Shown one piece after another: positions 1 through 64,000 of a stretch of 64,000 bases of DNA (within the stretch, counting starts at the first letter, position 1; each line of letters starts with the position of its first letter). The notes beneath the pieces are model-generated. The model worked only from the letters and a program-made list of their open reading frames with translations. It ran no database searches and had not been told where the DNA came from. The translations under genes were made by a program, and so were the position numbers. The DNA comes from Candidatus Helarchaeota archaeon. GTDB taxonomy: Archaea > Asgardarchaeota > Lokiarchaeia > Helarchaeales > RDOG01. The stretch is from the NCBI GenBank assembly GCA_019058315.1, contig JAHPZH010000003.1, forward strand, positions 428,451-492,450. Direction: 5' to 3'.

Positions 1-827
1 TTTTCTTGTTCAAAAATCGAAGTTAAATAGAATTTGAGGTTTTCTTCAGGCACTGTATGCATGTAAGTGTCGGATAAGGTGGTATCATTATCATATTGAT
101 AATATGCGATGTCGTAAACGCGTGTTGCATTAAGATCGGAGATCCTAACAAAGAATCGAACATGATCCCATGTATCTCCAGTTGGTGTTGGTAAACTTGT
201 ATCATTAAGTCTATCAATATTTGAAGCTGCACTTACATTAAAAACAGAGGAAATAGATGCGGATGTAATTTTATAATCACTCATATTTACAGGAGCTGAT
301 TCATTTCTTCTCCACATAACACCTGGATCTTGTCCTATATAATCTCCATCAGTCTCATCCCAACTATGATTTGCCATAGCACCAGCTGAATCAATAGTAA
401 CAATATTGTCTGGATTTATTCCAGGATCTGTTTGATTAGGAAATAGCGGGAAGTCAGGGTCACGCATCATGACCCAATCAGTTTGATTTGGGGGATCATA
501 AATATAATTAACAGTTCCTTTTTCTCCTATTATATTATAATTAATCCATCCCGGACCTTCTGTAAGATCCACATCATTAATATCTCCTGTTTTTGAAGTA
601 TTCCAATATTGATTTATCGGAGAACTGAATGATGGATTTTTAATCCATTGTCCTGTTTCCTGATAGACTTTACTTTGAAGGTTAAAATCATCAATATTAA
701 GTGGTTTAAATTGAATATAATTGTAATAATTATTAGATATTTGAAATAAATTGAAAGAGGAAAATAACATAAACGTGGAAATAAAGAATAGTGAGAGTAC
801 CATTAGAAACGTTCTATTTTTCCGCAT
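1..827 (-). CDS. Secreted/surface protein, 5' part (runs off the window start)
   Basis: Not in the ORF track because it has no stop in the window. Manual translation from the ATG at 827 gives MRKNRTFLMVLSLFFISTFMLFSS... (signal peptide), then an Asn/Asp/Trp-rich open frame (WIKNPSFSSP...WRRNESAPVNMSDYKITSASI...). Confidence 0.75.
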   Translation of the reverse strand, partial: MRKNRTFLMVLSLFFISTFMLFSSFNLFQISNNYYNYIQFKPLNIDDFNLQSKVYQETGQWIKNPSFSSPINQYWNTSKTGDINDVDLTEGPGWINYNIIGEKGTVNYIYDPPNQTDWVMMRDPDFPLFPNQTDPGINPDNIVTIDSAGAMANHSWDETDGDYIGQDPGVMWRRNESAPVNMSDYKITSASISSVFNVSAASNIDRLNDTSLPTPTGDTWDHVRFFVRISDLNATRVYDIAYYQYDNDTTLSDTYMHTVPEENLKFYLTSIFEQE

Positions 828-925
828 TTAAAAACCTTTTATCCCAATAAACTTGAGTTTTTGGTAATAATCTATATTTAATTAATTATCCATATTTAAG
901 ATTATATAATACATTTATTTTTTGT

Positions 926-3067
926 TTAAGTTTTTTCAATTAATTTATTAATCCAATCTATAATTTTATCTGATAATTCTTGTTTCATATTTTCTGGAAG
1001 TAAGGTATTTATTTTCTTTAAATCTCTGGCCCAAGAAGCGATTTTATGAAACGCCATGGAGAATCCCATCCGCTCTAATAAAGATTCTCGAATTTCATCT
1101 AAAGCTTCACCTATTATAAAGCCAGCACTTGTATTAATTTTGGATTTTACAAGATTAAAGTTTCTTGAAATAAATTCTGATGTGTCTTTTGAAGAGATTA
1201 GCTGAATTTTTTCAACATCACCACTTGGAAGTTCTGCTTCCGGTTCAGGGGCTGGCTTTAAACTTGGTTTAGATATACCTGGTGTTGGAGTTGTTTGTGC
1301 TGGTTTAGTTTTAATCGGTTTTACGGGGGCAGAAATGGATTCTACCTTTAAACTTGGCTTAGGTTCTAAAGTTTTAATTTCTTCAGCTTCTCGCATACTG
1401 GGAATTTTATGAGTAATTTTTTCGCTATTCATCCACACTTCTTCCAGCACGCCTGCAAACATTTTTATGTGTTCATCAAGAATGCTCCCCATACCAGCAA
1501 TCTCATAAGTGTCTAATCCTGGAGAAGCGGATATCACGCAAACCACAACTTCTTCAAAATCTTTATTAATTGCCCAAATATTTTGTCTGGTATAGTTTCT
1601 TATGGAAATATTGCCATGGCTAGCTACATCTTCATATAGTTCTCTATCTGTTGATGGATCTACCCATGTTGAAATCCTTATGTTAACGTGTCTTGGGAGC
1701 TTTTTCAGAGGAATAAAATCTATATCGTGTAATTTTGGAGATATAATATGGACACGCATTTTAGCTCTTGAAACAGAATCATTAATTTGCGCTTGCATCG
1801 CTTCCGCACTTCTAATGAACCAAACATCTTGAAAGGATAGAAGAGAAGCTCGCCGGGCTCGATCCCAAAATTCTTGCATAGTTTTTTCAGAAAGTTCCAG
1901 TTGTTGGAATATTCTTTTCAATATATCAGATTGTAGTGTTTCAAAAATCTCATCTTTAAAAACATTCTTTAACTCATCAAAAGTACCCAAGATATCACTA
2001 CGGACATCTGATAGTTTAGACTCTGTTTCTTTTAATGTATCTTCGAGATTTGTTGTAATTTCTCCAAAGGTTCCTTCAACAGAGGAACTTATTTCACTTG
2101 CAACATCAACTACAGAAAAAAGTCGTTCTTTTAACGTTTTTTCAACATTTTCTGTAATTTTTTCAAATGTGCCCTCAACAGAAGAGCCAATATCACCTGC
2201 AATATCAGCTACGGATAGGATTCTTTCCAAAACTTGGTCTAATGTTTTTTCAATATTATTAACAAACTTCTCCTCAAAGAATTCTTGAATAAATCCAAAT
2301 TCTTCTGAAATTATTTTTGATACAATTTTTTCAGCAAATGATTTTAAAGCACTAATTCTGAATTGTTTTTCAAATACTTGGGCGATTTTTACTTTAATAT
2401 TTTCAAGCCTTTCCTTAAATTGTATAAATTGTGCATTCAGTTCTGTTGAAACCGATCCTTTTAATTTGTTCATGAATTCATCAAACTCTTGTAATTTTTT
2501 AACTTCTTCAAGACCAGATTTCAGAGAACCCAATTGACTCATAACTTGATCTTTTAATGCGTCCATTAATTCATGGAATTCTTGTAATTTTTTAACTTCT
2601 TCAAGGCTAGATTGTAAAGAATTTAATTGTTTACTAATATTTTGAGGAAGTTCGGCTCTCAATTGCTTAAGATATTTTTGATATTCCTCAAGTTTACTTA
2701 CTTTCATAGTTTGACTTTCAAATGTCATAAATCTATTTTCAAGATCCTTTGGGGTTTTTACTTGCATATCCGATATCAATGTTTTAAATTGTGATATTTG
2801 CCCTAAAAGTGCAGAATAGGGAGGTAATGCTACATAATGTGGTGTTTTTCCTGGGACTTCCCTCAAAAGACCTTTAGAAAGTAAGTTATTAACTATTTTA
2901 TCTGCTTCCTCAAATTCAATATTTTGTATAATACAAATTTCACCCTTTGTTACAGTTCCACGACCAGTCATTTTAAAGTAGGTATCAATTTCTTGAGGGA
3001 TTAAGCCCAAAACACCTAATGCTTGTTTAGTTTTTTCGAATGCTGCTTCTTCTTTTTTAGATTCCAA
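926..3067 (-). CDS. TrmB-like wHTH protein with long coiled-coil repeats and a PLD-like/sensor C-terminal domain
   Basis: N-terminal 'LGLIPQEIDTY...LLSKGLLREVPGKTPHYVALPP' is a TrmB-type HTH; internal repeats SLEEVKKLQEF x2 and SSVEGTF x2; Pro/Lys-rich linker. Confidence 0.6.
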   Translation of the reverse strand: MESKKEEAAFEKTKQALGVLGLIPQEIDTYFKMTGRGTVTKGEICIIQNIEFEEADKIVNNLLSKGLLREVPGKTPHYVALPPYSALLGQISQFKTLISDMQVKTPKDLENRFMTFESQTMKVSKLEEYQKYLKQLRAELPQNISKQLNSLQSSLEEVKKLQEFHELMDALKDQVMSQLGSLKSGLEEVKKLQEFDEFMNKLKGSVSTELNAQFIQFKERLENIKVKIAQVFEKQFRISALKSFAEKIVSKIISEEFGFIQEFFEEKFVNNIEKTLDQVLERILSVADIAGDIGSSVEGTFEKITENVEKTLKERLFSVVDVASEISSSVEGTFGEITTNLEDTLKETESKLSDVRSDILGTFDELKNVFKDEIFETLQSDILKRIFQQLELSEKTMQEFWDRARRASLLSFQDVWFIRSAEAMQAQINDSVSRAKMRVHIISPKLHDIDFIPLKKLPRHVNIRISTWVDPSTDRELYEDVASHGNISIRNYTRQNIWAINKDFEEVVVCVISASPGLDTYEIAGMGSILDEHIKMFAGVLEEVWMNSEKITHKIPSMREAEEIKTLEPKPSLKVESISAPVKPIKTKPAQTTPTPGISKPSLKPAPEPEAELPSGDVEKIQLISSKDTSEFISRNFNLVKSKINTSAGFIIGEALDEIRESLLERMGFSMAFHKIASWARDLKKINTLLPENMKQELSDKIIDWINKLIEKT

Positions 3068-3300
3068 TTCGTGTCCCCAAATTATATTATATTTAATTTT
3101 TCAATAAATAATTATGCCTATTTTACATCTTCAAGTTAAATAAGCATATAAAATATAATCAAAATTCAATTGTTTTTATTAAAAATTTAACCATATAATA
3201 TTCATTTTTTTATTATAAAAACAAAGTAACCTTTAAAATTTGAAAAATTTCTAAAGTGTGATTGTAATTATAATTTACTAATTTATAAGGTTGAGAAATA

Positions 3301-4059
3301 ATGGGTTTATTAGATAATAAAGTTGCTATCATTACCGCATCTGCAGGGGCAGGTATCGGTCAAGCTACTGTTAGATTAATGGCTAAAGAAGGAGCTAATG
3401 TTGTTGTGACAGATTTTCATGAAAGAAGGACGAATGAAGTTGCTGAAGGCTTAATCAAGGAATATGGAAAAAATAGAGTACTGGGAGTTCCTTGTGATGT
3501 TACAAATTCTAAAAATGTTAATGATATGGTAATGCAAGCATTAGATAAATTCGGGAGAATTGACATCTTAGTAAATAATGCCGGTAGAAATGTGCTAGCT
3601 AAAATTGAAGAAGTAACAGATGAACAATGGGATTTAGTAATGGATGTGAATTTAAAGGGTACTTTTCTTTGCACTAAAGCCGTTGTTCCAATAATGATTA
3701 AGCAGAAATTTGGAAGAATTATTAGTATAGCATCATATGAGGGGTTTACTGGAACCGAATTAGGTGAGGGTCCTTATGTTGCAAGTAAGTCCGGAATTAT
3801 GGGATTTACGAAAGCTCTAGCTCGCGAATTAGCACCTCATGGTATTAATGTTAATGCAATTGCTCCAGGAATTATTCCAAACCCCTTTCTAAAAAAAGTC
3901 TACGGAAGTCTACTTGATGATTTACCAGAAAGAGTCCCGATGGGCAGGGGAGGAAAACCCGAGGAGATTGCAGGAGCATGTGTATTTCTAGCAAGTGATT
4001 TGGGAAATTATGTTCAAGGGGAAACTCTTGTCGTATCAGGAGGGCTATATATTCATTAA
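3301..4059 (+). CDS. SDR-family oxidoreductase (FabG-like)
   Basis: TASAGAGIG, NNAG, catalytic YVASK, VNAIAPG. Confidence 0.9.
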   Translation: MGLLDNKVAIITASAGAGIGQATVRLMAKEGANVVVTDFHERRTNEVAEGLIKEYGKNRVLGVPCDVTNSKNVNDMVMQALDKFGRIDILVNNAGRNVLAKIEEVTDEQWDLVMDVNLKGTFLCTKAVVPIMIKQKFGRIISIASYEGFTGTELGEGPYVASKSGIMGFTKALARELAPHGINVNAIAPGIIPNPFLKKVYGSLLDDLPERVPMGRGGKPEEIAGACVFLASDLGNYVQGETLVVSGGLYIH

Positions 4060-4068
4060 GGTGATATT

Positions 4069-4815
4069 ATGGAATTAGATAATAAAGTAGCAATATTAAT
4101 TGGGTTAAATGATGTTGGAATAGCTGTAGCAAAGGGTTTATTAAATGAGGGAGCTGCAGTTGCTGTTTCGGATACAGACCAAACAAAAATAGATATTATT
4201 GCAGAATATGCTAAATCAGTTAGTGGAAAAATTTTGGGAGTAATCTGTGATGTTACTAAAACCGAACAAGTCCAATCATTAATCCAAAAAACACTTGATA
4301 ATTTTAAAAAAATTGATATTTTAATTACTAATTTCTGGGATAGCAAATCGGTTCCTTTTATAGAGGTTACTGAAGAATTTTTCAGCGAACTTCTTGATAA
4401 GAATTTAAAATCGGCTTTTAGATGTGTTAGAGCTACTGTTCCTATTATGAAAAATGCAAAATATGGAAAGATAATCCATATACTGCCCTTGGTTGGCTAT
4501 ACTGGTTCTACTTTAAATGAAGTTCCTTTAAGCACTGCTTCAGCTGCATTAATGGGGCTAACTCGAGCTGTTGCTATGGAAGGTGCAAATGAAAAAATAA
4601 GAGTAAATGCAGTTGCAATTCCTTTAATTGACTCAAAGTCATTTCATGAAATATATACAGAAGATCTAGTTAAAAAAACAAAGGATAAAATACCATTAGG
4701 TGAAATTTGTCAACCAAAAGATGTTGTAGGACCTGTGATTTTTCTTGCATCAAATAGATCAGATTATATTACTGGAGAAATTATGATTATTTCAGGGGGA
4801 TCTTATACACAATAA
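4069..4815 (+). CDS. Degenerate SDR-fold protein, paralog of the upstream gene
   Basis: Collinear with the upstream SDR but lacks GxxxGxG, NNAG and YxxxK (LSTASAA at that position). Confidence 0.75.
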   Translation: MELDNKVAILIGLNDVGIAVAKGLLNEGAAVAVSDTDQTKIDIIAEYAKSVSGKILGVICDVTKTEQVQSLIQKTLDNFKKIDILITNFWDSKSVPFIEVTEEFFSELLDKNLKSAFRCVRATVPIMKNAKYGKIIHILPLVGYTGSTLNEVPLSTASAALMGLTRAVAMEGANEKIRVNAVAIPLIDSKSFHEIYTEDLVKKTKDKIPLGEICQPKDVVGPVIFLASNRSDYITGEIMIISGGSYTQ

Positions 4816-4831
4816 TTTTTTTTTCAGGATT

Positions 4832-5224
4832 TTGTTCAATTTTTTAAAAAGATGTGATAAATTGTTAAAGATTTTTTTGAGTGGTAGTTTTAGAGAGAGA
4901 GAAAAAATAGCGGAATGGATGGAAAAATTAAACAATTTAAAAAATATAGAAATAATATATGATTGGACTAAACATGTTTGGGATGAAGATAGAAGAAAGT
5001 ATGCCGAAGAAAATTTGGTAGCTGTCAATGATTGCGATTGTTTTGTCTTTGACGTTGGTGAACAGGGAAGTTTGGGTAAAAGTATATTATTAGGAATTGC
5101 TATAGCGTTTGGAAAAGAAATTTTTGTAATTGGTAAATTTCCTGAAATTATTTTTGCTGAATTAATCGAAGATGATCATAAATTTGGTACTTTCAAAGAG
5201 TTTTATGAATTTATAAGTAGTTAG
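4832..5224 (+). CDS. Nucleoside 2-deoxyribosyltransferase-like protein (true start probably TTG at 4862)
   Basis: KIFLSGSF...DWT...AVNDCDCFVF...LGIAIAFGKEIFVIG pattern. Confidence 0.55.
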   Translation: MFNFLKRCDKLLKIFLSGSFREREKIAEWMEKLNNLKNIEIIYDWTKHVWDEDRRKYAEENLVAVNDCDCFVFDVGEQGSLGKSILLGIAIAFGKEIFVIGKFPEIIFAELIEDDHKFGTFKEFYEFISS

Positions 5225-5226
5225 GT

Positions 5227-5715
5227 TTAACCCTCTATTTCTTTGATAACACTCCCACAAAAGTCACACTCACAAGGGGGACTTTTTTTCAAGGGGGCTT
5301 TACAAGCAGGACACTTTGAAAGTATTAATTTCTTTTTGGTTTTAATCCTGAATTTTTTTATTCTATAACTTGGTTTTCTTCTATAACTAACATGAGTTTT
5401 AGTTGGATGTGAATATTGAAACTCTGTGATTGAAATTAGATATGAAAATATTGAAATAACTATACCAATAATTCCCCCACCAATTAAACCAAATCCACTA
5501 TCAGATTTTGGAATAAAAAATTCTCTATAAAAGAAATAATATTGTAATAAAAATTCATGTGGAAGATTTCCATTAGTGAATAAAATATATGCAATATTAT
5601 CTAATTCAGAAGTTTTTTTATTAATATCAGTCAATGTAATAATTCCGAAGATTAATAGAATAAAAAAAAGTGTTAAAAAAATTAAAAGAATAGTTCCTTT
5701 TTTATGCTTCGTCAC
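5227..5715 (-). CDS. Membrane protein with C-terminal Zn-ribbon
   Basis: Two hydrophobic segments; CPACKAPL...CDFCG. Confidence 0.65.
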   Translation of the reverse strand: MTKHKKGTILLIFLTLFFILLIFGIITLTDINKKTSELDNIAYILFTNGNLPHEFLLQYYFFYREFFIPKSDSGFGLIGGGIIGIVISIFSYLISITEFQYSHPTKTHVSYRRKPSYRIKKFRIKTKKKLILSKCPACKAPLKKSPPCECDFCGSVIKEIEG

Positions 5716-5836
5716 TTTTTAATCCCTATGATTCTTCTCTAATAAACGCCTTCAAAAAATAATGTGATTTTAAAAAATCCATTTAATTTATTAATTTAGT
5801 TTATTTAAATTATTTTAAAATTTTCAATAAATTTTT

Positions 5837-6280
5837 TTGGTGAAGGAAGGAACAATGAAAAAACATTTTGTTGTTGCATTAACTAGTTATTTTGCTTCTT
5901 TAATCTGGTCAATTATGATTTTTATACTTTTATTGGAAAAAGATATACTTTTATTCGTAATAATTTATTTGCTTACGATTTTCCCTCTTTTACTCTGTGC
6001 AGCTGGATATACCTATAAATATGCTGGTCAAAATCATAATGCACAATGGTTTTACAAGCATTTTCTGCTTTATTTTATTGGATTTACAATCCCAATTTTT
6101 AATGTTATTTTATGTATAATTTATTTATTTGAATATCAAGATTTGGAAGAGGGAACACTGAGAACAATTGGATATTCAGGTTTATTTTTAATTTTGTTTA
6201 TAATTGCAGTAAGTTTAAGCTATCCAGAAATTCCCAGCCTTTATTTTATGGAGGTTTTTATTAATCCTTCTAAAAATTGA
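5837..6280 (+). CDS. Hypothetical 4-TM membrane protein
   Basis: Four hydrophobic stretches. Confidence 0.55.
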   Translation: MVKEGTMKKHFVVALTSYFASLIWSIMIFILLLEKDILLFVIIYLLTIFPLLLCAAGYTYKYAGQNHNAQWFYKHFLLYFIGFTIPIFNVILCIIYLFEYQDLEEGTLRTIGYSGLFLILFIIAVSLSYPEIPSLYFMEVFINPSKN

Positions 6281-6482
6281 ATAATTTACTTGGTTCTCTA
6301 TTCAATAAATTCAATCTTTTTTTTCCTATTTTATTTTGTTGAAAAATTAGGAATGAAAAATAAAAAGAAATCATAGCAAATTGCCTTCTGTATAGCTTTT
6401 CTAAAAGTCAATATTTCATAAATATTTCCATAAAGTTTAAACAGACTAATAATTCAATTGAAATTACTAATGAGGTAATAAT

Positions 6483-6767
6483 ATGGAAGAAAAAAAACAA
6501 ATAGGATACCGTATTGTTGGTAAAATAAAAAGAGTCAAAGGACATTGTAACGCCGGTCATAAGAAAGGAGATACATTTGAACTTAGTGGACACAACACTG
6601 GAGGTCTTTGCGGGTTTTTTTACCATGATATTTTCCCATATATAATTATGCTTCAATTTGGTGGGTCATTTCCAAAGGATTGGGGCGGAAATCAAGATGT
6701 TGTTGAGCTAGAATGTATGGACAGATTTAATGCAGTTAAAATACAATTAAAGCGAATAAAAGAATAA
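6483..6767 (+). CDS. TIGR04076-like small Cys-containing protein
   Basis: VKGHCNAGHKKGDTF...GLC...F...W...CMD pattern. Confidence 0.75.
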   Translation: MEEKKQIGYRIVGKIKRVKGHCNAGHKKGDTFELSGHNTGGLCGFFYHDIFPYIIMLQFGGSFPKDWGGNQDVVELECMDRFNAVKIQLKRIKE

Positions 6768-6824
6768 ATTCTCTTTTTTTATATTTTATATAAAAATCTG
6801 TCTTAAAATTGAAAATTATCTTAA

Positions 6825-7532
6825 ATGATTTTGATAATGAAACTAGCAATAATTGGCGACTTTAATCCAAAATCCGAAACACATATTGCTTCTAATGAGG
6901 CAATTTTACACTCAAAAGATCTACTTCAATGTGATTTAGATTCATATTGGATAAATACTAAGGATATTACAAAGGAGACATTTTACCAATTCGATGGTTT
7001 TTTAATTGCACCCGGTAGTCCTTACAGCAACATGGATAATGTAATCAATACTATACAGTTTGCCAGAGAAAATAATATACCTTGTTTAGGGACGTGTGGT
7101 GGTTTTCAACATATGGTTATAGAGTATGCACGAAATATTCTCAATTTCAAAAATGCACAACATGAAGAATATGACAAAAATTCATCAGAATTATTTATTA
7201 CCAAGTTATCATGCACTTTAAAAGGACGTGAAATGGAGTTAAATTTGACTCCAAATTCAAAAGTTGCTTCTCTTTATGGTAAAAATAGAGTAATAGAAAA
7301 GTATTATTGTAATTTTGGAGTTAATCCTGATTATCTCCAAATAATAAAAAACGGACCAATTCGTATTGTAGGTTCAGATCGTGAGGGAGAGATCCGAATT
7401 TTAGAATATCCAGATCATGTATTTTTCATCGGAACTCTTTATGTTCCACAAGTACAATCAACCAAGAGGACACCGCACCCCTTAGTGACGGGATTTATAG
7501 AAGCAATAATCAATAAATGCCAAAAATTCTAA
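6825..7532 (+). CDS. Stand-alone class I glutamine amidotransferase related to the CTP synthase C-terminal domain
   Basis: PGSPY, GTCGGFQH nucleophile elbow, YYCNFGVN; no synthetase domain. Confidence 0.8.
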   Translation: MILIMKLAIIGDFNPKSETHIASNEAILHSKDLLQCDLDSYWINTKDITKETFYQFDGFLIAPGSPYSNMDNVINTIQFARENNIPCLGTCGGFQHMVIEYARNILNFKNAQHEEYDKNSSELFITKLSCTLKGREMELNLTPNSKVASLYGKNRVIEKYYCNFGVNPDYLQIIKNGPIRIVGSDREGEIRILEYPDHVFFIGTLYVPQVQSTKRTPHPLVTGFIEAIINKCQKF

Positions 7533-7556
7533 ATATTTTTTTTATATTTTGAATTT

Positions 7557-8510
7557 ATGGAAGATTTCTATTTTATTAAAGCCGATAAGCCGATGTGGCC
7601 TGCATCAGCAAATGTGTTTGTAATTAAGGATGAAGAAGGCTTAATTTTTATTGATGTGGGTTGCGGATTAAAGAAGTTCACAAAGAAATTATTTAAAAAA
7701 TTAAGAGATTTTAATCTAGATCTATTTGATGTTCATACAATTGCGCTCTCGCATGCACACCCAGATCATATGGGCGCTATGGAAGAGATTTTAAAACTTT
7801 TTAAGGATAATAATAATTCAGATTTGCAAATTCTCATTAATGAAATTGAACGAGAGAGTGCGCTAAATATTGATTTATTAAATGATTCATTTGATATTGA
7901 TTTATTACCAAAATATTTTAATTCTGGACTAGAAGAAAGATTTAAAGGGAAGTTTGATTTAATTCAGAATTTTAAGGTTCTTTGTTCTATGTCACAACTT
8001 CCTAAAGATTGTAATATTGAAATAATTAAGGAGAATGACATTTTAAAATTGGGTCGTTATAATTTTAAAGTCTTAATTACTCCAGGTCATGCCCCAGGAC
8101 ATACTTCTTTTTATGAAATCAATCAAAAATTTTTACTCTCTGGGGATTTAATAGGAGAGAAGGGAACTGCATGGTATTCTCCCAGCTCTGGTGGAGCTAC
8201 GGGATATTTATCTAGTTTGGAAAAAGTAGAAAAATTTCCCATTGAACTTATTTATCCTTCACACGGGAATAAGATAGAGAATATACAACAAAGAATTCAT
8301 GAAATTCGTCAAAAAATCTTGATGAAGGATGATCTTATTTTAAAAGAATTAAAGAAAAAACCTCATACAGTAATGGAACTAACTAATTTATTTTATAAAA
8401 CATCATATTCGCAAATGTTTCCCGGAATTGCTATAATAGAGAGCCATCTAATTAAGTTAGAGCAAGAAGGAAAGATTAAACGTGATAATGGTTTAATTTA
8501 TAAGGTTTGA
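7557..8510 (+). CDS. MBL-fold metallo-hydrolase with C-terminal wHTH
   Basis: SHAHPDHMG, PGHAPGH, SGD, PSHG. Confidence 0.9.
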   Translation: MEDFYFIKADKPMWPASANVFVIKDEEGLIFIDVGCGLKKFTKKLFKKLRDFNLDLFDVHTIALSHAHPDHMGAMEEILKLFKDNNNSDLQILINEIERESALNIDLLNDSFDIDLLPKYFNSGLEERFKGKFDLIQNFKVLCSMSQLPKDCNIEIIKENDILKLGRYNFKVLITPGHAPGHTSFYEINQKFLLSGDLIGEKGTAWYSPSSGGATGYLSSLEKVEKFPIELIYPSHGNKIENIQQRIHEIRQKILMKDDLILKELKKKPHTVMELTNLFYKTSYSQMFPGIAIIESHLIKLEQEGKIKRDNGLIYKV

Positions 8511-8523
8511 TAAAAAAAGAATT

Positions 8524-9546
8524 TTATTTATTTTCTTCCACTTTCCATTCACTAGGTCCCTTTTTCCTTCTTTTAAATGTTACTTTTGGAAATTTTTTCC
8601 ACATACGTTCGCCCCAACGGTAGACTTTCAGCATCGGCCCAAACATGTATTTAACAAATCCCAATCGAAATCCCATTAAATCCTTAAAGTCTTCAACAAA
8701 ATCATCAAATGTTCGTTCTTGAAAATTTAACACTCTTTGCGATTCCTCAGTATCATACCAGTCTAGATAGAAAGGTTCTTTTGAAAAATATTCTTCTGGC
8801 GGTATCGGCATACCAAGAGTCTTCATTAAAATTTCAAGTTGATCTCGCCATACCATTTGGTTTTTTTTACCTCCAGCTATTATGAATTTTTTTTGATAAC
8901 ATTCTTCATTCCGAATCGCATTGATGCACGCTGTTACAATATCGAATACATGAACAAATTCGAGACGATTATCTAGGGGTAGCATGTACATTTGATTATA
9001 ATCTTCCATTTTAATAGACAGATATGCAGCTTCTGCAAACCTTAGAATGGTCCAATTTTTCAACTCAGAATTCTCAATTATTTCTTCACATTTAACTTTA
9101 GTTTCTGTATAAACATCTGTAGGGTTAACTGGATCATCTATAGTGAGAGGGGGTGTGCGATCTTGTGTATGACCAAAAACAGAAACACTTGAAGAGAAAA
9201 TTAAATGAATATTCGGGTTCAGAGTCTGAATTGCTTTCACTATGTTGGCGGTTCCTTCAATATTCACTTTTTTTGCTAAATCAGGCATATCCTCTGTTTT
9301 AGGATGTAAAATTGCAGCAAGGTGGCAAACAGTATCAACATCCCAAATACATTTCAAACAATCCCCATAATCTATAATATTTCCATAGACTATTTCAGCA
9401 TCCTTTAATTTTGGACTCTTCGCACGGTTTTTCGTTCTTTTATTTTCTATATCTAAAATTTTTACTTTATAACCTTCTTCCAAAGCCCTTTCTGCTAAAT
9501 ATGCCCCTATACCACCAAGACCGCCTGTTACTAATATTTTAGTCAT
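8524..9546 (-). CDS. NAD-dependent epimerase/dehydratase (extended SDR)
   Basis: TGGLGGIG, HLAA, YTETK. Confidence 0.85.
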   Translation of the reverse strand: MTKILVTGGLGGIGAYLAERALEEGYKVKILDIENKRTKNRAKSPKLKDAEIVYGNIIDYGDCLKCIWDVDTVCHLAAILHPKTEDMPDLAKKVNIEGTANIVKAIQTLNPNIHLIFSSSVSVFGHTQDRTPPLTIDDPVNPTDVYTETKVKCEEIIENSELKNWTILRFAEAAYLSIKMEDYNQMYMLPLDNRLEFVHVFDIVTACINAIRNEECYQKKFIIAGGKKNQMVWRDQLEILMKTLGMPIPPEEYFSKEPFYLDWYDTEESQRVLNFQERTFDDFVEDFKDLMGFRLGFVKYMFGPMLKVYRWGERMWKKFPKVTFKRRKKGPSEWKVEENK

Positions 9547-9812
9547 ATAAATTACCTATAAATCATTTAATTTTTAAAGTTTATATTTGAAACTTCTTGT
9601 TATTTGCTAATATCTTAAATCAAAGGCAGATTATAAATTATTACATTAAAGAAACCTAATCCAATTTAATAAGATTTGTCTATTTCTGATTTGTAAAAAA
9701 ATTTGAATTTATTCAATAGAGATTTTTGTGTATAAAATATCTGATTAAAAGCTTTGAGTCCAAGATTATTACTAAATTTTATAAATCAGTAAATTAAATG
9801 TTATAAAAATAA

Positions 9813-10202
9813 TTGAAAAAAATACTAATGGGGCTAATTATGAGTAAAATTGATGAAGTAAAGAAAATCTTAATGGAGCTAGAAGAAAAAGTAACTGATG
9901 TAAAAGGTTCGGCAGTTATTAGAACGAATGGCTTAATTATCGCTTCTGCTTTACCTAGCGAAGCAAATGAAAGAATGATTGCAGCTATGTCTGCTGCGCT
10001 TCTCGGAACATCGAAGAGAGCTGCTGAAGCATTATTTCAAGGAACATTTGCTAGTCTAAATCTAGAGTTGGACAAAGGAAATATGTTTTTGATGGGGGCT
10101 GGAAGAGTAATTCTAGTAGCATTAACTAAAAAAGAACCTAATATTGGGTTAATTACTTTAGAAATGGAAGATACAAGTAAAAAATTAGCAGAATTGTTTT
10201 AA
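9813..10202 (+). CDS. Roadblock/LC7 (MglB-like) protein, copy 1 (probable start ATG at 9840)
   Basis: SAVIRTNGLIIASALP...IAAMSAALLG...NIGLI signature. Confidence 0.9.
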   Translation: MKKILMGLIMSKIDEVKKILMELEEKVTDVKGSAVIRTNGLIIASALPSEANERMIAAMSAALLGTSKRAAEALFQGTFASLNLELDKGNMFLMGAGRVILVALTKKEPNIGLITLEMEDTSKKLAELF

Positions 10203-10218
10203 TTAAGGATGATTTAAA

Positions 10219-10671
10219 ATGGAAAGTCAATTAAAATTTGTGGCTTCTCTCTTTAAAATGGCAATTAAGGAGTTCTTGAACGTAATGGGACCTGAGTCAA
10301 TCCAAACAATTTTTAGATTGATGGGAGAAACTCAGGGGGAGAGGGTAGAGCGAGTCATGAGGAAGAAATATAAGACAGACAGTTGGACAAAAGACGATTT
10401 TATTCCAAAACTCATAAAGGATCTCATCGAGCCAACTTTAGGAGAAGGAAATGTGGAATATAAGATAGATGGCAATGATATAACCATTAGTTTAGCTGTA
10501 TGCCCTTTTCAGAGAGCTGGGATGAGTATTACAAGTAAGCTTTATTGCACTTATACCGAAGGAATGATTGAAACCGCAATACAAAAAGCCTTAAAAAACA
10601 TCGAATTTACAACTAAAGAGTTAAAAGCATCAGGAAATAAAAATTGTGTTTTTCAAATTAAAGTGAAGTAA
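10219..10671 (+). CDS. V4R/MetOD1 (Bet3-like fold) protein, copy 1
   Basis: GETQG, CPF...C.YTEG...C.F metal-binding pattern. Confidence 0.7.
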   Translation: MESQLKFVASLFKMAIKEFLNVMGPESIQTIFRLMGETQGERVERVMRKKYKTDSWTKDDFIPKLIKDLIEPTLGEGNVEYKIDGNDITISLAVCPFQRAGMSITSKLYCTYTEGMIETAIQKALKNIEFTTKELKASGNKNCVFQIKVK

Positions 10672-10727
10672 TTTTAAATATCCTACCTTTTTTATTTTTA
10701 TAGTGATATATCAAAGAGCATCAGAAA

Positions 10728-11474
10728 ATGATACGTTACTTTTTAATTCTAAAACGCTCTGGTGAAAATATCTATAAAAATTGTTTTGGTAATGTTGATA
10801 TTGATGAAAATGTAGTAAGTGGTTTTTTCTCGGCTTTTTTTACATTTACTCAAACTCTTTTTAGTGCAGATGTTCAAGATATAGAATTGGGTCCATATTC
10901 CATGTTATTTGAAATTGTAGAAAAAGAGATAATATTAGTCGCTATTTATGACAAAGCAGATTCTTTAATAAACGTTCAACAAAAATTAACTGATTTAAAA
11001 AACGTAATTAGCTTAGAATATGGAAGAAAAATAAAACAGAACGTTTGTGATACTGATGATTTTAAAGGAATAAATAGAATAGTTGAAAAGATAATTCTAG
11101 AGGAAAAGAAAGTTCAATTGGATGAAAAATCAAAGGCTCAATATACGCAATTATTAGGAGATTTTCGTTCAAATAATGAAATTGAAGATTGCTCTTTAAT
11201 CTCAATTACAGGAATCCCCTTGATATATGAAACGAAGAGAGAATTTTTAGATCTAATAATAAAACAGATGGATGCATTTTGGAAATTTAAGAGTGAGGTT
11301 TTAGACCAAATCATACTTTCATATGAAAATAGATATATAATTTTGGTTAAAATTAATGAAAATTTAGTTTTATCTGCTTTAATAAGAAGAAATACACCTA
11401 TAGGTCTTGCAACAATGCTAATTGAGGAGTATGCAACTAAAATAGCAAATATAGCAGATAGTAGGATATTTTAA
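10728..11474 (+). CDS. Longin-like N-terminal domain fused to a roadblock-like C-terminal domain
   Basis: MIRYFLILKRSGENIY...VSGFFSAFFTF (longin-like); SLISITGIPL...TPIGL (roadblock-like). Confidence 0.65.
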   Translation: MIRYFLILKRSGENIYKNCFGNVDIDENVVSGFFSAFFTFTQTLFSADVQDIELGPYSMLFEIVEKEIILVAIYDKADSLINVQQKLTDLKNVISLEYGRKIKQNVCDTDDFKGINRIVEKIILEEKKVQLDEKSKAQYTQLLGDFRSNNEIEDCSLISITGIPLIYETKREFLDLIIKQMDAFWKFKSEVLDQIILSYENRYIILVKINENLVLSALIRRNTPIGLATMLIEEYATKIANIADSRIF

Positions 11475-11498
11475 TGATAATTTCATTAGCTGGTTAAA

Positions 11499-11915
11499 AT
11501 GGGATTATTGTCTAGATTAAGGGAAATATTTTCTAGAAAATCACTTGATTCATTCAAAGAAATAGAATCTGAATTTGTTAAATTGAAGAAAAAAAGCAAT
11601 TCTGAGATTATTGCTTTAATTGGTATTGGTGGAAAACCAAAGGGTTTGCCATTAGTGTATGTATCAGAAGATGAGAAAGTTTTAAAGCGTTATGTTGCTA
11701 GGATAGCTGAATTAGTAAATCCACTTAATAATATAACGAATGATAAAAAAGTTAAGGATGTTGTTATTTTTTATGAGGATAGGGCTTTATATTTCAACCC
11801 ATTTATGGAAGATATTAGTTTTTTTGCAATATATAAAAATAGAAACGATTTATCAATTCTCCGTCAATGGATTGACGATAAATCACAAGAATTGAAAGAT
11901 ATTTTTCATACCTAA
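11499..11915 (+). CDS. Divergent roadblock/profilin-like small protein
   Basis: ALIG...GLPLV pattern, size and operon context. Confidence 0.4.
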   Translation: MGLLSRLREIFSRKSLDSFKEIESEFVKLKKKSNSEIIALIGIGGKPKGLPLVYVSEDEKVLKRYVARIAELVNPLNNITNDKKVKDVVIFYEDRALYFNPFMEDISFFAIYKNRNDLSILRQWIDDKSQELKDIFHT

Positions 11916-12039
11916 ATGGTAACATATTAAAAAGATAAATTTGTACTTTTAACTAATTCAATCAAATTATATTGATTTTTGAATATTATAAGATGCAAGA
12001 AAAAGTAATATGGGATAAATAAAAAAGGTGGTTATATAA

Positions 12040-12402
12040 GTGAGTAAAGTAGACGAAGCGCAGAAGATATTGATGGATCTTGAGGAGAGAGTTCCTGATA
12101 TAAAAGGATCTGCAATTATTAGGACTAATGGTTTAATTATAACATCTGCATTACCAAGTGAAGCAAATGAGAGAATGATCGCAGCTATGTCAGCTGCGCT
12201 TCTTGGCACCTCGAAGAGAGCTGCTGAAGCATTATTTCAAGGAACATTTACTAGTCTCAATTTAGAGCTTGATAAAGGTAATATGTTTCTAATGGGAGCA
12301 GGTAAAGTTATCTTAGTAGCATTAACAAAAAAAGATCCTAATATTGGATTAGTTACATTAGAAATGGAAGATACTAGTAAAAGATTAACTGATGTTTTCT
12401 AA
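12040..12402 (+). CDS. Roadblock/LC7 protein, copy 2
   Basis: Near-identical to 9840-10202. Confidence 0.9.
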   Translation: MSKVDEAQKILMDLEERVPDIKGSAIIRTNGLIITSALPSEANERMIAAMSAALLGTSKRAAEALFQGTFTSLNLELDKGNMFLMGAGKVILVALTKKDPNIGLVTLEMEDTSKRLTDVF

Positions 12403-12420
12403 AATTCGAGTGATCAGAAA

Positions 12421-12879
12421 TTGGAAAGCCAATTAAAGTTCGTAGCCGCACTCTTCAAAATGGCTATGAAAGAATTTGACAGAGTTATGGGACCAGAGTC
12501 AATTCAAACTATTTTTCGATTAATTGGGGAAAATCAAGGAGAATCTATCGAGTCAAGAATGAAAAAGAAGTATAATGTTGATAAATGGACACCCGAAAAC
12601 TTCGCCGAAAATTTAGTAAAGGATGTTCTTGAGCCAGTTCTGGGAAAGGGAAAAGTCAAATATGAAATTAAAGGAGATGAGTTAATATTTGATATTGGAG
12701 TTTGTCCCTTTAGAAGAGCAGGTATAAATATATCTAGCCAAGTTTTTTGTAATTATACGGAGGGGTTGATTGAGACCTCAGCCAAAAAAGCTTTAACAGA
12801 AAATATTGAATTTAACCCTCAACATTCAATTGCTAAGGGAGATTCAAGCTGTTTATTTAAACTTAAAATCAAAAAGTAA
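12421..12879 (+). CDS. V4R/MetOD1 protein, copy 2
   Basis: Paralog of 10219-10671 (MESQLKFVA.LFKMA, VCPF.RAG, C.YTEG). Confidence 0.7.
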   Translation: MESQLKFVAALFKMAMKEFDRVMGPESIQTIFRLIGENQGESIESRMKKKYNVDKWTPENFAENLVKDVLEPVLGKGKVKYEIKGDELIFDIGVCPFRRAGINISSQVFCNYTEGLIETSAKKALTENIEFNPQHSIAKGDSSCLFKLKIKK

Positions 12880-13050
12880 GTATAATTTCAAATTTGGGTT
12901 TTTAACCTAATTAATTATCTATTTTTTCTGCAAAAATTTTTTTAAATAATTTTAAAAATAATGAATAGAATATATAAATCCATAAATTAAACTAAAAATT
13001 TTCATTATTCGGTTTATTATTTCAATAAAGAATATTGAAGGGTAGAAAAA

Positions 13051-14955
13051 TTGAGTTATAACGCGGAATTTGACTTTAAGATTAAAGATATTTATTCTGG
13101 TTCTTCTGAAACTTTTCCAACCCTAGAGGAGATATTTTCATCAAAATATAGGATTAAAATTCTAAATGTTCTAGCAGATGAAGATGATTTAAGTATAACT
13201 GAAATTTCAAACCGCTGTGACATACCGTACCTTACTTGTGCGACGCATTTGAAATATTTAAGTTCTCAGAATATCCTTAAAGAGAGACTTGAAGAGAAAA
13301 TTGAAATTTATCAATTTCGTAAAGAAAATGAAAATATTAGAGCGTTAAAGCATTTTATCAAACTTTGGAATTTCTATACAGAAGAGGCACATTATGAAGG
13401 ACATAAAAGAAAGACAGAAGCTTGGAAAACCCGGCATATTTATATTAATGGTAGGCCCGCACATTCAATTGAAGAAGCTAAAAATAATCTTCGAAAATAC
13501 TTAGAAAAGCATAAAGAATTACCCCCACATCCAGAAATTCCAGAAAATGCAAAGAAAGCCCTTGCCAAAGTTGAAAAAGATAAAGAACGATATCGAGTTT
13601 ATTTTGATTTATTGAGTGATAAGAGCCTTCATTTTTTAGATATACACACAAAAAATAAGCACATTGAAGCAAAATGGATAGTTGTACCACGAATTATTGA
13701 GAGTCTGCAGGATAAATGGTCAGTAGAAGAAGCATTAGAAGCACTTGAGATTGAAATGAAGTCAAGTCATTATCGCATAGTAAATGAGCTTTATGTTAAT
13801 ATTCTTGATACTTTAAATCAAGAAGAGGAAGTTGAGCTATTGAGAAAATACTGGCAACTTATCATTGAAAAACATAAAGAGATTTTACAACCTTATTTCT
13901 GGAGTGATATTCCAAAAATTGTGAGGAATTCACTTCATCAATCAACTGCTATAGTGCGTGCTATGGCATTTGATACAAATAGTAAAGATCCTCAATATAA
14001 TGCCGAATCTAAAAGACTTCTTGAAAAAATGGTAGATTTATTTTCTGAAAAAAATGAAAAAGATGAATGGCATTATCTTATCGGCACTTTATTATTTGAT
14101 AGGTATTATTACTTTCCCAGTTTTAGTGGTAGGGGCTTAGCTGAAATGTTTAATATGTATTATTCTCATAAAACACTCAATGCTTCAGCAATAGTTATGT
14201 TTAATCGAATTATTGATACTTCGCACTGGGCCGATACAGTTGCGACCCGAATATTAGAAGATCGTAGTCCAATGGAGATTGGGGAGTGGTTAAGTGAAGA
14301 TTTAAGGGGATTAATGGCGGCTCATCTAGTAAAGGGATATGTACAAAAGGATGAAATATATTACTTTTTAAAAACCCTCAAAACTTCCATCTATGATTTA
14401 ATTAAAGGTAGAGCTAGTTTTGGTAAAATACTTTTAGTATTGATGAAAGTTCATAATTCACTCAAAGAAAAAGTAGAGCAGACCCTAATGAACTTTGTAA
14501 CCTCTAGTGATTTAAAATCACTAGGTGGTAAAGGATTTATTGAATCAATAATGAGATTTAATAAAGATGAGAAGGAGAAAATTTTAGATTTTCTTTCTGA
14601 AGAAGGTCGTGGTTCATATCTACTTCAACTTCTTAAGTTATCAAATCCAAATTCCGAAACCTTTTCTGATATTGAAAATAAAGATGAAAAACAAGATCTG
14701 GCTAAGTTGGCTCGCAACGAGTTAGAACAAGTAGTGAATATGGTTAATAAAATTTGGGCCAAAGATGATACAATAATGGCTGGCTTTAAAGATACTGATG
14801 AAAAAACTTTAGAATGGGCGACAATTGATTGTTTAAAAATGATTCAACAGATTCTTGAAGACGGTTGGACTTTCCCTGAAGAGACCAATTTAATAATAAA
14901 ATGTAAAAATGCTATTGAATTAATAAAAAAAGGTAATGGTTCAGCACTGTTTTAA
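13051..14955 (+). CDS. N-terminal ArsR-like wHTH fused to a large helical domain of unknown function
   Basis: LEEIFSSKYRIKILNVL...LSITEIS...HLKYL. Confidence 0.6.
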   Translation: MSYNAEFDFKIKDIYSGSSETFPTLEEIFSSKYRIKILNVLADEDDLSITEISNRCDIPYLTCATHLKYLSSQNILKERLEEKIEIYQFRKENENIRALKHFIKLWNFYTEEAHYEGHKRKTEAWKTRHIYINGRPAHSIEEAKNNLRKYLEKHKELPPHPEIPENAKKALAKVEKDKERYRVYFDLLSDKSLHFLDIHTKNKHIEAKWIVVPRIIESLQDKWSVEEALEALEIEMKSSHYRIVNELYVNILDTLNQEEEVELLRKYWQLIIEKHKEILQPYFWSDIPKIVRNSLHQSTAIVRAMAFDTNSKDPQYNAESKRLLEKMVDLFSEKNEKDEWHYLIGTLLFDRYYYFPSFSGRGLAEMFNMYYSHKTLNASAIVMFNRIIDTSHWADTVATRILEDRSPMEIGEWLSEDLRGLMAAHLVKGYVQKDEIYYFLKTLKTSIYDLIKGRASFGKILLVLMKVHNSLKEKVEQTLMNFVTSSDLKSLGGKGFIESIMRFNKDEKEKILDFLSEEGRGSYLLQLLKLSNPNSETFSDIENKDEKQDLAKLARNELEQVVNMVNKIWAKDDTIMAGFKDTDEKTLEWATIDCLKMIQQILEDGWTFPEETNLIIKCKNAIELIKKGNGSALF

Positions 14956-14989
14956 TTTACTTTATTCTATAAAAGTTTTATAATGAGAT

Positions 14990-15505
14990 TTACTCTTCAA
15001 TCGTGAATTCCCAAGCACACCAATAATCTTCTGGGTGATCGTCGGGAGGGCATGCAATACAACGAGTTTTTATTCTGGGATCGATTGTTTTTGCAAAATT
15101 ACCATATTCTACCAGACCAACAGGTTTACATGGAAAATCAGTCAGTCCTTTTCGCTTTCTTGCGGATTGAACTCGACAATCATTCATGCGAAAAACACAC
15201 CTCTTCTCGCTAATTTCAATAGTTTCTTGGATATTTACATGTGCATATAAACGATATTTTAAAGCTTTAACCAGTCCAGGGATTCCACTACCCCGCTTAA
15301 TATTCATACGTTTCATTATCCTGGTAGCTTCAAGGACTGTAAATTTTTCCCATGCGTTTCTATCCAATTCAATTGCTTTATCTATGCCCAGCTCTTTTTC
15401 CACCTCTAGAAACCATAAACCATCATGTGCTAGCCAATTTTTAGCAGCATCAGTTAACAATCCAATTAATTCTTCTTTTGTGAGCTTGAATAATTCGGAA
15501 CTCAA
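14990..15505 (-). CDS. DUF6125-family protein
   Basis: NWLAHDGLWF, CRVQ.AR, FPCK, CIACPPD.HP...WCAWEF. Confidence 0.75.
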   Translation of the reverse strand: MSSELFKLTKEELIGLLTDAAKNWLAHDGLWFLEVEKELGIDKAIELDRNAWEKFTVLEATRIMKRMNIKRGSGIPGLVKALKYRLYAHVNIQETIEISEKRCVFRMNDCRVQSARKRKGLTDFPCKPVGLVEYGNFAKTIDPRIKTRCIACPPDDHPEDYWCAWEFTIEE

Positions 15506-15604
15506 TTCTAATCACTTCAAATTAATAATTTTTGATAAATTTATAAATTTGTAAGGTAATAATTTACCATTTACTGATGAATAAAAAACAAAATTTATGT
15601 AGGT

Positions 15605-16780
15605 TTGATGATAATGGCGATTCCACCAGATATAGATCAAGAGGAAATTGATGCTGTCGTTAAAGTATTAAAAAGTAAAAAATTAACCGCTTTATCAGGA
15701 CGTCAGATTAAAAAATTTGAAAAACAATTCGCAAAATATTGCGGGACAAAATATGCAATTGCTGTAAATTCTGGTACAGCTGCCATTCATGTCGCACTTG
15801 CAGCATTAGAAGTTGGTCCAGGAGATGAGGTAATTGTACCTCCTTATACGTTCGTTGCATCTGCCACACCAGTCCTTCATAATAACGCGATCCCTATTTT
15901 TGCTGATATTGATAAAAAAACTTACTGTCTAGATCCTGAAGATGTTAAAAAGAGGATTTCAGATAAAACTGTTGGAATTATTCCAGTTCACTTATTTGGA
16001 CACCCTGCAGAAATGGATAGCATTCTTGAAATTGCTGAAAAACATAATTTGTTTGTATTGGAGGATTCGTGTCAAGCTCATGGCGCAGAATATAAAGGAA
16101 AGAAAGTGGGTTCACTAGGGAATGCTGGATGTTTCAGTTTCTTTGAATCCAAAAATATGATGACGGGAGAAGGTGGGATCATAACCACTAATGACGATGA
16201 ATTACTAGAACAAGCGAGATTAATACGATGGCATGGAGAACCAGCTCAATATCGTTATAAACGATTAGGGTATAATTATCGAATGACCGAAATTCAAGCC
16301 GCTCTTGGTCTTGTACAACTTAAGAAATTAGATAAATTTAATGAAATAAGAATTAAAAACGCTGATTATCTAAATGAAAAATTGGAACCGATTGAAGGGA
16401 TTCAAATCCCATATGTTGCTCCAGAAGTTAAACATGTTTTCCATGTTTACGCACCATTACTTAAAGCTGATAAAATTGGTATTTCAAATGATGAATTTAT
16501 GAAACGATTGCAAGAAATTATTCCATTTATAAGACCAATTTATCCAGATCCCTTATATACCGAATCAATTTTCGTTGAAAAAAATGCCTATAAATATAAA
16601 TGTCCGTTTTCTTGCCCTTATTACGATAAAGAGCTTGATTATTCAAAAATTTCTCTTCCAGTTGTGGAAGAAATTTGTGAACGGATTATTGGACTTCCCA
16701 CAATGCCTGGAATCACTGGAAAACTGCTAGATGAAGTTATAAAAAATATTCGGAAGATTATAAAAGAAATTAAAAAATAA
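15605..16780 (+). CDS. DegT/DnrJ/EryC1/StrS PLP-dependent aminotransferase
   Basis: NSGTAA, EDSCQAHG, SFFESKNM.TGEGG, GYNYRM. Confidence 0.92.
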   Translation: MMIMAIPPDIDQEEIDAVVKVLKSKKLTALSGRQIKKFEKQFAKYCGTKYAIAVNSGTAAIHVALAALEVGPGDEVIVPPYTFVASATPVLHNNAIPIFADIDKKTYCLDPEDVKKRISDKTVGIIPVHLFGHPAEMDSILEIAEKHNLFVLEDSCQAHGAEYKGKKVGSLGNAGCFSFFESKNMMTGEGGIITTNDDELLEQARLIRWHGEPAQYRYKRLGYNYRMTEIQAALGLVQLKKLDKFNEIRIKNADYLNEKLEPIEGIQIPYVAPEVKHVFHVYAPLLKADKIGISNDEFMKRLQEIIPFIRPIYPDPLYTESIFVEKNAYKYKCPFSCPYYDKELDYSKISLPVVEEICERIIGLPTMPGITGKLLDEVIKNIRKIIKEIKK

Positions 16781-16940
16781 GAAAAATTTTAACGACAGAT
16801 TATTAATAATAGGTAAAATTATAACGAAAAAAATAAAAACTTGGCAGAAATAATGCATTATGCTAATGGCATCACATATATAATGAGAATATTAAATTTG
16901 GCTTAAAAAGTAAAATGTTGAGCGCACGGTAGATAAAAAG

Positions 16941-17249
16941 ATGTCCCCCAACGAAGTGAAATTCGGATTGATTCCGCTTGTAATTGGAATTATATTAACT
17001 GTTGGTTGCATATTAAGCTTTATCGTAGTTATTATATCACCACCAATCGGTTGGGAACTTTTGGATTTTATTATTTTATTAATAATGCTAATAATTGGAG
17101 TTATTTTGATAATCGGTGGAATAATTATCTTGTTTAAAGATCCCGATTGGTATATTGAGCTACCTGAAACTCCCTTATTAACCACATTTATTCAATTATT
17201 TTCCTTTTTATATAAAAAAATTTTCAAATTTTTACAGCATCAATTTTAA
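16941..17249 (+). CDS. Small 2-TM membrane protein
   Basis: Two long hydrophobic segments. Confidence 0.5.
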   Translation: MSPNEVKFGLIPLVIGIILTVGCILSFIVVIISPPIGWELLDFIILLIMLIIGVILIIGGIIILFKDPDWYIELPETPLLTTFIQLFSFLYKKIFKFLQHQF

Positions 17250-17280
17250 TTTTGCTGAAATAATGCTCTTTCACCAAGTT

Positions 17281-18408
17281 TCAGTAATTTTCTTTTAAAT
17301 GGGGTATTATTTCATCAGTTAACATTTGAAAAACATGTTCCCACGTAAAAGGTTTTGGTTTCTTTTTTAGTTCATTATCTATCATTAATACGAAATTTTG
17401 TACCCCAGTTTTAATTAAACTCTCAAGTTTCTTAATTATTTCTTCTTTAGTGCCCATTAATGCGGAGTTACGGATGAAATCATTTGGGATATCACTTACA
17501 ATTTGATTTATTATATTAAAATCTATGTTATCTATACTATTATACTGCAACGGATTTAAGGTATCTGGGTTGAATCCTAGCTTTGCATACAGATCTCTTT
17601 TTTCTTCTTTCCAGAACCCTAAAGGTTTTAGAGAATATGGGTGCTGAAGTGCCAAAGTCAATTTTTTTTCTGCAGTATAACCATCTAATGCAGCTTCATT
17701 TTCATTAATATAAATCCAATTCCAATAACCAAATGTAAACTCCTCTATATTCCTATTATTTTTCCGGAGACTATCTTTTACCTCTTCCATTTCTTTTTTA
17801 TAAGTATCAGGACTAAAGGAATAAGGAATCCACCCATCAGCAATTTCACCTGTTAATTTCCTAGTTCTTGGACCATTAGCACCGATCCAAATTGGAATAG
17901 ATTCTTGAACAGTTTTTGGTTGCAAAATAGCATCTTTAAAATTATAAAATTCCCCATCAAAACTTGCTTTTTTACCGCCAGCTTCCCAAAGTGTCTTTAG
18001 CACCATGATAAACTCTTTCATCTTCGAAACCGGTTTTCTTTTATCGATCCCGTAATTATCAAGGTTCCATGCCTCTCCTGGTCCTATACCGAATATGAAT
18101 CTCCCATTTGAAATGTGATCTAGTGTCATTACTATTTGTGCCATAACTTGCGGAAGATATCGGTGCGGATCTGTAACTGCGGTTCCAAAATGGACTTTTG
18201 ATTTTAATTCAGCAAAAATAGGGAACAATAACCAGACATTATAATTACGATATGGAGAAGTAGGAGGAATCCCACCTAAATGATCACCCAACCAAATAGA
18301 ATCCCAGACATCCTCATTAATTCCCTTTACAAAGTCCCTATACCTTTCCCAAGTTTTCGAAGTATAAGTTTCTAAACTCATATCTATGCCAAATTTTATA
18401 TTTGTCAT
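17281..18408 (-). CDS. LLM-class (luciferase-like, possibly F420-dependent) oxidoreductase
   Basis: WLGDH, GTAVT, LDHISNGRFIFGIGPG, PIWIGANGP, ADGW. Confidence 0.9.
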   Translation of the reverse strand: MTNIKFGIDMSLETYTSKTWERYRDFVKGINEDVWDSIWLGDHLGGIPPTSPYRNYNVWLLFPIFAELKSKVHFGTAVTDPHRYLPQVMAQIVMTLDHISNGRFIFGIGPGEAWNLDNYGIDKRKPVSKMKEFIMVLKTLWEAGGKKASFDGEFYNFKDAILQPKTVQESIPIWIGANGPRTRKLTGEIADGWIPYSFSPDTYKKEMEEVKDSLRKNNRNIEEFTFGYWNWIYINENEAALDGYTAEKKLTLALQHPYSLKPLGFWKEEKRDLYAKLGFNPDTLNPLQYNSIDNIDFNIINQIVSDIPNDFIRNSALMGTKEEIIKKLESLIKTGVQNFVLMIDNELKKKPKPFTWEHVFQMLTDEIIPHLKENY

Positions 18409-18424
18409 TTTTTATCCACACATT

Positions 18425-19162
18425 TTAATTAGTTAATCCATATTTTGCCATCATTTGTTTTTTATAGTTTTTCCTAATTTTTTGCCAAAAATAAAATCCA
18501 GTCCACATTATGATTAAACTTAAGGCTGCACCCAGAATTATTAAAATAAAGTCTAGAGACGTAATAATTAGTGCAGCAGTCGTTCCACCCCAATTTATTA
18601 ACGGAGGGGAAATAAAATAATAAACTGTAGCGATTAAGATACCAAAAATAGCTCCAAAAATAACATCAAGTGGATAATGAGCACCTAAATAGACTCTGCT
18701 AATACCGACTATACATGAAAATATGTATAAAATAAAAGCCCATTCAAGTCCTCCCCAGATCAATATAGTGACTCCAAGAAATGCCCTATGAACGTGGGCT
18801 GAAGGAAAAGAGGGAGTAATTTCCCAGCTACGGACTATTAATTCTCCTTCCTTAACATTTAGAGTTTGAAAAGGTCTTTTTCTTCCAAATAAATGTTGTA
18901 AAATATTGGATACTATTAAATCAATTAGCATTCCTAGTCCTAATAATACAGATAATCTAAATGGTTCTATACCTAAGCCAAGTTTTATTAGGATGTTAGG
19001 CGTTTGAGCACCCATCAAGGCGAAATAGCCTACTGCTAAAAACCAGAAAAAAATATTTCCAAAATATCCTAAAAACCGTAAAATTATTTCTGCATATTTC
19101 GAATCAATTAAATTTAATTTAGATATAATCTTCAATTCAAAATCTTTGGGCTCATCTAACAT
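18425..19162 (-). CDS. PAP2-family membrane phosphatase
   Basis: RKRP, SFPSAH, SRVYLGAHYPLDV. Confidence 0.9.
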   Translation of the reverse strand: MLDEPKDFELKIISKLNLIDSKYAEIILRFLGYFGNIFFWFLAVGYFALMGAQTPNILIKLGLGIEPFRLSVLLGLGMLIDLIVSNILQHLFGRKRPFQTLNVKEGELIVRSWEITPSFPSAHVHRAFLGVTILIWGGLEWAFILYIFSCIVGISRVYLGAHYPLDVIFGAIFGILIATVYYFISPPLINWGGTTAALIITSLDFILIILGAALSLIIMWTGFYFWQKIRKNYKKQMMAKYGLTN

Positions 19163-19289
19163 AAAAATTCACAATTAATTTTGGACTCTTTAATATAAAT
19201 TCTTTATTTAGTAATACTTCTTAAATATAGCATAATACATAAAAATCAGAAAAAAAAGAGAAAAAAAGACTAATAATTCATAATAGGGG

Positions 19290-19850
19290 TTATTTTGGAG
19301 CCGATAAGAATTTTATTCCTTCTAAGCTAAGAATATCTGCTTTATGGACGTTTCTCATTTGTTTAATTGCCCAGTCTGTATCTTCTTGAGTAAGTCCAGC
19401 TACTCCATCTTCCATTACTACAACATGATAACCTCTTTGTGACGCATCAGCACTCGTATACATAACACAGATGTTTGTCAATACCCCAGTAAGAATGACC
19501 ATCTTTACTCCCAATTCCCGCAACCATAAATCTAGATCAGTACCGTAGAATCCTGAGTACCTTCGTTTTGGAATGAATATTTCACCTTTATCCAAATTAG
19601 GTTTCAATTCATCAACAACTTCAGCACCTTTAGTACCTTTAACACAATGAGGAGGCCAGATTTTAAACTCTGGATCGGTTTCACTATGATTATCTGCTAA
19701 ATAAATGATGGGCCAACTCTTGGATCTAGCAAATTTCAAGATTTCTTGGACTTTAGGAATGATTTTACGTCCTTCCGGAACCTCTAATGGGGCTCCTTCG
19801 TTTAGAAAGTCGTTTAACATATCAATAATAAGTAGTGCTCTATATGACAT
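19290..19850 (-). CDS. Isochorismatase-family cysteine hydrolase (nicotinamidase-like)
   Basis: IDMLNDF, WPPHC, KRRYSGF, TNICV. Confidence 0.9.
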   Translation of the reverse strand: MSYRALLIIDMLNDFLNEGAPLEVPEGRKIIPKVQEILKFARSKSWPIIYLADNHSETDPEFKIWPPHCVKGTKGAEVVDELKPNLDKGEIFIPKRRYSGFYGTDLDLWLRELGVKMVILTGVLTNICVMYTSADASQRGYHVVVMEDGVAGLTQEDTDWAIKQMRNVHKADILSLEGIKFLSAPK

Positions 19851-19958
19851 TTTGAATTATTCCAAATATTATATAATTAATTTAAATAATTAATTTTTAT
19901 TATTGAGAAAATATTTAATTTTTATTTTTAAAATTTAAGATTTTATAAGGGATTATTT

Positions 19959-21461
19959 ATGAGCGAAAAATATCTTCTATCATATGATGTGGGTACAGGA
20001 GGAACAAAAGCTTCCTTGATAAATTTAGAAGGGAGAATTATTGATTCTAGTTTCGAAGAATATGAACTATATCATCCTCAAGAGTCCTGGGCGGAACAGA
20101 ACCCCAATGAATGGTGGAATGCAGTAATTAAAACCACACGAGAAGTACTTGATAAAACTAAAATTTCGGCAAATGCAATTGGGGGTATTTCATTCAGTGT
20201 TCAAATGGTAGGAACTCTACCTGTAGATAAACAAGGAAATCCAGTAAGAAATGCAATAATTTGGTTAGATGCAAGAGCTAAAAAAGAACCAGATGAAATA
20301 ATGGAAAAAATTGATTTAAACACCATTTTTGAAATAACAGGCTTACTTCCAGGACCAAAGGACATAATATCGAAAATTGTTTGGTTTATGAATAATGAAC
20401 CTCATTTATATGAAAAAACCCATAAAATTATCGATAGTAAAGATTTTCTAATTCATAAATGTACAAATAAATTTATTACAGACCAATCTTGTGCTTCGGT
20501 TAGTGTTCTATTTGATACTCGAAAAGATAAACTTCGGTGGTCAGATGAAATATGTAAAGCAATCAATTTACCCATGGATAAGCTGTCTAAAATAATGAAA
20601 TCAACAGATATTGTGGGTGAATTAACTGAAAAAGCAGCAAATGAATTAAATCTAAAAGGTGGTACATCTGTCATAAACGGTGCTGGAGATGCAGCATGTG
20701 CTGCGATAGGATCTGGTGCCATTAGAGAAAATAAGCCTCATATTTATATCGGATCATCCGGTTGGATTACCGCCCATATTTCAAAGAGAGATGCTTCCCT
20801 TGAATATTTTATAGGTTCCATATGTAGTGCTAATCCATCCCATTATCTTTTAATATCCGAACAAGAGAGTGCAGGTACTTGTTATAAATGGTTTCAAACA
20901 GAGTTAGGAAATAACCAAACATACCAAGAATTAGATAAAATTGCATCTGAAAGTGTTCCTGGAGCTAATAATTTAATCTTTTTACCTTGGATTTATGGAG
21001 AAAGAAGTCCAATTTTAGATGATAAAGTAAGAGGTGGTTTTATTAATCTAAGTTTAACTCATAAAAGAAAAGATCTTATTAGAAGTGTTATGGAGGGGGT
21101 GGCGTATAATGCTAGATGGGCGATGCAAGGTATCGAAAAATTATGTGGTAGTGTTGCAGAAATTAATGTAATAGGCGGTGGTGTAAAAAGTCCTGTCTGG
21201 TGCCAAATCTTTGCTGATGTTCTTAATAAAAAAGTCCGAGTTCCTGACGAACCACTTCATGCAGGTGCAAAAGGGGCAGCTTTATTGGCTCTAATTGGTC
21301 TTAATATATGCAAAAATTTTGAGGAATTGGAAAATTTAATAAAAATTAAAAAAGAGTATTCTCCAAATGAAGCAAATCTCATAGTTTATAACTCAATTTT
21401 CAAACAATTTACTAAAATTTATAAAAAAATGTCAGGAATCTTTCATAAATTAAATGAATAA
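19959..21461 (+). CDS. FGGY-family sugar kinase (xylulokinase-like)
   Basis: DVGTGGTK, IIWLDARA, GAGD, GERSP, EGVAY, GGG. Confidence 0.88.
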   Translation: MSEKYLLSYDVGTGGTKASLINLEGRIIDSSFEEYELYHPQESWAEQNPNEWWNAVIKTTREVLDKTKISANAIGGISFSVQMVGTLPVDKQGNPVRNAIIWLDARAKKEPDEIMEKIDLNTIFEITGLLPGPKDIISKIVWFMNNEPHLYEKTHKIIDSKDFLIHKCTNKFITDQSCASVSVLFDTRKDKLRWSDEICKAINLPMDKLSKIMKSTDIVGELTEKAANELNLKGGTSVINGAGDAACAAIGSGAIRENKPHIYIGSSGWITAHISKRDASLEYFIGSICSANPSHYLLISEQESAGTCYKWFQTELGNNQTYQELDKIASESVPGANNLIFLPWIYGERSPILDDKVRGGFINLSLTHKRKDLIRSVMEGVAYNARWAMQGIEKLCGSVAEINVIGGGVKSPVWCQIFADVLNKKVRVPDEPLHAGAKGAALLALIGLNICKNFEELENLIKIKKEYSPNEANLIVYNSIFKQFTKIYKKMSGIFHKLNE

Positions 21462-21490
21462 GATAAAAAATCTTATAATCTATTTAGAAA

Positions 21491-22687
21491 TTAAAGTTTA
21501 AAAGCAAAATGGTCGAATGCTGCATAATAACAAAGCATTTGAATATAATGTGCTATTCCCATTGATCCATCACTTTGCCATCTGGACTCTAATTTTCCAA
21601 AACAGGCAAATCTAAACCCCTTAAATTCCGGATCCTCATCATCCCATCGTCTGACATCATGGTGTTGTTCAATAAATTTGTAAAGTGAAAAACTGCAAGC
21701 TTTTGGGGGACTCTTAGGGTATTTTAATGGCAATCTGATTTGAAAATTAATAAGTTCAGGTGAGGATTCGTTAGGGGGAAAAAATCGCACAGTACAAAAT
21801 ATAATTCGGGGATTTGAACTGTTGAATTCTGCTCTAACTAAATGGAAATTGGTTTTAATATGATCATGAAACGCAAGCAGTTTTTCTAGTTTTTCTTCTT
21901 CCTCTAAAAGCCGTGTTGACCAATCTTTTGATGTATATTTAGCTCTATTATGAAACTTACCAAGTTTAAAATTACGCAGTTTAATGGGTTTGGGCTTATG
22001 AATTTCGTTATAAATTGGGAGAAATTCATCCAGATATCTTTTTGTTATAGAGATTATCTCTGGATACTGTTCCAACTTTGAAAAATATTCTGATACTTTT
22101 TTATATACGATTGTCTTGCATCTAAATAAATTTCTCATAAAAAAAAGTTCCGAGACTAAATTTGGAGTAATAATTATAGCAAAAATCTCATCAATTTTTT
22201 TTAATGAATTTACAACTTCACATCTTACTCGTGTATCTAAGTCAAAAAGGTGTTTGAATAAAGGTGTAACAGCTTGAACGACATTAAATTCCCCAAGGCC
22301 TTCAGCTGCATATCTCTTTACTCCAATATCTTCATCATTAAGAGCTTTAATAAGAATAGGAATTATTTTACGATGCTTAAAAATCATTAACGTCTCAATT
22401 AAAATTCGACGAACTCTTGGATTTTTATCATGATATGCAGAAATTAATACATCTATAGTTAAAGGATCTTTAATAATCCCTAAAGCGGTAATAGTCCAGA
22501 TTCTAATTTTATGATTAGGATGTTTTAATGCATCAATTAAATATGGGATAACAATTTTTTGATTTTCTTCTGCTGTTATATTTTTCAAAATGTCCCTTTT
22601 TAAATAATAATCATCAGTTCCAAATAGTTTTATCATATGTTGAAGATTTAAATTGTCAAAAACTGGTTTCTGTGTTGTAGTTTCCAT
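21491..22687 (-). CDS. HEAT-repeat protein with C-terminal ubiquitin-conjugating (E2/UFC1-like) domain
   Basis: HEAT/PBS-lyase repeats (LIDALKH...IR, LIKALNDED.GVK..AAEGLG); C-terminal FQIRLPLKYPKSPP...AC...W...GIAHY. Confidence 0.65.
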   Translation of the reverse strand: METTTQKPVFDNLNLQHMIKLFGTDDYYLKRDILKNITAEENQKIVIPYLIDALKHPNHKIRIWTITALGIIKDPLTIDVLISAYHDKNPRVRRILIETLMIFKHRKIIPILIKALNDEDIGVKRYAAEGLGEFNVVQAVTPLFKHLFDLDTRVRCEVVNSLKKIDEIFAIIITPNLVSELFFMRNLFRCKTIVYKKVSEYFSKLEQYPEIISITKRYLDEFLPIYNEIHKPKPIKLRNFKLGKFHNRAKYTSKDWSTRLLEEEEKLEKLLAFHDHIKTNFHLVRAEFNSSNPRIIFCTVRFFPPNESSPELINFQIRLPLKYPKSPPKACSFSLYKFIEQHHDVRRWDDEDPEFKGFRFACFGKLESRWQSDGSMGIAHYIQMLCYYAAFDHFAFKL

Positions 22688-23056
22688 AAATATCAGAAAA
22701 GAAATATTTTCTAATATCTCTAAAGAAAACCATGAAATAAAAAATTATAGAAATTTGGGAGTATTACAATTATATTTTCAAATTTCAATCCTTTAAAGAG
22801 ATAAAATACGATCTCCCATTTTCAGAACAATAAATAATAAAAATACAATAGTTTCAAATTGAAACTGAACAAAATTAAATCAATCTATCCACTAAATAAA
22901 GAATTAATCAATAATATTCAAAGAAAATCTAGGTTTTTTATCCTAAATAATCCGAATTTTTATTTTGAAATAATATGTCATAAAATTGACAAAAAGAATT
23001 ATTATTGCATTATTGATTGTAGAATTGATTTATTTAAAAAAAAAAAATTGATTAAA

Positions 23057-24373
23057 ATGGCGAATTTAAAAGAATGTGTAGTTGTAGATGCTATTAGGAC
23101 ACCTATTGGAAAGTCAAGTAGAAAACAAATGAAGAAACTTGGAGGAGCATATAGAGAATGTTCATCACAAGATTTGTTAGTTACCGTTCTTCAACAAATT
23201 ATTGAGAGAACAAAGGCTCGATGTCCCGATTTTGACCCTAAGGAAATTGAAGATTGCCATGTCGGTTGTTTATCACAAATTGGAGAACAAGGCGGAAACA
23301 TTGGTCGGATAGCAGTTCTACTGGCAGGTCTGCCAGAGGAGATTGCTGGTGCGACAGTTGATAGATACTGTAATGCAGGCTTACAAGCTATAAATACATG
23401 TACTAACGCTATAAGAGTTGGCAATGGAGAGATGATGATCGCAGCTGGTGTTGAGTCCATGACTCATTATGCTATGGGTGTAACATTTCAGATTTGTAAT
23501 AGTGTTAAAAATTATCCAGGTCCGATTTTTTCTCCTCTAATGGCCAATGTGATGGGAGAGATGGTTCCACAAGGTGAAAGTGCAGAAATGATTTGTGATA
23601 GGTATGGTTTTACTAGAGAACAAATGGATAAATTCGGTATGTGGAGTCATGTAAAAGCAACAAAAGCAATGCGTAACGAAAAAGAATATTTCAAAAGAGT
23701 TGTACCAGTCACTTACTTGAAAAAATTTACTGATGAAAACATGAAACCTATTAAAGATGAGGCAACAGGAAAACAAAAACAAGAAGAAGTGACAGTAAAA
23801 TATGATCAAACAGTCCGACCAGTTTATGTGGATAAACCTGAAGCTGCTTGGGAAAAACTTTGTCAACTTAAACCTGTTTTCCGTTCAGAAAGAAAGGGTG
23901 GACGAGTTACAGCTGGAAATTCATCACAAATAGTAGATGGAGCTGCTGCAACTCTCTTGATGTCAGAGGAAAAAGCTAAATCGCTAGGGTTGAAACCAAT
24001 AGCAAGAGTACTTTCTACAGCAGTTGCAGGCGGAGAACCAAAAATAATGTTATTAGCACCCATTCCTGCATCAGTAAGAGCTTTAAAACGTGCGGGTCTA
24101 AAAATTGATGACCTAGCCTGCATTGAACCTAATGAAGCTTTCGCTTCTCCATGCCTTGCTTTTTCAAAAGATTTAAAATATGACTTTGATGATCCAAGAA
24201 TAAACCCTACAGGAGGCGCAATTAGTATCGGGCATCCAATCGGAGCTTCTGGTGTAGTTTACTTCACTGAGATGGTCCATTATTTGCATAATAATAAAAA
24301 GAAATATGGGCTACAGATGATGTGTGGCGGCGGTGGCGTAGGAATCGCTAGCTGTGTGGAAGGAATCTTTTAA
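23057..24373 (+). CDS. Acetyl-CoA C-acyltransferase (thiolase); ORF track extends to 22859, probable start ATG at 23057
   Basis: DAIRTPIG, DRYCNAG, TAGNSS..VDGA, NEAFA, GHPIGASG, MCGGGG. Confidence 0.92.
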   Translation: MANLKECVVVDAIRTPIGKSSRKQMKKLGGAYRECSSQDLLVTVLQQIIERTKARCPDFDPKEIEDCHVGCLSQIGEQGGNIGRIAVLLAGLPEEIAGATVDRYCNAGLQAINTCTNAIRVGNGEMMIAAGVESMTHYAMGVTFQICNSVKNYPGPIFSPLMANVMGEMVPQGESAEMICDRYGFTREQMDKFGMWSHVKATKAMRNEKEYFKRVVPVTYLKKFTDENMKPIKDEATGKQKQEEVTVKYDQTVRPVYVDKPEAAWEKLCQLKPVFRSERKGGRVTAGNSSQIVDGAAATLLMSEEKAKSLGLKPIARVLSTAVAGGEPKIMLLAPIPASVRALKRAGLKIDDLACIEPNEAFASPCLAFSKDLKYDFDDPRINPTGGAISIGHPIGASGVVYFTEMVHYLHNNKKKYGLQMMCGGGGVGIASCVEGIF

Positions 24374-24430
24374 TCCATAAACTTCTTTTTTTATTTCTAT
24401 TTTTCTAAAAATATTAAAATTTTTATAATC

Positions 24431-24742
24431 CTAAACAGAAAATTGATCCTTTTTTGTTGTTGCTTCAGTTCTAATTCTAAATTCAAAGGGATCTTTTTCA
24501 AAAATTTTTCTATCAGTTTTCCATAAAAATAGGCAAGGGTCCGTCCCAAGGAAAAATGGATTTAATTCGATAAGAATTACACGATCTTTTAAGACTTCAA
24601 AATCTATAATGAAAGATTCTAAAGATATTTTATCTTTTATGGAATTATTGAAGTTTTTAATCCTTTTTTCAATTACAGAAAATTGTTTTGGTAATTTGGA
24701 AAAAGAATAAAATAAATTGGTTCTATTTGCAACTTTAATCAA
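24431..24742 (-). pseudogene. Truncated 3' copy of the Cdc123-like gene
   Basis: About 90 aa match the C-terminus of 28264-29151 (LPKQ..IEKRIK...IELNPFFLGTDPCLF.WKTDRKIFE..PFEFRIRT...KKDQFS); N-terminal two-thirds absent. Confidence 0.8.
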
Positions 24743-24758
24743 ATCTCTATCAAACTTG

Positions 24759-24802
24759 TGACTATTTTTTGACTATTTTTTGACTATCTTTTGACTATCT
24801 TT
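24759..24802. repeat. 4 x 11-bp tandem repeat TGACTAT(T/C)TTT
   Basis: tgactattttt tgactattttt tgactatcttt tgactatcttt. Confidence 0.9.
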
Positions 24803-24901
24803 TAATATGTTATGAATTTGGCATATAAATATTTTAAACCTAAAAACCAGAGGTTAATTTGAATTATTTCTATTCTATTTTTACTAATTGAATTTTAAAA
24901 T

Positions 24902-25498
24902 GTGGCGGAGATAATAGAAATGAACGAAATTTTAGATATGTTGAATAAATGCATTGAAGATAAGAAGGCTTTTAATTCTGAAATAATAACAAACATGATT
25001 GAAAAAATTACTGCGTTAAATTTTAACGAAATGGTTGAAAATTTATCGGAAATGTTACATAAATTAGGAATTTTAATGGAAATTAATGGCGATATAGAAA
25101 ATTTATCTGATGTTCTTGCAAATAGTTTCACTATATTTATTCAGAACCTTCTCCAAGATGAAGAAATTAGATATGAATTAAGTCTAACTCCAAATATGAC
25201 CTTTAATTTATCTATTGGGGAAAGTGCTATGGGTGTCGAAATTAAGGATGGAACAATTAATTTCAGGGCAGAGCCATTTAAATGGCCAGATGAACCTTTA
25301 GATTTTCTCGTAGAGATTCATTTAGACATAATTCCAAAAATTTTCACTGGAAAAGAGAATTTAATGGTTGAACTAATGGCAGGGGAAAGAATAAAACTAT
25401 GGAGAGAAAAACAACCATACGATGCTGGAAAATTGTTTGAATTAATGCCTTTATTATCTATAGCTTTAGAAAAATTGAATTTAGATAAATGGTTGTGA
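24902..25498 (+). CDS. Acidic protein with probable SCP2 sterol/lipid-binding-like C-terminal domain
   Basis: MGVEIKDG...DFLVEI...KIFTGKENLMVELMAGERIK pattern; directly precedes thiolase-like genes. Confidence 0.5.
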   Translation: MAEIIEMNEILDMLNKCIEDKKAFNSEIITNMIEKITALNFNEMVENLSEMLHKLGILMEINGDIENLSDVLANSFTIFIQNLLQDEEIRYELSLTPNMTFNLSIGESAMGVEIKDGTINFRAEPFKWPDEPLDFLVEIHLDIIPKIFTGKENLMVELMAGERIKLWREKQPYDAGKLFELMPLLSIALEKLNLDKWL

Positions 25499-25504
25499 GT
25501 TAAT

Positions 25505-26665
25505 ATGAAAAAAGTTTGTATTATTGGTGTAGGAATGACAGAGTTTCGTCATAGACCAGAATCTATTCAAGATATTGGAGCTCAAGCAATTAAGCTAGCA
25601 TTCGATGACGTTCAAAATTTAGAATTAAAAGATATTCAAGCAGTATATTGTGGAACAATGGGTGGGGGTCCCTCACTAGCTTCAAGAATTATGGCAAGGT
25701 GTAAGGATATTATGGGACAAGAGGGACTAACGGGAGTTCCAATGAGCAATTGGGAAAATATGTGTGTAAGCGGAACTAACGCAATAATGGCAGCCTACCT
25801 TGATGTTGCAAGTGGGCTTCATGATATTGTATTGCAAGTAGGTGTTGAAAAGTTAGGTCGTGGTTCGTTAGCTCAAGGAAAAGACGGGCGTTTAACAACG
25901 GCAAAATTTAAAGGTCCACCTCCAGCACCATCTATGTTTGCTGGACAGGCAAGAAAACACATGAAGCGATTTGGAACTAGGCGAGAACATTTAGCTATGG
26001 TAGCTGTTAAATCTAAGGAATATGCGTCTAGAAATCCTAATGCTCAATATAGGAAAAAGGTTACAATTGATGAAGTCTTGAATTCAAAAATGATAGCTGA
26101 ACCATTAACAATGTTAATGTGTTGCCCAACATCCACCGGTGGATCATCAGTTATTTTCTGTGCTGAAGATATTGCCAGAAAATATCAAGATACTTTGGTA
26201 GAATTTGTGGCAAGTTCTATGAAAACTTGTCGAGCAAAGGTTCCTACTTTAGAAAGTGGTTGGGATCCTAATATTAGAGCAGGAAGAGAATCATATAAAA
26301 GGGCAGGCATTGGACCCAGTGATATTGGTGTTGCACAAGTACATGATTGTTTTGCAATAGCAGAATTGATGCATTATGAGAGTTTTGGATTTTGTGGTAT
26401 GGGGAAATCTGGAGAATGGATTGAAAATGGAGGTCCTACAAAGGATGGTGAAATACCTGTGAATACAGATGGGGGATTGATATCAAAAGGACATCCTCTT
26501 GGAGCTACAGGTGGTGCCCAATTCTATGAATTAACACATCAACTCAGAGGAACTGGTCATACTCAAATAAAACCTATTCCAGAATATGCTTTGCAGCATA
26601 ATATGGGCGGTGGAGTAGGCGTCGGTATGGCTTATGTATGTAATATCTTAAAACGTATACGATAG
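25505..26665 (+). CDS. SCP-x-type thiolase-family protein
   Basis: IIGVGMT, ENMCVSG, VHDCF, GGLISKGHPLGATG. Confidence 0.9.
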   Translation: MKKVCIIGVGMTEFRHRPESIQDIGAQAIKLAFDDVQNLELKDIQAVYCGTMGGGPSLASRIMARCKDIMGQEGLTGVPMSNWENMCVSGTNAIMAAYLDVASGLHDIVLQVGVEKLGRGSLAQGKDGRLTTAKFKGPPPAPSMFAGQARKHMKRFGTRREHLAMVAVKSKEYASRNPNAQYRKKVTIDEVLNSKMIAEPLTMLMCCPTSTGGSSVIFCAEDIARKYQDTLVEFVASSMKTCRAKVPTLESGWDPNIRAGRESYKRAGIGPSDIGVAQVHDCFAIAELMHYESFGFCGMGKSGEWIENGGPTKDGEIPVNTDGGLISKGHPLGATGGAQFYELTHQLRGTGHTQIKPIPEYALQHNMGGGVGVGMAYVCNILKRIR

Positions 26666-26675
26666 GTGATTTAGG

Positions 26676-27881
26676 ATGGAAGATATGAGAGAAGTTGCAA
26701 TAATTGGAGTCGGAAGGACTGAATTTCAACCAAAAAGTAGCTTTGCAGCAAGTGGAGGAGCTGCAGTAGAAGCAGCATATATGGATGTTAAAGGAAAAGG
26801 AAAAATTTTAGCAAAAGAAGATATTGAATTGGCATTTTTTGGCTGTACCACGAATATCGGTAATGCTGGTCAAATGGCAGTTCAGAAAGCTGATATGTTA
26901 GGAATGGGAGTCTTCAATATCGATAATGGATTTGTTACTGGAACCCAAGCATTGTATACTGCTTGGAGGTCTGTTGCAAGTGGTCTTCATGATATTGTGC
27001 TTGCTTTTGGTGCAGGGACTATGAAACCCGGTCAAGTTTCAATAAGTGCTGGGGGACAAGCATGGTGGTTTGAAGATACTGGTAAACCTTCGCCTTATAT
27101 TAGATTATATGCGCAATTAGCCAGGAAATATATGAAAGATTATAATATAACAAAAGAAATTCTAGCTAAAATCTCGGTTAAGAACCATAAAAATGGGAAA
27201 TTAAACCCAAATGCTTTGATAAAGGAAGAACTCACATTAGATCAGATTTTAAATTCAGATATAATTGCAGAACCATTAACCAAATATATGTGTGCACCTA
27301 CGGCATGCGGTGGAGTATGTTTAATATTGGCACCCGCTACTCAAGGTTATTATTATAGTAAAAATCCCATTAAAATTAAGGGATGTGCTATAACAAGCGG
27401 AAAGCCAGGGCTATCAACAATGGATTCTGCCTATGATGCTTTTACTCGTGCAATGCAAGAAGCTTGTCTTCAAGTGAGTCCATGGTTTAGCGCAAAAAAC
27501 ATAGATATTGCTCAGATTCATGATGCATTTTCAATAACAGAACTTATTACTTTGGAAGCTCTTGGGTTCTGTAAACGGGGAGAAGCAGCTAAATTCTATG
27601 AAAATGAGGCTACTTCATTAGAAGGAGAAATCCCTGTAAATACTGATGGAGGATTCATGGCAAACGGTTTAGTTCTAGGAGCTTCAGATTTAGCTCAAGT
27701 TGTTGAAAATGTTCTTCAATTAAGAGGAGATGCTGGGGATAGACAAGTTAAAAAAGAAAATATGAAATATGCCCTTTCAACAATGGGTGCAAGTGGCGGA
27801 AGTGGTTTTTGTGGTGGCATTGCAGGTCGTGGCTTTGGAACTGGTGGAGGATATGAAGTTACAATTTTAGAAAAATATTAA
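26676..27881 (+). CDS. SCP-x-type thiolase-family protein, catalytically degenerate
   Basis: Same fold motifs, but DNGFVTG (no Cys), IHDAF, and GLVLGAS replacing GHPLGAT. Confidence 0.8.
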   Translation: MEDMREVAIIGVGRTEFQPKSSFAASGGAAVEAAYMDVKGKGKILAKEDIELAFFGCTTNIGNAGQMAVQKADMLGMGVFNIDNGFVTGTQALYTAWRSVASGLHDIVLAFGAGTMKPGQVSISAGGQAWWFEDTGKPSPYIRLYAQLARKYMKDYNITKEILAKISVKNHKNGKLNPNALIKEELTLDQILNSDIIAEPLTKYMCAPTACGGVCLILAPATQGYYYSKNPIKIKGCAITSGKPGLSTMDSAYDAFTRAMQEACLQVSPWFSAKNIDIAQIHDAFSITELITLEALGFCKRGEAAKFYENEATSLEGEIPVNTDGGFMANGLVLGASDLAQVVENVLQLRGDAGDRQVKKENMKYALSTMGASGGSGFCGGIAGRGFGTGGGYEVTILEKY

Positions 27882-27932
27882 TTTTTCTTTTTTTACCAAT
27901 ATTTTAATCAATTCATTTAGGGTTAATTTGAT

Positions 27933-28229
27933 ATGGAAGGTTTAATGAAAGAATTAAAAGACCTTCGTTATGTCATAAGCGAAACAGCGGCAAACATCAA
28001 GAGTCGTTCTTTATTATATAAGGATTTAGATGATCTTGAAGTTATTAAAAAAAGTAATCTCATTGAAGCACCGATTTGTAATAAAATTGAAGAATTATTA
28101 GATATCGAACAAAAAATAATTATAAACACTCCTTATCCAGAAAAAAAAATTGAAGAAATCTTAAACGATATTCAAGATGTTCAGCTTTATATTAATATTC
28201 ATTATTATCAATGGCTTCAATTCTTTTGA
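27933..28229 (+). CDS. Hypothetical protein
   Basis: 98-aa ORF filling an intergenic gap. Confidence 0.45.
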   Translation: MEGLMKELKDLRYVISETAANIKSRSLLYKDLDDLEVIKKSNLIEAPICNKIEELLDIEQKIIINTPYPEKKIEEILNDIQDVQLYINIHYYQWLQFF

Positions 28230-28263
28230 AAATTGTAGATTTTAAACTTCAATTTTTTCAATT

Positions 28264-29151
28264 TCAAATTGAAAATTGATCTTTTTTTGTAACAGGTACA
28301 GTTCTGATTCTAAATTCAAACGGTCCTTCTTCGAAAATTTTTCTATCAGTCTTCCATGAAAATAAACAGGGATCTGTCCCAAGAAAAAAAGGATTCAATT
28401 CAATTAAAATTACTTTGTCTTTTAAAATTGCAAAGTCAATTATGAAAGATTCTAAGGTAATTTTATTTTTGATAGTATTATAGAATTCTTTGATCCTTTT
28501 TTCAATTATTGGAATTTGTTTTGGTAAATTTGGGAAAAGGAGATAATGGTAATATTGAGAAATGGAATTTAAATTCTTTTTATGGATAAAACCTCGAAAT
28601 TCCATATCAATCGGAATATCAATCCATTCTCTTATGAATATTTTTTGAGTGAATCCTTTCTTTTTAGAAAATTGTAATGCTGTTACAAGATCATCATATA
28701 CCCTTTGACTATCAAGCAAGAGATCCATGGCTTCTTTTCCAGAGGATACTTTTAGACCGAGAATTGAAGATTTTACAATAGCAATTAATCTAGAATTTTC
28801 ATCCCCGTTACCTTTTTTTAGTTCCTCTTGAAATATTTCATCACTCTTTTTTCGAGCTATCCGACTATCTTTAGGACTACGGGTTGATAAACGAACAAAT
28901 GCCCCTTTTTTTTGGTCCTGAAAATTATTTATAATGTCATCAATGCGTTTTTCGGTTTTTTTTAATAATTTTTCCTCCTCAAGAGTAACTTTACCTTCTC
29001 CTTTTGATTTTTTGTAATAATGAACAAATGCATTGGCTAATTCGATTGACATAGGGAAGAAAATTGTATTCATTGTATAAGATTTGAGAGAATCATACCA
29101 GTTTTCTATATTCGTTTCATTTGAAATACGAAAAATATCTTCTTCATTCAT
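28264..29151 (-). CDS. Cdc123/D123-family (R2K clade) ATP-grasp protein
   Basis: FVRLSTRSPKDS, REW, EFRGFI, ISQY, IIDF, IELNPF, DPCLFSW, EFR. Confidence 0.8.
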   Translation of the reverse strand: MNEEDIFRISNETNIENWYDSLKSYTMNTIFFPMSIELANAFVHYYKKSKGEGKVTLEEEKLLKKTEKRIDDIINNFQDQKKGAFVRLSTRSPKDSRIARKKSDEIFQEELKKGNGDENSRLIAIVKSSILGLKVSSGKEAMDLLLDSQRVYDDLVTALQFSKKKGFTQKIFIREWIDIPIDMEFRGFIHKKNLNSISQYYHYLLFPNLPKQIPIIEKRIKEFYNTIKNKITLESFIIDFAILKDKVILIELNPFFLGTDPCLFSWKTDRKIFEEGPFEFRIRTVPVTKKDQFSI

Positions 29152-29280
29152 TTTTATTCTCCTAAAAGTAACAAACCAACTATCGAAACAAATATTACAT
29201 AAAAAAAAATATGAGATATAATTATTCTTTTCAACAATTTGGAATTTGAAAATTCTTCTTATTAATAAGTTTCTAAAAAA

Positions 29281-30012
29281 GTGATAAAAATGGGTTTGAA
29301 GGACTTTTTAGAGAAGATTACAGAATTTTTTGATCCGATTTTTGATAGGATGAACACAGGTTATTTTGGCATCTTGGTAGCTATTACTGGAGTAGCAACT
29401 ATTTCAATAGCTTCTATTTTATATGCCATGGTTGAACCATTTACCATCTTTTCGCATTGGATAAGTAATTTAGGTGGTGCTTGGACTAACTTATATCAAT
29501 CACCAAATGGCTCGAATATCGTTTTTTCAATAGGATTAATTATTTTGTGTATTTTTGTGATACCTTTTATTGTATATTTAGTAAAAATATTTGTTTCTAG
29601 AGATTTAAATTCGCCATTAATCTTTTTTGCCCTTGGATCTGGACTAATTACACTCATTGGACTTTTGGGCGTTGCATTTTTTGATATGAAAAGTCAACCT
29701 CTTATACATACGCTCAGTGCTGTAGCATTTTTTATTGGTGGGTTGTTTATGGTTTTCTTCTTCAGTCTTACCATGTTTTTTGATACAAAAATCTCAAGTA
29801 TTCATCCATTATTTGGAATAATAGTCGTAGGAGTAGGTTTCATATTTTTATTACCTTTTGTTCCCCTACTACTTCAAGGCGCAGACCTTGTGAGTCTTAT
29901 CGTTTCTACAGAACCAAGAATGGCTTTTTCGAGATTTTGGGAGTGGATGTATGTTTTTGCATTATTCGCTTGGATCTTTGATATGGGAGTTTTTACCTTA
30001 AAACTCGAATAA
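29281..30012 (+). CDS. DUF998/Frag1-like multi-pass membrane protein
   Basis: WISNLG, IH..SA..FF, about 6 TM segments, terminal EW motif. Confidence 0.6.
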   Translation: MIKMGLKDFLEKITEFFDPIFDRMNTGYFGILVAITGVATISIASILYAMVEPFTIFSHWISNLGGAWTNLYQSPNGSNIVFSIGLIILCIFVIPFIVYLVKIFVSRDLNSPLIFFALGSGLITLIGLLGVAFFDMKSQPLIHTLSAVAFFIGGLFMVFFFSLTMFFDTKISSIHPLFGIIVVGVGFIFLLPFVPLLLQGADLVSLIVSTEPRMAFSRFWEWMYVFALFAWIFDMGVFTLKLE

Positions 30013-30093
30013 CTTACTAAAGTTACTCCATATATTAATTACTTTTTTTTATTTTTTCTCCTTTTATAATTCTGTTTTTATATTTCTAATTAA

Positions 30094-31086
30094 TTATGTC
30101 GCAGGGTAAAAAGCATAATATTTTAAACTATCCAATTCTAATCCAGCAACATAAGGTAAAAACTCATTTTCTACGCATTTTGAATAAGAATCATATGTTA
30201 AGTTAATAGGACTTGGGTAATCAACTACTAATACTGTTTTATTAGCTGCCAGTGCAATATTTAAATTTAAAATGCCTTGTTGACGCCAAGTGGCATCCGT
30301 GGGTTCATCTTCAAGATAAAATAAATCTTCACGACCAATTCCGTCGATATTATTTAAATATGTAGAATTTGAAAGAAGTTCGTCAGCGTTTTGAACAAAA
30401 ATAGTAAAATTATCTGCCACTTGTGATTTAGCATACTGTGAAATATTAATTACAAAATCCATCATTAACCAATCAGCATGAGGTATTGTGTCATTATAAT
30501 AATCATAAGCATCAATAATATCTAAATATATTCCATCAAATCCAGCTGAAATTATACGATCTAAATATTCAAACATAATATTTTGCCAGCCTACATACCA
30601 ATATTTAACCTTAAAATTTCCTGGCCAATCAGGATTTTCCGCATCTAACCAAATGGGATTTCCCACAGTCCATGTACTGTTCCAATAAAACCTGTAATCC
30701 TCAGCTTCGCCGATACTAAAATAAGAAATCAGAAGTTTTTTTGTATTTCCTATCGATTTCATATAACTAATATTAGCACTTGAGAATTCTCCTTCTTCAC
30801 ACCCATCTGAAGAATAATCTATTACGATAAGATCGTATTTTGAATTATTAATTTCATCCATATCGATATTTTGCAATAAATATGCCCAATCGTCAATGAT
30901 TGTTCCATTTATATCAAATTCAGTTCTATTTAATTTTTCGAATACAAAATAATCTGAATTATATTCCGTATCCAAAATTGGAAGAAAAATTGCATTATTT
31001 TTATTTAAGGCCATTAAGAGAATTATACCAGAAAAAGCAAAAAAAGTAATTGAAATTAAAATTGGAATTACATTTTTTCCACTCAT
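30094..31086 (-). CDS. GH114/MJ1477-TM1410-family glycoside hydrolase, membrane-anchored
   Basis: SYFSIGEAEDYRFYW, NPDWPGN, GFDGIYLDIIDAY, QNA. Confidence 0.85.
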   Translation of the reverse strand: MSGKNVIPILISITFFAFSGIILLMALNKNNAIFLPILDTEYNSDYFVFEKLNRTEFDINGTIIDDWAYLLQNIDMDEINNSKYDLIVIDYSSDGCEEGEFSSANISYMKSIGNTKKLLISYFSIGEAEDYRFYWNSTWTVGNPIWLDAENPDWPGNFKVKYWYVGWQNIMFEYLDRIISAGFDGIYLDIIDAYDYYNDTIPHADWLMMDFVINISQYAKSQVADNFTIFVQNADELLSNSTYLNNIDGIGREDLFYLEDEPTDATWRQQGILNLNIALAANKTVLVVDYPSPINLTYDSYSKCVENEFLPYVAGLELDSLKYYAFYPAT

Positions 31087-31252
31087 TGTAAATCAATCCT
31101 AATATAATAATTTCTAATTGTAATATGAGCTATAGGTTAGGAATGTGTACGAATTATTCTTTAAATTTTTTTGCTCTAATTGAAATTTTTTACTTTAAAG
31201 CTAAAATTAATAAAATAAATGAAAGAAATAATAAATAATCGTATTTGTTGAT

Positions 31253-32080
31253 TTATACTATTCGATCACCTGCTTTTGGAGGCATCGAACAATAAATTTC
31301 TTCGATATCAAGAATTCCAATTGGAATTCCTTCGTATTCTTGAATTTCTTGAAATGTACCTCTTACCAGATACATCATAATTTCTAAACTCATCCCATAG
31401 CATGCCATAAAAGTTCCAGGCTTAATTCTTAAAAATTCTTCCTTAAGAATTGATGGAGTAAAAACTAGGCGATTTTGATTTACAGGTAAAAGTTCCATCG
31501 TCGGAATCATCATGGGATAACCATCTTCATCTATGAAAGAGATAAATTTTATATTGGATTTGGCCTTAAACACTTTCTCAACCATGGTTGGCATTAAATT
31601 TGGTTTATCTCTATCAGCTTTTCCCTCTTTTACGAAATTTTTAATGATTTTAGCAATTTTTCTATCAGTTTTTACTGGAGTATTTGGTGCAATGACTTTT
31701 TTCACATCTATAAAACCAACACGTGCGATCCCTGTATATGCGTTATTTTTAAAAAGCGGCTTTAGGTTGAAATACTCGTAATCTTTGCCTTCATATTCCC
31801 AATGAGTAAAATCACCTTTTACAACCCAGTTATTATTTTCAAGAGTCAAAAAATCTACACTGCATTTGATATTTTGTTCTAAATATTTTTTAGATCTCCC
31901 ATAGATAAATTCAGCAAACATTAATGTTTTATTATCTTTAGCTTCAAAAGAATTTATAAAAACTAGATTAGGTTTTTGATTTTCGTCTATCGTAGCTAGA
32001 ATTTTAATCATCATATCAGGTAAAAATTGAGGAATATCCTCGTCTGCTAAATGATCTGTAATATTGATTGCTGTTGTCAT
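31253..32080 (-). CDS. Tandem pyridoxamine-5'-phosphate-oxidase-like (split-barrel) protein
   Basis: Two repeats: LATIDENQKPN and ISFIDEDGYP. Confidence 0.6.
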   Translation of the reverse strand: MTTAINITDHLADEDIPQFLPDMMIKILATIDENQKPNLVFINSFEAKDNKTLMFAEFIYGRSKKYLEQNIKCSVDFLTLENNNWVVKGDFTHWEYEGKDYEYFNLKPLFKNNAYTGIARVGFIDVKKVIAPNTPVKTDRKIAKIIKNFVKEGKADRDKPNLMPTMVEKVFKAKSNIKFISFIDEDGYPMMIPTMELLPVNQNRLVFTPSILKEEFLRIKPGTFMACYGMSLEIMMYLVRGTFQEIQEYEGIPIGILDIEEIYCSMPPKAGDRIV

Positions 32081-32089
32081 ATATTCACC

Positions 32090-34486
32090 TTAAACTTCAT
32101 GAGATATTCGGGAGATAATCTCATCTTGTAGGAGAGATCCAACAGTAACAAAATATGCATTGTATCCCGTAACCCGAACTAATAGATTTCTATAATCTTG
32201 AGGGTGTTTTTTTGCTTCTCTCAATGTATCGGCATCAATCATATTTACTTGAAGGCAAGTTCCGCCAATATCGATATAAGTTCTCAAAAGAGCTTTGAAT
32301 TTTTCCACATCTGCCTTGTTTCTTAACATCATTGGATTGAAACTCATAGTATGAGAACTACCATTAGGTACGGTATCCAGACCAATTTTTCCAACACTTT
32401 TAATTACGCTTGTGGGACCACACATATCACAACCAGAGCTTGGACAAACACCATTTGATAGATATGTACCCATTTTACGACCATCAGGAGTTGCGGTTTG
32501 TGTTGCACCATACATTATCCAATAGTTCCAACTTAGATAACCAGCTCGATATTGTTTGTTTGTGGGAGTTTTATATTCGAGAACTTTGTGAGTCCAAAAA
32601 TCATTAACTTCATGTGCTAAAGAATCCGCATAATCATCATCATTACCATATTTTGGAGCTTTATTCCTTAATAATAATCTTAGAGGTTCTTTTCCTTCAT
32701 AATTAACCTTTATTGCTTCTATAATTTCTTCAAGAGAGACTTTTTTGTCTTCATAAACTAATTTTTTTACTGCAAGCAAGGAATCTATAGCAGTCCCCAA
32801 AGCTACTCCTTCAACAGTAATAAAATTATACCTGGCTCCTCCCTGAGTTATATCAAGACCTTTTTTTGCACAATCATCAACAAGTACTGAAAGATATGGT
32901 GTAGGTTCATAAGTTGCCCTAATTTCATCACCTAAATTATAAATGTCTATAATTTTTTCAATTGTGAACGTTAATTGTTTGATGTATGTATCATAAAATT
33001 GTTGCCAATTTTCAAACTTAAGCGGATCTCCGGTCTCTGGAGCATATTGATTTTGAGCTTGAAAATCCATGCCATTAAATAGCACAAATTCAATAGCCTT
33101 GGAAAGATTTAAGTTAACATCAACCGTTCCACTTCGATCACAACCTTGAAGTGTGTTTTCAAGACAACCTACAGGTGCATAATCCCATAGTTCATCTTCT
33201 GGAAGACCTGCAAATTTTAATGCTTTTATAGATATTTCATCAAAATTTAAAAGGAATGGAGCTCCTTGTGCTCTAATAAGCATTTCAACAGTACGATCTA
33301 GTAATTTTTCTGGAGTATTTTTATGCAATCTTACATTTGGTTTTGGTTCCAACATGTTTAAATCTTCAATAACTTCAAGCATTAAGTACGTCAAATCATT
33401 GGACAAATCTTCACCATTCGGTCCCATTCCAGATAACGTAATTAGTTGTCCAAAACCAGAATTAATGCCTTGATTGTTTCCAACTCTACCTTGGTAGTCA
33501 TAGGCATAATTACATTTTATCCAGAAACATTCTAGGATTTCTTTTGCTTCTTCTTGACTTATATTCCCCTCGTCTAAATCTATCCTATAAAATGGATAAA
33601 GATATTGATCGATGCGTCCAAATGATAGACCTGGTCCGGGATAAGATTCATCAGCCATTACTAACATGTGAGTAAACCATAAACTTTGAACTGCCTCCCA
33701 GAATGTTTCGGCAGGCTCCCAAGGGACTTTTAAACAATTTTTTGAGATTTCTAATAATTCTTTTTTTCGCCTTTCATCTTTTTCTTTTTCAGCTAGCTCC
33801 TTTGCTACATTTGAATATCGTGCTGCAAATTTTTTTGGTGTATCACAACAAATAAGCATAGCCTTTAATTGAGCAATTTTAACAGTATTATTTGAATCAG
33901 TTTTAGACAATTCTTCTTCTATTTCCTTTTTAACTCCCTTAAATCCAATTTTCAGTATTTTGGGGTAATTAGGGATCAAATGTCCTGGAGTTGGACCACA
34001 ATTTCCTAGAGCCATCTCATTTATTTCTTTCAATTGGCGAATAAATTTTGACTCCATATCTTTGTGGACTTTACGTTCTTCTTCGTTTAAACATTTAGAA
34101 AGTGCGGCATTAAACTTTCCACCGATTATTAACTCACCTTCAAGAATGTCGACGGCTATTTCTTCGCTCATTACTTTATCGAAAAAAGTAGCTTTTCGTA
34201 CTACAAGCGGCATATCCCAAAAATCAGCTGGCAATTCAACTTTTTTGGCAGTCACTAGAAGGGCATTTTCATAAGCATTTCCTAAAAAGTATATTTCTGG
34301 AGCCACACTAAATTTAATAACAGACCAAACTTGATCCCATTCAGTCCCCGTAGTGTATCCCTCTGCTTCATTCTTAAATTCACGTTCGTAAAAATTAAAG
34401 TATTCAGCCCTCAGTCTCTTTATTCGTTCTGAGAGATTCTGAGGGCTCCAAATCCTTATCATTGACTCACTACTCTTTGATGTCAT
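32090..34486 (-). CDS. Glycyl radical enzyme (PFL superfamily), substrate unknown
   Basis: GRIDQYLYP, active-site loop VGCLE, KYGND, LVRVTGY. Confidence 0.92.
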   Translation of the reverse strand: MTSKSSESMIRIWSPQNLSERIKRLRAEYFNFYEREFKNEAEGYTTGTEWDQVWSVIKFSVAPEIYFLGNAYENALLVTAKKVELPADFWDMPLVVRKATFFDKVMSEEIAVDILEGELIIGGKFNAALSKCLNEEERKVHKDMESKFIRQLKEINEMALGNCGPTPGHLIPNYPKILKIGFKGVKKEIEEELSKTDSNNTVKIAQLKAMLICCDTPKKFAARYSNVAKELAEKEKDERRKKELLEISKNCLKVPWEPAETFWEAVQSLWFTHMLVMADESYPGPGLSFGRIDQYLYPFYRIDLDEGNISQEEAKEILECFWIKCNYAYDYQGRVGNNQGINSGFGQLITLSGMGPNGEDLSNDLTYLMLEVIEDLNMLEPKPNVRLHKNTPEKLLDRTVEMLIRAQGAPFLLNFDEISIKALKFAGLPEDELWDYAPVGCLENTLQGCDRSGTVDVNLNLSKAIEFVLFNGMDFQAQNQYAPETGDPLKFENWQQFYDTYIKQLTFTIEKIIDIYNLGDEIRATYEPTPYLSVLVDDCAKKGLDITQGGARYNFITVEGVALGTAIDSLLAVKKLVYEDKKVSLEEIIEAIKVNYEGKEPLRLLLRNKAPKYGNDDDYADSLAHEVNDFWTHKVLEYKTPTNKQYRAGYLSWNYWIMYGATQTATPDGRKMGTYLSNGVCPSSGCDMCGPTSVIKSVGKIGLDTVPNGSSHTMSFNPMMLRNKADVEKFKALLRTYIDIGGTCLQVNMIDADTLREAKKHPQDYRNLLVRVTGYNAYFVTVGSLLQDEIISRISHEV

Positions 34487-34730
34487 TTAAAATCCTCTAT
34501 GTTATACATACAAAGTAAAAATTTTGAATCCAATATTATTGTATAGGAAAATTAATTTTTTATACTTACGAATTTTATCTTTAAATTAATTTTTTAAAAT
34601 CTATCTTAATTTTCTCAAAATATATGTATCTTAAGAAATAAAAAAAGAATATTTAATTTATTTTTCATTTGCAGATTAGATTAAGACGATACTTAATTCT
34701 TCATCGTCATTAAAAAAAAAGGATAGAGAT

Positions 34731-36365
34731 TTATTTTTTGGATTTCATTATTACTATAACAACGATCACCGCTGCAGCGATTCCGATTAATATTAATGGG
34801 ATTAATAATTGATCGAAAGGTCCTGGTTGTTGTAACATTAGAATCGGTAAGAAACTTAATTCTGGAGCTTTTTCTTGGGTTATGTTAGTATGTTTTGCGT
34901 AAATATCATAATTCCCATTTCTATAATCATACCATGTGATGATTGCTCCTCCTGAACCATCGCTGCAAATTTGAGGCGGGCCTTGATCTTCTCTTGCAGT
35001 GCAGATTGCCCTTCCATTAAGTGTCCATTGAACGCTTCCTGTTGAATTTACTTTTTGGGCATATATATCATAGTAATTTCTATTATCATACCATGTGATG
35101 ATTGCCCCTCCAGCATCATCGCTGCAAATTTGAGGATCCCTTTGTTCTTTACTTGCCGTGCAGATTGCAGTTCCATTTGCCATCCATTCCATACCTCCGC
35201 TTGTATTAACTTTCTGCGCATAAATATCAAAATCAGTAGTTGCATTATTTCTATAATCATCCCATGTGATGATTGCGCCTCCAGCACCGTCACTGCAAAT
35301 CTGAGGATTGTATTGTTGTTGGTTTTCCGTGCAGACTGCAGTTCCATTGCCTGTCCATTCCATACCTCCAGTTGTATTAACTCTTTGCGCGTAAATATCT
35401 CGGATCCCTATCACGTCATTTACCCACACGATTATTGCACCCCCCGTACCATCGCTACAAATCTGAGGACTATCTTGCCAAGTTAATTCCGTGCTAACTG
35501 CCACTCCGTTAGGTGCCCATTCTACGATTCCGCTGGAATTAATTTTCTGTGCGTAAATATCAACACTAGTTGTAGCATAAGTTCTCTCATCATGCCATGC
35601 GATAATTGCGCCCCCTACAGTATAATTTACAATTTGGAGCAACTGTTGAGCCATAGCTGCATTGCATATCAGCACACCATCGGTGGTCCATTCATCATCC
35701 CCACTAGAATTTACTCTCTGAGCGTAAATATCATAGTTATTTGAACCAGGTCTGGCATCCATCCATGTAATGATCGCACCTTCCGCACCGTCGCTACAAA
35801 TTTGAGAGTTTGATTGGGTATTTGCTGCCGAGCATATTGCAGTTCCATTAGGCGTCCATTCAACGCCTCCACTCGAATTGATTCTCTGTGCATAAATATC
35901 ATAATCTGAAGGAACCCTTCCATCTTCCCACGTGATAATTGCACCTCCCGCACCGTCGCTACAAATTTGGGGATATCTTTGAGTTCCACCAGCAGTACAG
36001 ACTGGCACTCCATTAGTTGTCCAATCTATTGTTCCATTGGAATTGATTTTCTGAGCATAAATATCTTCGTGAGTACTTGCGTAATTTCTTCTGTCTCTCC
36101 AAACAATAATTGCGCCTCCCGCACCGTCGCTACAAATTTGATGCAGATCTTGAGTATCAGTTGCTGTGCATATTGCATTTCCATTCTTGTTCCATGTAGA
36201 AGAAGAAATCATTGAATTTTCATATTTATTAATCCAGTATGTATTCGATATATTCGGAAGATAGTTCAATACCATTGTTGAAATGAAGAATGTCTGTATT
36301 ATGACAAAAAAAATTAACTTTTTATTTTTCATTTCTTTCATCTTTTTTAAAAATTGTTCAATCAT
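34731..36365 (-). CDS. Cell-surface repeat protein (probable 7-bladed beta-propeller) with signal peptide and C-terminal TM anchor
   Basis: Seven ~62-aa repeats W..NG..(I/V)C.A...Q..PQICSDGAGGAIITW.D.R...DIYAQ..NS.G. Confidence 0.85.
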   Translation of the reverse strand: MIEQFLKKMKEMKNKKLIFFVIIQTFFISTMVLNYLPNISNTYWINKYENSMISSSTWNKNGNAICTATDTQDLHQICSDGAGGAIIVWRDRRNYASTHEDIYAQKINSNGTIDWTTNGVPVCTAGGTQRYPQICSDGAGGAIITWEDGRVPSDYDIYAQRINSSGGVEWTPNGTAICSAANTQSNSQICSDGAEGAIITWMDARPGSNNYDIYAQRVNSSGDDEWTTDGVLICNAAMAQQLLQIVNYTVGGAIIAWHDERTYATTSVDIYAQKINSSGIVEWAPNGVAVSTELTWQDSPQICSDGTGGAIIVWVNDVIGIRDIYAQRVNTTGGMEWTGNGTAVCTENQQQYNPQICSDGAGGAIITWDDYRNNATTDFDIYAQKVNTSGGMEWMANGTAICTASKEQRDPQICSDDAGGAIITWYDNRNYYDIYAQKVNSTGSVQWTLNGRAICTAREDQGPPQICSDGSGGAIITWYDYRNGNYDIYAKHTNITQEKAPELSFLPILMLQQPGPFDQLLIPLILIGIAAAVIVVIVIMKSKK

Positions 36366-36460
36366 TTAATTTTCATCTAAAAAAAAAATTAGTATTAATT
36401 AATTATTATGATATTTAAAAATTGAGTAAAAAAAAAATGTGTTTAAAATTTTGAATGGTT

Positions 36461-38257
36461 TTATTTTTTCACTGTCATTTCTGGGGCAACTTCTTTTTTC
36501 TTTACTTCTCTTTTCCAAGAATTCGGGTTATAGGAAGCAGCACCAGCAAAGTCCATTAATGTGTTTTCCTTGGGATTAACACGCACATCTAATACAGCGG
36601 GAACACCAGAATCAAACGCTCGTTTTAGAGCTGGTTGAATATCATTTGGATCATTTATTAACTCTCCGTAACAATCGAAAGCTTCTGCATATTTATCATA
36701 TCGTGTGTTATCACTCAAAGATGATCCTAAACCAAAGTATTTTCTTCCATGTGCTAATTTTTGGACTCGTGCTACCATGCCCCAAAGTCTATCATTTGAA
36801 ATAACTACAACAAAGGGCAAATTGTGTCTTCGAGCTGTATCAATTTCTTTGCCATTGAATAAGAATGAACCATCACCAGTTAGTACTAGGACCTTCTTTT
36901 CTGGATGTGCATATTTAGTCGCAATAGCCATAGGTACACCACCACCGAGATGTTGCAGTCCCAGACCACCTGAAAAATATAAACATTTTGGAAAAAAAGC
37001 ATGCCCTTGTAGATACATCAAGCCCCAAATAGTTGTATCGCCTCCATCTAAAATGATAATACCATCATTTGGCATAAAATCACCTATTTCCTTGGCTAAT
37101 CGCTGGGGCTTAATTGGTATTTTTTCAGATGTCCCATCTTTAGCGATGCGAGCATAAAACTTTTCTCTTTCTGTTTCCACTCGTTTAACCCATGGGGTGA
37201 CAGCTTTTGGTTTATTATTTAACTTCTTTTTAGTAATATGGACTAATTGAGTTAGAACACCTTTTACATCTCCCACTATTGGAACATCAATACCCCGATT
37301 GCGTCCTATTTCTTCTGCTTTGATATCAACTTGGATGAGTTTAGCCTCATCAGAAAACATGGGAGTATAACCAAAATTCATCAATTCTGTAATTCTCGAC
37401 CCTAATATCAGAGCGACGTCAACTTCTTGCATTAATGCTTGTCCTGGACCTTCTAATAAAGTTGCCAAGCCGAAATATAGAGGATCATCTGAAGGAAAGG
37501 AACCTATCCCGAAACCCCAACATCCTACAGGAGTTTGTACTAAATGGGCAAATTCAATGAGTTCTTTAGAGGCATCGGAAATTCCTACACCAGTTCCGGC
37601 CATAATTAAAGGCCTTTCAGCATTTAGTAATAAATCCACAGCTTTTGATACTAGTTCACTATTTCCATACGGCCCATGGAACGCTCGAAGTTTTTGTACA
37701 GGTACAAATGCTTGTTGAACAATATTTAATTCGTCGTTACATTCTTTTACCATAACATCAACTGGAACAAGAAGTAAGGTGGGTCCTGGCTGACCCGTTG
37801 TAGCTATTCGGAATGCCATATTAACGTACTCGGGTAGACGAGCAGTTTCGTAACAATAACCAGTCCATTTTGTTACCGAACGAAATGCGGGAGCAACATC
37901 AATTTCGTTTGCAGCCCATTTATCAAAAGTCATCATGGGAGTTGTTGAACATATAGCTACCACTGGGATACTTGCATCTTTAGCTAGTGGAAGAGCAGGG
38001 AATAAATCCGTGATTCCCGGTCCTGATTGTACTGAACAGACTCCAACTTCGCCCGTTGCCATAAAATAGCCCATAGCAGCATGACCAGTGGCTTGTTCAT
38101 GCCTAAAATCAATTAAATCTATTCCCGTTTCTGTGCAAGATTTGTCCTGACAATAATTATAAATCATATCGTTATCGCCACAAAGTGTAAAAATGACTTT
38201 AACACCTTGATTGCTTAAAGCTCGTACTATCAATTGTGCTCCATTAACCTTTACCAT
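36461..38257 (-). CDS. Thiamine pyrophosphate-binding enzyme (acetolactate synthase-like)
   Basis: RHEQ, SGPG, GDGSF...ND TPP motif. Confidence 0.9.
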   Translation of the reverse strand: MVKVNGAQLIVRALSNQGVKVIFTLCGDNDMIYNYCQDKSCTETGIDLIDFRHEQATGHAAMGYFMATGEVGVCSVQSGPGITDLFPALPLAKDASIPVVAICSTTPMMTFDKWAANEIDVAPAFRSVTKWTGYCYETARLPEYVNMAFRIATTGQPGPTLLLVPVDVMVKECNDELNIVQQAFVPVQKLRAFHGPYGNSELVSKAVDLLLNAERPLIMAGTGVGISDASKELIEFAHLVQTPVGCWGFGIGSFPSDDPLYFGLATLLEGPGQALMQEVDVALILGSRITELMNFGYTPMFSDEAKLIQVDIKAEEIGRNRGIDVPIVGDVKGVLTQLVHITKKKLNNKPKAVTPWVKRVETEREKFYARIAKDGTSEKIPIKPQRLAKEIGDFMPNDGIIILDGGDTTIWGLMYLQGHAFFPKCLYFSGGLGLQHLGGGVPMAIATKYAHPEKKVLVLTGDGSFLFNGKEIDTARRHNLPFVVVISNDRLWGMVARVQKLAHGRKYFGLGSSLSDNTRYDKYAEAFDCYGELINDPNDIQPALKRAFDSGVPAVLDVRVNPKENTLMDFAGAASYNPNSWKREVKKKEVAPEMTVKK

Positions 38258-38453
38258 AAAATTCTCTCCAATATGTAATTTCTTGATATTATATTGTTTA
38301 TTTAATATTTTATTTATTACTGAAAATCAGCAAATACTAATTCTACTACAAATTATACTTTAAAAGAATTTAATGAGCTGTTTTCCTTATTAAAAAAATT
38401 TATGAATACCCAAAACAATATTAGATTTCAACAAAATTATGAGATGGAAATAG

Positions 38454-38951
38454 ATGAATATAAAAGATTTAGAAAAAGATGCTAAAACTGCAACTGATAC
38501 TCCAAAAGGTGCAATAAAATTTTTAGTAAATTGTCTATATGTATATCAACAAGGTAATGACAAAGCCCTTGGCTATATGGGCTATGTACTCGCAAAAAGT
38601 TTTTGTGAAGAGGATAATTCTTCTCCAAGCGGTTATAAACCAAATAAAAGATATACTGGTCTCATTAAGAGCTTAAAGGAACATAGAAAACGAAATTCAG
38701 TGTTATCTACTATGGGTGGTACATGGGAGCAAGATTACAAAGATATAGATCCCGACAATTATGAACTCCCCTTTACCAAAGAAACCATGGATGGGGAGGA
38801 GACAAGATTCTTTATCAATGCTGGTGGTCGAGATCTAGATTTTCCTGTAAATGTAAGGCAAAACAATAAAGGTCAATGGAAGATTATGGGTGGACTCTCG
38901 ACAATGTGCATGGATGTTAGACCTACTAAAACCGAAAAAGGAGATTTTTAA
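38454..38951 (+). CDS. DUF6935-like protein, copy 1
   Basis: STMGGTWE..Y, AGGRD..PV, N.KGQWK, S..C.DVR. Confidence 0.55.
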   Translation: MNIKDLEKDAKTATDTPKGAIKFLVNCLYVYQQGNDKALGYMGYVLAKSFCEEDNSSPSGYKPNKRYTGLIKSLKEHRKRNSVLSTMGGTWEQDYKDIDPDNYELPFTKETMDGEETRFFINAGGRDLDFPVNVRQNNKGQWKIMGGLSTMCMDVRPTKTEKGDF

Positions 38952-38952
38952 A

Positions 38953-39468
38953 ATGGATCATAAAGATTTAGAAAGAGATGCTGCGACAGCTAATGATACT
39001 CCACAAAATGCTTTAAAATATCTATTAAATTGCCTATATGTCTATCAAATGGGCGGTAAAAAAGGTAAAGGTGAAGACAAAGCCTTAGGATATATAGGTT
39101 TTGTTCTTTCTAAGGATAACCTAAAAGAAGATAAGAAATCCCCAAGCGGTTTGAAACCATTTGCTTCTTCATTAAACCTCATTAAAGGTTTAAGAGAACC
39201 TCAGAGATATTATTCTATATTATCTACTATGGGGGCAACCTGGGAAAATAATTACCAAGACATAGACCCTACCAATTACGAGCTACCTATCGTTGATATA
39301 AAAGAACAAGGCGATAAGGTTAAACTAGTCCTCAAAGCAGGTGGCCGTGATAATCCGTTTCCAATCACTTTAGCACAAAATAATCGAGGTCAATGGAAAA
39401 TAGTGGGTGGTTTTTCGACCTTATGTATGGATGTCCGACAACCAAAAGCAGCTGTAGGCGATTTTTAA
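38953..39468 (+). CDS. DUF6935-like protein, copy 2 (start ATG at 38953)
   Basis: Collinear paralog of the upstream gene from MDHKDLE to GDF. Confidence 0.55.
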   Translation: MDHKDLERDAATANDTPQNALKYLLNCLYVYQMGGKKGKGEDKALGYIGFVLSKDNLKEDKKSPSGLKPFASSLNLIKGLREPQRYYSILSTMGATWENNYQDIDPTNYELPIVDIKEQGDKVKLVLKAGGRDNPFPITLAQNNRGQWKIVGGFSTLCMDVRQPKAAVGDF

Positions 39469-39542
39469 TTCCATTTTTCTATTTTTTATTTTAAAAACTC
39501 TTGTATATCTTAATTTTTTTAATATTCTTTCATAAAAGTTTT

Positions 39543-40367
39543 TTATTTGTTATTCTTTTTCTCATTTATTTTATCTCTTAAAAATTTAAACCCAGGTGTA
39601 ATATCTTCATTTAGATGCATAGGAATTAGAGTTCTAATTGGATAATTCAAGTTCATAAAATGTCCCGTTTTAAATAGATTCTTTATTACATAAAATATTA
39701 GATCTGCTGGTATGCCAATTGCTAATTCATGTTCTGATATGCCAGCAAATGCACGGTCTCCAGCACCTGGAATAACTATCTGGGGTTTTTGTGTTACGAA
39801 TGGGATAAGACCTCCTTTAGCACAAGATTCGCCAAAACCTTCAAAAGATGAATTAGGAACATAATCTTCATTATATTCATAACTCAATGCATGTATAATG
39901 TGTGTGAGTTGGGCCCCGTCACAATATATAAGAATCGAGTCCGGAATGATAATTGTTTTCGGTAAGGGTGAGCAAATTAACCCACAATATTCTACAGGTT
40001 TAATTTTTTCCATAAATTTATAGTGAGTTTCGGCTCTTCTTATTTCTGCCTCAACATTTTTATGCCATCCCTGCTGTACCTGACTTTCAATAAAATCTTC
40101 TCTAGATATGTCTTCCCACTTGTGCATAGCTGTAGAAGGAACGCAGAAATTATCCTCTGATGTAATAGTTACATTCAAACCTATACGGCGGGCTAGAGTA
40201 AAAGCTTGGCATATCGACAATTTAATCCCCTGGGATTTTGGTCTCATTCCACTTTTTGGAATCTTATCTAAGCTTTTAATGTATTTTATTGCGATAGGAT
40301 ATGTGGAAAGATGTAATTTATCATATATTTTTTGACCAGCTTTTTTAAAATCATTCAAATCTTTCAT
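39543..40367 (-). CDS. DUF169-family protein
   Basis: L.L.TYPIAIK, ICQA...AR..G, NFC, PG.GDR. Confidence 0.8.
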   Translation of the reverse strand: MKDLNDFKKAGQKIYDKLHLSTYPIAIKYIKSLDKIPKSGMRPKSQGIKLSICQAFTLARRIGLNVTITSEDNFCVPSTAMHKWEDISREDFIESQVQQGWHKNVEAEIRRAETHYKFMEKIKPVEYCGLICSPLPKTIIIPDSILIYCDGAQLTHIIHALSYEYNEDYVPNSSFEGFGESCAKGGLIPFVTQKPQIVIPGAGDRAFAGISEHELAIGIPADLIFYVIKNLFKTGHFMNLNYPIRTLIPMHLNEDITPGFKFLRDKINEKKNNK

Positions 40368-40481
40368 AATAATCGTCCTTTTATGATTTTTAGATAAATA
40401 TTTTATATCAATTTAAATCTTCTATGAAAACGGTGATATTATGGATAAAAAATATTTTGCAGTATGTTATTTAACGAATTG

Positions 40482-42257
40482 TTAGCAAATTTTGAATTTT
40501 GGAATTAAAATAATGAACTTACTTCCCTTTGAGTGATCACCTTTCACTTTATCTTCGACCCAGATTTTTCCACCATACACAGAAATTATCTTACTTACGA
40601 GTGATAAACCAGAACCTAGTCCACTTGCCATTCTATTATTTTGGTTAAATCTTTGAAAAATATCGTTTTTCCTTGCATCAGATATTCCCTTCCCGTTGTC
40701 AATAAATTCTAATTTAAAATACTCTAATCCATTCGAATTTTCACTTTCTATTCTAATTAAAATTTCAATTTCAGTATTATCATTATGTCTTATAGCATTA
40801 CTTAAAAGATTATCAAAAACATCAATCAGAAACTCATTTGCATATATTAAATGGTTCTCTTCGGCTGATTTAATATAAATATTAATATTTCTATCTAAAA
40901 AATTTTTGTGAATAAAATCTATTGCTTTTTCTAATATTTTGTATAAATCTACAAGCTCGAGACTTTGTTCTGATTCCTCAAGCTTAGAGAATTTATTCAC
41001 ATTTTCTATCAATCTATCAATCTTTTCAATTTGCTCCATAATTCTTGTAAAACCTTCTCTCAAGTGTTCTTTATTATCTAAATTATCTATTCCATAGCTT
41101 GTGCTCAGACTTAATACTTGAAGAATATTTTTGATATCGTGAGATAATAAGTCTTTATAAAATTCAGAACGGTTAAATGCAATACGATATTTTTTCTCAG
41201 AGTTTTTTAATTTAATTTCTCCTAATTTCCAATCAATTATGATTTTTAGACGATCTCCAATTTCTTTTAATAAAAATTTTTCTTCTTTTAAAAAAGGTCG
41301 ATTTTCAATATAAAATACTTCAATTTTCATAATTTGGTCATTTACAATAACGTCATATGATAGTTTGTAAGGAGTTTCTTCACAATTTTCTGTTTTATAT
41401 TCCTTTGCATCATAAATGATCCTTGAACACGAAATTTTAGGAAATTTAAATGCAGGTGGAATAAGTTGAATTGTTCCTTCTATTATTTCTTCAATTGAAA
41501 TATTTGGATATTCCAGAAGTTTAGAAATCCCATAAAGACAATTGAGTTCATTAATTTTTTCGTAAAGTGAATTTTCATGTTCAATTATTTTTAATTCTGC
41601 TTGTTTTCTATCTTTTAAATGCCTTATCCATCTATTCATTTTTAGCTTTTCAGGATTTTCACTTAAAAACTCGTCTGGAGGAGTAAAGTAGAAATTTTGA
41701 AAAAATTCGGTTCCCATTATCATAATCGGATGAGTTTCTATAACTTTCAAGATCAAATCAGGTGAAAATTCTCTCATATCATATTGGCAAATTGCGAGAC
41801 ACTTGCTATTTGGGAAAAATTTGTTTAATTTTGACTCATATTCAATCAATCTATCTGATCCGGGTAATTCTTTAAGAGCCCAAGTCATTTCACCAGTAAC
41901 TCTAAGCCCAGCATACCCTTCTTTTAAAGCAATTTCTGTTTCAGCTTTTAATAATTCAATCATTTTATCTGGGTCAAAATAACCTTCTTTTAAATATGTA
42001 TCTTTAGCAGATAAAATTATGAATTGACCTCTTTCTAGATATAAATCCACATCGATACTAATTTTTTTTAAATAATTAATTACAACTTGACTGCTATGAA
42101 CATCAACAATATATATTATCTTATCGTTTCTTGTCAATCCTTGAGATAAGAAAAGTGTAAGTAGAGCACGATGTTCATTCTCAGTGTTATAAAGACAACA
42201 TAAATGATCTCCATAATTTAAGCTATCGACTTCGTATAAAGTATAGGGATTATCCAT
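40482..42257 (-). CDS. Cytoplasmic sensor histidine kinase with MEDS domain
   Basis: GDHLCCLY, LRVTGEM.WAL, ICQYD (MEDS); SHDIKN, NLLSNAI, DNGKGI, GLGSGL. Confidence 0.92.
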   Translation of the reverse strand: MDNPYTLYEVDSLNYGDHLCCLYNTENEHRALLTLFLSQGLTRNDKIIYIVDVHSSQVVINYLKKISIDVDLYLERGQFIILSAKDTYLKEGYFDPDKMIELLKAETEIALKEGYAGLRVTGEMTWALKELPGSDRLIEYESKLNKFFPNSKCLAICQYDMREFSPDLILKVIETHPIMIMGTEFFQNFYFTPPDEFLSENPEKLKMNRWIRHLKDRKQAELKIIEHENSLYEKINELNCLYGISKLLEYPNISIEEIIEGTIQLIPPAFKFPKISCSRIIYDAKEYKTENCEETPYKLSYDVIVNDQIMKIEVFYIENRPFLKEEKFLLKEIGDRLKIIIDWKLGEIKLKNSEKKYRIAFNRSEFYKDLLSHDIKNILQVLSLSTSYGIDNLDNKEHLREGFTRIMEQIEKIDRLIENVNKFSKLEESEQSLELVDLYKILEKAIDFIHKNFLDRNINIYIKSAEENHLIYANEFLIDVFDNLLSNAIRHNDNTEIEILIRIESENSNGLEYFKLEFIDNGKGISDARKNDIFQRFNQNNRMASGLGSGLSLVSKIISVYGGKIWVEDKVKGDHSKGSKFIILIPKFKIC

Positions 42258-42524
42258 TTTAAAACACTTAATAATATAAGTAAATAATTTAACCGAAAAT
42301 TAATATTTAAGGAAAATTACAAATCTTTATGATTATATTTCAATAGTAAATTCTATTTTACTTGGAAGAAATAAAAAAAAGGATATGAAATTGTTATTTA
42401 TAGAATATATTTTTCAGAGTTCTAAACATTTTATTTATTTATGTCGAAAAGGTTTTTATCTTAAAAAATACTAAATAGAACTACTTCTCATATATTAAAA
42501 ATTAAATATATAGGAGAAAATAAA

Positions 42525-44123
42525 TTGAGAAGAAATAAAACAATTTTATTTATCTTTGGACTATCAATTACATTTGTTCTTTTCTTTTCCGTTGTTCTTC
42601 ATTCTCAAGTGATCGGCAATTCAATTAACGGAAACGCAAATAGCTTAATCCCACATAGTGGAGATTCGGACGAACTTTATGCTCTTAATGGAGCTTTCAA
42701 TGTTACAGAGGGATTATCTTGGGTAAATGAATTTACTGTTATCAATAACACTTATTTGGCCACCAACTTAACTGTTGGAGATAGACTTCGTTTTACTATA
42801 ACAGACATAAATATCTCTACTGTAGATATTAGTGGAAGTCCGAATACGGGAGAAACTGTATTCAGTAAGATTGAATTATTTAATAGCACGTCAGGAGACT
42901 GGGACTTTGATCCTTCTCAACCAGAATCGTTATTGAGCATATATAATAGCACGGATAATTTAAATTTACCTAGTATGCTTGGAACCTATAAATGGTATAC
43001 TCCTTTGATTGAAGCAAGTATTAATTTTTTTCATGCTATATATTATGATTGTATTCCTTCAGACTTTAGTGCAGCTAATCACACCATAGTAAATACTACC
43101 TATACATTACTTACAATGGGTGGATCGACAACCTTCAATCATGTTTTTACACCTGGTGTTTCATCAAATTGGACTATATGGAATGGAACTGCAGGAAATG
43201 ACGGATCAGAGCCTGGTACCTATAAAATGGTATTTGTATTCAATAATATGGGAGTTTGTACATTAAGTCAATTGTATAAAAATGGAACAAGTTGGGACTT
43301 AATATTAGAAATTAAAAATCTAAGAATGGGTCCATCATATCCATTTGACCTTGGAAATATTTTAGGCACTTATAAATACAAAGTAACTAAAGCAGATCCT
43401 TCAGGAAATGTTCCAGTCCTTGCATCAGTAGGAGATACATTTCGGAGTACTGTCCATAATATTTTTAATTTCGATATTGGTGGTGGTGAATTTGCGGACT
43501 TTGCTAATGGTTCATGGAGTTATTATAATAGTACAGATGGCACTACACTAAAACTTAATAATTTAGCCTTATCTGTGTATAATAATACCAAATCGTTTAG
43601 TGCTATGAGTTTACCATTTCAATATTATAGTGAAGAACTAGATGCATTTATGAACGTAGTAAATTCATTTTCTTTCAATTTTATCCCGTTAGACTTCTTT
43701 GCAGCAAACCATACTATTGTAAATATTACTCGTTTTGGATTGAGAATGGGCGACCCGGCAACTGAAATCCACTATAATTATTCTCAAGATCTTTCAACGA
43801 ACAATATTGCAGGGACTTGGACTATTTGGAATGGCACTGCAGGCAATGACGGGACAGAATCAAATACTATATTAATGACAATTACTTTCAATAGCCAGGG
43901 AGTACGTACTACACAACGGATGTATTCAAATGGAACAACAGGTTGGAAGTTGATGTTTGAAATGGTTCTTGAAGAAGAAGGAGAAGCACTTCCAATCGGA
44001 TTACTACTTGCTATGTTTGGTGGTGGCGGAGGTATAGGTATGACGGAGATTCTTATAATAGCGTTGATTGCTGGAATTGCTGTTATTGTATTGATAATAG
44101 CCATTACGAAAGCAAGAGGATAA
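42525..44123 (+). CDS. Surface glycoprotein with two homologous domains and C-terminal TM anchor
   Basis: Signal peptide, many NxS/T sequons, repeated DF.AANHTIVN and IWNGTAGNDG.E. Confidence 0.8.
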   Translation: MRRNKTILFIFGLSITFVLFFSVVLHSQVIGNSINGNANSLIPHSGDSDELYALNGAFNVTEGLSWVNEFTVINNTYLATNLTVGDRLRFTITDINISTVDISGSPNTGETVFSKIELFNSTSGDWDFDPSQPESLLSIYNSTDNLNLPSMLGTYKWYTPLIEASINFFHAIYYDCIPSDFSAANHTIVNTTYTLLTMGGSTTFNHVFTPGVSSNWTIWNGTAGNDGSEPGTYKMVFVFNNMGVCTLSQLYKNGTSWDLILEIKNLRMGPSYPFDLGNILGTYKYKVTKADPSGNVPVLASVGDTFRSTVHNIFNFDIGGGEFADFANGSWSYYNSTDGTTLKLNNLALSVYNNTKSFSAMSLPFQYYSEELDAFMNVVNSFSFNFIPLDFFAANHTIVNITRFGLRMGDPATEIHYNYSQDLSTNNIAGTWTIWNGTAGNDGTESNTILMTITFNSQGVRTTQRMYSNGTTGWKLMFEMVLEEEGEALPIGLLLAMFGGGGGIGMTEILIIALIAGIAVIVLIIAITKARG

Positions 44124-44272
44124 CTTCATTTAAAACTTTTTTTTAATTTTTTAATTCTTTTTATTTTTTTTCATATTTAGATTTGATTTATTTTGTAAAA
44201 AAATTTTTATTCCAAAAAAAAATAAATAGAACTACTTCTCTTAAAAAAATTAATTATATAGGAGAAAATAAA

Positions 44273-46810
44273 TTGAGAAAAAATAAAACTAGTTTATTTA
44301 TCTTTGGACTATCAATTACATTAGTTATTTTCTTTTCCATTGGTCTTCATTCTCAAATGATCGGCAATTCAATTAACGGAAACGCGAATGGCTTAATTCC
44401 ACGTAGGGGAGATTCGGATGAACTTTATGCTCTTAATGGATCTTTCAATGTTACTCAAGGATTGTCTTGGTTAAATGAAATTACTGTTCTCGATGACACT
44501 TTTTTGGACAACAACTTAACTGTTGGTGATAGAATTCGTTTTACTATAACAGAGATAAATAGCTCTACCGTAAATATTAGTGGAAGTTTGAATACTGGAG
44601 AGACTGTATTCGCTAAGTCTGAGTATTTTAATAGTACATCAGGAGACTGGAATCTTGATGAAAATCAGTCAGAATCGTTGTTGAGCATTTATAACGGCAC
44701 AGATAGTATTAATTTACCTTTTATGCCTGGAACCTATAATTGGTATACTCCATTGATTGAAATAGGTATGAACTTTTTTCATACTCCATATTATGATTGT
44801 CTTCCTTCAGACTTTAGTGCAGCTAATCATACTATAGTGAATTCTTCCTATGTAATATTTTTAATGTCTGGATCGACAACCTTTAATTTTAATTATACAA
44901 CATCTGGTAATTTATCAATTTGGAATATATGGAATGGCACTGCAGGAAATAATGGATCAGAGCCTAATAGCTATAGAATGGTACATGTTTTCAATAATAT
45001 GGGAGTTTGTACATTAAGCCAATTTTATATAAATGGAACAAGTTGGGATTTAGTATTTGAAATAAAAAATCTAAGAATGGGTCCAGCATATCCATTTGAC
45101 TTCGGTAATATAATAGGTAATTATAAATACAACGTTACTGTAGCAAATAATTCAGCAAATTTTCCTATAATTATGACTGCAGGAGATACAATCTATAATA
45201 CAATCCAAACTATAATACCTAATTTTGATCTTGGTTCTGGTGATTTTGCGGATACAGCTCTTGGTATTTGGGAATATATTAATAGCACGGATGGTTCTAA
45301 CGAAACATCTCCAGTTGTCGGCATGGCTTCGTATAATAAAACAAATTCATTTGATGTAGGAATACCATGTCAATATATGTCTGTTGATCTCGATGCATTT
45401 TTTACGTATTTTCAAATGATCTCTTTCAATTTTATTCCATTAGACTTCTTTGCAGTAAACCATACGATAATAAATTTTACTCGTTTTGTATTTAGAATGG
45501 GCGACCCAGCAACCGTAGTCCACTACAATTATTCTCAAGATCTTTCAACTAATAATATAGCAGGGACTTGGACTGTTTGGAATGGAACTGCAGGGAATGA
45601 CGGGACGGAACCAGGTACTATATTAGCGACAATTACTTTCAATAGCCAAGGAGTTCGTACTATACAACGAATGTATCAAAGTGGAGCATCGGGTTGGGAG
45701 TTAATCCTTGAAATTGTACTTCAAGAACCCTATATAGTTTCAGTTTCAAGAGATCCATCTAGCCCAAGTAACCTGGATTCGGTTAATGTCTCTGTCCATA
45801 TTTCCGATACTGAAGGAGTAGACACTGTTTTAATCAATTCAAATCATACAGGTACCCCATTAAATTATGAAATGAACTTCCTATCAGGCAGTTATCAAGA
45901 TGGTTATTGGAACTATACTATTCCTGCCTGTTCCGCTGGATCTATAATTACTTATTCAATCTGGGCGAATGATACATCTAACAATACAGACACTGCTGGC
46001 CCCTACCAATATCTCATAAGTGCCATATATCCATATGACTTTGGTAATATTTTGGGCACTTATACATACAGGGTTACTGCTGTAAATCCGGTTTTTTATT
46101 TTCCTGTTGTTGTCGGAGACATGTTCTATGGTTCTGTTATTAATATATTACGTGACGTTGATCTCGGTGCTGGGGATTATGCGGACGTTGCGAATGGTAC
46201 ATGGAGTTATTATAATAGCACAGATTATTCGACTACAAATTATACAGATGTATTTCTATCTGTATACAACCACACACATTCATTTAATTCTCCCTTTGGT
46301 ATACACCATTATGTTACAGTATTAACATCGATTATGATGAATTATGGAATAATGAATTTCAATTTTCTTCCTTTAGACTTCTTTGCAGCTAATGAGACTA
46401 TTGTAAATGTGATTCATACAGTATTGATAATGAGTGACCCAGCAAGTGAATGCCACTATAGTTTTACTCATGATCTTTCTACTACCAGTATTGCGGGAAC
46501 ATGGAATATTTGGAATGGAACTGCAGCGAATAACGGGACTGAACCAGGCACTTATTTACTTAGTTTTACTTTCAACAGTAATGGAATACTTACTTTGGAG
46601 CGTATGTACGTAAATGGAACTTCGGATTGGGAATTAATACTTGAACTTACCCTTATAAAAGAAGAAGGAGGAGAAGCTCCGCTTGGCTTATTATTAGCAG
46701 CTTTAACTGGTGGTGGCGGAGATATGGGGATGATGATTCTTATAATAGCAGTAATTGCCGGAATTGCCATTGCCGTTATATCAATAGCTATTGTAAAAGC
46801 GAAAAAATAA
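44273..46810 (+). CDS. Paralogous surface glycoprotein, three repeats plus an inserted Ig-like domain (start TTG at 44273)
   Basis: Aligns with 42525 from its first codon; same upstream GGAGAAAATAAA-TTG. Confidence 0.8.
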   Translation: MRKNKTSLFIFGLSITLVIFFSIGLHSQMIGNSINGNANGLIPRRGDSDELYALNGSFNVTQGLSWLNEITVLDDTFLDNNLTVGDRIRFTITEINSSTVNISGSLNTGETVFAKSEYFNSTSGDWNLDENQSESLLSIYNGTDSINLPFMPGTYNWYTPLIEIGMNFFHTPYYDCLPSDFSAANHTIVNSSYVIFLMSGSTTFNFNYTTSGNLSIWNIWNGTAGNNGSEPNSYRMVHVFNNMGVCTLSQFYINGTSWDLVFEIKNLRMGPAYPFDFGNIIGNYKYNVTVANNSANFPIIMTAGDTIYNTIQTIIPNFDLGSGDFADTALGIWEYINSTDGSNETSPVVGMASYNKTNSFDVGIPCQYMSVDLDAFFTYFQMISFNFIPLDFFAVNHTIINFTRFVFRMGDPATVVHYNYSQDLSTNNIAGTWTVWNGTAGNDGTEPGTILATITFNSQGVRTIQRMYQSGASGWELILEIVLQEPYIVSVSRDPSSPSNLDSVNVSVHISDTEGVDTVLINSNHTGTPLNYEMNFLSGSYQDGYWNYTIPACSAGSIITYSIWANDTSNNTDTAGPYQYLISAIYPYDFGNILGTYTYRVTAVNPVFYFPVVVGDMFYGSVINILRDVDLGAGDYADVANGTWSYYNSTDYSTTNYTDVFLSVYNHTHSFNSPFGIHHYVTVLTSIMMNYGIMNFNFLPLDFFAANETIVNVIHTVLIMSDPASECHYSFTHDLSTTSIAGTWNIWNGTAANNGTEPGTYLLSFTFNSNGILTLERMYVNGTSDWELILELTLIKEEGGEAPLGLLLAALTGGGGDMGMMILIIAVIAGIAIAVISIAIVKAKK

Positions 46811-46947
46811 CTTCATTTATTCTTTTTTTTTATTATTTATATCCGAACTTTTCTCATTTCATTATTTTTTTTAATTTAGCGATTATTTTAAAATATATTT
46901 TTCGTAATTATACTTATTAGACCATAGAATTAGGATCTGGTAGAAAA

Positions 46948-49275
46948 ATGACACTGGCTAAAGATTTTAGTGATGAACAATCACAATCTCGCTCAAAAAA
47001 GATGAAAGAGCGGATTTTAAATGAAAAACATCGAATTTGTATCGAAAGAGCGAGGTTATTAACAGAATCTTATAAAAAAACTGAGGGAGAACACCCTTAT
47101 ATACGGTTCTCAAAGGCGTTTAAAAATGTCCTTGAAAATATGACTATTTTTATCCAAGATGATGAATTAATAGTGGGTAATAGGACGAGTAAGCCTTTGG
47201 GGGGACCACTTTATCCAGAAATCAGAGTTGATTGGATCCAAAGTGATATAGACTCTATTTCAGAAAGGGAAATACAGCCACAATATATATCAGAAGAAGA
47301 TAGAAAGGAATTAAAGGAAAAAATTTTACCATATTGGGTAGATAAGACAATTCAGTATAAATTTACACAAAAAATGGACGAACAAATGCGTCAAGATTAT
47401 ATTAATATGGTTTTTATTTCTGAGGTTCAAATGATTAACGGGATCGGTCATTTAGTCCTTAATCATGAAAAGATAATTAGTAGAGGGATAAAAAGTATAA
47501 TAGAAGAGGCAAAAAAAAGGAGAGAATATTTTAAGAATAATAATGAACTTGAAAGAGCTGCTTTTTTAGATGCATTAATTATTTCATCACAAGCGGCAAT
47601 TAATTTTGCTAAAAGGTATTCAAAAAGAGCCGCAGAAATGGCTGAAATCGAAAAAGATGAGATAAGAAAAAATGAATTAAAAAAAATAGCAGAAATTTGT
47701 GATTGGATTCCAGAGAATCCTGCTAGATCTTTTTACGAAGCCTTACAAGCCTTATGGTTTAACCAATTACTCGTTCAAATTGAACAAGGGGGAGTTGCTA
47801 TCTCTGTGGGGAGATTTGACAAAATCCTATACCCTTACTATAAGAAAGACCTAGAAAAAGGTTTTATAACGCCGGAAAAGGCTCAAGAATTAATTGAATG
47901 TTTTTTTATCAAAATGTCTGAAATTAATAATGTTCTTTTAAGCATGGGACTAACTGCCGGAGAAGGACCCCCAACAGCTCAAAACTTAATTATCGGGGGA
48001 ATTGGTGAGGATGGAGAGGATATAACAAACGAATTGACATATTTAACTTTAGATGCTTATGCAAATATTCATACTTATCAGCCAAATTTTTCAGTAAGGG
48101 TAAGTAAGAAATCACCACCCGAATTTCTGGAAAGAGTAGCCAAATACCTAATTCAGGGAACGATGATGGAACTCTTTGGAGACGAAGTTATTATAAATGC
48201 TATGATTAACAGGGGTTATAATAAAAAAGACGCAATGGATTATGCCATTGCCGGATGTGTAGAACCGAATGCTCCAGGGTTTACTTTTGGTTCCACAAAT
48301 TCCAATCAATTTAATTCTCCATTAGCTTTAGATTATGCTTTAAAGAAATTAAAGGAAGCAGATACTTTTGACGATATAATGGATGCATATAAAAAAGAAT
48401 TGAAGCATTATACAAATATAGTAGTAGATGTCATGCGTCTTCTAGATGAGACCTTCGCTGAGAATGTTCCTTCTCCGTATATTTCCATGAATGTGGATAA
48501 TTGTATTCAAAATGGCAAAGATGTGACTCAAGGAGGAGCTAAATATAATTTTACAGGACCTCAATTAATCGGACTCTCAACTACAGCAGATGCTCTCGCA
48601 GTTATTAAAAAATTTGTATTTGATGAGCCTACATTCACGTTAGATGAAATTAAAAAGATGTTAAAAAAGAATTTTAGAAAAAATAAAGATGTTAGGCAAC
48701 TATTCATAAATAAAGCCCCTAAGTTTGGAAATGATGATGATTATGTAGATAAAATTGCTTGTGAAATAGCTGAAATCTACGCTAATGAAATTAATCCACA
48801 TAAAAATTATCGGGGAGGGTATTTTAATCCAGGTTTATATTCAACAACATTTTATATGGCATTTGGATCATTCTTAGAAGCCAGTGCAGATGGCAGAAAA
48901 GCGGCAGAACCGATAGGAAATGGTGTTGGTCCTACAAATAATATGGATAAATTAGGTCCAACTGCAATAATAAAATCAGCAGCAAAAATAAATCAAGAAA
49001 ATCTGTGTAATGGAACCGTACTGAATTTAAGATTTCACCCCAGTTCAATAGAAATGGATTCATTAGTAGATTTAGTGAACACATACTTTAATCTTGGGGG
49101 TTCTCAAGTTCAATTTAACATTGTATCTCCAGAAATTTTAAAAGATGCACAACTTAATCCCGATAATTATAAAGGTCTTCTTGTGAGAATTGCTGGATAT
49201 TCTGTTTTGTTTACTCAATTATCTAAGGCTGCACAAGACGAAATAATTTCTCGTACAGAACTTAAATGTTCATAA
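46948..49275 (+). CDS. Glycyl radical enzyme (PFL2/dehydratase-like), substrate unknown
   Basis: ICIERARL.TES, ELIVG, AGCVEP, KFGNDDD, LVRIAGYS. Confidence 0.92.
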   Translation: MTLAKDFSDEQSQSRSKKMKERILNEKHRICIERARLLTESYKKTEGEHPYIRFSKAFKNVLENMTIFIQDDELIVGNRTSKPLGGPLYPEIRVDWIQSDIDSISEREIQPQYISEEDRKELKEKILPYWVDKTIQYKFTQKMDEQMRQDYINMVFISEVQMINGIGHLVLNHEKIISRGIKSIIEEAKKRREYFKNNNELERAAFLDALIISSQAAINFAKRYSKRAAEMAEIEKDEIRKNELKKIAEICDWIPENPARSFYEALQALWFNQLLVQIEQGGVAISVGRFDKILYPYYKKDLEKGFITPEKAQELIECFFIKMSEINNVLLSMGLTAGEGPPTAQNLIIGGIGEDGEDITNELTYLTLDAYANIHTYQPNFSVRVSKKSPPEFLERVAKYLIQGTMMELFGDEVIINAMINRGYNKKDAMDYAIAGCVEPNAPGFTFGSTNSNQFNSPLALDYALKKLKEADTFDDIMDAYKKELKHYTNIVVDVMRLLDETFAENVPSPYISMNVDNCIQNGKDVTQGGAKYNFTGPQLIGLSTTADALAVIKKFVFDEPTFTLDEIKKMLKKNFRKNKDVRQLFINKAPKFGNDDDYVDKIACEIAEIYANEINPHKNYRGGYFNPGLYSTTFYMAFGSFLEASADGRKAAEPIGNGVGPTNNMDKLGPTAIIKSAAKINQENLCNGTVLNLRFHPSSIEMDSLVDLVNTYFNLGGSQVQFNIVSPEILKDAQLNPDNYKGLLVRIAGYSVLFTQLSKAAQDEIISRTELKCS

Positions 49276-49318
49276 TATGAAATTTTACTTAAACTTGATA
49301 ATAAATTAGGGAATTTAT

Positions 49319-49522
49319 TTGGATAAAATAACAATAATACTGATTATAATTTCAAATATTTTAGTTGGAATAATCGCTTTTTTTTCCATAACTTTGATAT
49401 TTTTTCCACAATATCAACCTCTTGACAGATTATATACCATAATTATTATAGTTATTTGTATCATAGTATTAGCACTTATTTGGTCACCAGATATTTTAGA
49501 AGTTTTGTGGTTTATTAGATAG
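49319..49522 (+). CDS. Small 2-TM membrane protein
   Basis: Hydrophobic 67-aa ORF. Confidence 0.45.
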   Translation: MDKITIILIIISNILVGIIAFFSITLIFFPQYQPLDRLYTIIIIVICIIVLALIWSPDILEVLWFIR

Positions 49523-49567
49523 TTTATTATGATCTTGATAAATTAACAAATTAGTTGAATTAAATTA

Positions 49568-50443
49568 TTGAAGATGAGAATTATGAGTAGTGAATGGAAT
49601 CACAATTACATTAAAACTAATAATATTAATATGCACTATGTTACTCAAGGCGAGGGGCAATTAATGGTTCTTTTACATGGTTTTCCAGAATTCTGGTATT
49701 CATGGAGATTTCAAATTAAAGAACTTGGCAAATACTTTAAAGTGGTCGCTCCAGATTTGCGTGGATATAACAAGACCGACAAGCCAGAAGGGGTCGAGAA
49801 TTATAAAATTAATATTTTAATAAATGACATCTTAGGTCTGGTAAAAGGTCTTGGAGAAGAAAAGGCTATCATAGTAGGACACGATTGGGGAGGGGCTATA
49901 AGTTGGGAATATGCAAAATGCTTTCCAGATAATACTGAAAAATTAATTATTTTAAATTGTCCACCTATTAATGTCCTCCAAAAAGCAATGGGAACAAATA
50001 AAGAACAAGCTAGACGTTCTCAGTATATCGTCTTCTTTCAACAGCCTGAAGCTCCAGAACAGATGTTAAGTGCCAGCAACTATGCTGGACTAAAATCGAC
50101 ATATAAAAGTATGGCTGTAAAGAAAGAGCTTTGGGATAAAGAAACCTTAGATAAATTTGTAGAAGCTTTAAAATTACCTACTCTTTCATGTGGTATTAAT
50201 TATTATCGTGCGTCGTTCCAATTTCCAATGAGGGCAAAACAACGGAAATTAAAGGTAAAATGTCCAACTTTAGTTATTTGGGGAGAACAAGATAATGCAC
50301 TTGGAAAGGAATTAACTTATCATTTTCCAGAAATAGTAGAAGGACCCTATACAATTAAATATATTCCCACAGCAGGACATTGGGTTCAACAGGAAGAACC
50401 TGAGTTAGTAAATAAATACCTTTTAGAATTTTTGGGAGTCTAA
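49568..50443 (+). CDS. Alpha/beta hydrolase, epoxide hydrolase-like
   Basis: HGFPE.WYSWR, DLRGY, GHDWGG, NYYR, GHWVQQE. Confidence 0.9.
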   Translation: MKMRIMSSEWNHNYIKTNNINMHYVTQGEGQLMVLLHGFPEFWYSWRFQIKELGKYFKVVAPDLRGYNKTDKPEGVENYKINILINDILGLVKGLGEEKAIIVGHDWGGAISWEYAKCFPDNTEKLIILNCPPINVLQKAMGTNKEQARRSQYIVFFQQPEAPEQMLSASNYAGLKSTYKSMAVKKELWDKETLDKFVEALKLPTLSCGINYYRASFQFPMRAKQRKLKVKCPTLVIWGEQDNALGKELTYHFPEIVEGPYTIKYIPTAGHWVQQEEPELVNKYLLEFLGV

Positions 50444-50451
50444 AATCCTAT

Positions 50452-51084
50452 TCAAATTGTAAATACTATAGGAGGGTTAAGTTCGGACCCAAAACCCATA
50501 ACTGCTGATGAATTTATGAATGTAATTTCAGAATCATCAATTTTTTCTTTAAATATTCCATAACTCTCGTGAATGTGGCCGAAAATATGGTATTTTGGTT
50601 TTATTCGACTGATTGCTGCTGTAAGTAAATCCCTTGATCCAAGATGTTTATTCCTCCTTGTCAAATCTCCAATCCCAAAGGGAGGGAAATGTGTAATTAA
50701 TATATCTATCCCTGTTGGAATTAATTCCCATATTCCTTGAAGATTTTTTTGATTTTTTTTGCGATTTATTTGATCTACTAACCAATATTGCCATGATGTT
50801 CCCCAAATTTTTATATTTTCAATTTCTAATAATCCATGTTGTAAATAAGTTGCATTTGTTATCAATTCTGAAAGTTTTTCAGGAGGCATATCATGGTTAC
50901 CATCAATAATAATTTTATAATTATGAGGTAATCCACCTAAAAAATGATTAAAATCAATTAATGTCTTTTCACGATCGGATATATCACCTGCAAAAATGAA
51001 AATATCTCCATCTGGAATTTCTAGATTACTATGCATTCCATGGGTATCGGATGTACATACAACCTTCAAAATATATTGCTCCAA
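50452..51084 (-). CDS. Metallophosphoesterase (MPPED/239FB-like)
   Basis: SDTH, AGD, GNHD, THFPP, GHIHE. Confidence 0.9.
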   Translation of the reverse strand: MEQYILKVVCTSDTHGMHSNLEIPDGDIFIFAGDISDREKTLIDFNHFLGGLPHNYKIIIDGNHDMPPEKLSELITNATYLQHGLLEIENIKIWGTSWQYWLVDQINRKKNQKNLQGIWELIPTGIDILITHFPPFGIGDLTRRNKHLGSRDLLTAAISRIKPKYHIFGHIHESYGIFKEKIDDSEITFINSSAVMGFGSELNPPIVFTI

Positions 51085-51182
51085 AATAAAAAAGAAATTT
51101 ACAAATTTATATTTCTGTTAGGGTAAATAAAAACAGTCAGAAATTTTTAGAATTCAAATTAATTCTGTCATTTCAATAGATT

Positions 51183-52358
51183 TTGAGAGAAAACAAATTG
51201 TCTGCAATAGTTAATAAAATCAAGAATATTAAAAGTAAGAAGGCACAGGAAGCAATTGAAAAATTACGTAAAAATTTCACCATATTTCCTACTGATCTTA
51301 AAATAAATGATAAGGGACAGTTAATAAAATTTGTATTAAATAAGAAAGGTCATTACTTTAGAAGAATTCCTGCGGGATTTAATGACTTTCCCGATTTGAT
51401 ACATTTAATTCTTTCAGAAAATGAGATAAATGAAATACAATATTTAGAAAACCTCACAAAATTAGAAAAATTGTATTTCTTTAAAAATAAGATAAAAAAA
51501 ATTGAGGGATTGGAGAATCTATCCAAATTAAAGGTACTGAATATAGCTCATAACCAACTTACAAAGATAGCCAATTTAGAAAATCTTTCGGAACTAAAAC
51601 AGTTAATTCTATACCAAAATAAAATCAAAAAGTTAGAGGGACTAGAAGGACTACCAAAATTAGAATTATTAAATTTTAGGAAGAATAAAATAACAAAAAT
51701 TGAAGCAATTAGTCATTTATCGCAATTAAAAAGTATAAGTCTGAGTTTTAATAATATTAAAAAAATAGAAGGATTAGATCAATTTCATAAATTAGAAGAA
51801 TTATATTTACGGCATAATCAAATTGAAAAAATAGAGGGATTGGATAATCTAACTAATTTAGAAATATTAGATCTTTCAGAAAATAAATTAATTAAAAAAA
51901 TTGAAGGATTAGACCATCTTACTAACCTAAAAATAATAGTATTGGGTAGTAATCAAATTAAAAAAATTGAAGGATTAGATAATCTATCAAATCTAGAACG
52001 TTTATGTCTTGATAAAAATCAAATAACTAGAATAGAGGGATTAGATCAACTTTCACAATTGAAAGATTTAGATTTATTATATAATCAGATTACACGATTA
52101 AAGGGAATAGAAAATCTTCTAAGCCTAAAAACTTTGAAAATTATTAAGAATAATTTAATAGCAGAAGATAAAAAAATTTATGATTCTGGTAGAACAGATA
52201 TCGTAAAGAGGTATAGGAAAAAGGTATTAAAAGAGCTAACTACAAGAGTTGAATTTTTACAAAGAAAAATGAATATGAAAGGATTAAGGTTAGTCGATTA
52301 TCAAAATATCAAAGAACAAATAGATGAAATATATAGGAGAATACAAGAATTCAACTAA
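51183..52358 (+). CDS. SDS22-like leucine-rich repeat protein
   Basis: About 11 x 22-aa repeats LxxLxLxxNxIxxIEGL. Confidence 0.9.
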   Translation: MRENKLSAIVNKIKNIKSKKAQEAIEKLRKNFTIFPTDLKINDKGQLIKFVLNKKGHYFRRIPAGFNDFPDLIHLILSENEINEIQYLENLTKLEKLYFFKNKIKKIEGLENLSKLKVLNIAHNQLTKIANLENLSELKQLILYQNKIKKLEGLEGLPKLELLNFRKNKITKIEAISHLSQLKSISLSFNNIKKIEGLDQFHKLEELYLRHNQIEKIEGLDNLTNLEILDLSENKLIKKIEGLDHLTNLKIIVLGSNQIKKIEGLDNLSNLERLCLDKNQITRIEGLDQLSQLKDLDLLYNQITRLKGIENLLSLKTLKIIKNNLIAEDKKIYDSGRTDIVKRYRKKVLKELTTRVEFLQRKMNMKGLRLVDYQNIKEQIDEIYRRIQEFN

Positions 52359-52378
52359 TATTTCTATAATGAAAAAGG

Positions 52379-53323
52379 GTGGGAAAAATGAAAATAGCAG
52401 CAATACAAATGATGGCTGAGTTTGCAAATGTAGAAGCAAATCTTAAAATTACTAAAAGACTTGCTAATCAAGCCTTTTCTGAGGGTGCAGAGTGGGTGAT
52501 TCTACCTGAGTTTTTTACATCTGCAATGGGCTTCCATAAAAAAATGCTTGATGTAGCAAGACCCATTGATAGTAAACCTATGCAATTGCTTAAAAATCTG
52601 GCTGTTAAGCATAATGGTGTTGTAGGCGGTTCTTTTATAGCATATCGTGGAGAAGATTGTTATAACACATTTGTATTAACTTTTCCAGAAGGATCAACTT
52701 ATTTTCATGATAAAGATCAACCCACTATGTGGGAAAATTGTTATTATTTAGGAGGAACAGATGACGGAATATTAAAAACTAGAGTTGGTAATATTGGTGT
52801 TGCACTTTGTTGGGAATTTGTGCGTGCTCGTACAGTTAAACGGTTGTTGAATAAAGTAGATTTAATAGTGGGTGGATCCTGCTGGTGGACAGTTCCCGAA
52901 GAGCTTCCACAGGGGTTTTCTCTAAAAACTCACGAACGTAATGTGGAAATTATGAGTGAAACACCATCTAGATTCGCACGAATGCTTGGAGTTCCTGTTA
53001 TTCATTCCGCACATGCTGGAAATTTTGAAGGAGGGATGCCAAACATGCCTGATTTTATCTATAAATCTTATTATTTAGGCGATACTCAAATAGTAGATGG
53101 TAGTGGAAAAATACTCACTCGATTGAAACGTGAAGAGGGAGAAGGTATTATTATAGCAGATATAGATATAACAAAAAAGTGGACCCCATCTGAATCCATC
53201 CCTAATCGTTTTTGGATACCAGATTTACCACAAGAGCTTATATTATCATGGGAATTTTTGAATAAACATGGAGAGAATTATTACAGTACAAAAACAAAAC
53301 CTTATTTAAAGAAAAATAAGTAA
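52379..53323 (+). CDS. Carbon-nitrogen hydrolase (nitrilase superfamily)
   Basis: Glu-Lys-Cys triad: LPEFF, HDK, LCWE. Confidence 0.88.
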   Translation: MGKMKIAAIQMMAEFANVEANLKITKRLANQAFSEGAEWVILPEFFTSAMGFHKKMLDVARPIDSKPMQLLKNLAVKHNGVVGGSFIAYRGEDCYNTFVLTFPEGSTYFHDKDQPTMWENCYYLGGTDDGILKTRVGNIGVALCWEFVRARTVKRLLNKVDLIVGGSCWWTVPEELPQGFSLKTHERNVEIMSETPSRFARMLGVPVIHSAHAGNFEGGMPNMPDFIYKSYYLGDTQIVDGSGKILTRLKREEGEGIIIADIDITKKWTPSESIPNRFWIPDLPQELILSWEFLNKHGENYYSTKTKPYLKKNK

Positions 53324-53341
53324 TCTGAAAAAATAAGGATA

Positions 53342-53977
53342 TTAGGATATTGATTTGATCATATTTTCCTTTGAATTTACATTGATATTGAAATATGTAC
53401 TACTTAAGTTTGTATAATTCCATGTCCGAGGCAAGTCTGTATCTTTATACTCATTTATTTTTGCAGAAGCTACATAGATTGTCCCGTCAATCATAGGTGA
53501 ATTGACAACCTTTGTAGGTTTTCCAGACATATCTAATAATGGTTTAGTTTTTAAACTAAAGATTCCGGGAATATCAATCGAAAATTTTGCCGCTGGACCC
53601 TTTCGTAAGATTTTTTTGGTGAAATTAATTTCTGCTTTTTTTATTTTAAGCAATTCGCCGAAGCCCTTCCAAATTTTTGTAAAAATCTTTTCTAACGCAT
53701 TTGCTTGCTCATCATTAGCATTTTGATCGATATAGAGGATTCCTTTCCAGTTTCCCATGCCTTCCATGATTGTCTTTCCTTCTGGGGTAATAAAGCCGAT
53801 ACTTATTATCGTTCCGCTTATATCTACATCTCCATATTTTCCTTCATCTATATTCATTGTCATAACACCCTCGCAGCAGCCTCTAGGAAATGGAGATAAA
53901 AAGTAAGCAGGACATATTGGCGGTGATCCACAAGCTTCAACCCAATCTCCTTTAAAATACCATTCAACTTCAGACAA
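53342..53977 (-). CDS. DUF1326-family protein
   Basis: W..KG...EAC....CP, CEG, I.EG.YGDVDISG, GNW...LYID..A..EQ..ALE.IF. Confidence 0.7.
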   Translation of the reverse strand: MSEVEWYFKGDWVEACGSPPICPAYFLSPFPRGCCEGVMTMNIDEGKYGDVDISGTIISIGFITPEGKTIMEGMGNWKGILYIDQNANDEQANALEKIFTKIWKGFGELLKIKKAEINFTKKILRKGPAAKFSIDIPGIFSLKTKPLLDMSGKPTKVVNSPMIDGTIYVASAKINEYKDTDLPRTWNYTNLSSTYFNINVNSKENMIKSIS

Positions 53978-54046
53978 ATTAACACCTCTTAATATTTTTT
54001 AGATTCTAAGAAATATTCTAAATATTGAATTTAATTTTTTTACCCA

Positions 54047-55057
54047 TTATTTTTTTTCCATATTTTCAATAAGATGAAAACAATATGGATTGTTGTGAAA
54101 TTTATTTGTTAAAATATAAGAAACCGAATTACAGCCCCCCTTACATTGAATTCCAAATTTACAATCTTTACAATTTGGTCCCAATTTTGATTTCTCAAAT
54201 TTTCTATTATATGCAAAATTACTCGGGTTTTCCCAGATATCTATTAAACTCTCATTTCTCACATTTCCCTCTATAAAACGATCGTTTCCCATTGATAAAC
54301 AACCCACAATCCCACCATCACTCGTTATTCCTATACTACTTATTCCTGCCCAGCAGCCATCCCATTGAGAAAGAGGTAAATTTGCAGAATAATATCCAAG
54401 ACAGTGAGCCCCTACGACCGGTAAATCATCAAATAAATTATTTTTTCTCATAGCAGCTATGAATTTTCCCGTTTCATAAAATTCTTCTTTTGATAACATC
54501 TTATCTTTTTTGAAATTCCCAAATGGCATTGCGGTTTGTATTTGCCAGTTTATTCCCTTTTTAAATATGAAATCTTTAATCAAGGGCAAGTCTCCAAAAT
54601 TAATTCTACTCACCGTTGTGATAATTGTTATCTGTATTTCGTTTTCTCTTAATAATTCAATAGCTTTTACAGATTTTTCCCAAGTTCCTTTCCCTCTTAT
54701 TAAATCATGGCTTTCTTGCATTCCATCAATACTGATCCCAATAACTTGTGGTTCAAGTCGAGTTATTTCTTCGATATATCGATCTAAAATAATACCGTTA
54801 GATACAAAATTTACGTTCATGCCAAGATCTTTGATGCATTGAGCAACAGAAAGCCAATCATTTCTTAGAAATGGCTCTCCTCCCATTAGAGCTACTTCTT
54901 CACAACCAAGTTCGGCCAATTCTTCACAGAGTTTAAAACATTCCTTTGTGTTCAATTCATCAGGTCTGGCTTTACCTGCAGATGAGCCACAGTGAGAACA
55001 ATTTAGATTACATTCTAATGTAAATTCCCATATTGCACATTCTAATTGGTAATTCAT
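54047..55057 (-). CDS. Radical SAM/SPASM peptide maturase, PlpX/splicease-like
   Basis: WEFTLECNLNCSHCGS (CX3CX2C), GGEP, SIDG, WQIQ...P.GN, GYY; SPASM C-X17-C ... CX2CX5CX3CX16C ending NNPYC.H. Confidence 0.88.
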   Translation of the reverse strand: MNYQLECAIWEFTLECNLNCSHCGSSAGKARPDELNTKECFKLCEELAELGCEEVALMGGEPFLRNDWLSVAQCIKDLGMNVNFVSNGIILDRYIEEITRLEPQVIGISIDGMQESHDLIRGKGTWEKSVKAIELLRENEIQITIITTVSRINFGDLPLIKDFIFKKGINWQIQTAMPFGNFKKDKMLSKEEFYETGKFIAAMRKNNLFDDLPVVGAHCLGYYSANLPLSQWDGCWAGISSIGITSDGGIVGCLSMGNDRFIEGNVRNESLIDIWENPSNFAYNRKFEKSKLGPNCKDCKFGIQCKGGCNSVSYILTNKFHNNPYCFHLIENMEKK

Positions 55058-55069
55058 TATTATTCCTAG

Positions 55070-55267
55070 TTATTTCCTCGAATAAACACCATAGCTTGGT
55101 GGAGCAGGTTTTGGGATGGGACGTTTCTTTTCTTTGTCTTTATTTTTGGGACCGGGATTTGATATAGGATTTGACTTAGAAGACGGTTTCGGTGGTGGAG
55201 GAGATCCTTTTTGGTGATAAGGGTATCCTCGTTTGGGATGTTTGGTTACTTTTTTTTCTTTTTCCAT
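55070..55267 (-). CDS. Putative RiPP precursor peptide 3 (65 aa)
   Basis: MEKEKKVTKHPKRGYPY...KNKDKE...APPSYGVYSRK; ends 12 nt before the rSAM start. Confidence 0.8.
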   Translation of the reverse strand: MEKEKKVTKHPKRGYPYHQKGSPPPPKPSSKSNPISNPGPKNKDKEKKRPIPKPAPPSYGVYSRK

Positions 55268-55303
55268 AATATTTTACCCATTGATACATCTAATATAATT
55301 TAA

Positions 55304-55441
55304 TTAATCTAGTTTATAAACACCATAACGTGGCGGTGATTTGGGCTCTATTTTTTCTTCATCTGACTTATCTTTTAATTTAATTGATGATGTGTTTTTA
55401 AACGGATAACCCTTTTTTTTTGTTTCTTTCTTAATACTCAT
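55304..55441 (-). CDS. Putative RiPP precursor peptide 2 (45 aa, not in ORF track)
   Basis: Manual translation MSIKKETKKKGYPFKNTSSIKLKDKSDEEKIEPKSPPRYGVYKLD; AGGAGG just upstream of the ATG. Confidence 0.8.
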   Translation of the reverse strand: MSIKKETKKKGYPFKNTSSIKLKDKSDEEKIEPKSPPRYGVYKLD

Positions 55442-55442
55442 G

Positions 55443-55583
55443 TTAATACCTCCTTTTATAAACCCCATATTTAGGAGGGGATTCTTCTTTAAGTGGACTA
55501 ATTTCCTTCTCTTTATCCTTTGATTTTAAATTTTTTGGAATTGAAAATGGATATCCTTTTCTTTTTTCTTTTTTTGAACTCAA
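55443..55583 (-). CDS. Putative RiPP precursor peptide 1 (46 aa, TTG start, not in ORF track)
   Basis: Manual translation MSSKKEKRKGYPFSIPKNLKSKDKEKEISPLKEESPPKYGVYKRRY; GAGG upstream; stop 1 nt before the next ATG. Confidence 0.8.
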   Translation of the reverse strand: MSSKKEKRKGYPFSIPKNLKSKDKEKEISPLKEESPPKYGVYKRRY

Positions 55584-55656
55584 ATGAATTCCTCAATTTT
55601 CCTTATAATTTGTATTAACTAATTTAATATTAAATAGATTTGGGTTCTTTTTATTA

Positions 55657-56937
55657 CTATTCAATAATTGGTTCTCTTGGAATGTCAAAGCTTTTCTTAT
55701 TTTTAAATTCCTTTAATTCAAGTTCAATTTTCTCCTTACCTATTTTATCTTGAACTATGGTCAAAGCTTTTTCGTAATTTTGTATAATTTTATGATTTTT
55801 AAATTCCAAAATACAGCCCAGTCGTGCAATATTCCAATAGATTAGGTAATTATCAGGATTTAACTTTGAAGATGTTAAAAAATAATCTAAAGCTTGACTG
55901 AAATTTTGTTTATAAAAATTTTTTATACCAAAATTGAATAATTTGTCAGCTTGTAGTAGAATTAATTCAAAATCGAATATTTTGATATCTTTAGGCTCTA
56001 AATTTAAAATATAACTTAATCTTTCACTATAATCCTCGGGATAATTTAATATATCTAATATTAAATTCTCTAAATGGCTAATAAATTCTTTAAATTCGCT
56101 TTCTAATTCACCCAAATTTTTCTTTTTTTTCATCCATAATGAAAAAACTTTTTCATGGAATTTGATTTCAGCTAATTTCATTAGAAATTTGATTTTAGCT
56201 TCCATTTCTGTCGGTTTTAAAATACCAGCGGATAAACATTCCTCAAGAAATACTAATGGAATCTGTGGTGTGCAAATTATGGTTTGAGATATTAGTTTAT
56301 TTTGCCAGTTTTCATCATTATCAAAGATTTCAAATGCGGTTTTAAGCTGATCTTCAAGGGGAATTAATACAAAGGAATCGTTAATCTTTAGTTTATTACT
56401 TAAATTCTTCCTAAAACAGGCAAAAAGATGTTTTTTGGAAGAATTTTGAGGTTTTTCACAAATTATTCTCAATCCATATTCATATTTATGGGTTTTTTGT
56501 TCTTCTTTCCTTATATTTCCAAAACCAATTTCTTCTAAAAGCTCCTTGATTAATTTATAAGTAAAACCAGTTTTGTGTTGCATCCCTCTACTATCTATTC
56601 CATAAATCCATCTCAATGTTATTTTTTGATTATCCAGATCTTCAGCAACTAGTTTTTCAAAGGATTTCTCAAGGTCAGGAGTTTCTAATATTAATTTTCC
56701 CGATGGAATCAGAATTCTAAACCAATCACTAAGAATATATTTAGAATGGATATAATCAAAATGCTCAATTAATTGATCAGCTTCAATTAAATCAATAGTA
56801 TTGGATTCAAATGGAAGATTATCAATGTCGTAGATTTCATCTGCTACATCTTTATTATATTTGTCGATATTAATATAACCAGGTTTATATTTTGAACCAC
56901 ATCCGAGGTTAAGCTTGATTTTCATCCAATTCTTCAC
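55657..56937 (-). CDS. Class I SAM-dependent methyltransferase fused to a helical/TPR C-terminus
   Basis: LNLGCG motif I, LPF...D, IEH, RIL.P.GKL; TPR-like LFNFG...ALDYF....LNPDN...WN.A. Confidence 0.8.
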   Translation of the reverse strand: MKNWMKIKLNLGCGSKYKPGYINIDKYNKDVADEIYDIDNLPFESNTIDLIEADQLIEHFDYIHSKYILSDWFRILIPSGKLILETPDLEKSFEKLVAEDLDNQKITLRWIYGIDSRGMQHKTGFTYKLIKELLEEIGFGNIRKEEQKTHKYEYGLRIICEKPQNSSKKHLFACFRKNLSNKLKINDSFVLIPLEDQLKTAFEIFDNDENWQNKLISQTIICTPQIPLVFLEECLSAGILKPTEMEAKIKFLMKLAEIKFHEKVFSLWMKKKKNLGELESEFKEFISHLENLILDILNYPEDYSERLSYILNLEPKDIKIFDFELILLQADKLFNFGIKNFYKQNFSQALDYFLTSSKLNPDNYLIYWNIARLGCILEFKNHKIIQNYEKALTIVQDKIGKEKIELELKEFKNKKSFDIPREPIIE

Positions 56938-57949
56938 TTTTTTTAAAATTCGCTTTTAATAATTTGAATAGTCTTAAAGTGCTTGTTGCTGCTTCATCAT
57001 TAGGATCTAATTTGAGTGCTTGTTCTAGGCACTCAATGCCCTTTGATATATTTGCTAGATTACTTTTTCCATATAAATAACCCATATAATACCATGCTTT
57101 ACTGTTTTTCGGATCGATCTCAGTTACTTTTTCCAGATACTTAATAGATTTTTGATAAGCTTCTATTTTAGCATAAGCAGATGCTAACTTAAACATTGCG
57201 ATGCTATCTTCTGGGTCGATTTCGACTTCAATTTCACGACATTCTAGTACTCTATATTCTTTTCCGATAATTTCATAAATGTCCCCCAATTTAGTCCATG
57301 CTTCTTTGTAATTTGGATCTGTCTTGACTGCTTTATCAAGACATTCAATAGCTTTCTTATATTTTTTGAGATTAAGGAATGCAAGCCCCATAACAAACCA
57401 AGCTTCACTTCCCATAGGATCCAGTCGTACAATTTTTTCAAAAGATTTTATGGCTTTTCTATAACTTTCTATGGAAACATAAGAATTTCCCAAGTTTAAC
57501 CAAGCTTGTTTAAACTTTGGGAAAATTTCTACAGCTTTTTCATAGCAATTAATTGCTTTTTGTGGATCTTTTAGTTTATCATGAGAAATTCCCATGTTAA
57601 ACCAATAATTTTGATTATTTTCATCAATTTTTATAGCTTTATTAAAACAAACAATTGCTTTATTATATCTTTTTAACATGTTACAAGCCAAACCTAGATT
57701 ATACCACCCAACCTTATTATTCGGATCGATTGTGACAGCTTTTGTACAGTAATTTATTGTTTTTTCATAATCTCCATATATTTTACCAATATAGAGACCT
57801 AAATAATTCCAAGCCATACTATGATTTGGATCTATCTTAACAGCATTAATAAAACACTGAATTGCTTTTTTTAAATCGGCTTTTTGAGCTAAATATAAAC
57901 CCCTATCAAACCATTCTTTGGCTGCCATTCCCGTTATTAATTTTGACAT
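56909..57949 (-). CDS. TPR-repeat protein
   Basis: About 9 x 34-aa TPRs; overlaps the start of the methyltransferase. Confidence 0.92.
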   Translation of the reverse strand: MSKLITGMAAKEWFDRGLYLAQKADLKKAIQCFINAVKIDPNHSMAWNYLGLYIGKIYGDYEKTINYCTKAVTIDPNNKVGWYNLGLACNMLKRYNKAIVCFNKAIKIDENNQNYWFNMGISHDKLKDPQKAINCYEKAVEIFPKFKQAWLNLGNSYVSIESYRKAIKSFEKIVRLDPMGSEAWFVMGLAFLNLKKYKKAIECLDKAVKTDPNYKEAWTKLGDIYEIIGKEYRVLECREIEVEIDPEDSIAMFKLASAYAKIEAYQKSIKYLEKVTEIDPKNSKAWYYMGYLYGKSNLANISKGIECLEQALKLDPNDEAATSTLRLFKLLKANFKKSEELDENQA

Positions 57950-58034
57950 TTAGATTCCCTAACTAAAGATCAAATTCTTTTATTTTCCTCCATTGTACAA
58001 GATTTTTTGTATTATATTAAATTTTATATTATTG

Positions 58035-59042
58035 TTAATTGGCTTCTAAATTTTCTTTCATCAATTTTAATAAGGCTAAAACTCTTAATGCCTCATCATT
58101 AGTTGAGTCCAATTTTAAGGCTTCCTCTACGCATTCAATCCCCTTCTTTGGATCCTCCAAATCACCATAAAAGAGCCCCATATTATACCAAGCTTCTATA
58201 TTATTTGGATCAAGCTTAATAACCTTATCGAAACATTCAATCCCTTTTTGATGATCACCATCACTACCATATGCAACACCCTGGTTATATAATGCATCAA
58301 TATATTTTGGATCTAAATTAAGTGCTTTTTGATACCATTTGATAGCCAATTTATGTTTATTTTGGTTGCTATAGGCAACTCCTACGTAATTCATAGATAT
58401 TTTATCTTGGGGGTTACATCTTACTGCTTTTTGGTAACTTTTAACAGCTTTGGAATAATCTTCTAATCTTAGATGTGTATAACCAATAGCTGCGTAAGTT
58501 TTAGAATTTTTCTTATCAATTTCAACAGCTTTTTCTAAACAATCGATTGCTTTATGGTAATCTTCTAATTCGATATATGTAATTCCCATGTCAAACCAGC
58601 TATCTTTATAATTTGGATTGATTTTTACTGACTCTTCATAGCAATCAATAGCTTCTTTTAATTTACCTGTTTTTTGATATGCAATACCAATATCGTGTAA
58701 GTAGAGTGTTCGAGTAGGCATTATTTTTAGTGCTTTTTTGAAATAGGGAATTGCCTCTTGATATCTTTTTAACTTATTGAGAGCCCATCCCACACTATGC
58801 AAAGCGTAGCGATCATTGGGATCTAGTTTAACTGCTTCTTCACAGTATTTCAAGGTCGTTTGATAATCACCAAGTTGACCCAAAAACCATCCGTAGTTAT
58901 TTAGAGCTTCTAGATTCTTAGGGTCTATTTTTAATACATTTCCAAAGCATTCAGCTGCCATTTGATAATTTTCCTCTCTAGAGTATTTAAATCCAAGGTT
59001 AGCCCATTGTTTAGCATCTTTTCCTTTAACTGTTTTTGGCAG
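58035..59042 (-). CDS. TPR-repeat protein (335 aa if started at CTG 59042)
   Basis: Frame stays open 27 codons above the tracked ATG (LPKTVKGKDAKQWANLG...), completing the first TPR; in-frame TAG at 59052-59054. Confidence 0.85.
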   Translation of the reverse strand: MPKTVKGKDAKQWANLGFKYSREENYQMAAECFGNVLKIDPKNLEALNNYGWFLGQLGDYQTTLKYCEEAVKLDPNDRYALHSVGWALNKLKRYQEAIPYFKKALKIMPTRTLYLHDIGIAYQKTGKLKEAIDCYEESVKINPNYKDSWFDMGITYIELEDYHKAIDCLEKAVEIDKKNSKTYAAIGYTHLRLEDYSKAVKSYQKAVRCNPQDKISMNYVGVAYSNQNKHKLAIKWYQKALNLDPKYIDALYNQGVAYGSDGDHQKGIECFDKVIKLDPNNIEAWYNMGLFYGDLEDPKKGIECVEEALKLDSTNDEALRVLALLKLMKENLEAN

Positions 59043-59071
59043 TCTGATCTCCTACTTACATTTTATAATTA

Positions 59072-60073
59072 TTAATTAGAATCCAAATTTTCTTTCATCA
59101 ATTTTAATAAGGCTAAAACTCTTAATGCCTCATCATTATTTGAGTCCAATTTTAAAGCTTCCTCTACGCATTCAATCCCCTTCTTTGGATCCTCTAAATC
59201 ACCATAAAAGAGCCCCATATTATACCAAGCTTCAATATTATTTGGATCAAGCTTAATAACTTTATCGAAGCATTCGATTCCTTTTTGATGATCACCATCA
59301 CTACCATATGCAACACCCTGGTTATATAACGCATCAATATATTTTGGGTCTATTTTAAGTGCTTTTTGATACCATTTGATAGCTAATTTATGTTTATCTT
59401 GGTTGCTATAGGCAACTCCTACGTAATTCATAGATATTTTATCTTTAGGATCACATCTTACTGCTTTTTGGTAACTTTTAACAGCTTTGGGATAAACCTC
59501 TAAGCTTAGGTATGCATAACCAATAGCTGAGTAAGCTTTACAGTTTTTCTTTCCAGTAGCTTTTTCTAAACAATCAATTGCTTTATGGAAATCTTTTAAT
59601 TCTAAATACGTAATTCCCATGTCAAACCAGCCGTCTTGGAATTTTGGGTCGATTTTTACTGACTTTTCATAGCAATCAATAGCTTTTTTTAATTTACCCG
59701 TTTTTTGATATGCAAAACCAAGATCGTGTAAGTAGTCTGTTCGTCCAGATATTATTTTCATCGCTTTTTTGAAATTAGGAATTGCTTCTTGATATCTTTG
59801 TAACTTATTGAGAGCCCAGCCTACACTATGCCAAGCGTAATGATAATTAGGATCAAGTTTCACCGCCTCTTCACAGTATTTCAAGGTCTTTTGATAATCA
59901 CCAAGCTGACCTGAAAACCAACCATAGTTATTTAAAGCATCTACATTCTTAGGTTCTATTTTTAGTACATTTCCAAAGCTTTCAGCTGCCTTTTGAAAGT
60001 TATTCTCACCAGAATATTTATATCCGAGCTCAGACCATTGTTTGGCGTTCTTTCCTTTAACCGTCTTTGGCAG
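59072..60073 (-). CDS. TPR-repeat protein, recent tandem duplicate (333 aa if started at CTG 60073)
   Basis: Frame stays open 63 codons above the tracked TTG (LPKTVKGKNAKQWSELG...); highly similar to 58035-59042. Confidence 0.85.
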   Translation of the reverse strand: MPKTVKGKNAKQWSELGYKYSGENNFQKAAESFGNVLKIEPKNVDALNNYGWFSGQLGDYQKTLKYCEEAVKLDPNYHYAWHSVGWALNKLQRYQEAIPNFKKAMKIISGRTDYLHDLGFAYQKTGKLKKAIDCYEKSVKIDPKFQDGWFDMGITYLELKDFHKAIDCLEKATGKKNCKAYSAIGYAYLSLEVYPKAVKSYQKAVRCDPKDKISMNYVGVAYSNQDKHKLAIKWYQKALKIDPKYIDALYNQGVAYGSDGDHQKGIECFDKVIKLDPNNIEAWYNMGLFYGDLEDPKKGIECVEEALKLDSNNDEALRVLALLKLMKENLDSN

Positions 60074-60149
60074 TCGAATCTCCTACTTTGGTTTTATGGT
60101 ATCTTTTATTTGTAATAATATTAAAATGATTTTAGTTTTAAAATAACTT

Positions 60150-60974
60150 ATGTCAAATACTCTTAAAAAATGGCAAGATTATGGATTAAAATTTGATAAA
60201 TATTTACGCACAAATACATTTCCCTTAGCATTTAGACTTTTAGGAGAAGATGAGAAGTTCCCAGAAAATTGTCGTAGACCAAAAAAAGACTTCGGGTTTA
60301 AAATCTTTCTATGTCAAGCTATTAAAATGTCAAGGCATTATGGTTGGACTATAGGGTTAAATCAAGACGATAATGCATGTCAAATTTCCTCCCCTCTATT
60401 AAATTGGGTTCAAACTTCCTTAGATGAAAATCAAAAATTTTTATCCCAATTTATGATTGGGCTGTATGCTAAAAATTCAAAAGTTATAGAGACTTACCAA
60501 TCAAATTTATCGTCTCTTCAGACGAAAAATAATGGTCTAGTTATTTCTCCGCTCTCTTGGACAAAAGTTGAACCAACAATAGTTGCAATTTATTGTAACC
60601 CCGCTCAAATTATGCGCCTAACCCAAGCATACTTATATTATGATGAGGAAACGGGACAAATAGAGTCCTCATCTTCTGGAAGGGCTGGTACATGTCATGA
60701 TGGAATTGTACAGACTATTCTAACAAATCAACCTCGAATTGTGGTTCCCGGTAATGGGGATAGAGTATGGGGTATGGCACAAGATCATGAAATGCTCTTC
60801 ACAATTCCAGCAGATAAAGTAGATCAATTAGTTACAGGGCTTATTGAAACCCACAAGGCAGGATTAAGATACCCGATTCCTACCTATTTGAGATTTCAAC
60901 CAGGGTTCCAATCTGATTTCGAAAAACTCGCAATCAAAAGAGCTGGTAAAACAATAGCTTCCCAAGATGATTAA
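60150..60974 (+). CDS. DUF169-family protein
   Basis: LRTNTFPLA, LCQA..MSR.YGW, NAC, NPAQ.MRL, PGNGDR. Confidence 0.8.
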   Translation: MSNTLKKWQDYGLKFDKYLRTNTFPLAFRLLGEDEKFPENCRRPKKDFGFKIFLCQAIKMSRHYGWTIGLNQDDNACQISSPLLNWVQTSLDENQKFLSQFMIGLYAKNSKVIETYQSNLSSLQTKNNGLVISPLSWTKVEPTIVAIYCNPAQIMRLTQAYLYYDEETGQIESSSSGRAGTCHDGIVQTILTNQPRIVVPGNGDRVWGMAQDHEMLFTIPADKVDQLVTGLIETHKAGLRYPIPTYLRFQPGFQSDFEKLAIKRAGKTIASQDD

Positions 60975-61063
60975 TCCTTAATTTAATTTCGGACTTAGTC
61001 AATATTAATGGAAAATATAGTAATTACAAGTATTTGAATTAAGATTGATGATCAAATTAAATA

Positions 61064-62062
61064 GTGTTGAAATTGCAGAAAAAAGTTAAAAAAATTAAAT
61101 TACCAGGCACGGACATTGAAGTTAGTCCACTCGGGCTTGGGGTTTGGCAATTTGCAGGTGGTCATGGATTTAATAAATACATTTGGTCAAAAGAAATTCC
61201 CGAAGAAACAAGGAACGATATCGTAAAAGCTGCATTAGACGGAGGAATAAATTGGTTTGATACAGCAGAGGCATATGGAGGAGGCAGATCGGAGAGAAAC
61301 TTAGCAAGTGCTCTTAAAGCAAATGAAGTAAAGGATGAAGAAGTTTATATTGCCGATAAATGGATGCCTATGATGAGATTTGCAGGGAACTTAAAAAAGA
61401 CTATTCAGAAACGTCTTGAAGCTTTAGATGGGTATACCATCGATCTTCATCAAATCCATCAACCTTATTCACTTTCCACAACTAGAGCCCAGATGAACGC
61501 CATGGCTGATTTGGTGGAAGAGGGTAAAATTAGATCTGTTGGAGTTAGTAATTTTTCTAAGAAAAAGATGATTAAAGCATACGATGCATTAAAAGATCGT
61601 GGATTATCTCTTGTCTCAAATCAAGTACATTATAGCTTGCTTACTCGAACTATTGAAAAAAATGGTGTATTGGATACCGCGAAAGAACTTGGAATTAGGA
61701 TCATCAGTTGGAGTCCTCTTGAACAAGGAACACTTACGGGTAAATACCATAAAGATCCGAGTCTTCTTAAGAATTTAACTTTCATTAGAAGAAGAATTAT
61801 GCCTAATATTAAGAAAAAAACGAAAAAAAGTATGGCATTAATGGAGGCTATTGAAGAGATAGCTAAAGCTCACGAAGTTACACCATCTCAAGTCGCACTT
61901 AATTGGCTCATTAATTTTCATGGAGACACTGTATTAGCAATCCCTGGAGCATCAAAAGTTCATCACGTTGAATCAAATGTTGGTGCGATGTACTTCGAGT
62001 TATCCAAGGATGAAATGGACAGAATCGATGAGCTATCAAGACCTCTCAATAAAATGAAATAA
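61064..62062 (+). CDS. Aldo/keto reductase
   Basis: LGLG.W, FDTAEAYG, K, DL.QIH, GKIRSVGVSNF, IPG. Confidence 0.92.
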   Translation: MLKLQKKVKKIKLPGTDIEVSPLGLGVWQFAGGHGFNKYIWSKEIPEETRNDIVKAALDGGINWFDTAEAYGGGRSERNLASALKANEVKDEEVYIADKWMPMMRFAGNLKKTIQKRLEALDGYTIDLHQIHQPYSLSTTRAQMNAMADLVEEGKIRSVGVSNFSKKKMIKAYDALKDRGLSLVSNQVHYSLLTRTIEKNGVLDTAKELGIRIISWSPLEQGTLTGKYHKDPSLLKNLTFIRRRIMPNIKKKTKKSMALMEAIEEIAKAHEVTPSQVALNWLINFHGDTVLAIPGASKVHHVESNVGAMYFELSKDEMDRIDELSRPLNKMK

Positions 62063-62126
62063 AGAAATTGGATGTTTATATTAATTCAAATTAATCCAGG
62101 TTTATTTTAAAATTAGTTGAGAAAGT

Positions 62127-62348
62127 TCAATCTTCTGTAATTTTTTCTATTAACTCTAAGATTGACTCAATTTCTTTCCCGATCTCAAGTGCACGTTTCG
62201 TTAAATCTTCGAGAATCTCGGGATCATTTTCCTCTTTTTCAAGTTCAAAAAGTGCATTTTGAAGTTGTTGGAGTGCCGTGACATAATTCCAAATCCTTTG
62301 TTGTGATTTATTTTTTAAGTTTTGAATACTTTTATCTGATAAAGTCAT
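62127..62348 (-). CDS. Small acidic helical protein
   Basis: 73 aa; start overlaps the upstream stop (ATGA). Confidence 0.55.
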   Translation of the reverse strand: MTLSDKSIQNLKNKSQQRIWNYVTALQQLQNALFELEKEENDPEILEDLTKRALEIGKEIESILELIEKITED

Positions 62349-62542
62349 TTTGATTCAACCTTTGCTTTGACTAAATAGTAATTTATACGGGTTAGAAAAT
62401 TCTCCTTTTCTTTTTTCCAATGTTCTACTGAAAGTGATTTGGGATCGTTCTTGATTTTTTCTTGGTGAAGGTTATATTGACGTTGGTTACTTAATGCGAG
62501 CTGGAGCAGTTTTTTACGTGAACGGGTTTTTTTCTTTCCCAT
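62345..62542 (-). CDS. Small basic protein
   Basis: 65 aa, Lys-rich, H.EKI...P.S...HW.KE. Confidence 0.55.
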   Translation of the reverse strand: MGKKKTRSRKKLLQLALSNQRQYNLHQEKIKNDPKSLSVEHWKKEKENFLTRINYYLVKAKVESK

Positions 62543-62599
62543 GATATATAATACATATATTATTATTTTAATGAATCTAGATTAAAGAAATATTAATGA

Positions 62600-62923
62600 T
62601 TGGTGAGTATAAAGATTAGAACTATGACTCAAAATTTTATTGGAAAATGGGAATCAGAAACCAAGGATTTTAAAGACATAATTTTTGATGAAAAAAATTA
62701 CGAATGGGGAAAAGATAAGGGAAGATGGGCAGTAAATAGTGATGAAATTTGGCTATTAACGAAAAATTCGAAGTATGGGACCAAATGGTTTTTTAAATTT
62801 GAGAGGAATAACAAATTAGTTTTTCTCGATCCAGAGGATTTTATTTATCTTGGTAGTGGTGAATATATTTATTATCAAATGACCCCTCCTAACACAAGAG
62901 TAACGTTTAAAAGAATATCTTAA
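62600..62923 (+). CDS. Hypothetical small beta-rich protein
   Basis: FIGKW...G.W...TFKR, lipocalin-like pattern; probable start ATG at 62623. Confidence 0.45.
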   Translation: MVSIKIRTMTQNFIGKWESETKDFKDIIFDEKNYEWGKDKGRWAVNSDEIWLLTKNSKYGTKWFFKFERNNKLVFLDPEDFIYLGSGEYIYYQMTPPNTRVTFKRIS

Positions 62924-63930
62924 ATTTTTCCTTTTCTTTCTAATTCCTCTTTCATTAAGCTAAGAAGAGTCATAGCAGATTTAGCATCTTCATTCATGGG
63001 ATCAATCTTTAATGCCCTTTCCACATATTCAATACCTTTACCAGGATTCTCCAGTTCACCGTACATCATACCGATATTATATAAAGCCATGCTATTTTTA
63101 GGCTCTAATTCAAGGATTTTTTCAAACATTTCGATAGCTTTTTCAAATTTTTGTAGATTAGCATAAACAGATCCTAAATTGAGCCATCCATTACTATCTT
63201 TAGGATTAATTGTAACAATTTGTTTATAACATTTAATTGCTTCTTCTGTTTTTTCTAACTGCTCATATAGCGAACCAAGATTATCCCAAGCTGGTATATA
63301 TTGGGGATCGAGTTTAACAGCTTTTTGTAAACATTCAACAGCTTTATCATATTCAAATATATTCCTATATGCAACTCCCATTACAGCATATACTTTGCTT
63401 TTTGGACCTTTTAGTTGAAGGGCTTTCTTAAAGCAGTCAATTGCTTCGACATTTCTTTCTGTGGCAATATAAGAAGTTCCCAGATTAATCCATGCATTCA
63501 TATTTTCGGGATTTAATTTTAAGACCTTTTTATTACAATCAATTGACTTTTTGAATTTGCCCAATTTATTATAAGAAATTCCCAAATCAAAATGGTAGTC
63601 CTGATCGCCAGGATTAATGCTTATGGCCTTCTTAAAGCATTTTACCGCTTCCTGATACTTACCTAGTCCGTTATATGCGTATCCAATTGAGTGCCAAGCG
63701 TATTCATATTTCGGATCTATTTTTACTGCTTTTTCGCAGTATTTAATACAGCTCTCATAATCTCCTGACATAGCCCTATACCAACCATGATTATTCAGAG
63801 CTAGAATATGGTTGGGATTAATTTTTAACACATATCCAAAATATCTAGCTGCATTTTTATAATCCTTATGACTAGCGCTGTCATGCCCCTTTTGAAGCCA
63901 TTGATCCACAGTTTTTCCCTTATAAGACAT
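62920..63930 (-). CDS. TPR-repeat protein, more distant paralog of the 58-60 kb pair
   Basis: About 9 TPRs; shared KGK...W, F..VLKI.P, ALNN.GW, KGIE.VE.ALK.D. Confidence 0.92.
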   Translation of the reverse strand: MSYKGKTVDQWLQKGHDSASHKDYKNAARYFGYVLKINPNHILALNNHGWYRAMSGDYESCIKYCEKAVKIDPKYEYAWHSIGYAYNGLGKYQEAVKCFKKAISINPGDQDYHFDLGISYNKLGKFKKSIDCNKKVLKLNPENMNAWINLGTSYIATERNVEAIDCFKKALQLKGPKSKVYAVMGVAYRNIFEYDKAVECLQKAVKLDPQYIPAWDNLGSLYEQLEKTEEAIKCYKQIVTINPKDSNGWLNLGSVYANLQKFEKAIEMFEKILELEPKNSMALYNIGMMYGELENPGKGIEYVERALKIDPMNEDAKSAMTLLSLMKEELERKGKI

Positions 63931-64000
63931 TTGATACCAATTTTTAATTTGATTTTCTTATTTTGAATTAATCATTCCAACTTTTTAATTTTTCAATATT

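Follow-up and report, generated by a model that had tools for sequence, protein, structure and literature searches.

A conserved four-gene cassette of roadblock, V4R and longin proteins in Asgard archaea: a candidate GTPase-regulator complex

Four genes, Robl, V4R, p3 and p4, which encode a roadblock protein, a V4R-superfamily protein, a longin-roadblock fusion and a small protein with a predicted roadblock fold, form a conserved unit in Loki-type Asgard archaea. In the window (the whole 64,000-nucleotide stretch of DNA that was analysed) they lie in a cassette of six co-oriented genes at 9840-12879 on the + strand, as read from the ORF list of the window, in which the Robl-V4R pair occurs twice (Table 1). 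We propose that their products form a heteromeric longin/roadblock platform with the V4R protein as a sensor or structural subunit, which would regulate GTPases encoded elsewhere; on balance we consider this probable. In Asgard genomes, small GTPases and proteins with roadblock, longin or V4R domains number in the hundreds, and operons rarely reveal partners (PMC10933270). The cassette is a rare case of four such proteins held together across lineages. They therefore make a defined group for co-expression, purification, structure determination and the capture of their GTPase, and a concrete candidate complex of archaeal GTPase regulators, open to test-tube reconstitution.

Table 1. Genes of the cassette and their positions in the window.
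Gene	Position	Strand	Description
Robl1	9840..10202	+	canonical roadblock/LC7 protein, 120 aa; Pfam Robl_LC7 3.8e-12
V4R1	10219..10671	+	V4R-superfamily protein, MetOD1 type by sequence, 150 aa; Pfam MetOD1 1.2e-8
p3	10728..11474	+	predicted longin (residues 1-128) and roadblock (residues 129-248) fusion, 248 aa
p4	11499..11915	+	divergent protein of predicted roadblock fold (AF2 model and Foldseek), 138 aa; without a Pfam family
Robl2	12040..12402	+	second roadblock copy; GTG start after AGGTGG; Pfam Robl_LC7 1.8e-12
V4R2	12421..12879	+	second V4R-type copy, 152 aa; Pfam MetOD1 3.6e-8

An earlier note on this DNA had listed six + strand genes in the order roadblock, V4R, longin-roadblock fusion, small protein, roadblock and V4R, and all six were found as open reading frames. 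The start of Robl1 was placed at the methionine of MSKID, which is the start site in the orthologues; an in-frame TTG lies upstream at 9813. The gene order, whose conservation in Asgard genomes the note had proposed as a check, was also found to be conserved: Robl-V4R-p3-p4 was kept in 15/15 related loci fetched, which include at least three synteny groups whose flanks are unrelated, and rearranged variants retained the same four genes. The order is permuted to Robl-V4R-p4-LR in three loci (L022, L028 and L029) and in the closed genome G213, p3 is inverted in G210, and in three other loci (L024, L026 and L027) p3 is cut down to a longin-only gene while the other cassette genes are kept. Within the genome studied here, p4 and the cassette-type V4R and Robl subfamilies occur at this locus only. 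The four-gene module was present in 13/301 sampled genomes of the phylum, patchily and always in the window's own class, and was not found in 26 other Asgard families sampled; this narrow spread indicates that its function is dispensable.

The unit consists of two sub-modules, Robl-V4R and p3-p4. The intergenic gaps are 16, 24 and 18 nt inside the pairs compared with 56 and 124 nt between them, the Robl-V4R pair is duplicated as a pair, and in two loci (L010 and L011) insertions that leave 2-kb gaps sit exactly between V4R and p3. A GTPase hidden in these gaps was considered and rejected: the L010 gap holds an IS-type transposase and the L011 gap a short thioredoxin-like ORF. Downstream of the cassette in the window are an ArsR-type wHTH gene (13051-14955) and a DUF6125 gene, both of which were excluded from the system because neither is kept beside the cassette in other loci. 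A scan for sigma-70 promoters and intrinsic terminators, using models that do not apply to archaea, gave no more than the shuffled expectation. The sequencing runs listed for the locus are all of sediment-metagenome DNA, with no RNA run among them.

The AF2 model of p3 (pLDDT 85) contains both domains of the fusion that the earlier note had read at this gene, an N-terminal domain in the bb-a-bbb-a order of a longin and a C-terminal domain in the a-bb-a-bbb-a order of a roadblock. Compared with solved chains, the longin domain gave VIA Z scores of 15.3 for Trs23 (rmsd 2.6 over 125 residues), 15.1 for Fuzzy LD1, 14.7 for VAMP7 and 14.4 for Sec22b, with superpositions of rmsd 2.3-2.6 over 117-125 residues; the longin fold is thus upheld, with the scores for Trs23, Fuzzy, VAMP7, Sec22 and AP sigma tied within ∼1-2 Z. 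The C-terminal domain scored Z 14-15 to MK-D1 Roadblock3, MglB and LAMTOR2, and the roadblock domains aligned to LAMTOR2/3 at Z 13-14. The best Foldseek matches of the whole protein were Mon1/Ccz1, Fuzzy/Inturned and HPS1/4 (E 2.5e-9 to 1e-6), and in VIA both domains were spanned only by the alignments with Fuzzy (residues 8-280, Z 15.4) and with a Mon1/Ccz1 chain (Z 13.2). In the ESM Atlas p3 aligned to a eukaryotic Fuz/Mon1/HPS1 cluster with a TM score of 0.68 over 228 residues (rmsd 4.0). Among the longin models of Pfam, a response came only from Fuz_longin_1 and Intu_longin_1, for which p3 itself fell below the cut-off (15.4 bits compared with 26.1) and its orthologues gave sub-threshold matches in 5/40 and 6/40 cases respectively (best E 0.0016-0.0024). 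Robl_LC7 matched the C-terminal domain below threshold in 2/40 orthologues, and this domain, like p4, is a roadblock by fold only.

By these comparisons, the eukaryotic architecture that p3 resembles most is that of LD1-LD2 in the tri-longin Rab GEFs, i.e. Mon1-Ccz1, Fuzzy-Inturned/CPLANE and HPS1-HPS4/BLOC-3, a reading that is absent from the earlier note. In these GEFs LD1 is a longin and LD2 a roadblock, and the linker between the two carries an alphaX-betaX motif (Klink et al. 2022, PMC8833172). The modeled p3 has the same order of a canonical longin followed by a roadblock-type domain. However, it is shorter (248 aa compared with ∼400-600 aa) and has no third, lamtor-type LD3, as the roadblock domain is the last in the chain, which stops at residue 248; no alphaX-betaX linker is evident in the monomer model, which places short helices at 109-112 and 115-124 but no strand in the linker; and the partner subunits in the cassette are separate roadblock and V4R proteins. 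In p3 the longin-then-roadblock architecture has a prokaryotic counterpart. A literature search, which covered openly accessible papers, returned no description of such a counterpart, of the cassette or of archaeal tri-longin-like proteins.

The product of p4 has no Pfam match, Robl_LC7 included, and no sequence likeness to the Robl profile (hhalign probability 1.8%). Its AF2 model (pLDDT 82) has a helix at residues 3-10 followed by the a-bb-a-bbb-a order, and its structurally closest relatives in Foldseek were MglB (TM 0.71, E 2e-6), Rag C-terminal domains and LAMTOR. The N-terminal helix (MGLLSRLREIFS) is amphipathic, with a hydrophobic moment of 0.5-0.6 in the closest orthologues, and an invariant G..G.K/R.KGLPL.Y loop links strands 1 and 2. 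The protein is rare, with 62 clusters in 1.84 billion representatives. What had been noted as a divergent small protein is indeed small and divergent; its identity is revised to a fourth roadblock-fold domain on the strength of the model and the MglB match.

Robl1 and Robl2 scored 46.2 and 47.2 bits to Robl_LC7 (PF03259; cut-off 23), and the profile of their orthologues matched Asgard roadblock homodimers of known structure (9jue, 7f8m and 7yh1; E 6e-17 to 3e-14) as well as CvnB (CvnB5) and MglB. By homology to these solved structures both copies probably adopt the roadblock fold. Robl is the best-conserved member of the cassette, with a mean column identity of 72%, and its 46 invariant columns cluster in helix alpha2 (R45-L65); the invariant residues of the p3 longin domain fall within helix alpha1 (S31-Q42). 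These are the faces that dock the GTPase in the MglA-MglB and Mon1-Ccz1-Ypt7 structures.

Both V4R proteins matched MetOD1 (PF18546) above its cut-off of 23.8, with 35.6 and 34.0 bits, as did 19/19 orthologues (best E 8e-11), 17 of which also matched ATC_hydrolase; by clan membership MetOD1 belongs to the V4R-type superfamily. V4R2 matched ATC_hydrolase at 2.2e-6 and V4R at 0.16. Across the orthologues the V4R domain (PF02830) stayed below its cut-off, with one of the 19 members matching at E 0.16 (12.5 bits compared with 31), as did the TRAPP Bet3 family (PF04051), to which V4R1 alone of the 19 responded (E 0.04, 14.1 bits compared with 27) and which had no match genome-wide. Searches of the PDB with V4R1 and with the V4R profile returned only chance-level matches to aldose reductase and no Bet3 or Thor-TRAPPC3 chain, so a likeness to either is not demonstrable by sequence. 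Both copies weakly matched the C-terminal sensor domain of MsvR, and the nearest language-model clusters to V4R1 were ATC_hydrolase/DUF6125, MetOD1, Thorarchaeota TRAPP and V4R. By sequence, the cassette V4R proteins are of the MetOD1/ATC-hydrolase type rather than the Bet3/TRAPP type. Three cysteines are invariant in the orthologue alignment and kept in V4R2, namely C95 (in a CPF motif), C110 (in CTYT) and C143; a fourth ligand is not conserved, although CC or CxC occurs at the last of these sites in some members. In Thor-TRAPPC3 and PoxR a Zn site of four Cys (or equivalent) ligands tethers the sheet to the last helix (PMC10933270).

No Ras-, Rag- or Arf-type GTPase gene was found in the window, as the earlier note had said; the nearest is 21.5 kb upstream of p3, beyond the window, and none adjoins the cassette in the ∼25 loci examined. 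In MK-D1, GTPase genes generally lie outside operons with RB, longin or TRAPPC3 genes (PMC10933270). The analysis thus establishes the folds and families, their conservation and synteny, the duplication and the genomic ties of each fold to GTPases. As no GTPase is adjacent, we infer the target from paralogues and fusions only, and physical assembly and the direction of regulation are likewise inferences. Elsewhere in this genome, a tandem GTPase-LR-GTPase-LR array holds the two full-length paralogues closest to p3, each just downstream of a Rab-like GTPase gene (by 4 and 17 nt), and both match Fuz_longin_1 at 2e-5 (up to 25.2 bits); a separate 372-aa protein reaches 40.8 bits in the comparison with Fuz_longin_1 or Intu_longin_1. 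Many longin paralogues in this genome are fused to GTPases, and such a fusion is also found in the ESM Atlas. Next to a Fuz-like longin gene, a V4R gene encoding 203 aa lies immediately before a Ras-family GTPase gene, and a KaiC-2xV4R gene precedes a Ras-like GTPase gene. The genome also encodes a 295-aa V4R+Robl_LC7 fusion, found with 63-86% identity in six other assemblies; the suggestion that the V4R proteins might be ordinary sensors without an interface is thus not borne out outright, as this conserved fusion supports a link to roadblocks. Longin-V4R fusion clusters occur in Asgard archaea (ESM Atlas), where a longin-TRAPPC3 fusion has also been noted (Tran et al. 2024, PMC10933270).

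In the mechanism that we propose, the longin and roadblock domains would pair edge-to-edge, like every solved protein of these folds, to give a heteromeric platform. A small Ras-superfamily GTPase, whose gene lies elsewhere in the genome, would dock on the single-helix faces, which are richest in conserved residues of Robl and the p3 longin domain. V4R would serve either as a sensor of a ligand or of redox state that is stabilised by Zn, or as a structural subunit like Bet3, and the p4 helix may tether the assembly to a membrane. The output would be control of the nucleotide state of the GTPase (as a GEF or GAP) or of its localisation. Roadblock dimers also serve as platforms, GAPs or scaffolds for small GTPases in MglA/MglB, the conservon (CvnA-D) and Ragulator-Rag, and the actinobacterial conservon likewise encodes a sensor-type protein beside a roadblock protein. 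In these systems the GTPase is fused or shares the operon, whereas the cassette has no linked GTPase and also lacks a LAMTOR1-like wrapper and a sensor kinase.

A rather doubtful alternative is that the cassette is a device for sensing a small molecule, metal or redox state without GTPases, in which V4R would sense (as MsvR and PoxR do) and the roadblock and longin proteins would be adaptors that relay the signal to another output, e.g. transcription, a kinase or the cytoskeleton. The MetOD1 and weak MsvR matches, the three invariant cysteines, the downstream wHTH and DUF6125 genes and the lack of a linked GTPase all fit this reading, and roadblock proteins are also found outside GTPase control, e.g. 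as dynein light chains. However, those two downstream genes are not conserved beside the cassette elsewhere, every cassette fold is repeatedly fused to or adjoins small GTPases in this genome, and the prokaryotic roadblock relatives with known partners, MglB and CvnB, work with GTPases. By sequence V4R groups with the prokaryotic sensor or output domains MetOD1, the MsvR C-terminal domain and ATC_hydrolase, which is as compatible with a generic sensor as with a TRAPP-like subunit.

GTPase regulation could also take a more specific form, which we judge unlikely, i.e. a minimal split multi-subunit GEF in which p3 is of tri-longin type, the third domain is supplied in trans by the stand-alone roadblock, the Bet3-fold V4R subunit provides ligand control and the p4 helix is the membrane anchor. 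If this were true, one archaeal complex would unite principles later split among TLD GEFs (Mon1-Ccz1 type), TRAPP and Ragulator.

Very unlikely, in our estimate, is direct descent, with the cassette as the archaeal forerunner, at the level of orthologues, of TRAPP and/or Ragulator; Bet3/TRAPPC3 would then be the counterpart of V4R, Bet5/Trs23 that of the p3 longin, and LAMTOR subunits those of the roadblocks. The TRAPP core (Bet3/Trs31/Trs33 with Bet5/Trs23/Trs20) similarly combines a V4R-related fold with longins in one GTPase-regulating complex, and the Trs23 and LAMTOR2/3 alignments, the single weak TRAPP match, the Thorarchaeota TRAPP neighbour of V4R1 and the published Asgard TRAPPC3-like structures (PMC10933270) could be read in this way. 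However, that TRAPP match is sub-threshold, no solved chain of Bet3 or Thor-TRAPPC3 is recovered with the V4R profile, and the longin scores are tied among families; TRAPP has no roadblock subunits, which the cassette has, Ragulator has no V4R or longin subunits, and neither a Rag nor a LAMTOR1 partner is linked to the cassette. The reading of the earlier note is thus supported in part: the longin fold and the conserved order are upheld, whereas its specific tie to TRAPP and Ragulator is weaker and direct ancestry is not supported. The restriction of the module to one class, and its patchiness there, temper claims about eukaryote ancestry and favour lineage-specific assembly, and the cassette looks like such an assembly from a shared toolkit rather than an ancestor of the eukaryotic complexes. 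The Asgard proteins of Tran et al. 2024 (PMC10933270) are of the same fold classes and the same phylum, and Robl1 and Robl2 are homologous in sequence to the roadblock homodimers solved for Thor-RB and MK-D1, whereas the cassette V4R has no detectable sequence likeness to the solved Thor-TRAPPC3. That study treats the proteins singly and does not describe the four-gene cassette, p4 or a tri-longin-like p3; the cassette Robl of G213 differs from the solved MK-D1 proteins.

Least probable is that the genes are mere neighbours, independent small regulators that only chance or shared regulation keeps side by side: roadblock and longin genes number dozens in Asgard genomes, and the Robl (A4) and V4R (A3) complex prediction gave no usable answer (score 0.04; mark for a usable answer 0.32) and weighs neither way on binding, but the four families stay together in divergent lineages despite permutation, inversion, insertions, domain loss and changing flanks, and p4 and the cassette-type V4R and Robl subfamilies are confined to this locus.

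The duplication of Robl and V4R is present in three related genomes, i.e. this one and two relatives, where it would permit heterodimeric versions of the proposed platform, and the trees are compatible with one or several duplications. The earlier note had described the roadblocks as nearly identical and the V4R copies as more diverged. The divergence is as described (57% protein identity for V4R compared with 86% for Robl), but "nearly identical" is too strong, as the DNA of the two pairs is 74% identical over 781 nt. The 121 Robl codons comprise 63 that are the same, 40 with synonymous and 18 with non-synonymous differences; the 40 synonymous differences led us to reject a recent copy or gene conversion in this genome, and the likeness of Robl1 and Robl2 reflects purifying selection. 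Conversion or a recent copy is possible in L001, whose Robl copies are nearly identical to each other.

The gene order Robl-V4R-p3-p4, i.e. roadblock, V4R, longin-roadblock and a fourth small protein, was found in 15/15 loci retrieved by a pattern scan over species-representative genomes (MAG taxon names are as deposited). Every one of these loci came from an Asgard MAG and their flanking genes fell into several unrelated groups. The conservation of gene order proposed as a check in the earlier note was borne out; the six plus-strand ORFs that it listed are likewise present. At two loci (L010 and L011) an insert of ~2 kb lies exactly between V4R and p3, and in L010 it is a transposase gene that splits the cassette into Robl-V4R and p3-p4, with both halves kept. 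When the p4 profile was used to reach remoter homologues, three variants came to light: Robl-V4R-p4-LR, LR being a longin-roadblock protein (loci L022, L028 and L029 and the closed genome G213); Robl, V4R-like, longin-only, p4 (L024, L026 and L027, with the V4R-like assignment at hhalign probability 60%, E 9e-5); and an arrangement with the LR gene inverted (genome G210). Because the same four families are kept despite permutation, insertion, inversion and domain loss, there is strong evidence that the cassette is one functional unit, made up of two sub-modules, Robl-V4R and p3-p4.

Features of the window (plain coordinates) and of related loci (contig C or locus L coordinates)
Feature	Position	Strand	Assignment
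Robl1	9813/9840-10202	+	Pfam Robl_LC7
V4R1	10219-10671	+	Pfam MetOD1 (V4R-type family)
p3	10728-11474	+	Pfam: weak Fuz_longin_1 match only
p4	11499-11915	+	no Pfam match
Antisense ORF	11967-12209	-	
Robl2	12040-12402	+	Pfam Robl_LC7
V4R2	12421-12879	+	Pfam MetOD1 (V4R-type family)
Winged-helix gene	13051-14955	+	634 aa; N-terminal ArsR-type winged helix, long C-terminal part without assignment
DUF6125 gene	14990-15505	-	DUF6125 (4e-83); weak ATC_hydrolase match
GTPase-LR-GTPase-LR	C11:383666-386331; L018:2167-4832	+	Rab-like GTPase 177 aa, LR 252 aa, GTPase 165 aa, LR 251 aa
V4R-GTPase pair	C5:276 kb; L016:7673-8827	-	203-aa V4R gene directly upstream of Ras-family GTPase gene
KaiC-2xV4R	C1:198-201 kb; L020:1569-4427	+	KaiC-like ATPase of 589 aa carrying two V4R domains, directly upstream of Ras-family GTPase gene
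V4R-roadblock fusion	C5:155486-156373; L019:1987-2874	+	295 aa; PF02830 2.7e-10; Robl_LC7 23.3 bits (at cut-off)
Fuz-like protein	C5:703236-704354; L032:2737-3855	-	372 aa; N-terminus 40.8 bits against Fuz_longin_1 (cut-off 26.1)
Transposase	L010:6377-7846		489 aa, IS-type

The winged-helix gene and the convergent DUF6125 gene are not kept beside the cassette at other loci; ATC_hydrolase, which the DUF6125 protein weakly matches, belongs to the family group of the cassette V4R proteins.

The p3 model, built on a 40-sequence orthologue alignment (pLDDT 85), consists of a bb-a-bbb-a longin domain (residues 1-128) followed by an a-bb-a-bbb-a roadblock domain (residues 129-248). The longin fold that the earlier note had read from the sequence was confirmed by this model together with its Foldseek and VIA matches. 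The best PDB matches in Foldseek were chains of Mon1-Ccz1, Fuzzy-Inturned (CPLANE) and BLOC-3 (E 2.5e-9 to 1e-6), followed by Asgard roadblocks and MglB. Taken singly, the domains gave VIA Z-scores of ~15 against many longins (Trs23 15.3, Fuzzy LD1 15.1, also VAMP7 and Sec22b) and many roadblocks (MK-D1 Roadblock3, MglB, LAMTOR2), and solely Fuzzy and one Mon1/Ccz1 chain aligned with both domains. The whole model also matched a eukaryotic Fuz_longin_1/2/3 cluster in the ESM Atlas (TM 0.68 over 228 residues, rmsd 4.0). In the tri-longin GEF subunits LD1 is a canonical longin, LD2 is of roadblock type and LD3 of lamtor type (Klink et al. 2022, PMC8833172); on this scheme p3 is the counterpart of LD1-LD2 and lacks LD3. 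The only longin Pfam models to match the orthologues were Intu_longin_1 (6/40) and Fuz_longin_1 (5/40), both below cut-off, i.e. as judged from profile matches the signal toward the tri-longin families is weak but specific. Close p3 orthologues, scoring >300 bits, are present in 7 genomes; in the majority of the others there are just 100-bit paralogues, with the two-domain architecture unchanged.

The p4 model (18 orthologues, pLDDT 82) has a short N-terminal helix and then a complete roadblock fold, with MglB as top Foldseek match (TM 0.71) and Rag C-terminal domains and LAMTOR next; in sequence it showed no detectable resemblance to the profile of the cassette Robl proteins. The family is very small (62 clusters among 1.84 billion representatives), and the loop between strands 1 and 2, G..G.K/R.KGLPL.Y, is invariant. 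Residues 1-14 (window 11499-11540) read MGLLSRLREIFS; an MG-hydrophobic-hydrophobic-S/T-basic start is shared by 13/18 orthologues, and in the orthologues nearest to the window's p4 the N-terminus (MG-L-L-S-basic-L...) is amphipathic. It resembles the N-terminal amphipathic helices of eukaryotic Arf/Arl GTPases; archaea are not known to carry out N-myristoylation.

The cassette V4R sequences matched MetOD1 (19/19) and ATC_hydrolase (17/19), with sub-threshold matches to TRAPP and to V4R in 1/19 each, and weakly matched the MsvR C-terminal domain in NCBIfam; three cysteines are invariant in their alignment. PF04051 had no match in the whole genome, PF02830 proteins number several, and sequence searches with V4R1 or the V4R profile matched no solved Bet3 or Thor-TRAPPC3 chain. 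On these matches the proteins are assigned to the V4R-type superfamily but show no specific tie to Bet3 by sequence. The earlier note's TRAPP/Ragulator comparison holds for the building blocks but is not supported for family membership. The p4 marker was found in 13/301 sampled genomes of the phylum, all within the window's class (3/3 in its own order, 7/68 and 3/7 in two other families), and was not detected in the other 26 families sampled; this narrow distribution counts against direct ancestry of TRAPP or Ragulator.

As had been noted, the V4R copies are more diverged (57% identity) than the roadblock copies (86%). The two Robl genes differ at 40 synonymous and 18 non-synonymous codons, and DNA identity is 74% across the 781 nt of the two Robl-V4R pairs; a recent copy as the source of the Robl1/Robl2 likeness is therefore rejected, and it is far stronger purifying selection on Robl that accounts for the unequal divergence. 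Besides the window, the duplicated pair was seen solely in L002, arranged in the same way, and in L001, where it is a tandem copy upstream; the six V4R sequences form one clade.

The window (C11:428451-492450) belongs to a 5.8 Mb genome of 31% GC whose >100 Ras-family, ~24 strong Rag-like and 23 roadblock matches give it an Asgard profile. The reported absence of a GTPase gene from the window was upheld, the nearest lying 21.5 kb upstream of p3, and none adjoined the cassette at any locus examined. Within this genome each cassette fold is tied to GTPases. In the tandem array (L018) the LR proteins are the two closest full-length p3 paralogues, each scoring 25.2 bits against Fuz_longin_1, with GTPase-to-LR gaps of 4 and 17 nt; this makes it an obvious choice of GTPase and putative regulator to assay together. 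In many longin paralogues the same polypeptide also carries a GTPase domain. A Fuz-like longin gene adjoins the V4R-GTPase pair at L016, and the KaiC-2xV4R gene is followed by genes for a 301-aa GTPase and a RING/TackOD1-like protein. The V4R-roadblock fusion has 63-86% identity to proteins in six other Asgard assemblies, and longin-V4R fusions are described in Asgard (PMC10933270) and form clusters in the ESM Atlas.

On the best-supported reading, the longin and roadblock proteins of the cassette would assemble, together with a V4R subunit, into a heteromeric platform that would regulate one or more GTPases encoded elsewhere in the genome. Its output may be that of a GEF, a GAP or a scaffold, V4R may serve as a sensor or as a structural subunit, and the helix of p4 may bind membrane. 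Robl is most strongly conserved in helix alpha2 and the longin domain of p3 in helix alpha1; these are single-helix faces, which bind the GTPase in the MglA-MglB and Mon1-Ccz1-Ypt7 structures. Taken one by one, the folds are already well known as Asgard 'eukaryotic signature' proteins (PMC10933270; Liu et al. preprint); in the literature accessible to search we found no description of the four-gene cassette, the p4 family or the tri-longin-like architecture of p3.

PF19036 matched at 10 places in this genome and at 0 in 14 control prokaryotes. The Fuz-like L032 protein, also encoded in this genome, has a length that would fit three longin-type domains, which makes it a possible genuine tri-longin-like protein of archaeal origin. 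Long antisense ORFs cross the roadblock genes in the window and in L001, L002 and L005, at some loci exceeding the true gene in length; these ORFs are artefacts of base composition, arising where the Ala/Ser-rich conserved helix is encoded, and could lead gene prediction astray.

Follow-up and report, generated by a model that had tools for sequence, protein, structure and literature searches.

Published spliceases are described with an XYG motif, and two NCBIfam models are pertinent here: TIGR04103 (IPR026482), the PlpX splicease family, and TIGR03913, the radical SAM (rSAM)/SPASM maturases associated with GDL-motif peptides. In the mycofactocin pathway the C-terminal tripeptide GVY is acted on by MftC. 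Described spliceotide systems include PlpX/PlpY/PlpA and PcpXYA (type I, Pleurocapsa) as well as the binary RhaX/RhaA, RasX and RcsX systems of Rheinheimera (PMC11414181, PMC11626197, PMC11002830), and the binary spliceases work without a Y protein (PMC11414181). The splice tag of PlpA3, ..GYGVVF.., shares Y-G-V with the tails of the peptides discussed here (PMC10533398). Our literature searches found no published description of an archaeal cassette of rSAM, methyltransferase and substrate genes. We tentatively propose that a splicease-related rSAM and a dedicated methyltransferase rewrite an invariant Tyr in the tails of small archaeal proteins, including those of Asgard archaea, a reading to which we give a probability of roughly 0.4 and which may amount either to the first archaeal backbone splicing or to radical Tyr chemistry not yet described.

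The locus lies in a window of 64,000 nucleotides from a Candidatus Helarchaeota archaeon (contig JAHPZH010000003.1), and the genes considered are all on its minus strand. The ORF coordinates bear out the three co-oriented small ORFs of 46, 45 and 65 aa that had been noted ahead of an rSAM gene. P1 (55443-55583, 46 aa) has a TTG start with GAGGA 7 nt upstream, P2 (55304-55441, 45 aa) has an ATG start with GGAGGT within the last codons of P1, and P3 (55070-55267, 65 aa, 23% Pro) is followed after a gap of 12 nt by the rSAM/SPASM enzyme (54047-55057, 336 aa; Pfam Radical_SAM and SPASM), which is without an RRE domain. A longer P2 of 54 aa, from an upstream ATG, was disfavoured because its orthologs begin MSIKKE, and P2 is accordingly taken as 45 aa. 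The partner gene, 73 nt upstream of P1, encodes a methyltransferase-helical protein (55657-56937, 426 aa). The cassette membership of the two outer genes is uncertain: a DUF1326 protein (53342-53977, 211 aa, Pfam DUF1326), encoded 69 nt downstream of the rSAM, is kept 3' of it only in the closest relatives (loci L065 and L067) and is found at none of the other loci L001-L055, while a TPR protein (56909-57949, 346 aa, Pfam TPR_1, 7 repeats), whose gene overlaps the methyltransferase gene start, has an ortholog of 82% identity at the same position in L084 and none in L001-L055. Both were rejected as core parts on account of this limitation to the closest clade. ORF and Pfam searches of the window cluster gave no PqqD-like, PlpY or RRE gene, and the cassette holds no peptidase or exporter.

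All motifs that the initial annotation had listed for the three peptides are present. Each has a basic N-terminus with (K/R)GYP(F/Y) near residue 10-16, K.KDK in the middle, and PP(K/R/S)YGVY at the C-terminus, followed by 3-4 residues: P1 combines KGYPF with the tail ...SPPKYGVYKRRY, P2 has KGYPF and ...SPPRYGVYKLD, and P3 has RGYPY and ...APPSYGVYSRK. KYG, RYG and SYG thus occur once each, and recur in the respective orthologs, which counts for splicing, as does the free choice of the residue before Tyr, resembling the X of XYG. The two motifs are spaced 27-44 residues apart. The peptides have no Pfam match and are not of the Nif11 or NHLP type, in keeping with the non-Nif11 precursor class claimed at the outset. 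P1 has no hydrophobic segment (pI 10.0), its maximum 19-residue Kyte-Doolittle mean being -1.04, and the maximum for P2 and for P3 is -1.35; all three hence fall outside the small membrane proteins, with 1-3 transmembrane (TM) segments, that are typical substrates of the archaeal cassette described below, for which the same maximum is 2.0-3.3.

Judging from their conservation, the three small ORFs are evidently real genes, since ortholog trios stand beside rSAM orthologs, pN/pS lies at 0.16-0.64, and the two motifs are paired far more often than expected. The trios are found directly upstream of rSAM orthologs of 82-86% identity in at least three other assemblies (L065, L067 and L084), so the conservation beside homologs on which the initial annotation depended is indeed seen; P1 orthologs share 77-91% identity, P2 and P3 have orthologs in the same three assemblies (the P2 gene being uncalled in L084), and the residue before Tyr, whether K, R or S, is preserved ortholog by ortholog. 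The pN/pS values are 0.20-0.43 for P1, 0.16-0.64 for P2 and 0.41-0.57 for P3, as compared to 0.2 for the rSAM. Of the stop-to-stop ORFs in this 5.79-Mb genome that reach 25 aa or more (99,315 in all), the tail motif occurs in 73 and the YP motif in 257, and both occur in 5 against 0.19 expected for the same genome. These five are P1, P2, P3 and two unlinked ORFs of 163 and 101 aa, which are soluble as well (maximum Kyte-Doolittle mean at most 0.86); an ortholog of the 163-aa ORF, at 65% identity, is placed inside the cassette of L084. A second cassette near the 163-aa paralog was considered and rejected, its neighbours being a URO-D-like protein, a B12-binding protein and a Rag/Arf-like GTPase. 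We also dropped the idea of an active diversification of the pre-Tyr residue among paralogs, because about 87% of pairs would be expected to differ from residue frequencies alone, and 96 of 105 do. That the small ORFs are not expressed, and that their motifs are remnants of decayed membrane-protein substrates, might be suggested by the fact that two of the three fall under the usual gene-calling cutoffs; we regard this as highly improbable, as all three are intact, with conserved orthologs and pN/pS below 1, are called by independent gene callers in L065 and L067, have ribosome-binding sites and operon-like spacing, and keep both motifs fully.

The window locus belongs to an archaeal cassette in which 1-7 substrate genes accompany those of the 426-aa methyltransferase-helical protein and the rSAM. 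This arrangement of substrate, methyltransferase and rSAM recurs at about 40 loci in Asgard, Thermoplasmatota and DPANN archaea, including the cultured Promethearchaeum syntrophicum MK-D1. The usual substrates are membrane proteins with two TM segments and both motifs. In the window an rSAM of this family of about 337 aa stands beside the 426-aa partner, and the peptides carry both cassette motifs, (G/S/T)YP(Y/F) and C-terminal xY(G/N/D/S)V(Y/F). The locus is a derived, lineage-specific, soluble-substrate form of this widespread cassette: a search of 5.8 billion proteins yielded the short soluble form only 16 times, in a few MAGs of Promethearchaeota and Helarchaeota, and the membrane anchor has been lost in this clade. 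Motif spacing is about 52 residues where substrates have two TM segments and 7 in a subfamily with one. The natural loss of the anchor shows that the enzyme pair needs neither TM helices nor a fixed spacing of the motifs. With neither a peptidase nor an exporter present, and with membrane proteins as the ancestral substrates, the locus looks less like the source of a secreted RiPP natural product than like a cassette for protein modification.

Alternatively, the peptides might be precursors that are consumed in making a small cofactor or metabolite from Tyr, by analogy to PqqA/PQQ and MftA/mycofactocin, with the methyltransferase tailoring the product; only the two motifs would then matter, and the membrane helices elsewhere and the Lys/Pro-rich linker here would be disposable scaffold. 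Conservation confined to two short motifs at such different spacings would agree with this, as would the rSAM, whose 60-86% identity between phyla is uncommonly high among RiPP maturases, and the several precursor copies per genome, a feature of some cofactor precursors. No peptidase, flavoenzyme or other tailoring gene is conserved in the cassette, however, and membrane-anchored precursors with a free pre-Tyr residue are ill-suited to a single defined cofactor. The cassette is also patchy among close relatives, none of six searched genomes from the same family or order carrying it, which argues against a core cofactor, and we hold this explanation to be quite improbable.

Whichever chemistry is involved, we consider it probable that the rSAM acts on the Tyr-containing tails of P1-P3. 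The chemistry itself is best approached through the 113 motif-selected ORFs adjoining rSAM homologs in Asgard, Thermoplasmatota, DPANN and other groups. In these the residue before the presumed target Tyr is free (K in 19, D in 18, R in 17, L in 14, E in 11, and others), and that after it is G in 76 (67%), N in 17, D in 7 and S in 4, about a third having N, D, S or E in place of Gly; for instance, LYNVY, DYDVY and KYGVY stand side by side in MK-D1. The strict XYG motif assumed initially does not hold for the family, in which the pattern is x-Y-[G/N/D/S]-V-[Y/F], with Val at +2 in 101 of 113 (89%) and Tyr or Phe at +3 in 96 of 113 (85%). The replacement of Gly counts against splicing, and the conserved Val+2 and Tyr/Phe+3, the YP(Y/F) motif and the methyltransferase, which together are unmatched in the spliceotides described so far, fit cross-linking chemistries equally well. 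Because Gly follows Tyr in only 67% and the +2 and +3 positions are conserved, we put splicing forward as a working proposal, at somewhat less than even odds.

Such a pattern, with Tyr, Val+2 and an aromatic residue at +3 conserved and any small or turn-forming residue (G/N/D/S) admitted at +1, is what would be expected of a Y-x-V ring or of a turn that joins the Tyr to the following Tyr or Phe. The rSAM might accordingly introduce an intramolecular cross-link into the Y-G-V-Y tail, at a net loss of 2 Da and with no excision of tyramine, which we regard as the chief rival to splicing and judge possible but on the unlikely side. The enzyme might form a three-residue cyclophane from the Tyr ring to the beta-carbon of Val+2, in line with the Omega1-X2-X3 logic of triceptides, or else join Val to Tyr/Phe or Tyr to Tyr through a C-C or C-O bond, in the manner of MftC, PqqE and darobactin-type SPASM enzymes. 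GVY is, moreover, also the target tripeptide of MftC. The tails run 3-21 residues past the Tyr, though, which makes an MftC-type decarboxylation of a C-terminal Tyr impossible as such. A sister subfamily in same-class relatives, ..TYPxGAxY(S/G)(T/S)V.., has T or S at +2 and V at +3, so that Val+2 is not universal; this different pattern counts against splicing too.

The rSAM, single-copy in its genome, has a CX3CX2C core and a full 7-Cys SPASM domain of the kind with two auxiliary clusters (Pfam Radical_SAM 84 bits, SPASM 39.8 bits). C16, C20 and C23 together with C219, C235, C253, C296, C299, C305, C309 and C326 are invariant in 18 homologs, and the motifs WEFTLECNLNCSHCGSSAGKAR, WQIQ..P.GN, GYY, W.GC.AG and NNPYC.H, by which the initial annotation recognised the enzyme, are present and mostly invariant in the same 18. 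Its top NCBIfam model is TIGR04103 (229.6 bits, E 5e-68, spanning model positions 3-351 of 412; curated cutoff 725, not reached), followed by TIGR03913 (198.4 bits; cutoff 591.75, not reached). All further models give at most 160 bits, including AhbD (135), MftC (TIGR03962, a full-length match at 130.7 against a cutoff of 265), NirJ (122), DynA (83) and PqqE (82.8 against a cutoff of 381), and no 3-CyFE-type model occurs among the 25 best matches. By profile scores the enzyme is therefore nearer to the splicease models than to those of AhbD, NirJ or PqqE, so that the refuting outcome named in the initial annotation did not come about, and its initial designation as splicease-like stands as regards the nearest curated models but not as regards their cutoffs, of which only about a third is attained. 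The splicease models lead MftC by about 100 bits and DynA and PqqE by far more, which speaks against a cross-linking enzyme; the full-length MftC match speaks for one.

How far the lead of these models can be taken as evidence of splicing is limited by the company the enzyme keeps. Among ten representatives of a broad cloud of rSAMs, itself at a level of 200-265 bits, and six bacterial relatives, scores on TIGR04103 and TIGR03913 are 170-265 bits, level with the window rSAM; the ten cloud representatives (400-460 aa) reach 208-262 bits on one or other model or fall below the 1e-60 reporting threshold. A best match to TIGR04103 is therefore a common property of rSAMs in this part of sequence space, and this counts against splicing, as do scores at a third of the cutoffs and bacterial loci in which no XYG peptide was seen nearby. 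A protein search seeded with the cloud member P0156 returned Myxococcota-type rSAMs only, and no convincing YG-bearing small ORF was found beside the rSAM of the bacterial relatives L042-L050 (33-41% identity). The AlphaFold2 model (pLDDT 82.4) has the fold of a peptide maturase without an RRE, with PqqE, SkfB, SuiB, anSME, CteB and ChlB as the closest folds; the PDB holds no splicease structure. The leading models, the complete set of SPASM Cys and this RRE-free maturase fold count for splicing, while the fold is shared by the cross-linking SPASM maturases PqqE, SuiB and CteB. Complex models of the rSAM with P1 gave an ipSAE of 0.57 against 0.22 for the best control, with at least 57% contact agreement between runs and a partner pLDDT of about 40. 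The scoring tool rates this as weak support: of 80 solved complexes 58 pass the mark, as do 2 of 110 mismatched pairs (counts that are approximate here, as custom alignments were used), and passes at or below 0.60 comprise just 7 of the 80 solved complexes plus both passing mismatches.

The partner protein has an N-terminal class I SAM-dependent methyltransferase domain with an LGCG motif (residues ~1-165; weak Pfam matches to Methyltransf_11/23) and an all-helical TPR-like C-terminal domain (~167-412), and its AlphaFold2 model (pLDDT 91.7) shows the class I fold plus the helical domain. G12, G14, N23, D25, E58, H59 and F60 are invariant in 19 orthologs, identity being 33% to the MK-D1 protein and up to 62% in L041. 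A full-length ortholog stands beside the rSAM at about 40 archaeal-type loci and at 0 of 6 bacterial loci, and natural methyltransferase-rSAM fusions exist (P0147, 728 aa; P0145, 834 aa). The PDB holds no sequence match, the folds retrieved for it are all those of generic class I methyltransferases, one of the many being LahSb, which acts on RiPP C-termini, and an Atlas search returned only archaeal clusters; these searches gave no pointer to the methyl acceptor. To our knowledge, no published spliceotide system has a methyltransferase partner and an invariant YP[Y/F] motif. The obligatory methyltransferase might suggest some other single-site modification of the tail, such as an epimerisation, a beta-hydroxylation or C-methyl-type chemistry, and the epimerase EpeE, a SPASM/twitch maturase of like fold, is among the structural neighbours of the rSAM. 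We think this rather improbable: the rSAM is class-B-independent and without a cobalamin domain, its nearest curated models are not epimerases, and the invariance of the Tyr, next to a residue that varies, points to it as the target.

Taken as splicing, the reaction might proceed as follows. With neither RRE nor leader, the rSAM would bind each peptide by its C-terminal tail and would use the 5'-deoxyadenosyl radical on the invariant Tyr in (K/R/S)-Y-G-V-Y, most likely for a splicease-like excision of the tyramine unit (-135.06 Da). The methyltransferase, for which a complex with the rSAM is proposed because natural fusions exist, would recognise or methylate (G/S/T)-Y-P-(Y/F).

If splicing is correct, the known range of ribosomal beta-amino-acid ketoamides would come to include archaea and basic side chains, with beta-Lys, beta-Arg and beta-Ser ketoamides in soluble peptides, perhaps even with the inhibition of trypsin-like proteases first suggested for the Lys and Arg forms, and a compact RRE-free enzyme would be added for protein engineering. 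The cassette spans Asgard, Thermoplasmatota and DPANN archaea, including Promethearchaeum syntrophicum, at 50-86% enzyme identity (at least 120 homologs), the window rSAM sharing 56% with the MK-D1 copy and 60-77% with many Thermoplasmatota and DPANN copies. Its usual two-TM substrates are awkward for expression and mass spectrometry. The window peptides are natural substrates of 45-65 aa that are highly soluble, chemically synthesisable and reduced to the two invariant motifs, so that one co-expression or in vitro assay could separate splicing, cross-linking and something new; the soluble peptides of this clade would be natural minimal substrates for telling splicing from new Tyr chemistry.

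We note, finally, how the locus compares with the systems known. Like the spliceotide systems, it has an rSAM/SPASM enzyme, with a splicease model as its top curated match, and x-Tyr-Gly substrates with variable x, encoded by several genes in tandem; spliceotide sites, too, may lie at the C-terminus and need no leader for recognition, and the binary systems lack a Y/RRE protein. Since they do, the missing leader and PlpY-type partner exclude the locus from type I only. Unlike those systems, its rSAM stays at 229.6 bits where the cutoff is 725, with about 75 residues fewer than the 412 positions of the model, and the archaeal family replaces Gly with N, D or S while keeping Val+2 and the aromatic +3. 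The archaeal cassette further differs in its second invariant motif, YP(Y/F), in its obligatory and sometimes fused methyltransferase-helical partner, in lacking a Nif11/NHLP leader, peptidase and exporter, and in its archaeal hosts and usual two-TM membrane substrates, and its chemistry is putative. Triceptides (3-CyFE) and FxsB/FXSXX-COOH systems also pair an rSAM/SPASM enzyme with an aromatic-x-x motif near the C-terminus, with +1 variable and +2 conserved, which the window's Y-G-V formally fits; the methyltransferase partner and second motif set the window cassette apart from triceptides, and a cyclophane here is hypothetical. Mycofactocin (MftA/MftC) and PQQ (PqqA/PqqE) share with it a SPASM enzyme, a Tyr in a short conserved motif and a small precursor, and MftA ends in G-V-Y, which the window tails contain; there, however, GVY is followed by 3-4 more residues, the rSAM scores below the MftC family cutoff, and the archaeal cassette is without MftB/D/E/F or PqqB/C/D genes. 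The archaeal cassette of the MK-D1 type has the same rSAM family, the same 426-aa partner and the same two motifs, and the window locus differs from it in that its substrates are soluble, Lys/Pro-rich peptides of 45-65 aa with no TM segment.

The candidate RiPP genes form a run of five minus-strand genes arranged head to tail: a 426-aa protein (55657-56937), the small candidate substrates P1 (55443-55583, 46 aa, TTG start), P2 (55304-55441, 45 aa) and P3 (55070-55267, 65 aa), and a 336-aa radical SAM/SPASM enzyme, here called rSAM (54047-55057), with intergenic gaps of 73, 1, 36 and 12 nt in that order. TPR genes lie upstream, and at 69 nt beyond the rSAM gene there is a DUF1326 gene on the same strand (53342-53977); the latter is kept only in the window and the related loci L065 and L067, and in L065 a 191-aa gene stands between it and the rSAM gene. 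As the initial annotation described, the three peptides share a basic N-terminal region that includes (K/R)GYP(F/Y), have K.KDK near the middle, and carry PP-(K/R/S)-YGVY at the C-terminal end, with 3-4 further residues after it. Their Lys and Arg content is 27-32% (pI about 10), P3 is 23% Pro, and none has a hydrophobic segment (maximum 19-residue Kyte-Doolittle mean -1.04 to -1.35).

Several lines of sequence evidence argue that these small ORFs are indeed real genes. The 5.79-Mb genome has 99,315 stop-to-stop ORFs of 25 aa or more. Of these, 73 end in the tail motif Y-[GNDSA]-V-[YF], and [GSHNT]YP[YF] is present in 257; both motifs occur together in 5 against an expected 0.19, and these five are P1, P2, P3 and two soluble ORFs of 163 and 101 aa elsewhere in the genome. 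Upstream of the closest rSAM homologues, P0002 (86% identity) and P0003 (82%; Promethearchaeota MAG), independent gene callers predicted the same trio (43-45, 43-45 and 65 aa), which is one-to-one orthologous, with the K, R or S before the Tyr retained in each orthologue. The peptides have an uncorrected pN/pS of 0.16-0.64, and rSAM has one of about 0.2. Finally, in L084, a locus of Helarchaeota MAG GCA_013375355.1, the order is TPR-TPR-partner-P1-P2-P3-fourth substrate-rSAM, the partner being the counterpart of the 426-aa protein, and the conservation of precursors beside homologues that had been anticipated is thus seen near P0002, near P0003 and in L084. P2 is present in L084 though uncalled there.

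The fourth L084 substrate is 65% identical to the 163-aa ORF (plus strand; own-genome contig C3:73443-73934 = L063:3944-4435), which ties this unlinked ORF to the system. The N-terminal KGYPF.IPK of the 163-aa ORF is homologous to the P1 N-terminus; a helical repeat is duplicated within the ORF, whose tail reads ..IRYGVYKQD and which is flanked by URO-D-like and B12-binding genes on one side and a Rag/Arf-like GTPase gene on the other. The L084 gene of this type (L084:5690-6176) has an apparent frameshift in a poly-A stretch close to the 5' end, which may be an assembly error or the mark of a pseudogene, and is called from a downstream GTG start that cuts off the GYPFF motif. The 101-aa ORF, also unlinked (plus strand; C5:1134431-1134736 = L059:2988-3293; TTG start), has TGYPF near its N-terminus and a ..PPRYGVYSKI tail, and lies about 660 nt from a divergent 491-aa radical SAM/SPASM gene, beyond which is a DUF1847 gene. 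A profile search with the short peptides matched only 16 proteins in a collection of 5.8 billion, and the few whose source is named come from Promethearchaeota or Helarchaeota MAGs, the others lying on ENA or JGI contigs.

The rSAM, a single copy in its genome, belongs to a remarkably conserved family of about 337 aa (50-86% identity) from Asgard archaea (Promethearchaeota, Hel-, Hod-, Heimdall- and Hermodarchaeota), Thermoplasmatota, DPANN and a few bacterial bins. Most archaeal members are adjoined by one to six tandem genes of about 110-180 aa, whose products each have an N-terminal helix and two hydrophobic segments flanking an invariant (G/S/T)-Y-P-(Y/F)-A; their C-terminal motif is x-Y-(G/N/D/S)-V-(Y/F), after which the chain continues for a median of 7 residues. 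A full-length orthologue of the partner, a protein that combines a class I SAM methyltransferase domain (SAM-binding residues intact) with an all-helical domain, stands beside rSAM in about 40 of the archaeal-type loci and in none of the six bacterial loci, and natural methyltransferase-rSAM fusions (P0147, 728 aa; P0145, 834 aa) argue that the two act together. The homologue search also returned P0122 (731 aa), which carries two tandem rSAM/SPASM units. Promethearchaeum syntrophicum MK-D1, for instance, has an rSAM of 56% identity together with the partner and three substrates with the tails LYNVY.., DYDVY.. and KYGVY... No published description of this cassette was found in the literature searched; the window holds a new, soluble-substrate variant of this widespread archaeal cassette.

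Two-TM substrates still stand beside rSAM homologues of 75% identity or less (loci L068, L071, L001 and L041); in the substrates of the window the membrane part has been lost. A quick ML tree recovers the short-substrate copies (window, L067, L065) as a monophyletic clade whose sister is L070, and nests this clade (SH-aLRT 98) among TM-substrate copies from DPANN and euryarchaeal MAGs; other Asgard copies fall outside the grouping that holds the window's rSAM. Since, in addition, rSAM was found in none of the six same-family or same-order genomes searched, and same-class relatives have a different rSAM subfamily (44-47% identity), the cassette was probably acquired horizontally and its anchor lost thereafter. 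The DPANN/euryarchaeal grouping, and archaeal-type cassettes with partner and TM substrates in a Patescibacteria bin (L002, rSAM identity 70%) and a Chloroflexia bin (L037, 52%), reflect either horizontal transfer or mis-binning. In L070, an ENA contig, rSAM comes immediately after the methyltransferase gene, without an intervening substrate gene, and the only small gene nearby, on the opposite strand, encodes a 133-aa soluble Cys-containing protein with ..EIYPKGLWASNVKLEDL.. and without a clear tail motif. The subfamily of the same-class relatives, a sister subfamily of the cassette (L075-L082; genomes G012, G014, G019, G021, G022, G024 and G026), pairs an rSAM of about 370 aa and the methyltransferase partner with one-TM substrates of 82-112 aa ending ..TYPxGAxY(S/G)(T/S)VxxK(D/E)F.., in which just 7 residues separate the YP motif from the Tyr-small-residue motif. 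This spacing, compared with 27-44 residues in the window and about 52 in the two-TM forms, suggests that the enzymes require both motifs, and neither helices nor a fixed distance.

The rSAM has the Pfam domains Radical_SAM and SPASM, and its top NCBIfam model is TIGR04103 (229.6 bits, E 5e-68), nif11-class maturase 3, the family of PlpX. TIGR03913 is second (198.4 bits), followed by TIGR04133 (160), AhbD (135), MftC (131), NirJ (122) and PqqE (83 bits), and with the first two outscoring AhbD, MftC, NirJ and PqqE the enzyme does not group with cofactor-synthesis SPASM enzymes. Its scores are only about one third of the curated cutoffs (725 bits for TIGR04103, 591.75 for TIGR03913), so by the NCBI standard it is a member of neither. 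An exhaustive search gave 531 representative proteins at E<1e-30. On the two models, seven of the ten representatives scored reached 208-262 bits and the other three were under the 1e-60 reporting threshold; six bacterial relatives reached 170-264 bits, and none in either set attained a cutoff. Because these proteins score alike, and no XYG peptide was seen near rSAM in the loci of the bacterial relatives, the TIGR04103 match marks a broad, mostly uncharacterised neighbourhood and does not demonstrate splicing chemistry. The spliceotide interpretation of the initial annotation is supported in part: rSAM is splicease-like, but it is not a demonstrable splicease. Its AF2 model (pLDDT 82.4) has the standard peptide-maturase rSAM/SPASM fold, nearest to PqqE, SkfB, SuiB, anSME, CteB and ChlB among solved structures, and there is no RRE domain.

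We consider it likely, at a probability of roughly 0.8, that the residue on which rSAM acts is the invariant Tyr in the C-terminal tail. The predicted rSAM-P1 complex, made with our own alignments, has an ipSAE of 0.57 against 0.22 for the best control, rated by the tool as weak support; 58 of 80 solved complexes reach the ipSAE mark, as do 2 of 110 mismatched pairs, those passing at 0.60 or below being only 7 of the 80 and both mismatches. The runs share at least 57% of contacts, with a partner-chain pLDDT of about 40. The residue before the Tyr is simply unconstrained, and 96 of 105 paralogue pairs differ there (about 87% expected by chance). The main value of the system is practical, as its short, soluble, natural substrates render the cassette's chemistry testable in one co-expression and mass spectrometry experiment.

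As the leading chemistry we tentatively propose a splicease-like excision of tyramine, which would yield beta-Lys, beta-Arg and beta-Ser ketoamides. Only if these form would the suggested protease-inhibitor role be plausible, by analogy with published spliceotides that inhibit Ser/Cys proteases (PMC11626197). Some other single-site modification seems improbable, and a role of the peptides as cofactor precursors slightly more so. In one third of family substrates N, D, S or E stands in place of the Gly after the Tyr; across the family, Val at +2 is kept in 89% and an aromatic residue at +3 in 85%. These features, together with the second motif and the methyltransferase, would fit equally well a Tyr/Val or Tyr/aromatic cross-link of the triceptide, MftC or PqqE kind, which we regard as the main rival and as somewhat less probable than excision; they count against tyramine excision, being foreign to known spliceotides. 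Tyramine excision is favoured, in turn, because the nearest curated enzyme family is that of the spliceases, because the sites are x-Y-G with a free x, because RRE-free binary spliceases provide a precedent (PMC11414181), and because Y-G-V is common to the window's tails and the splice tag of PlpA3 (PMC10533398).
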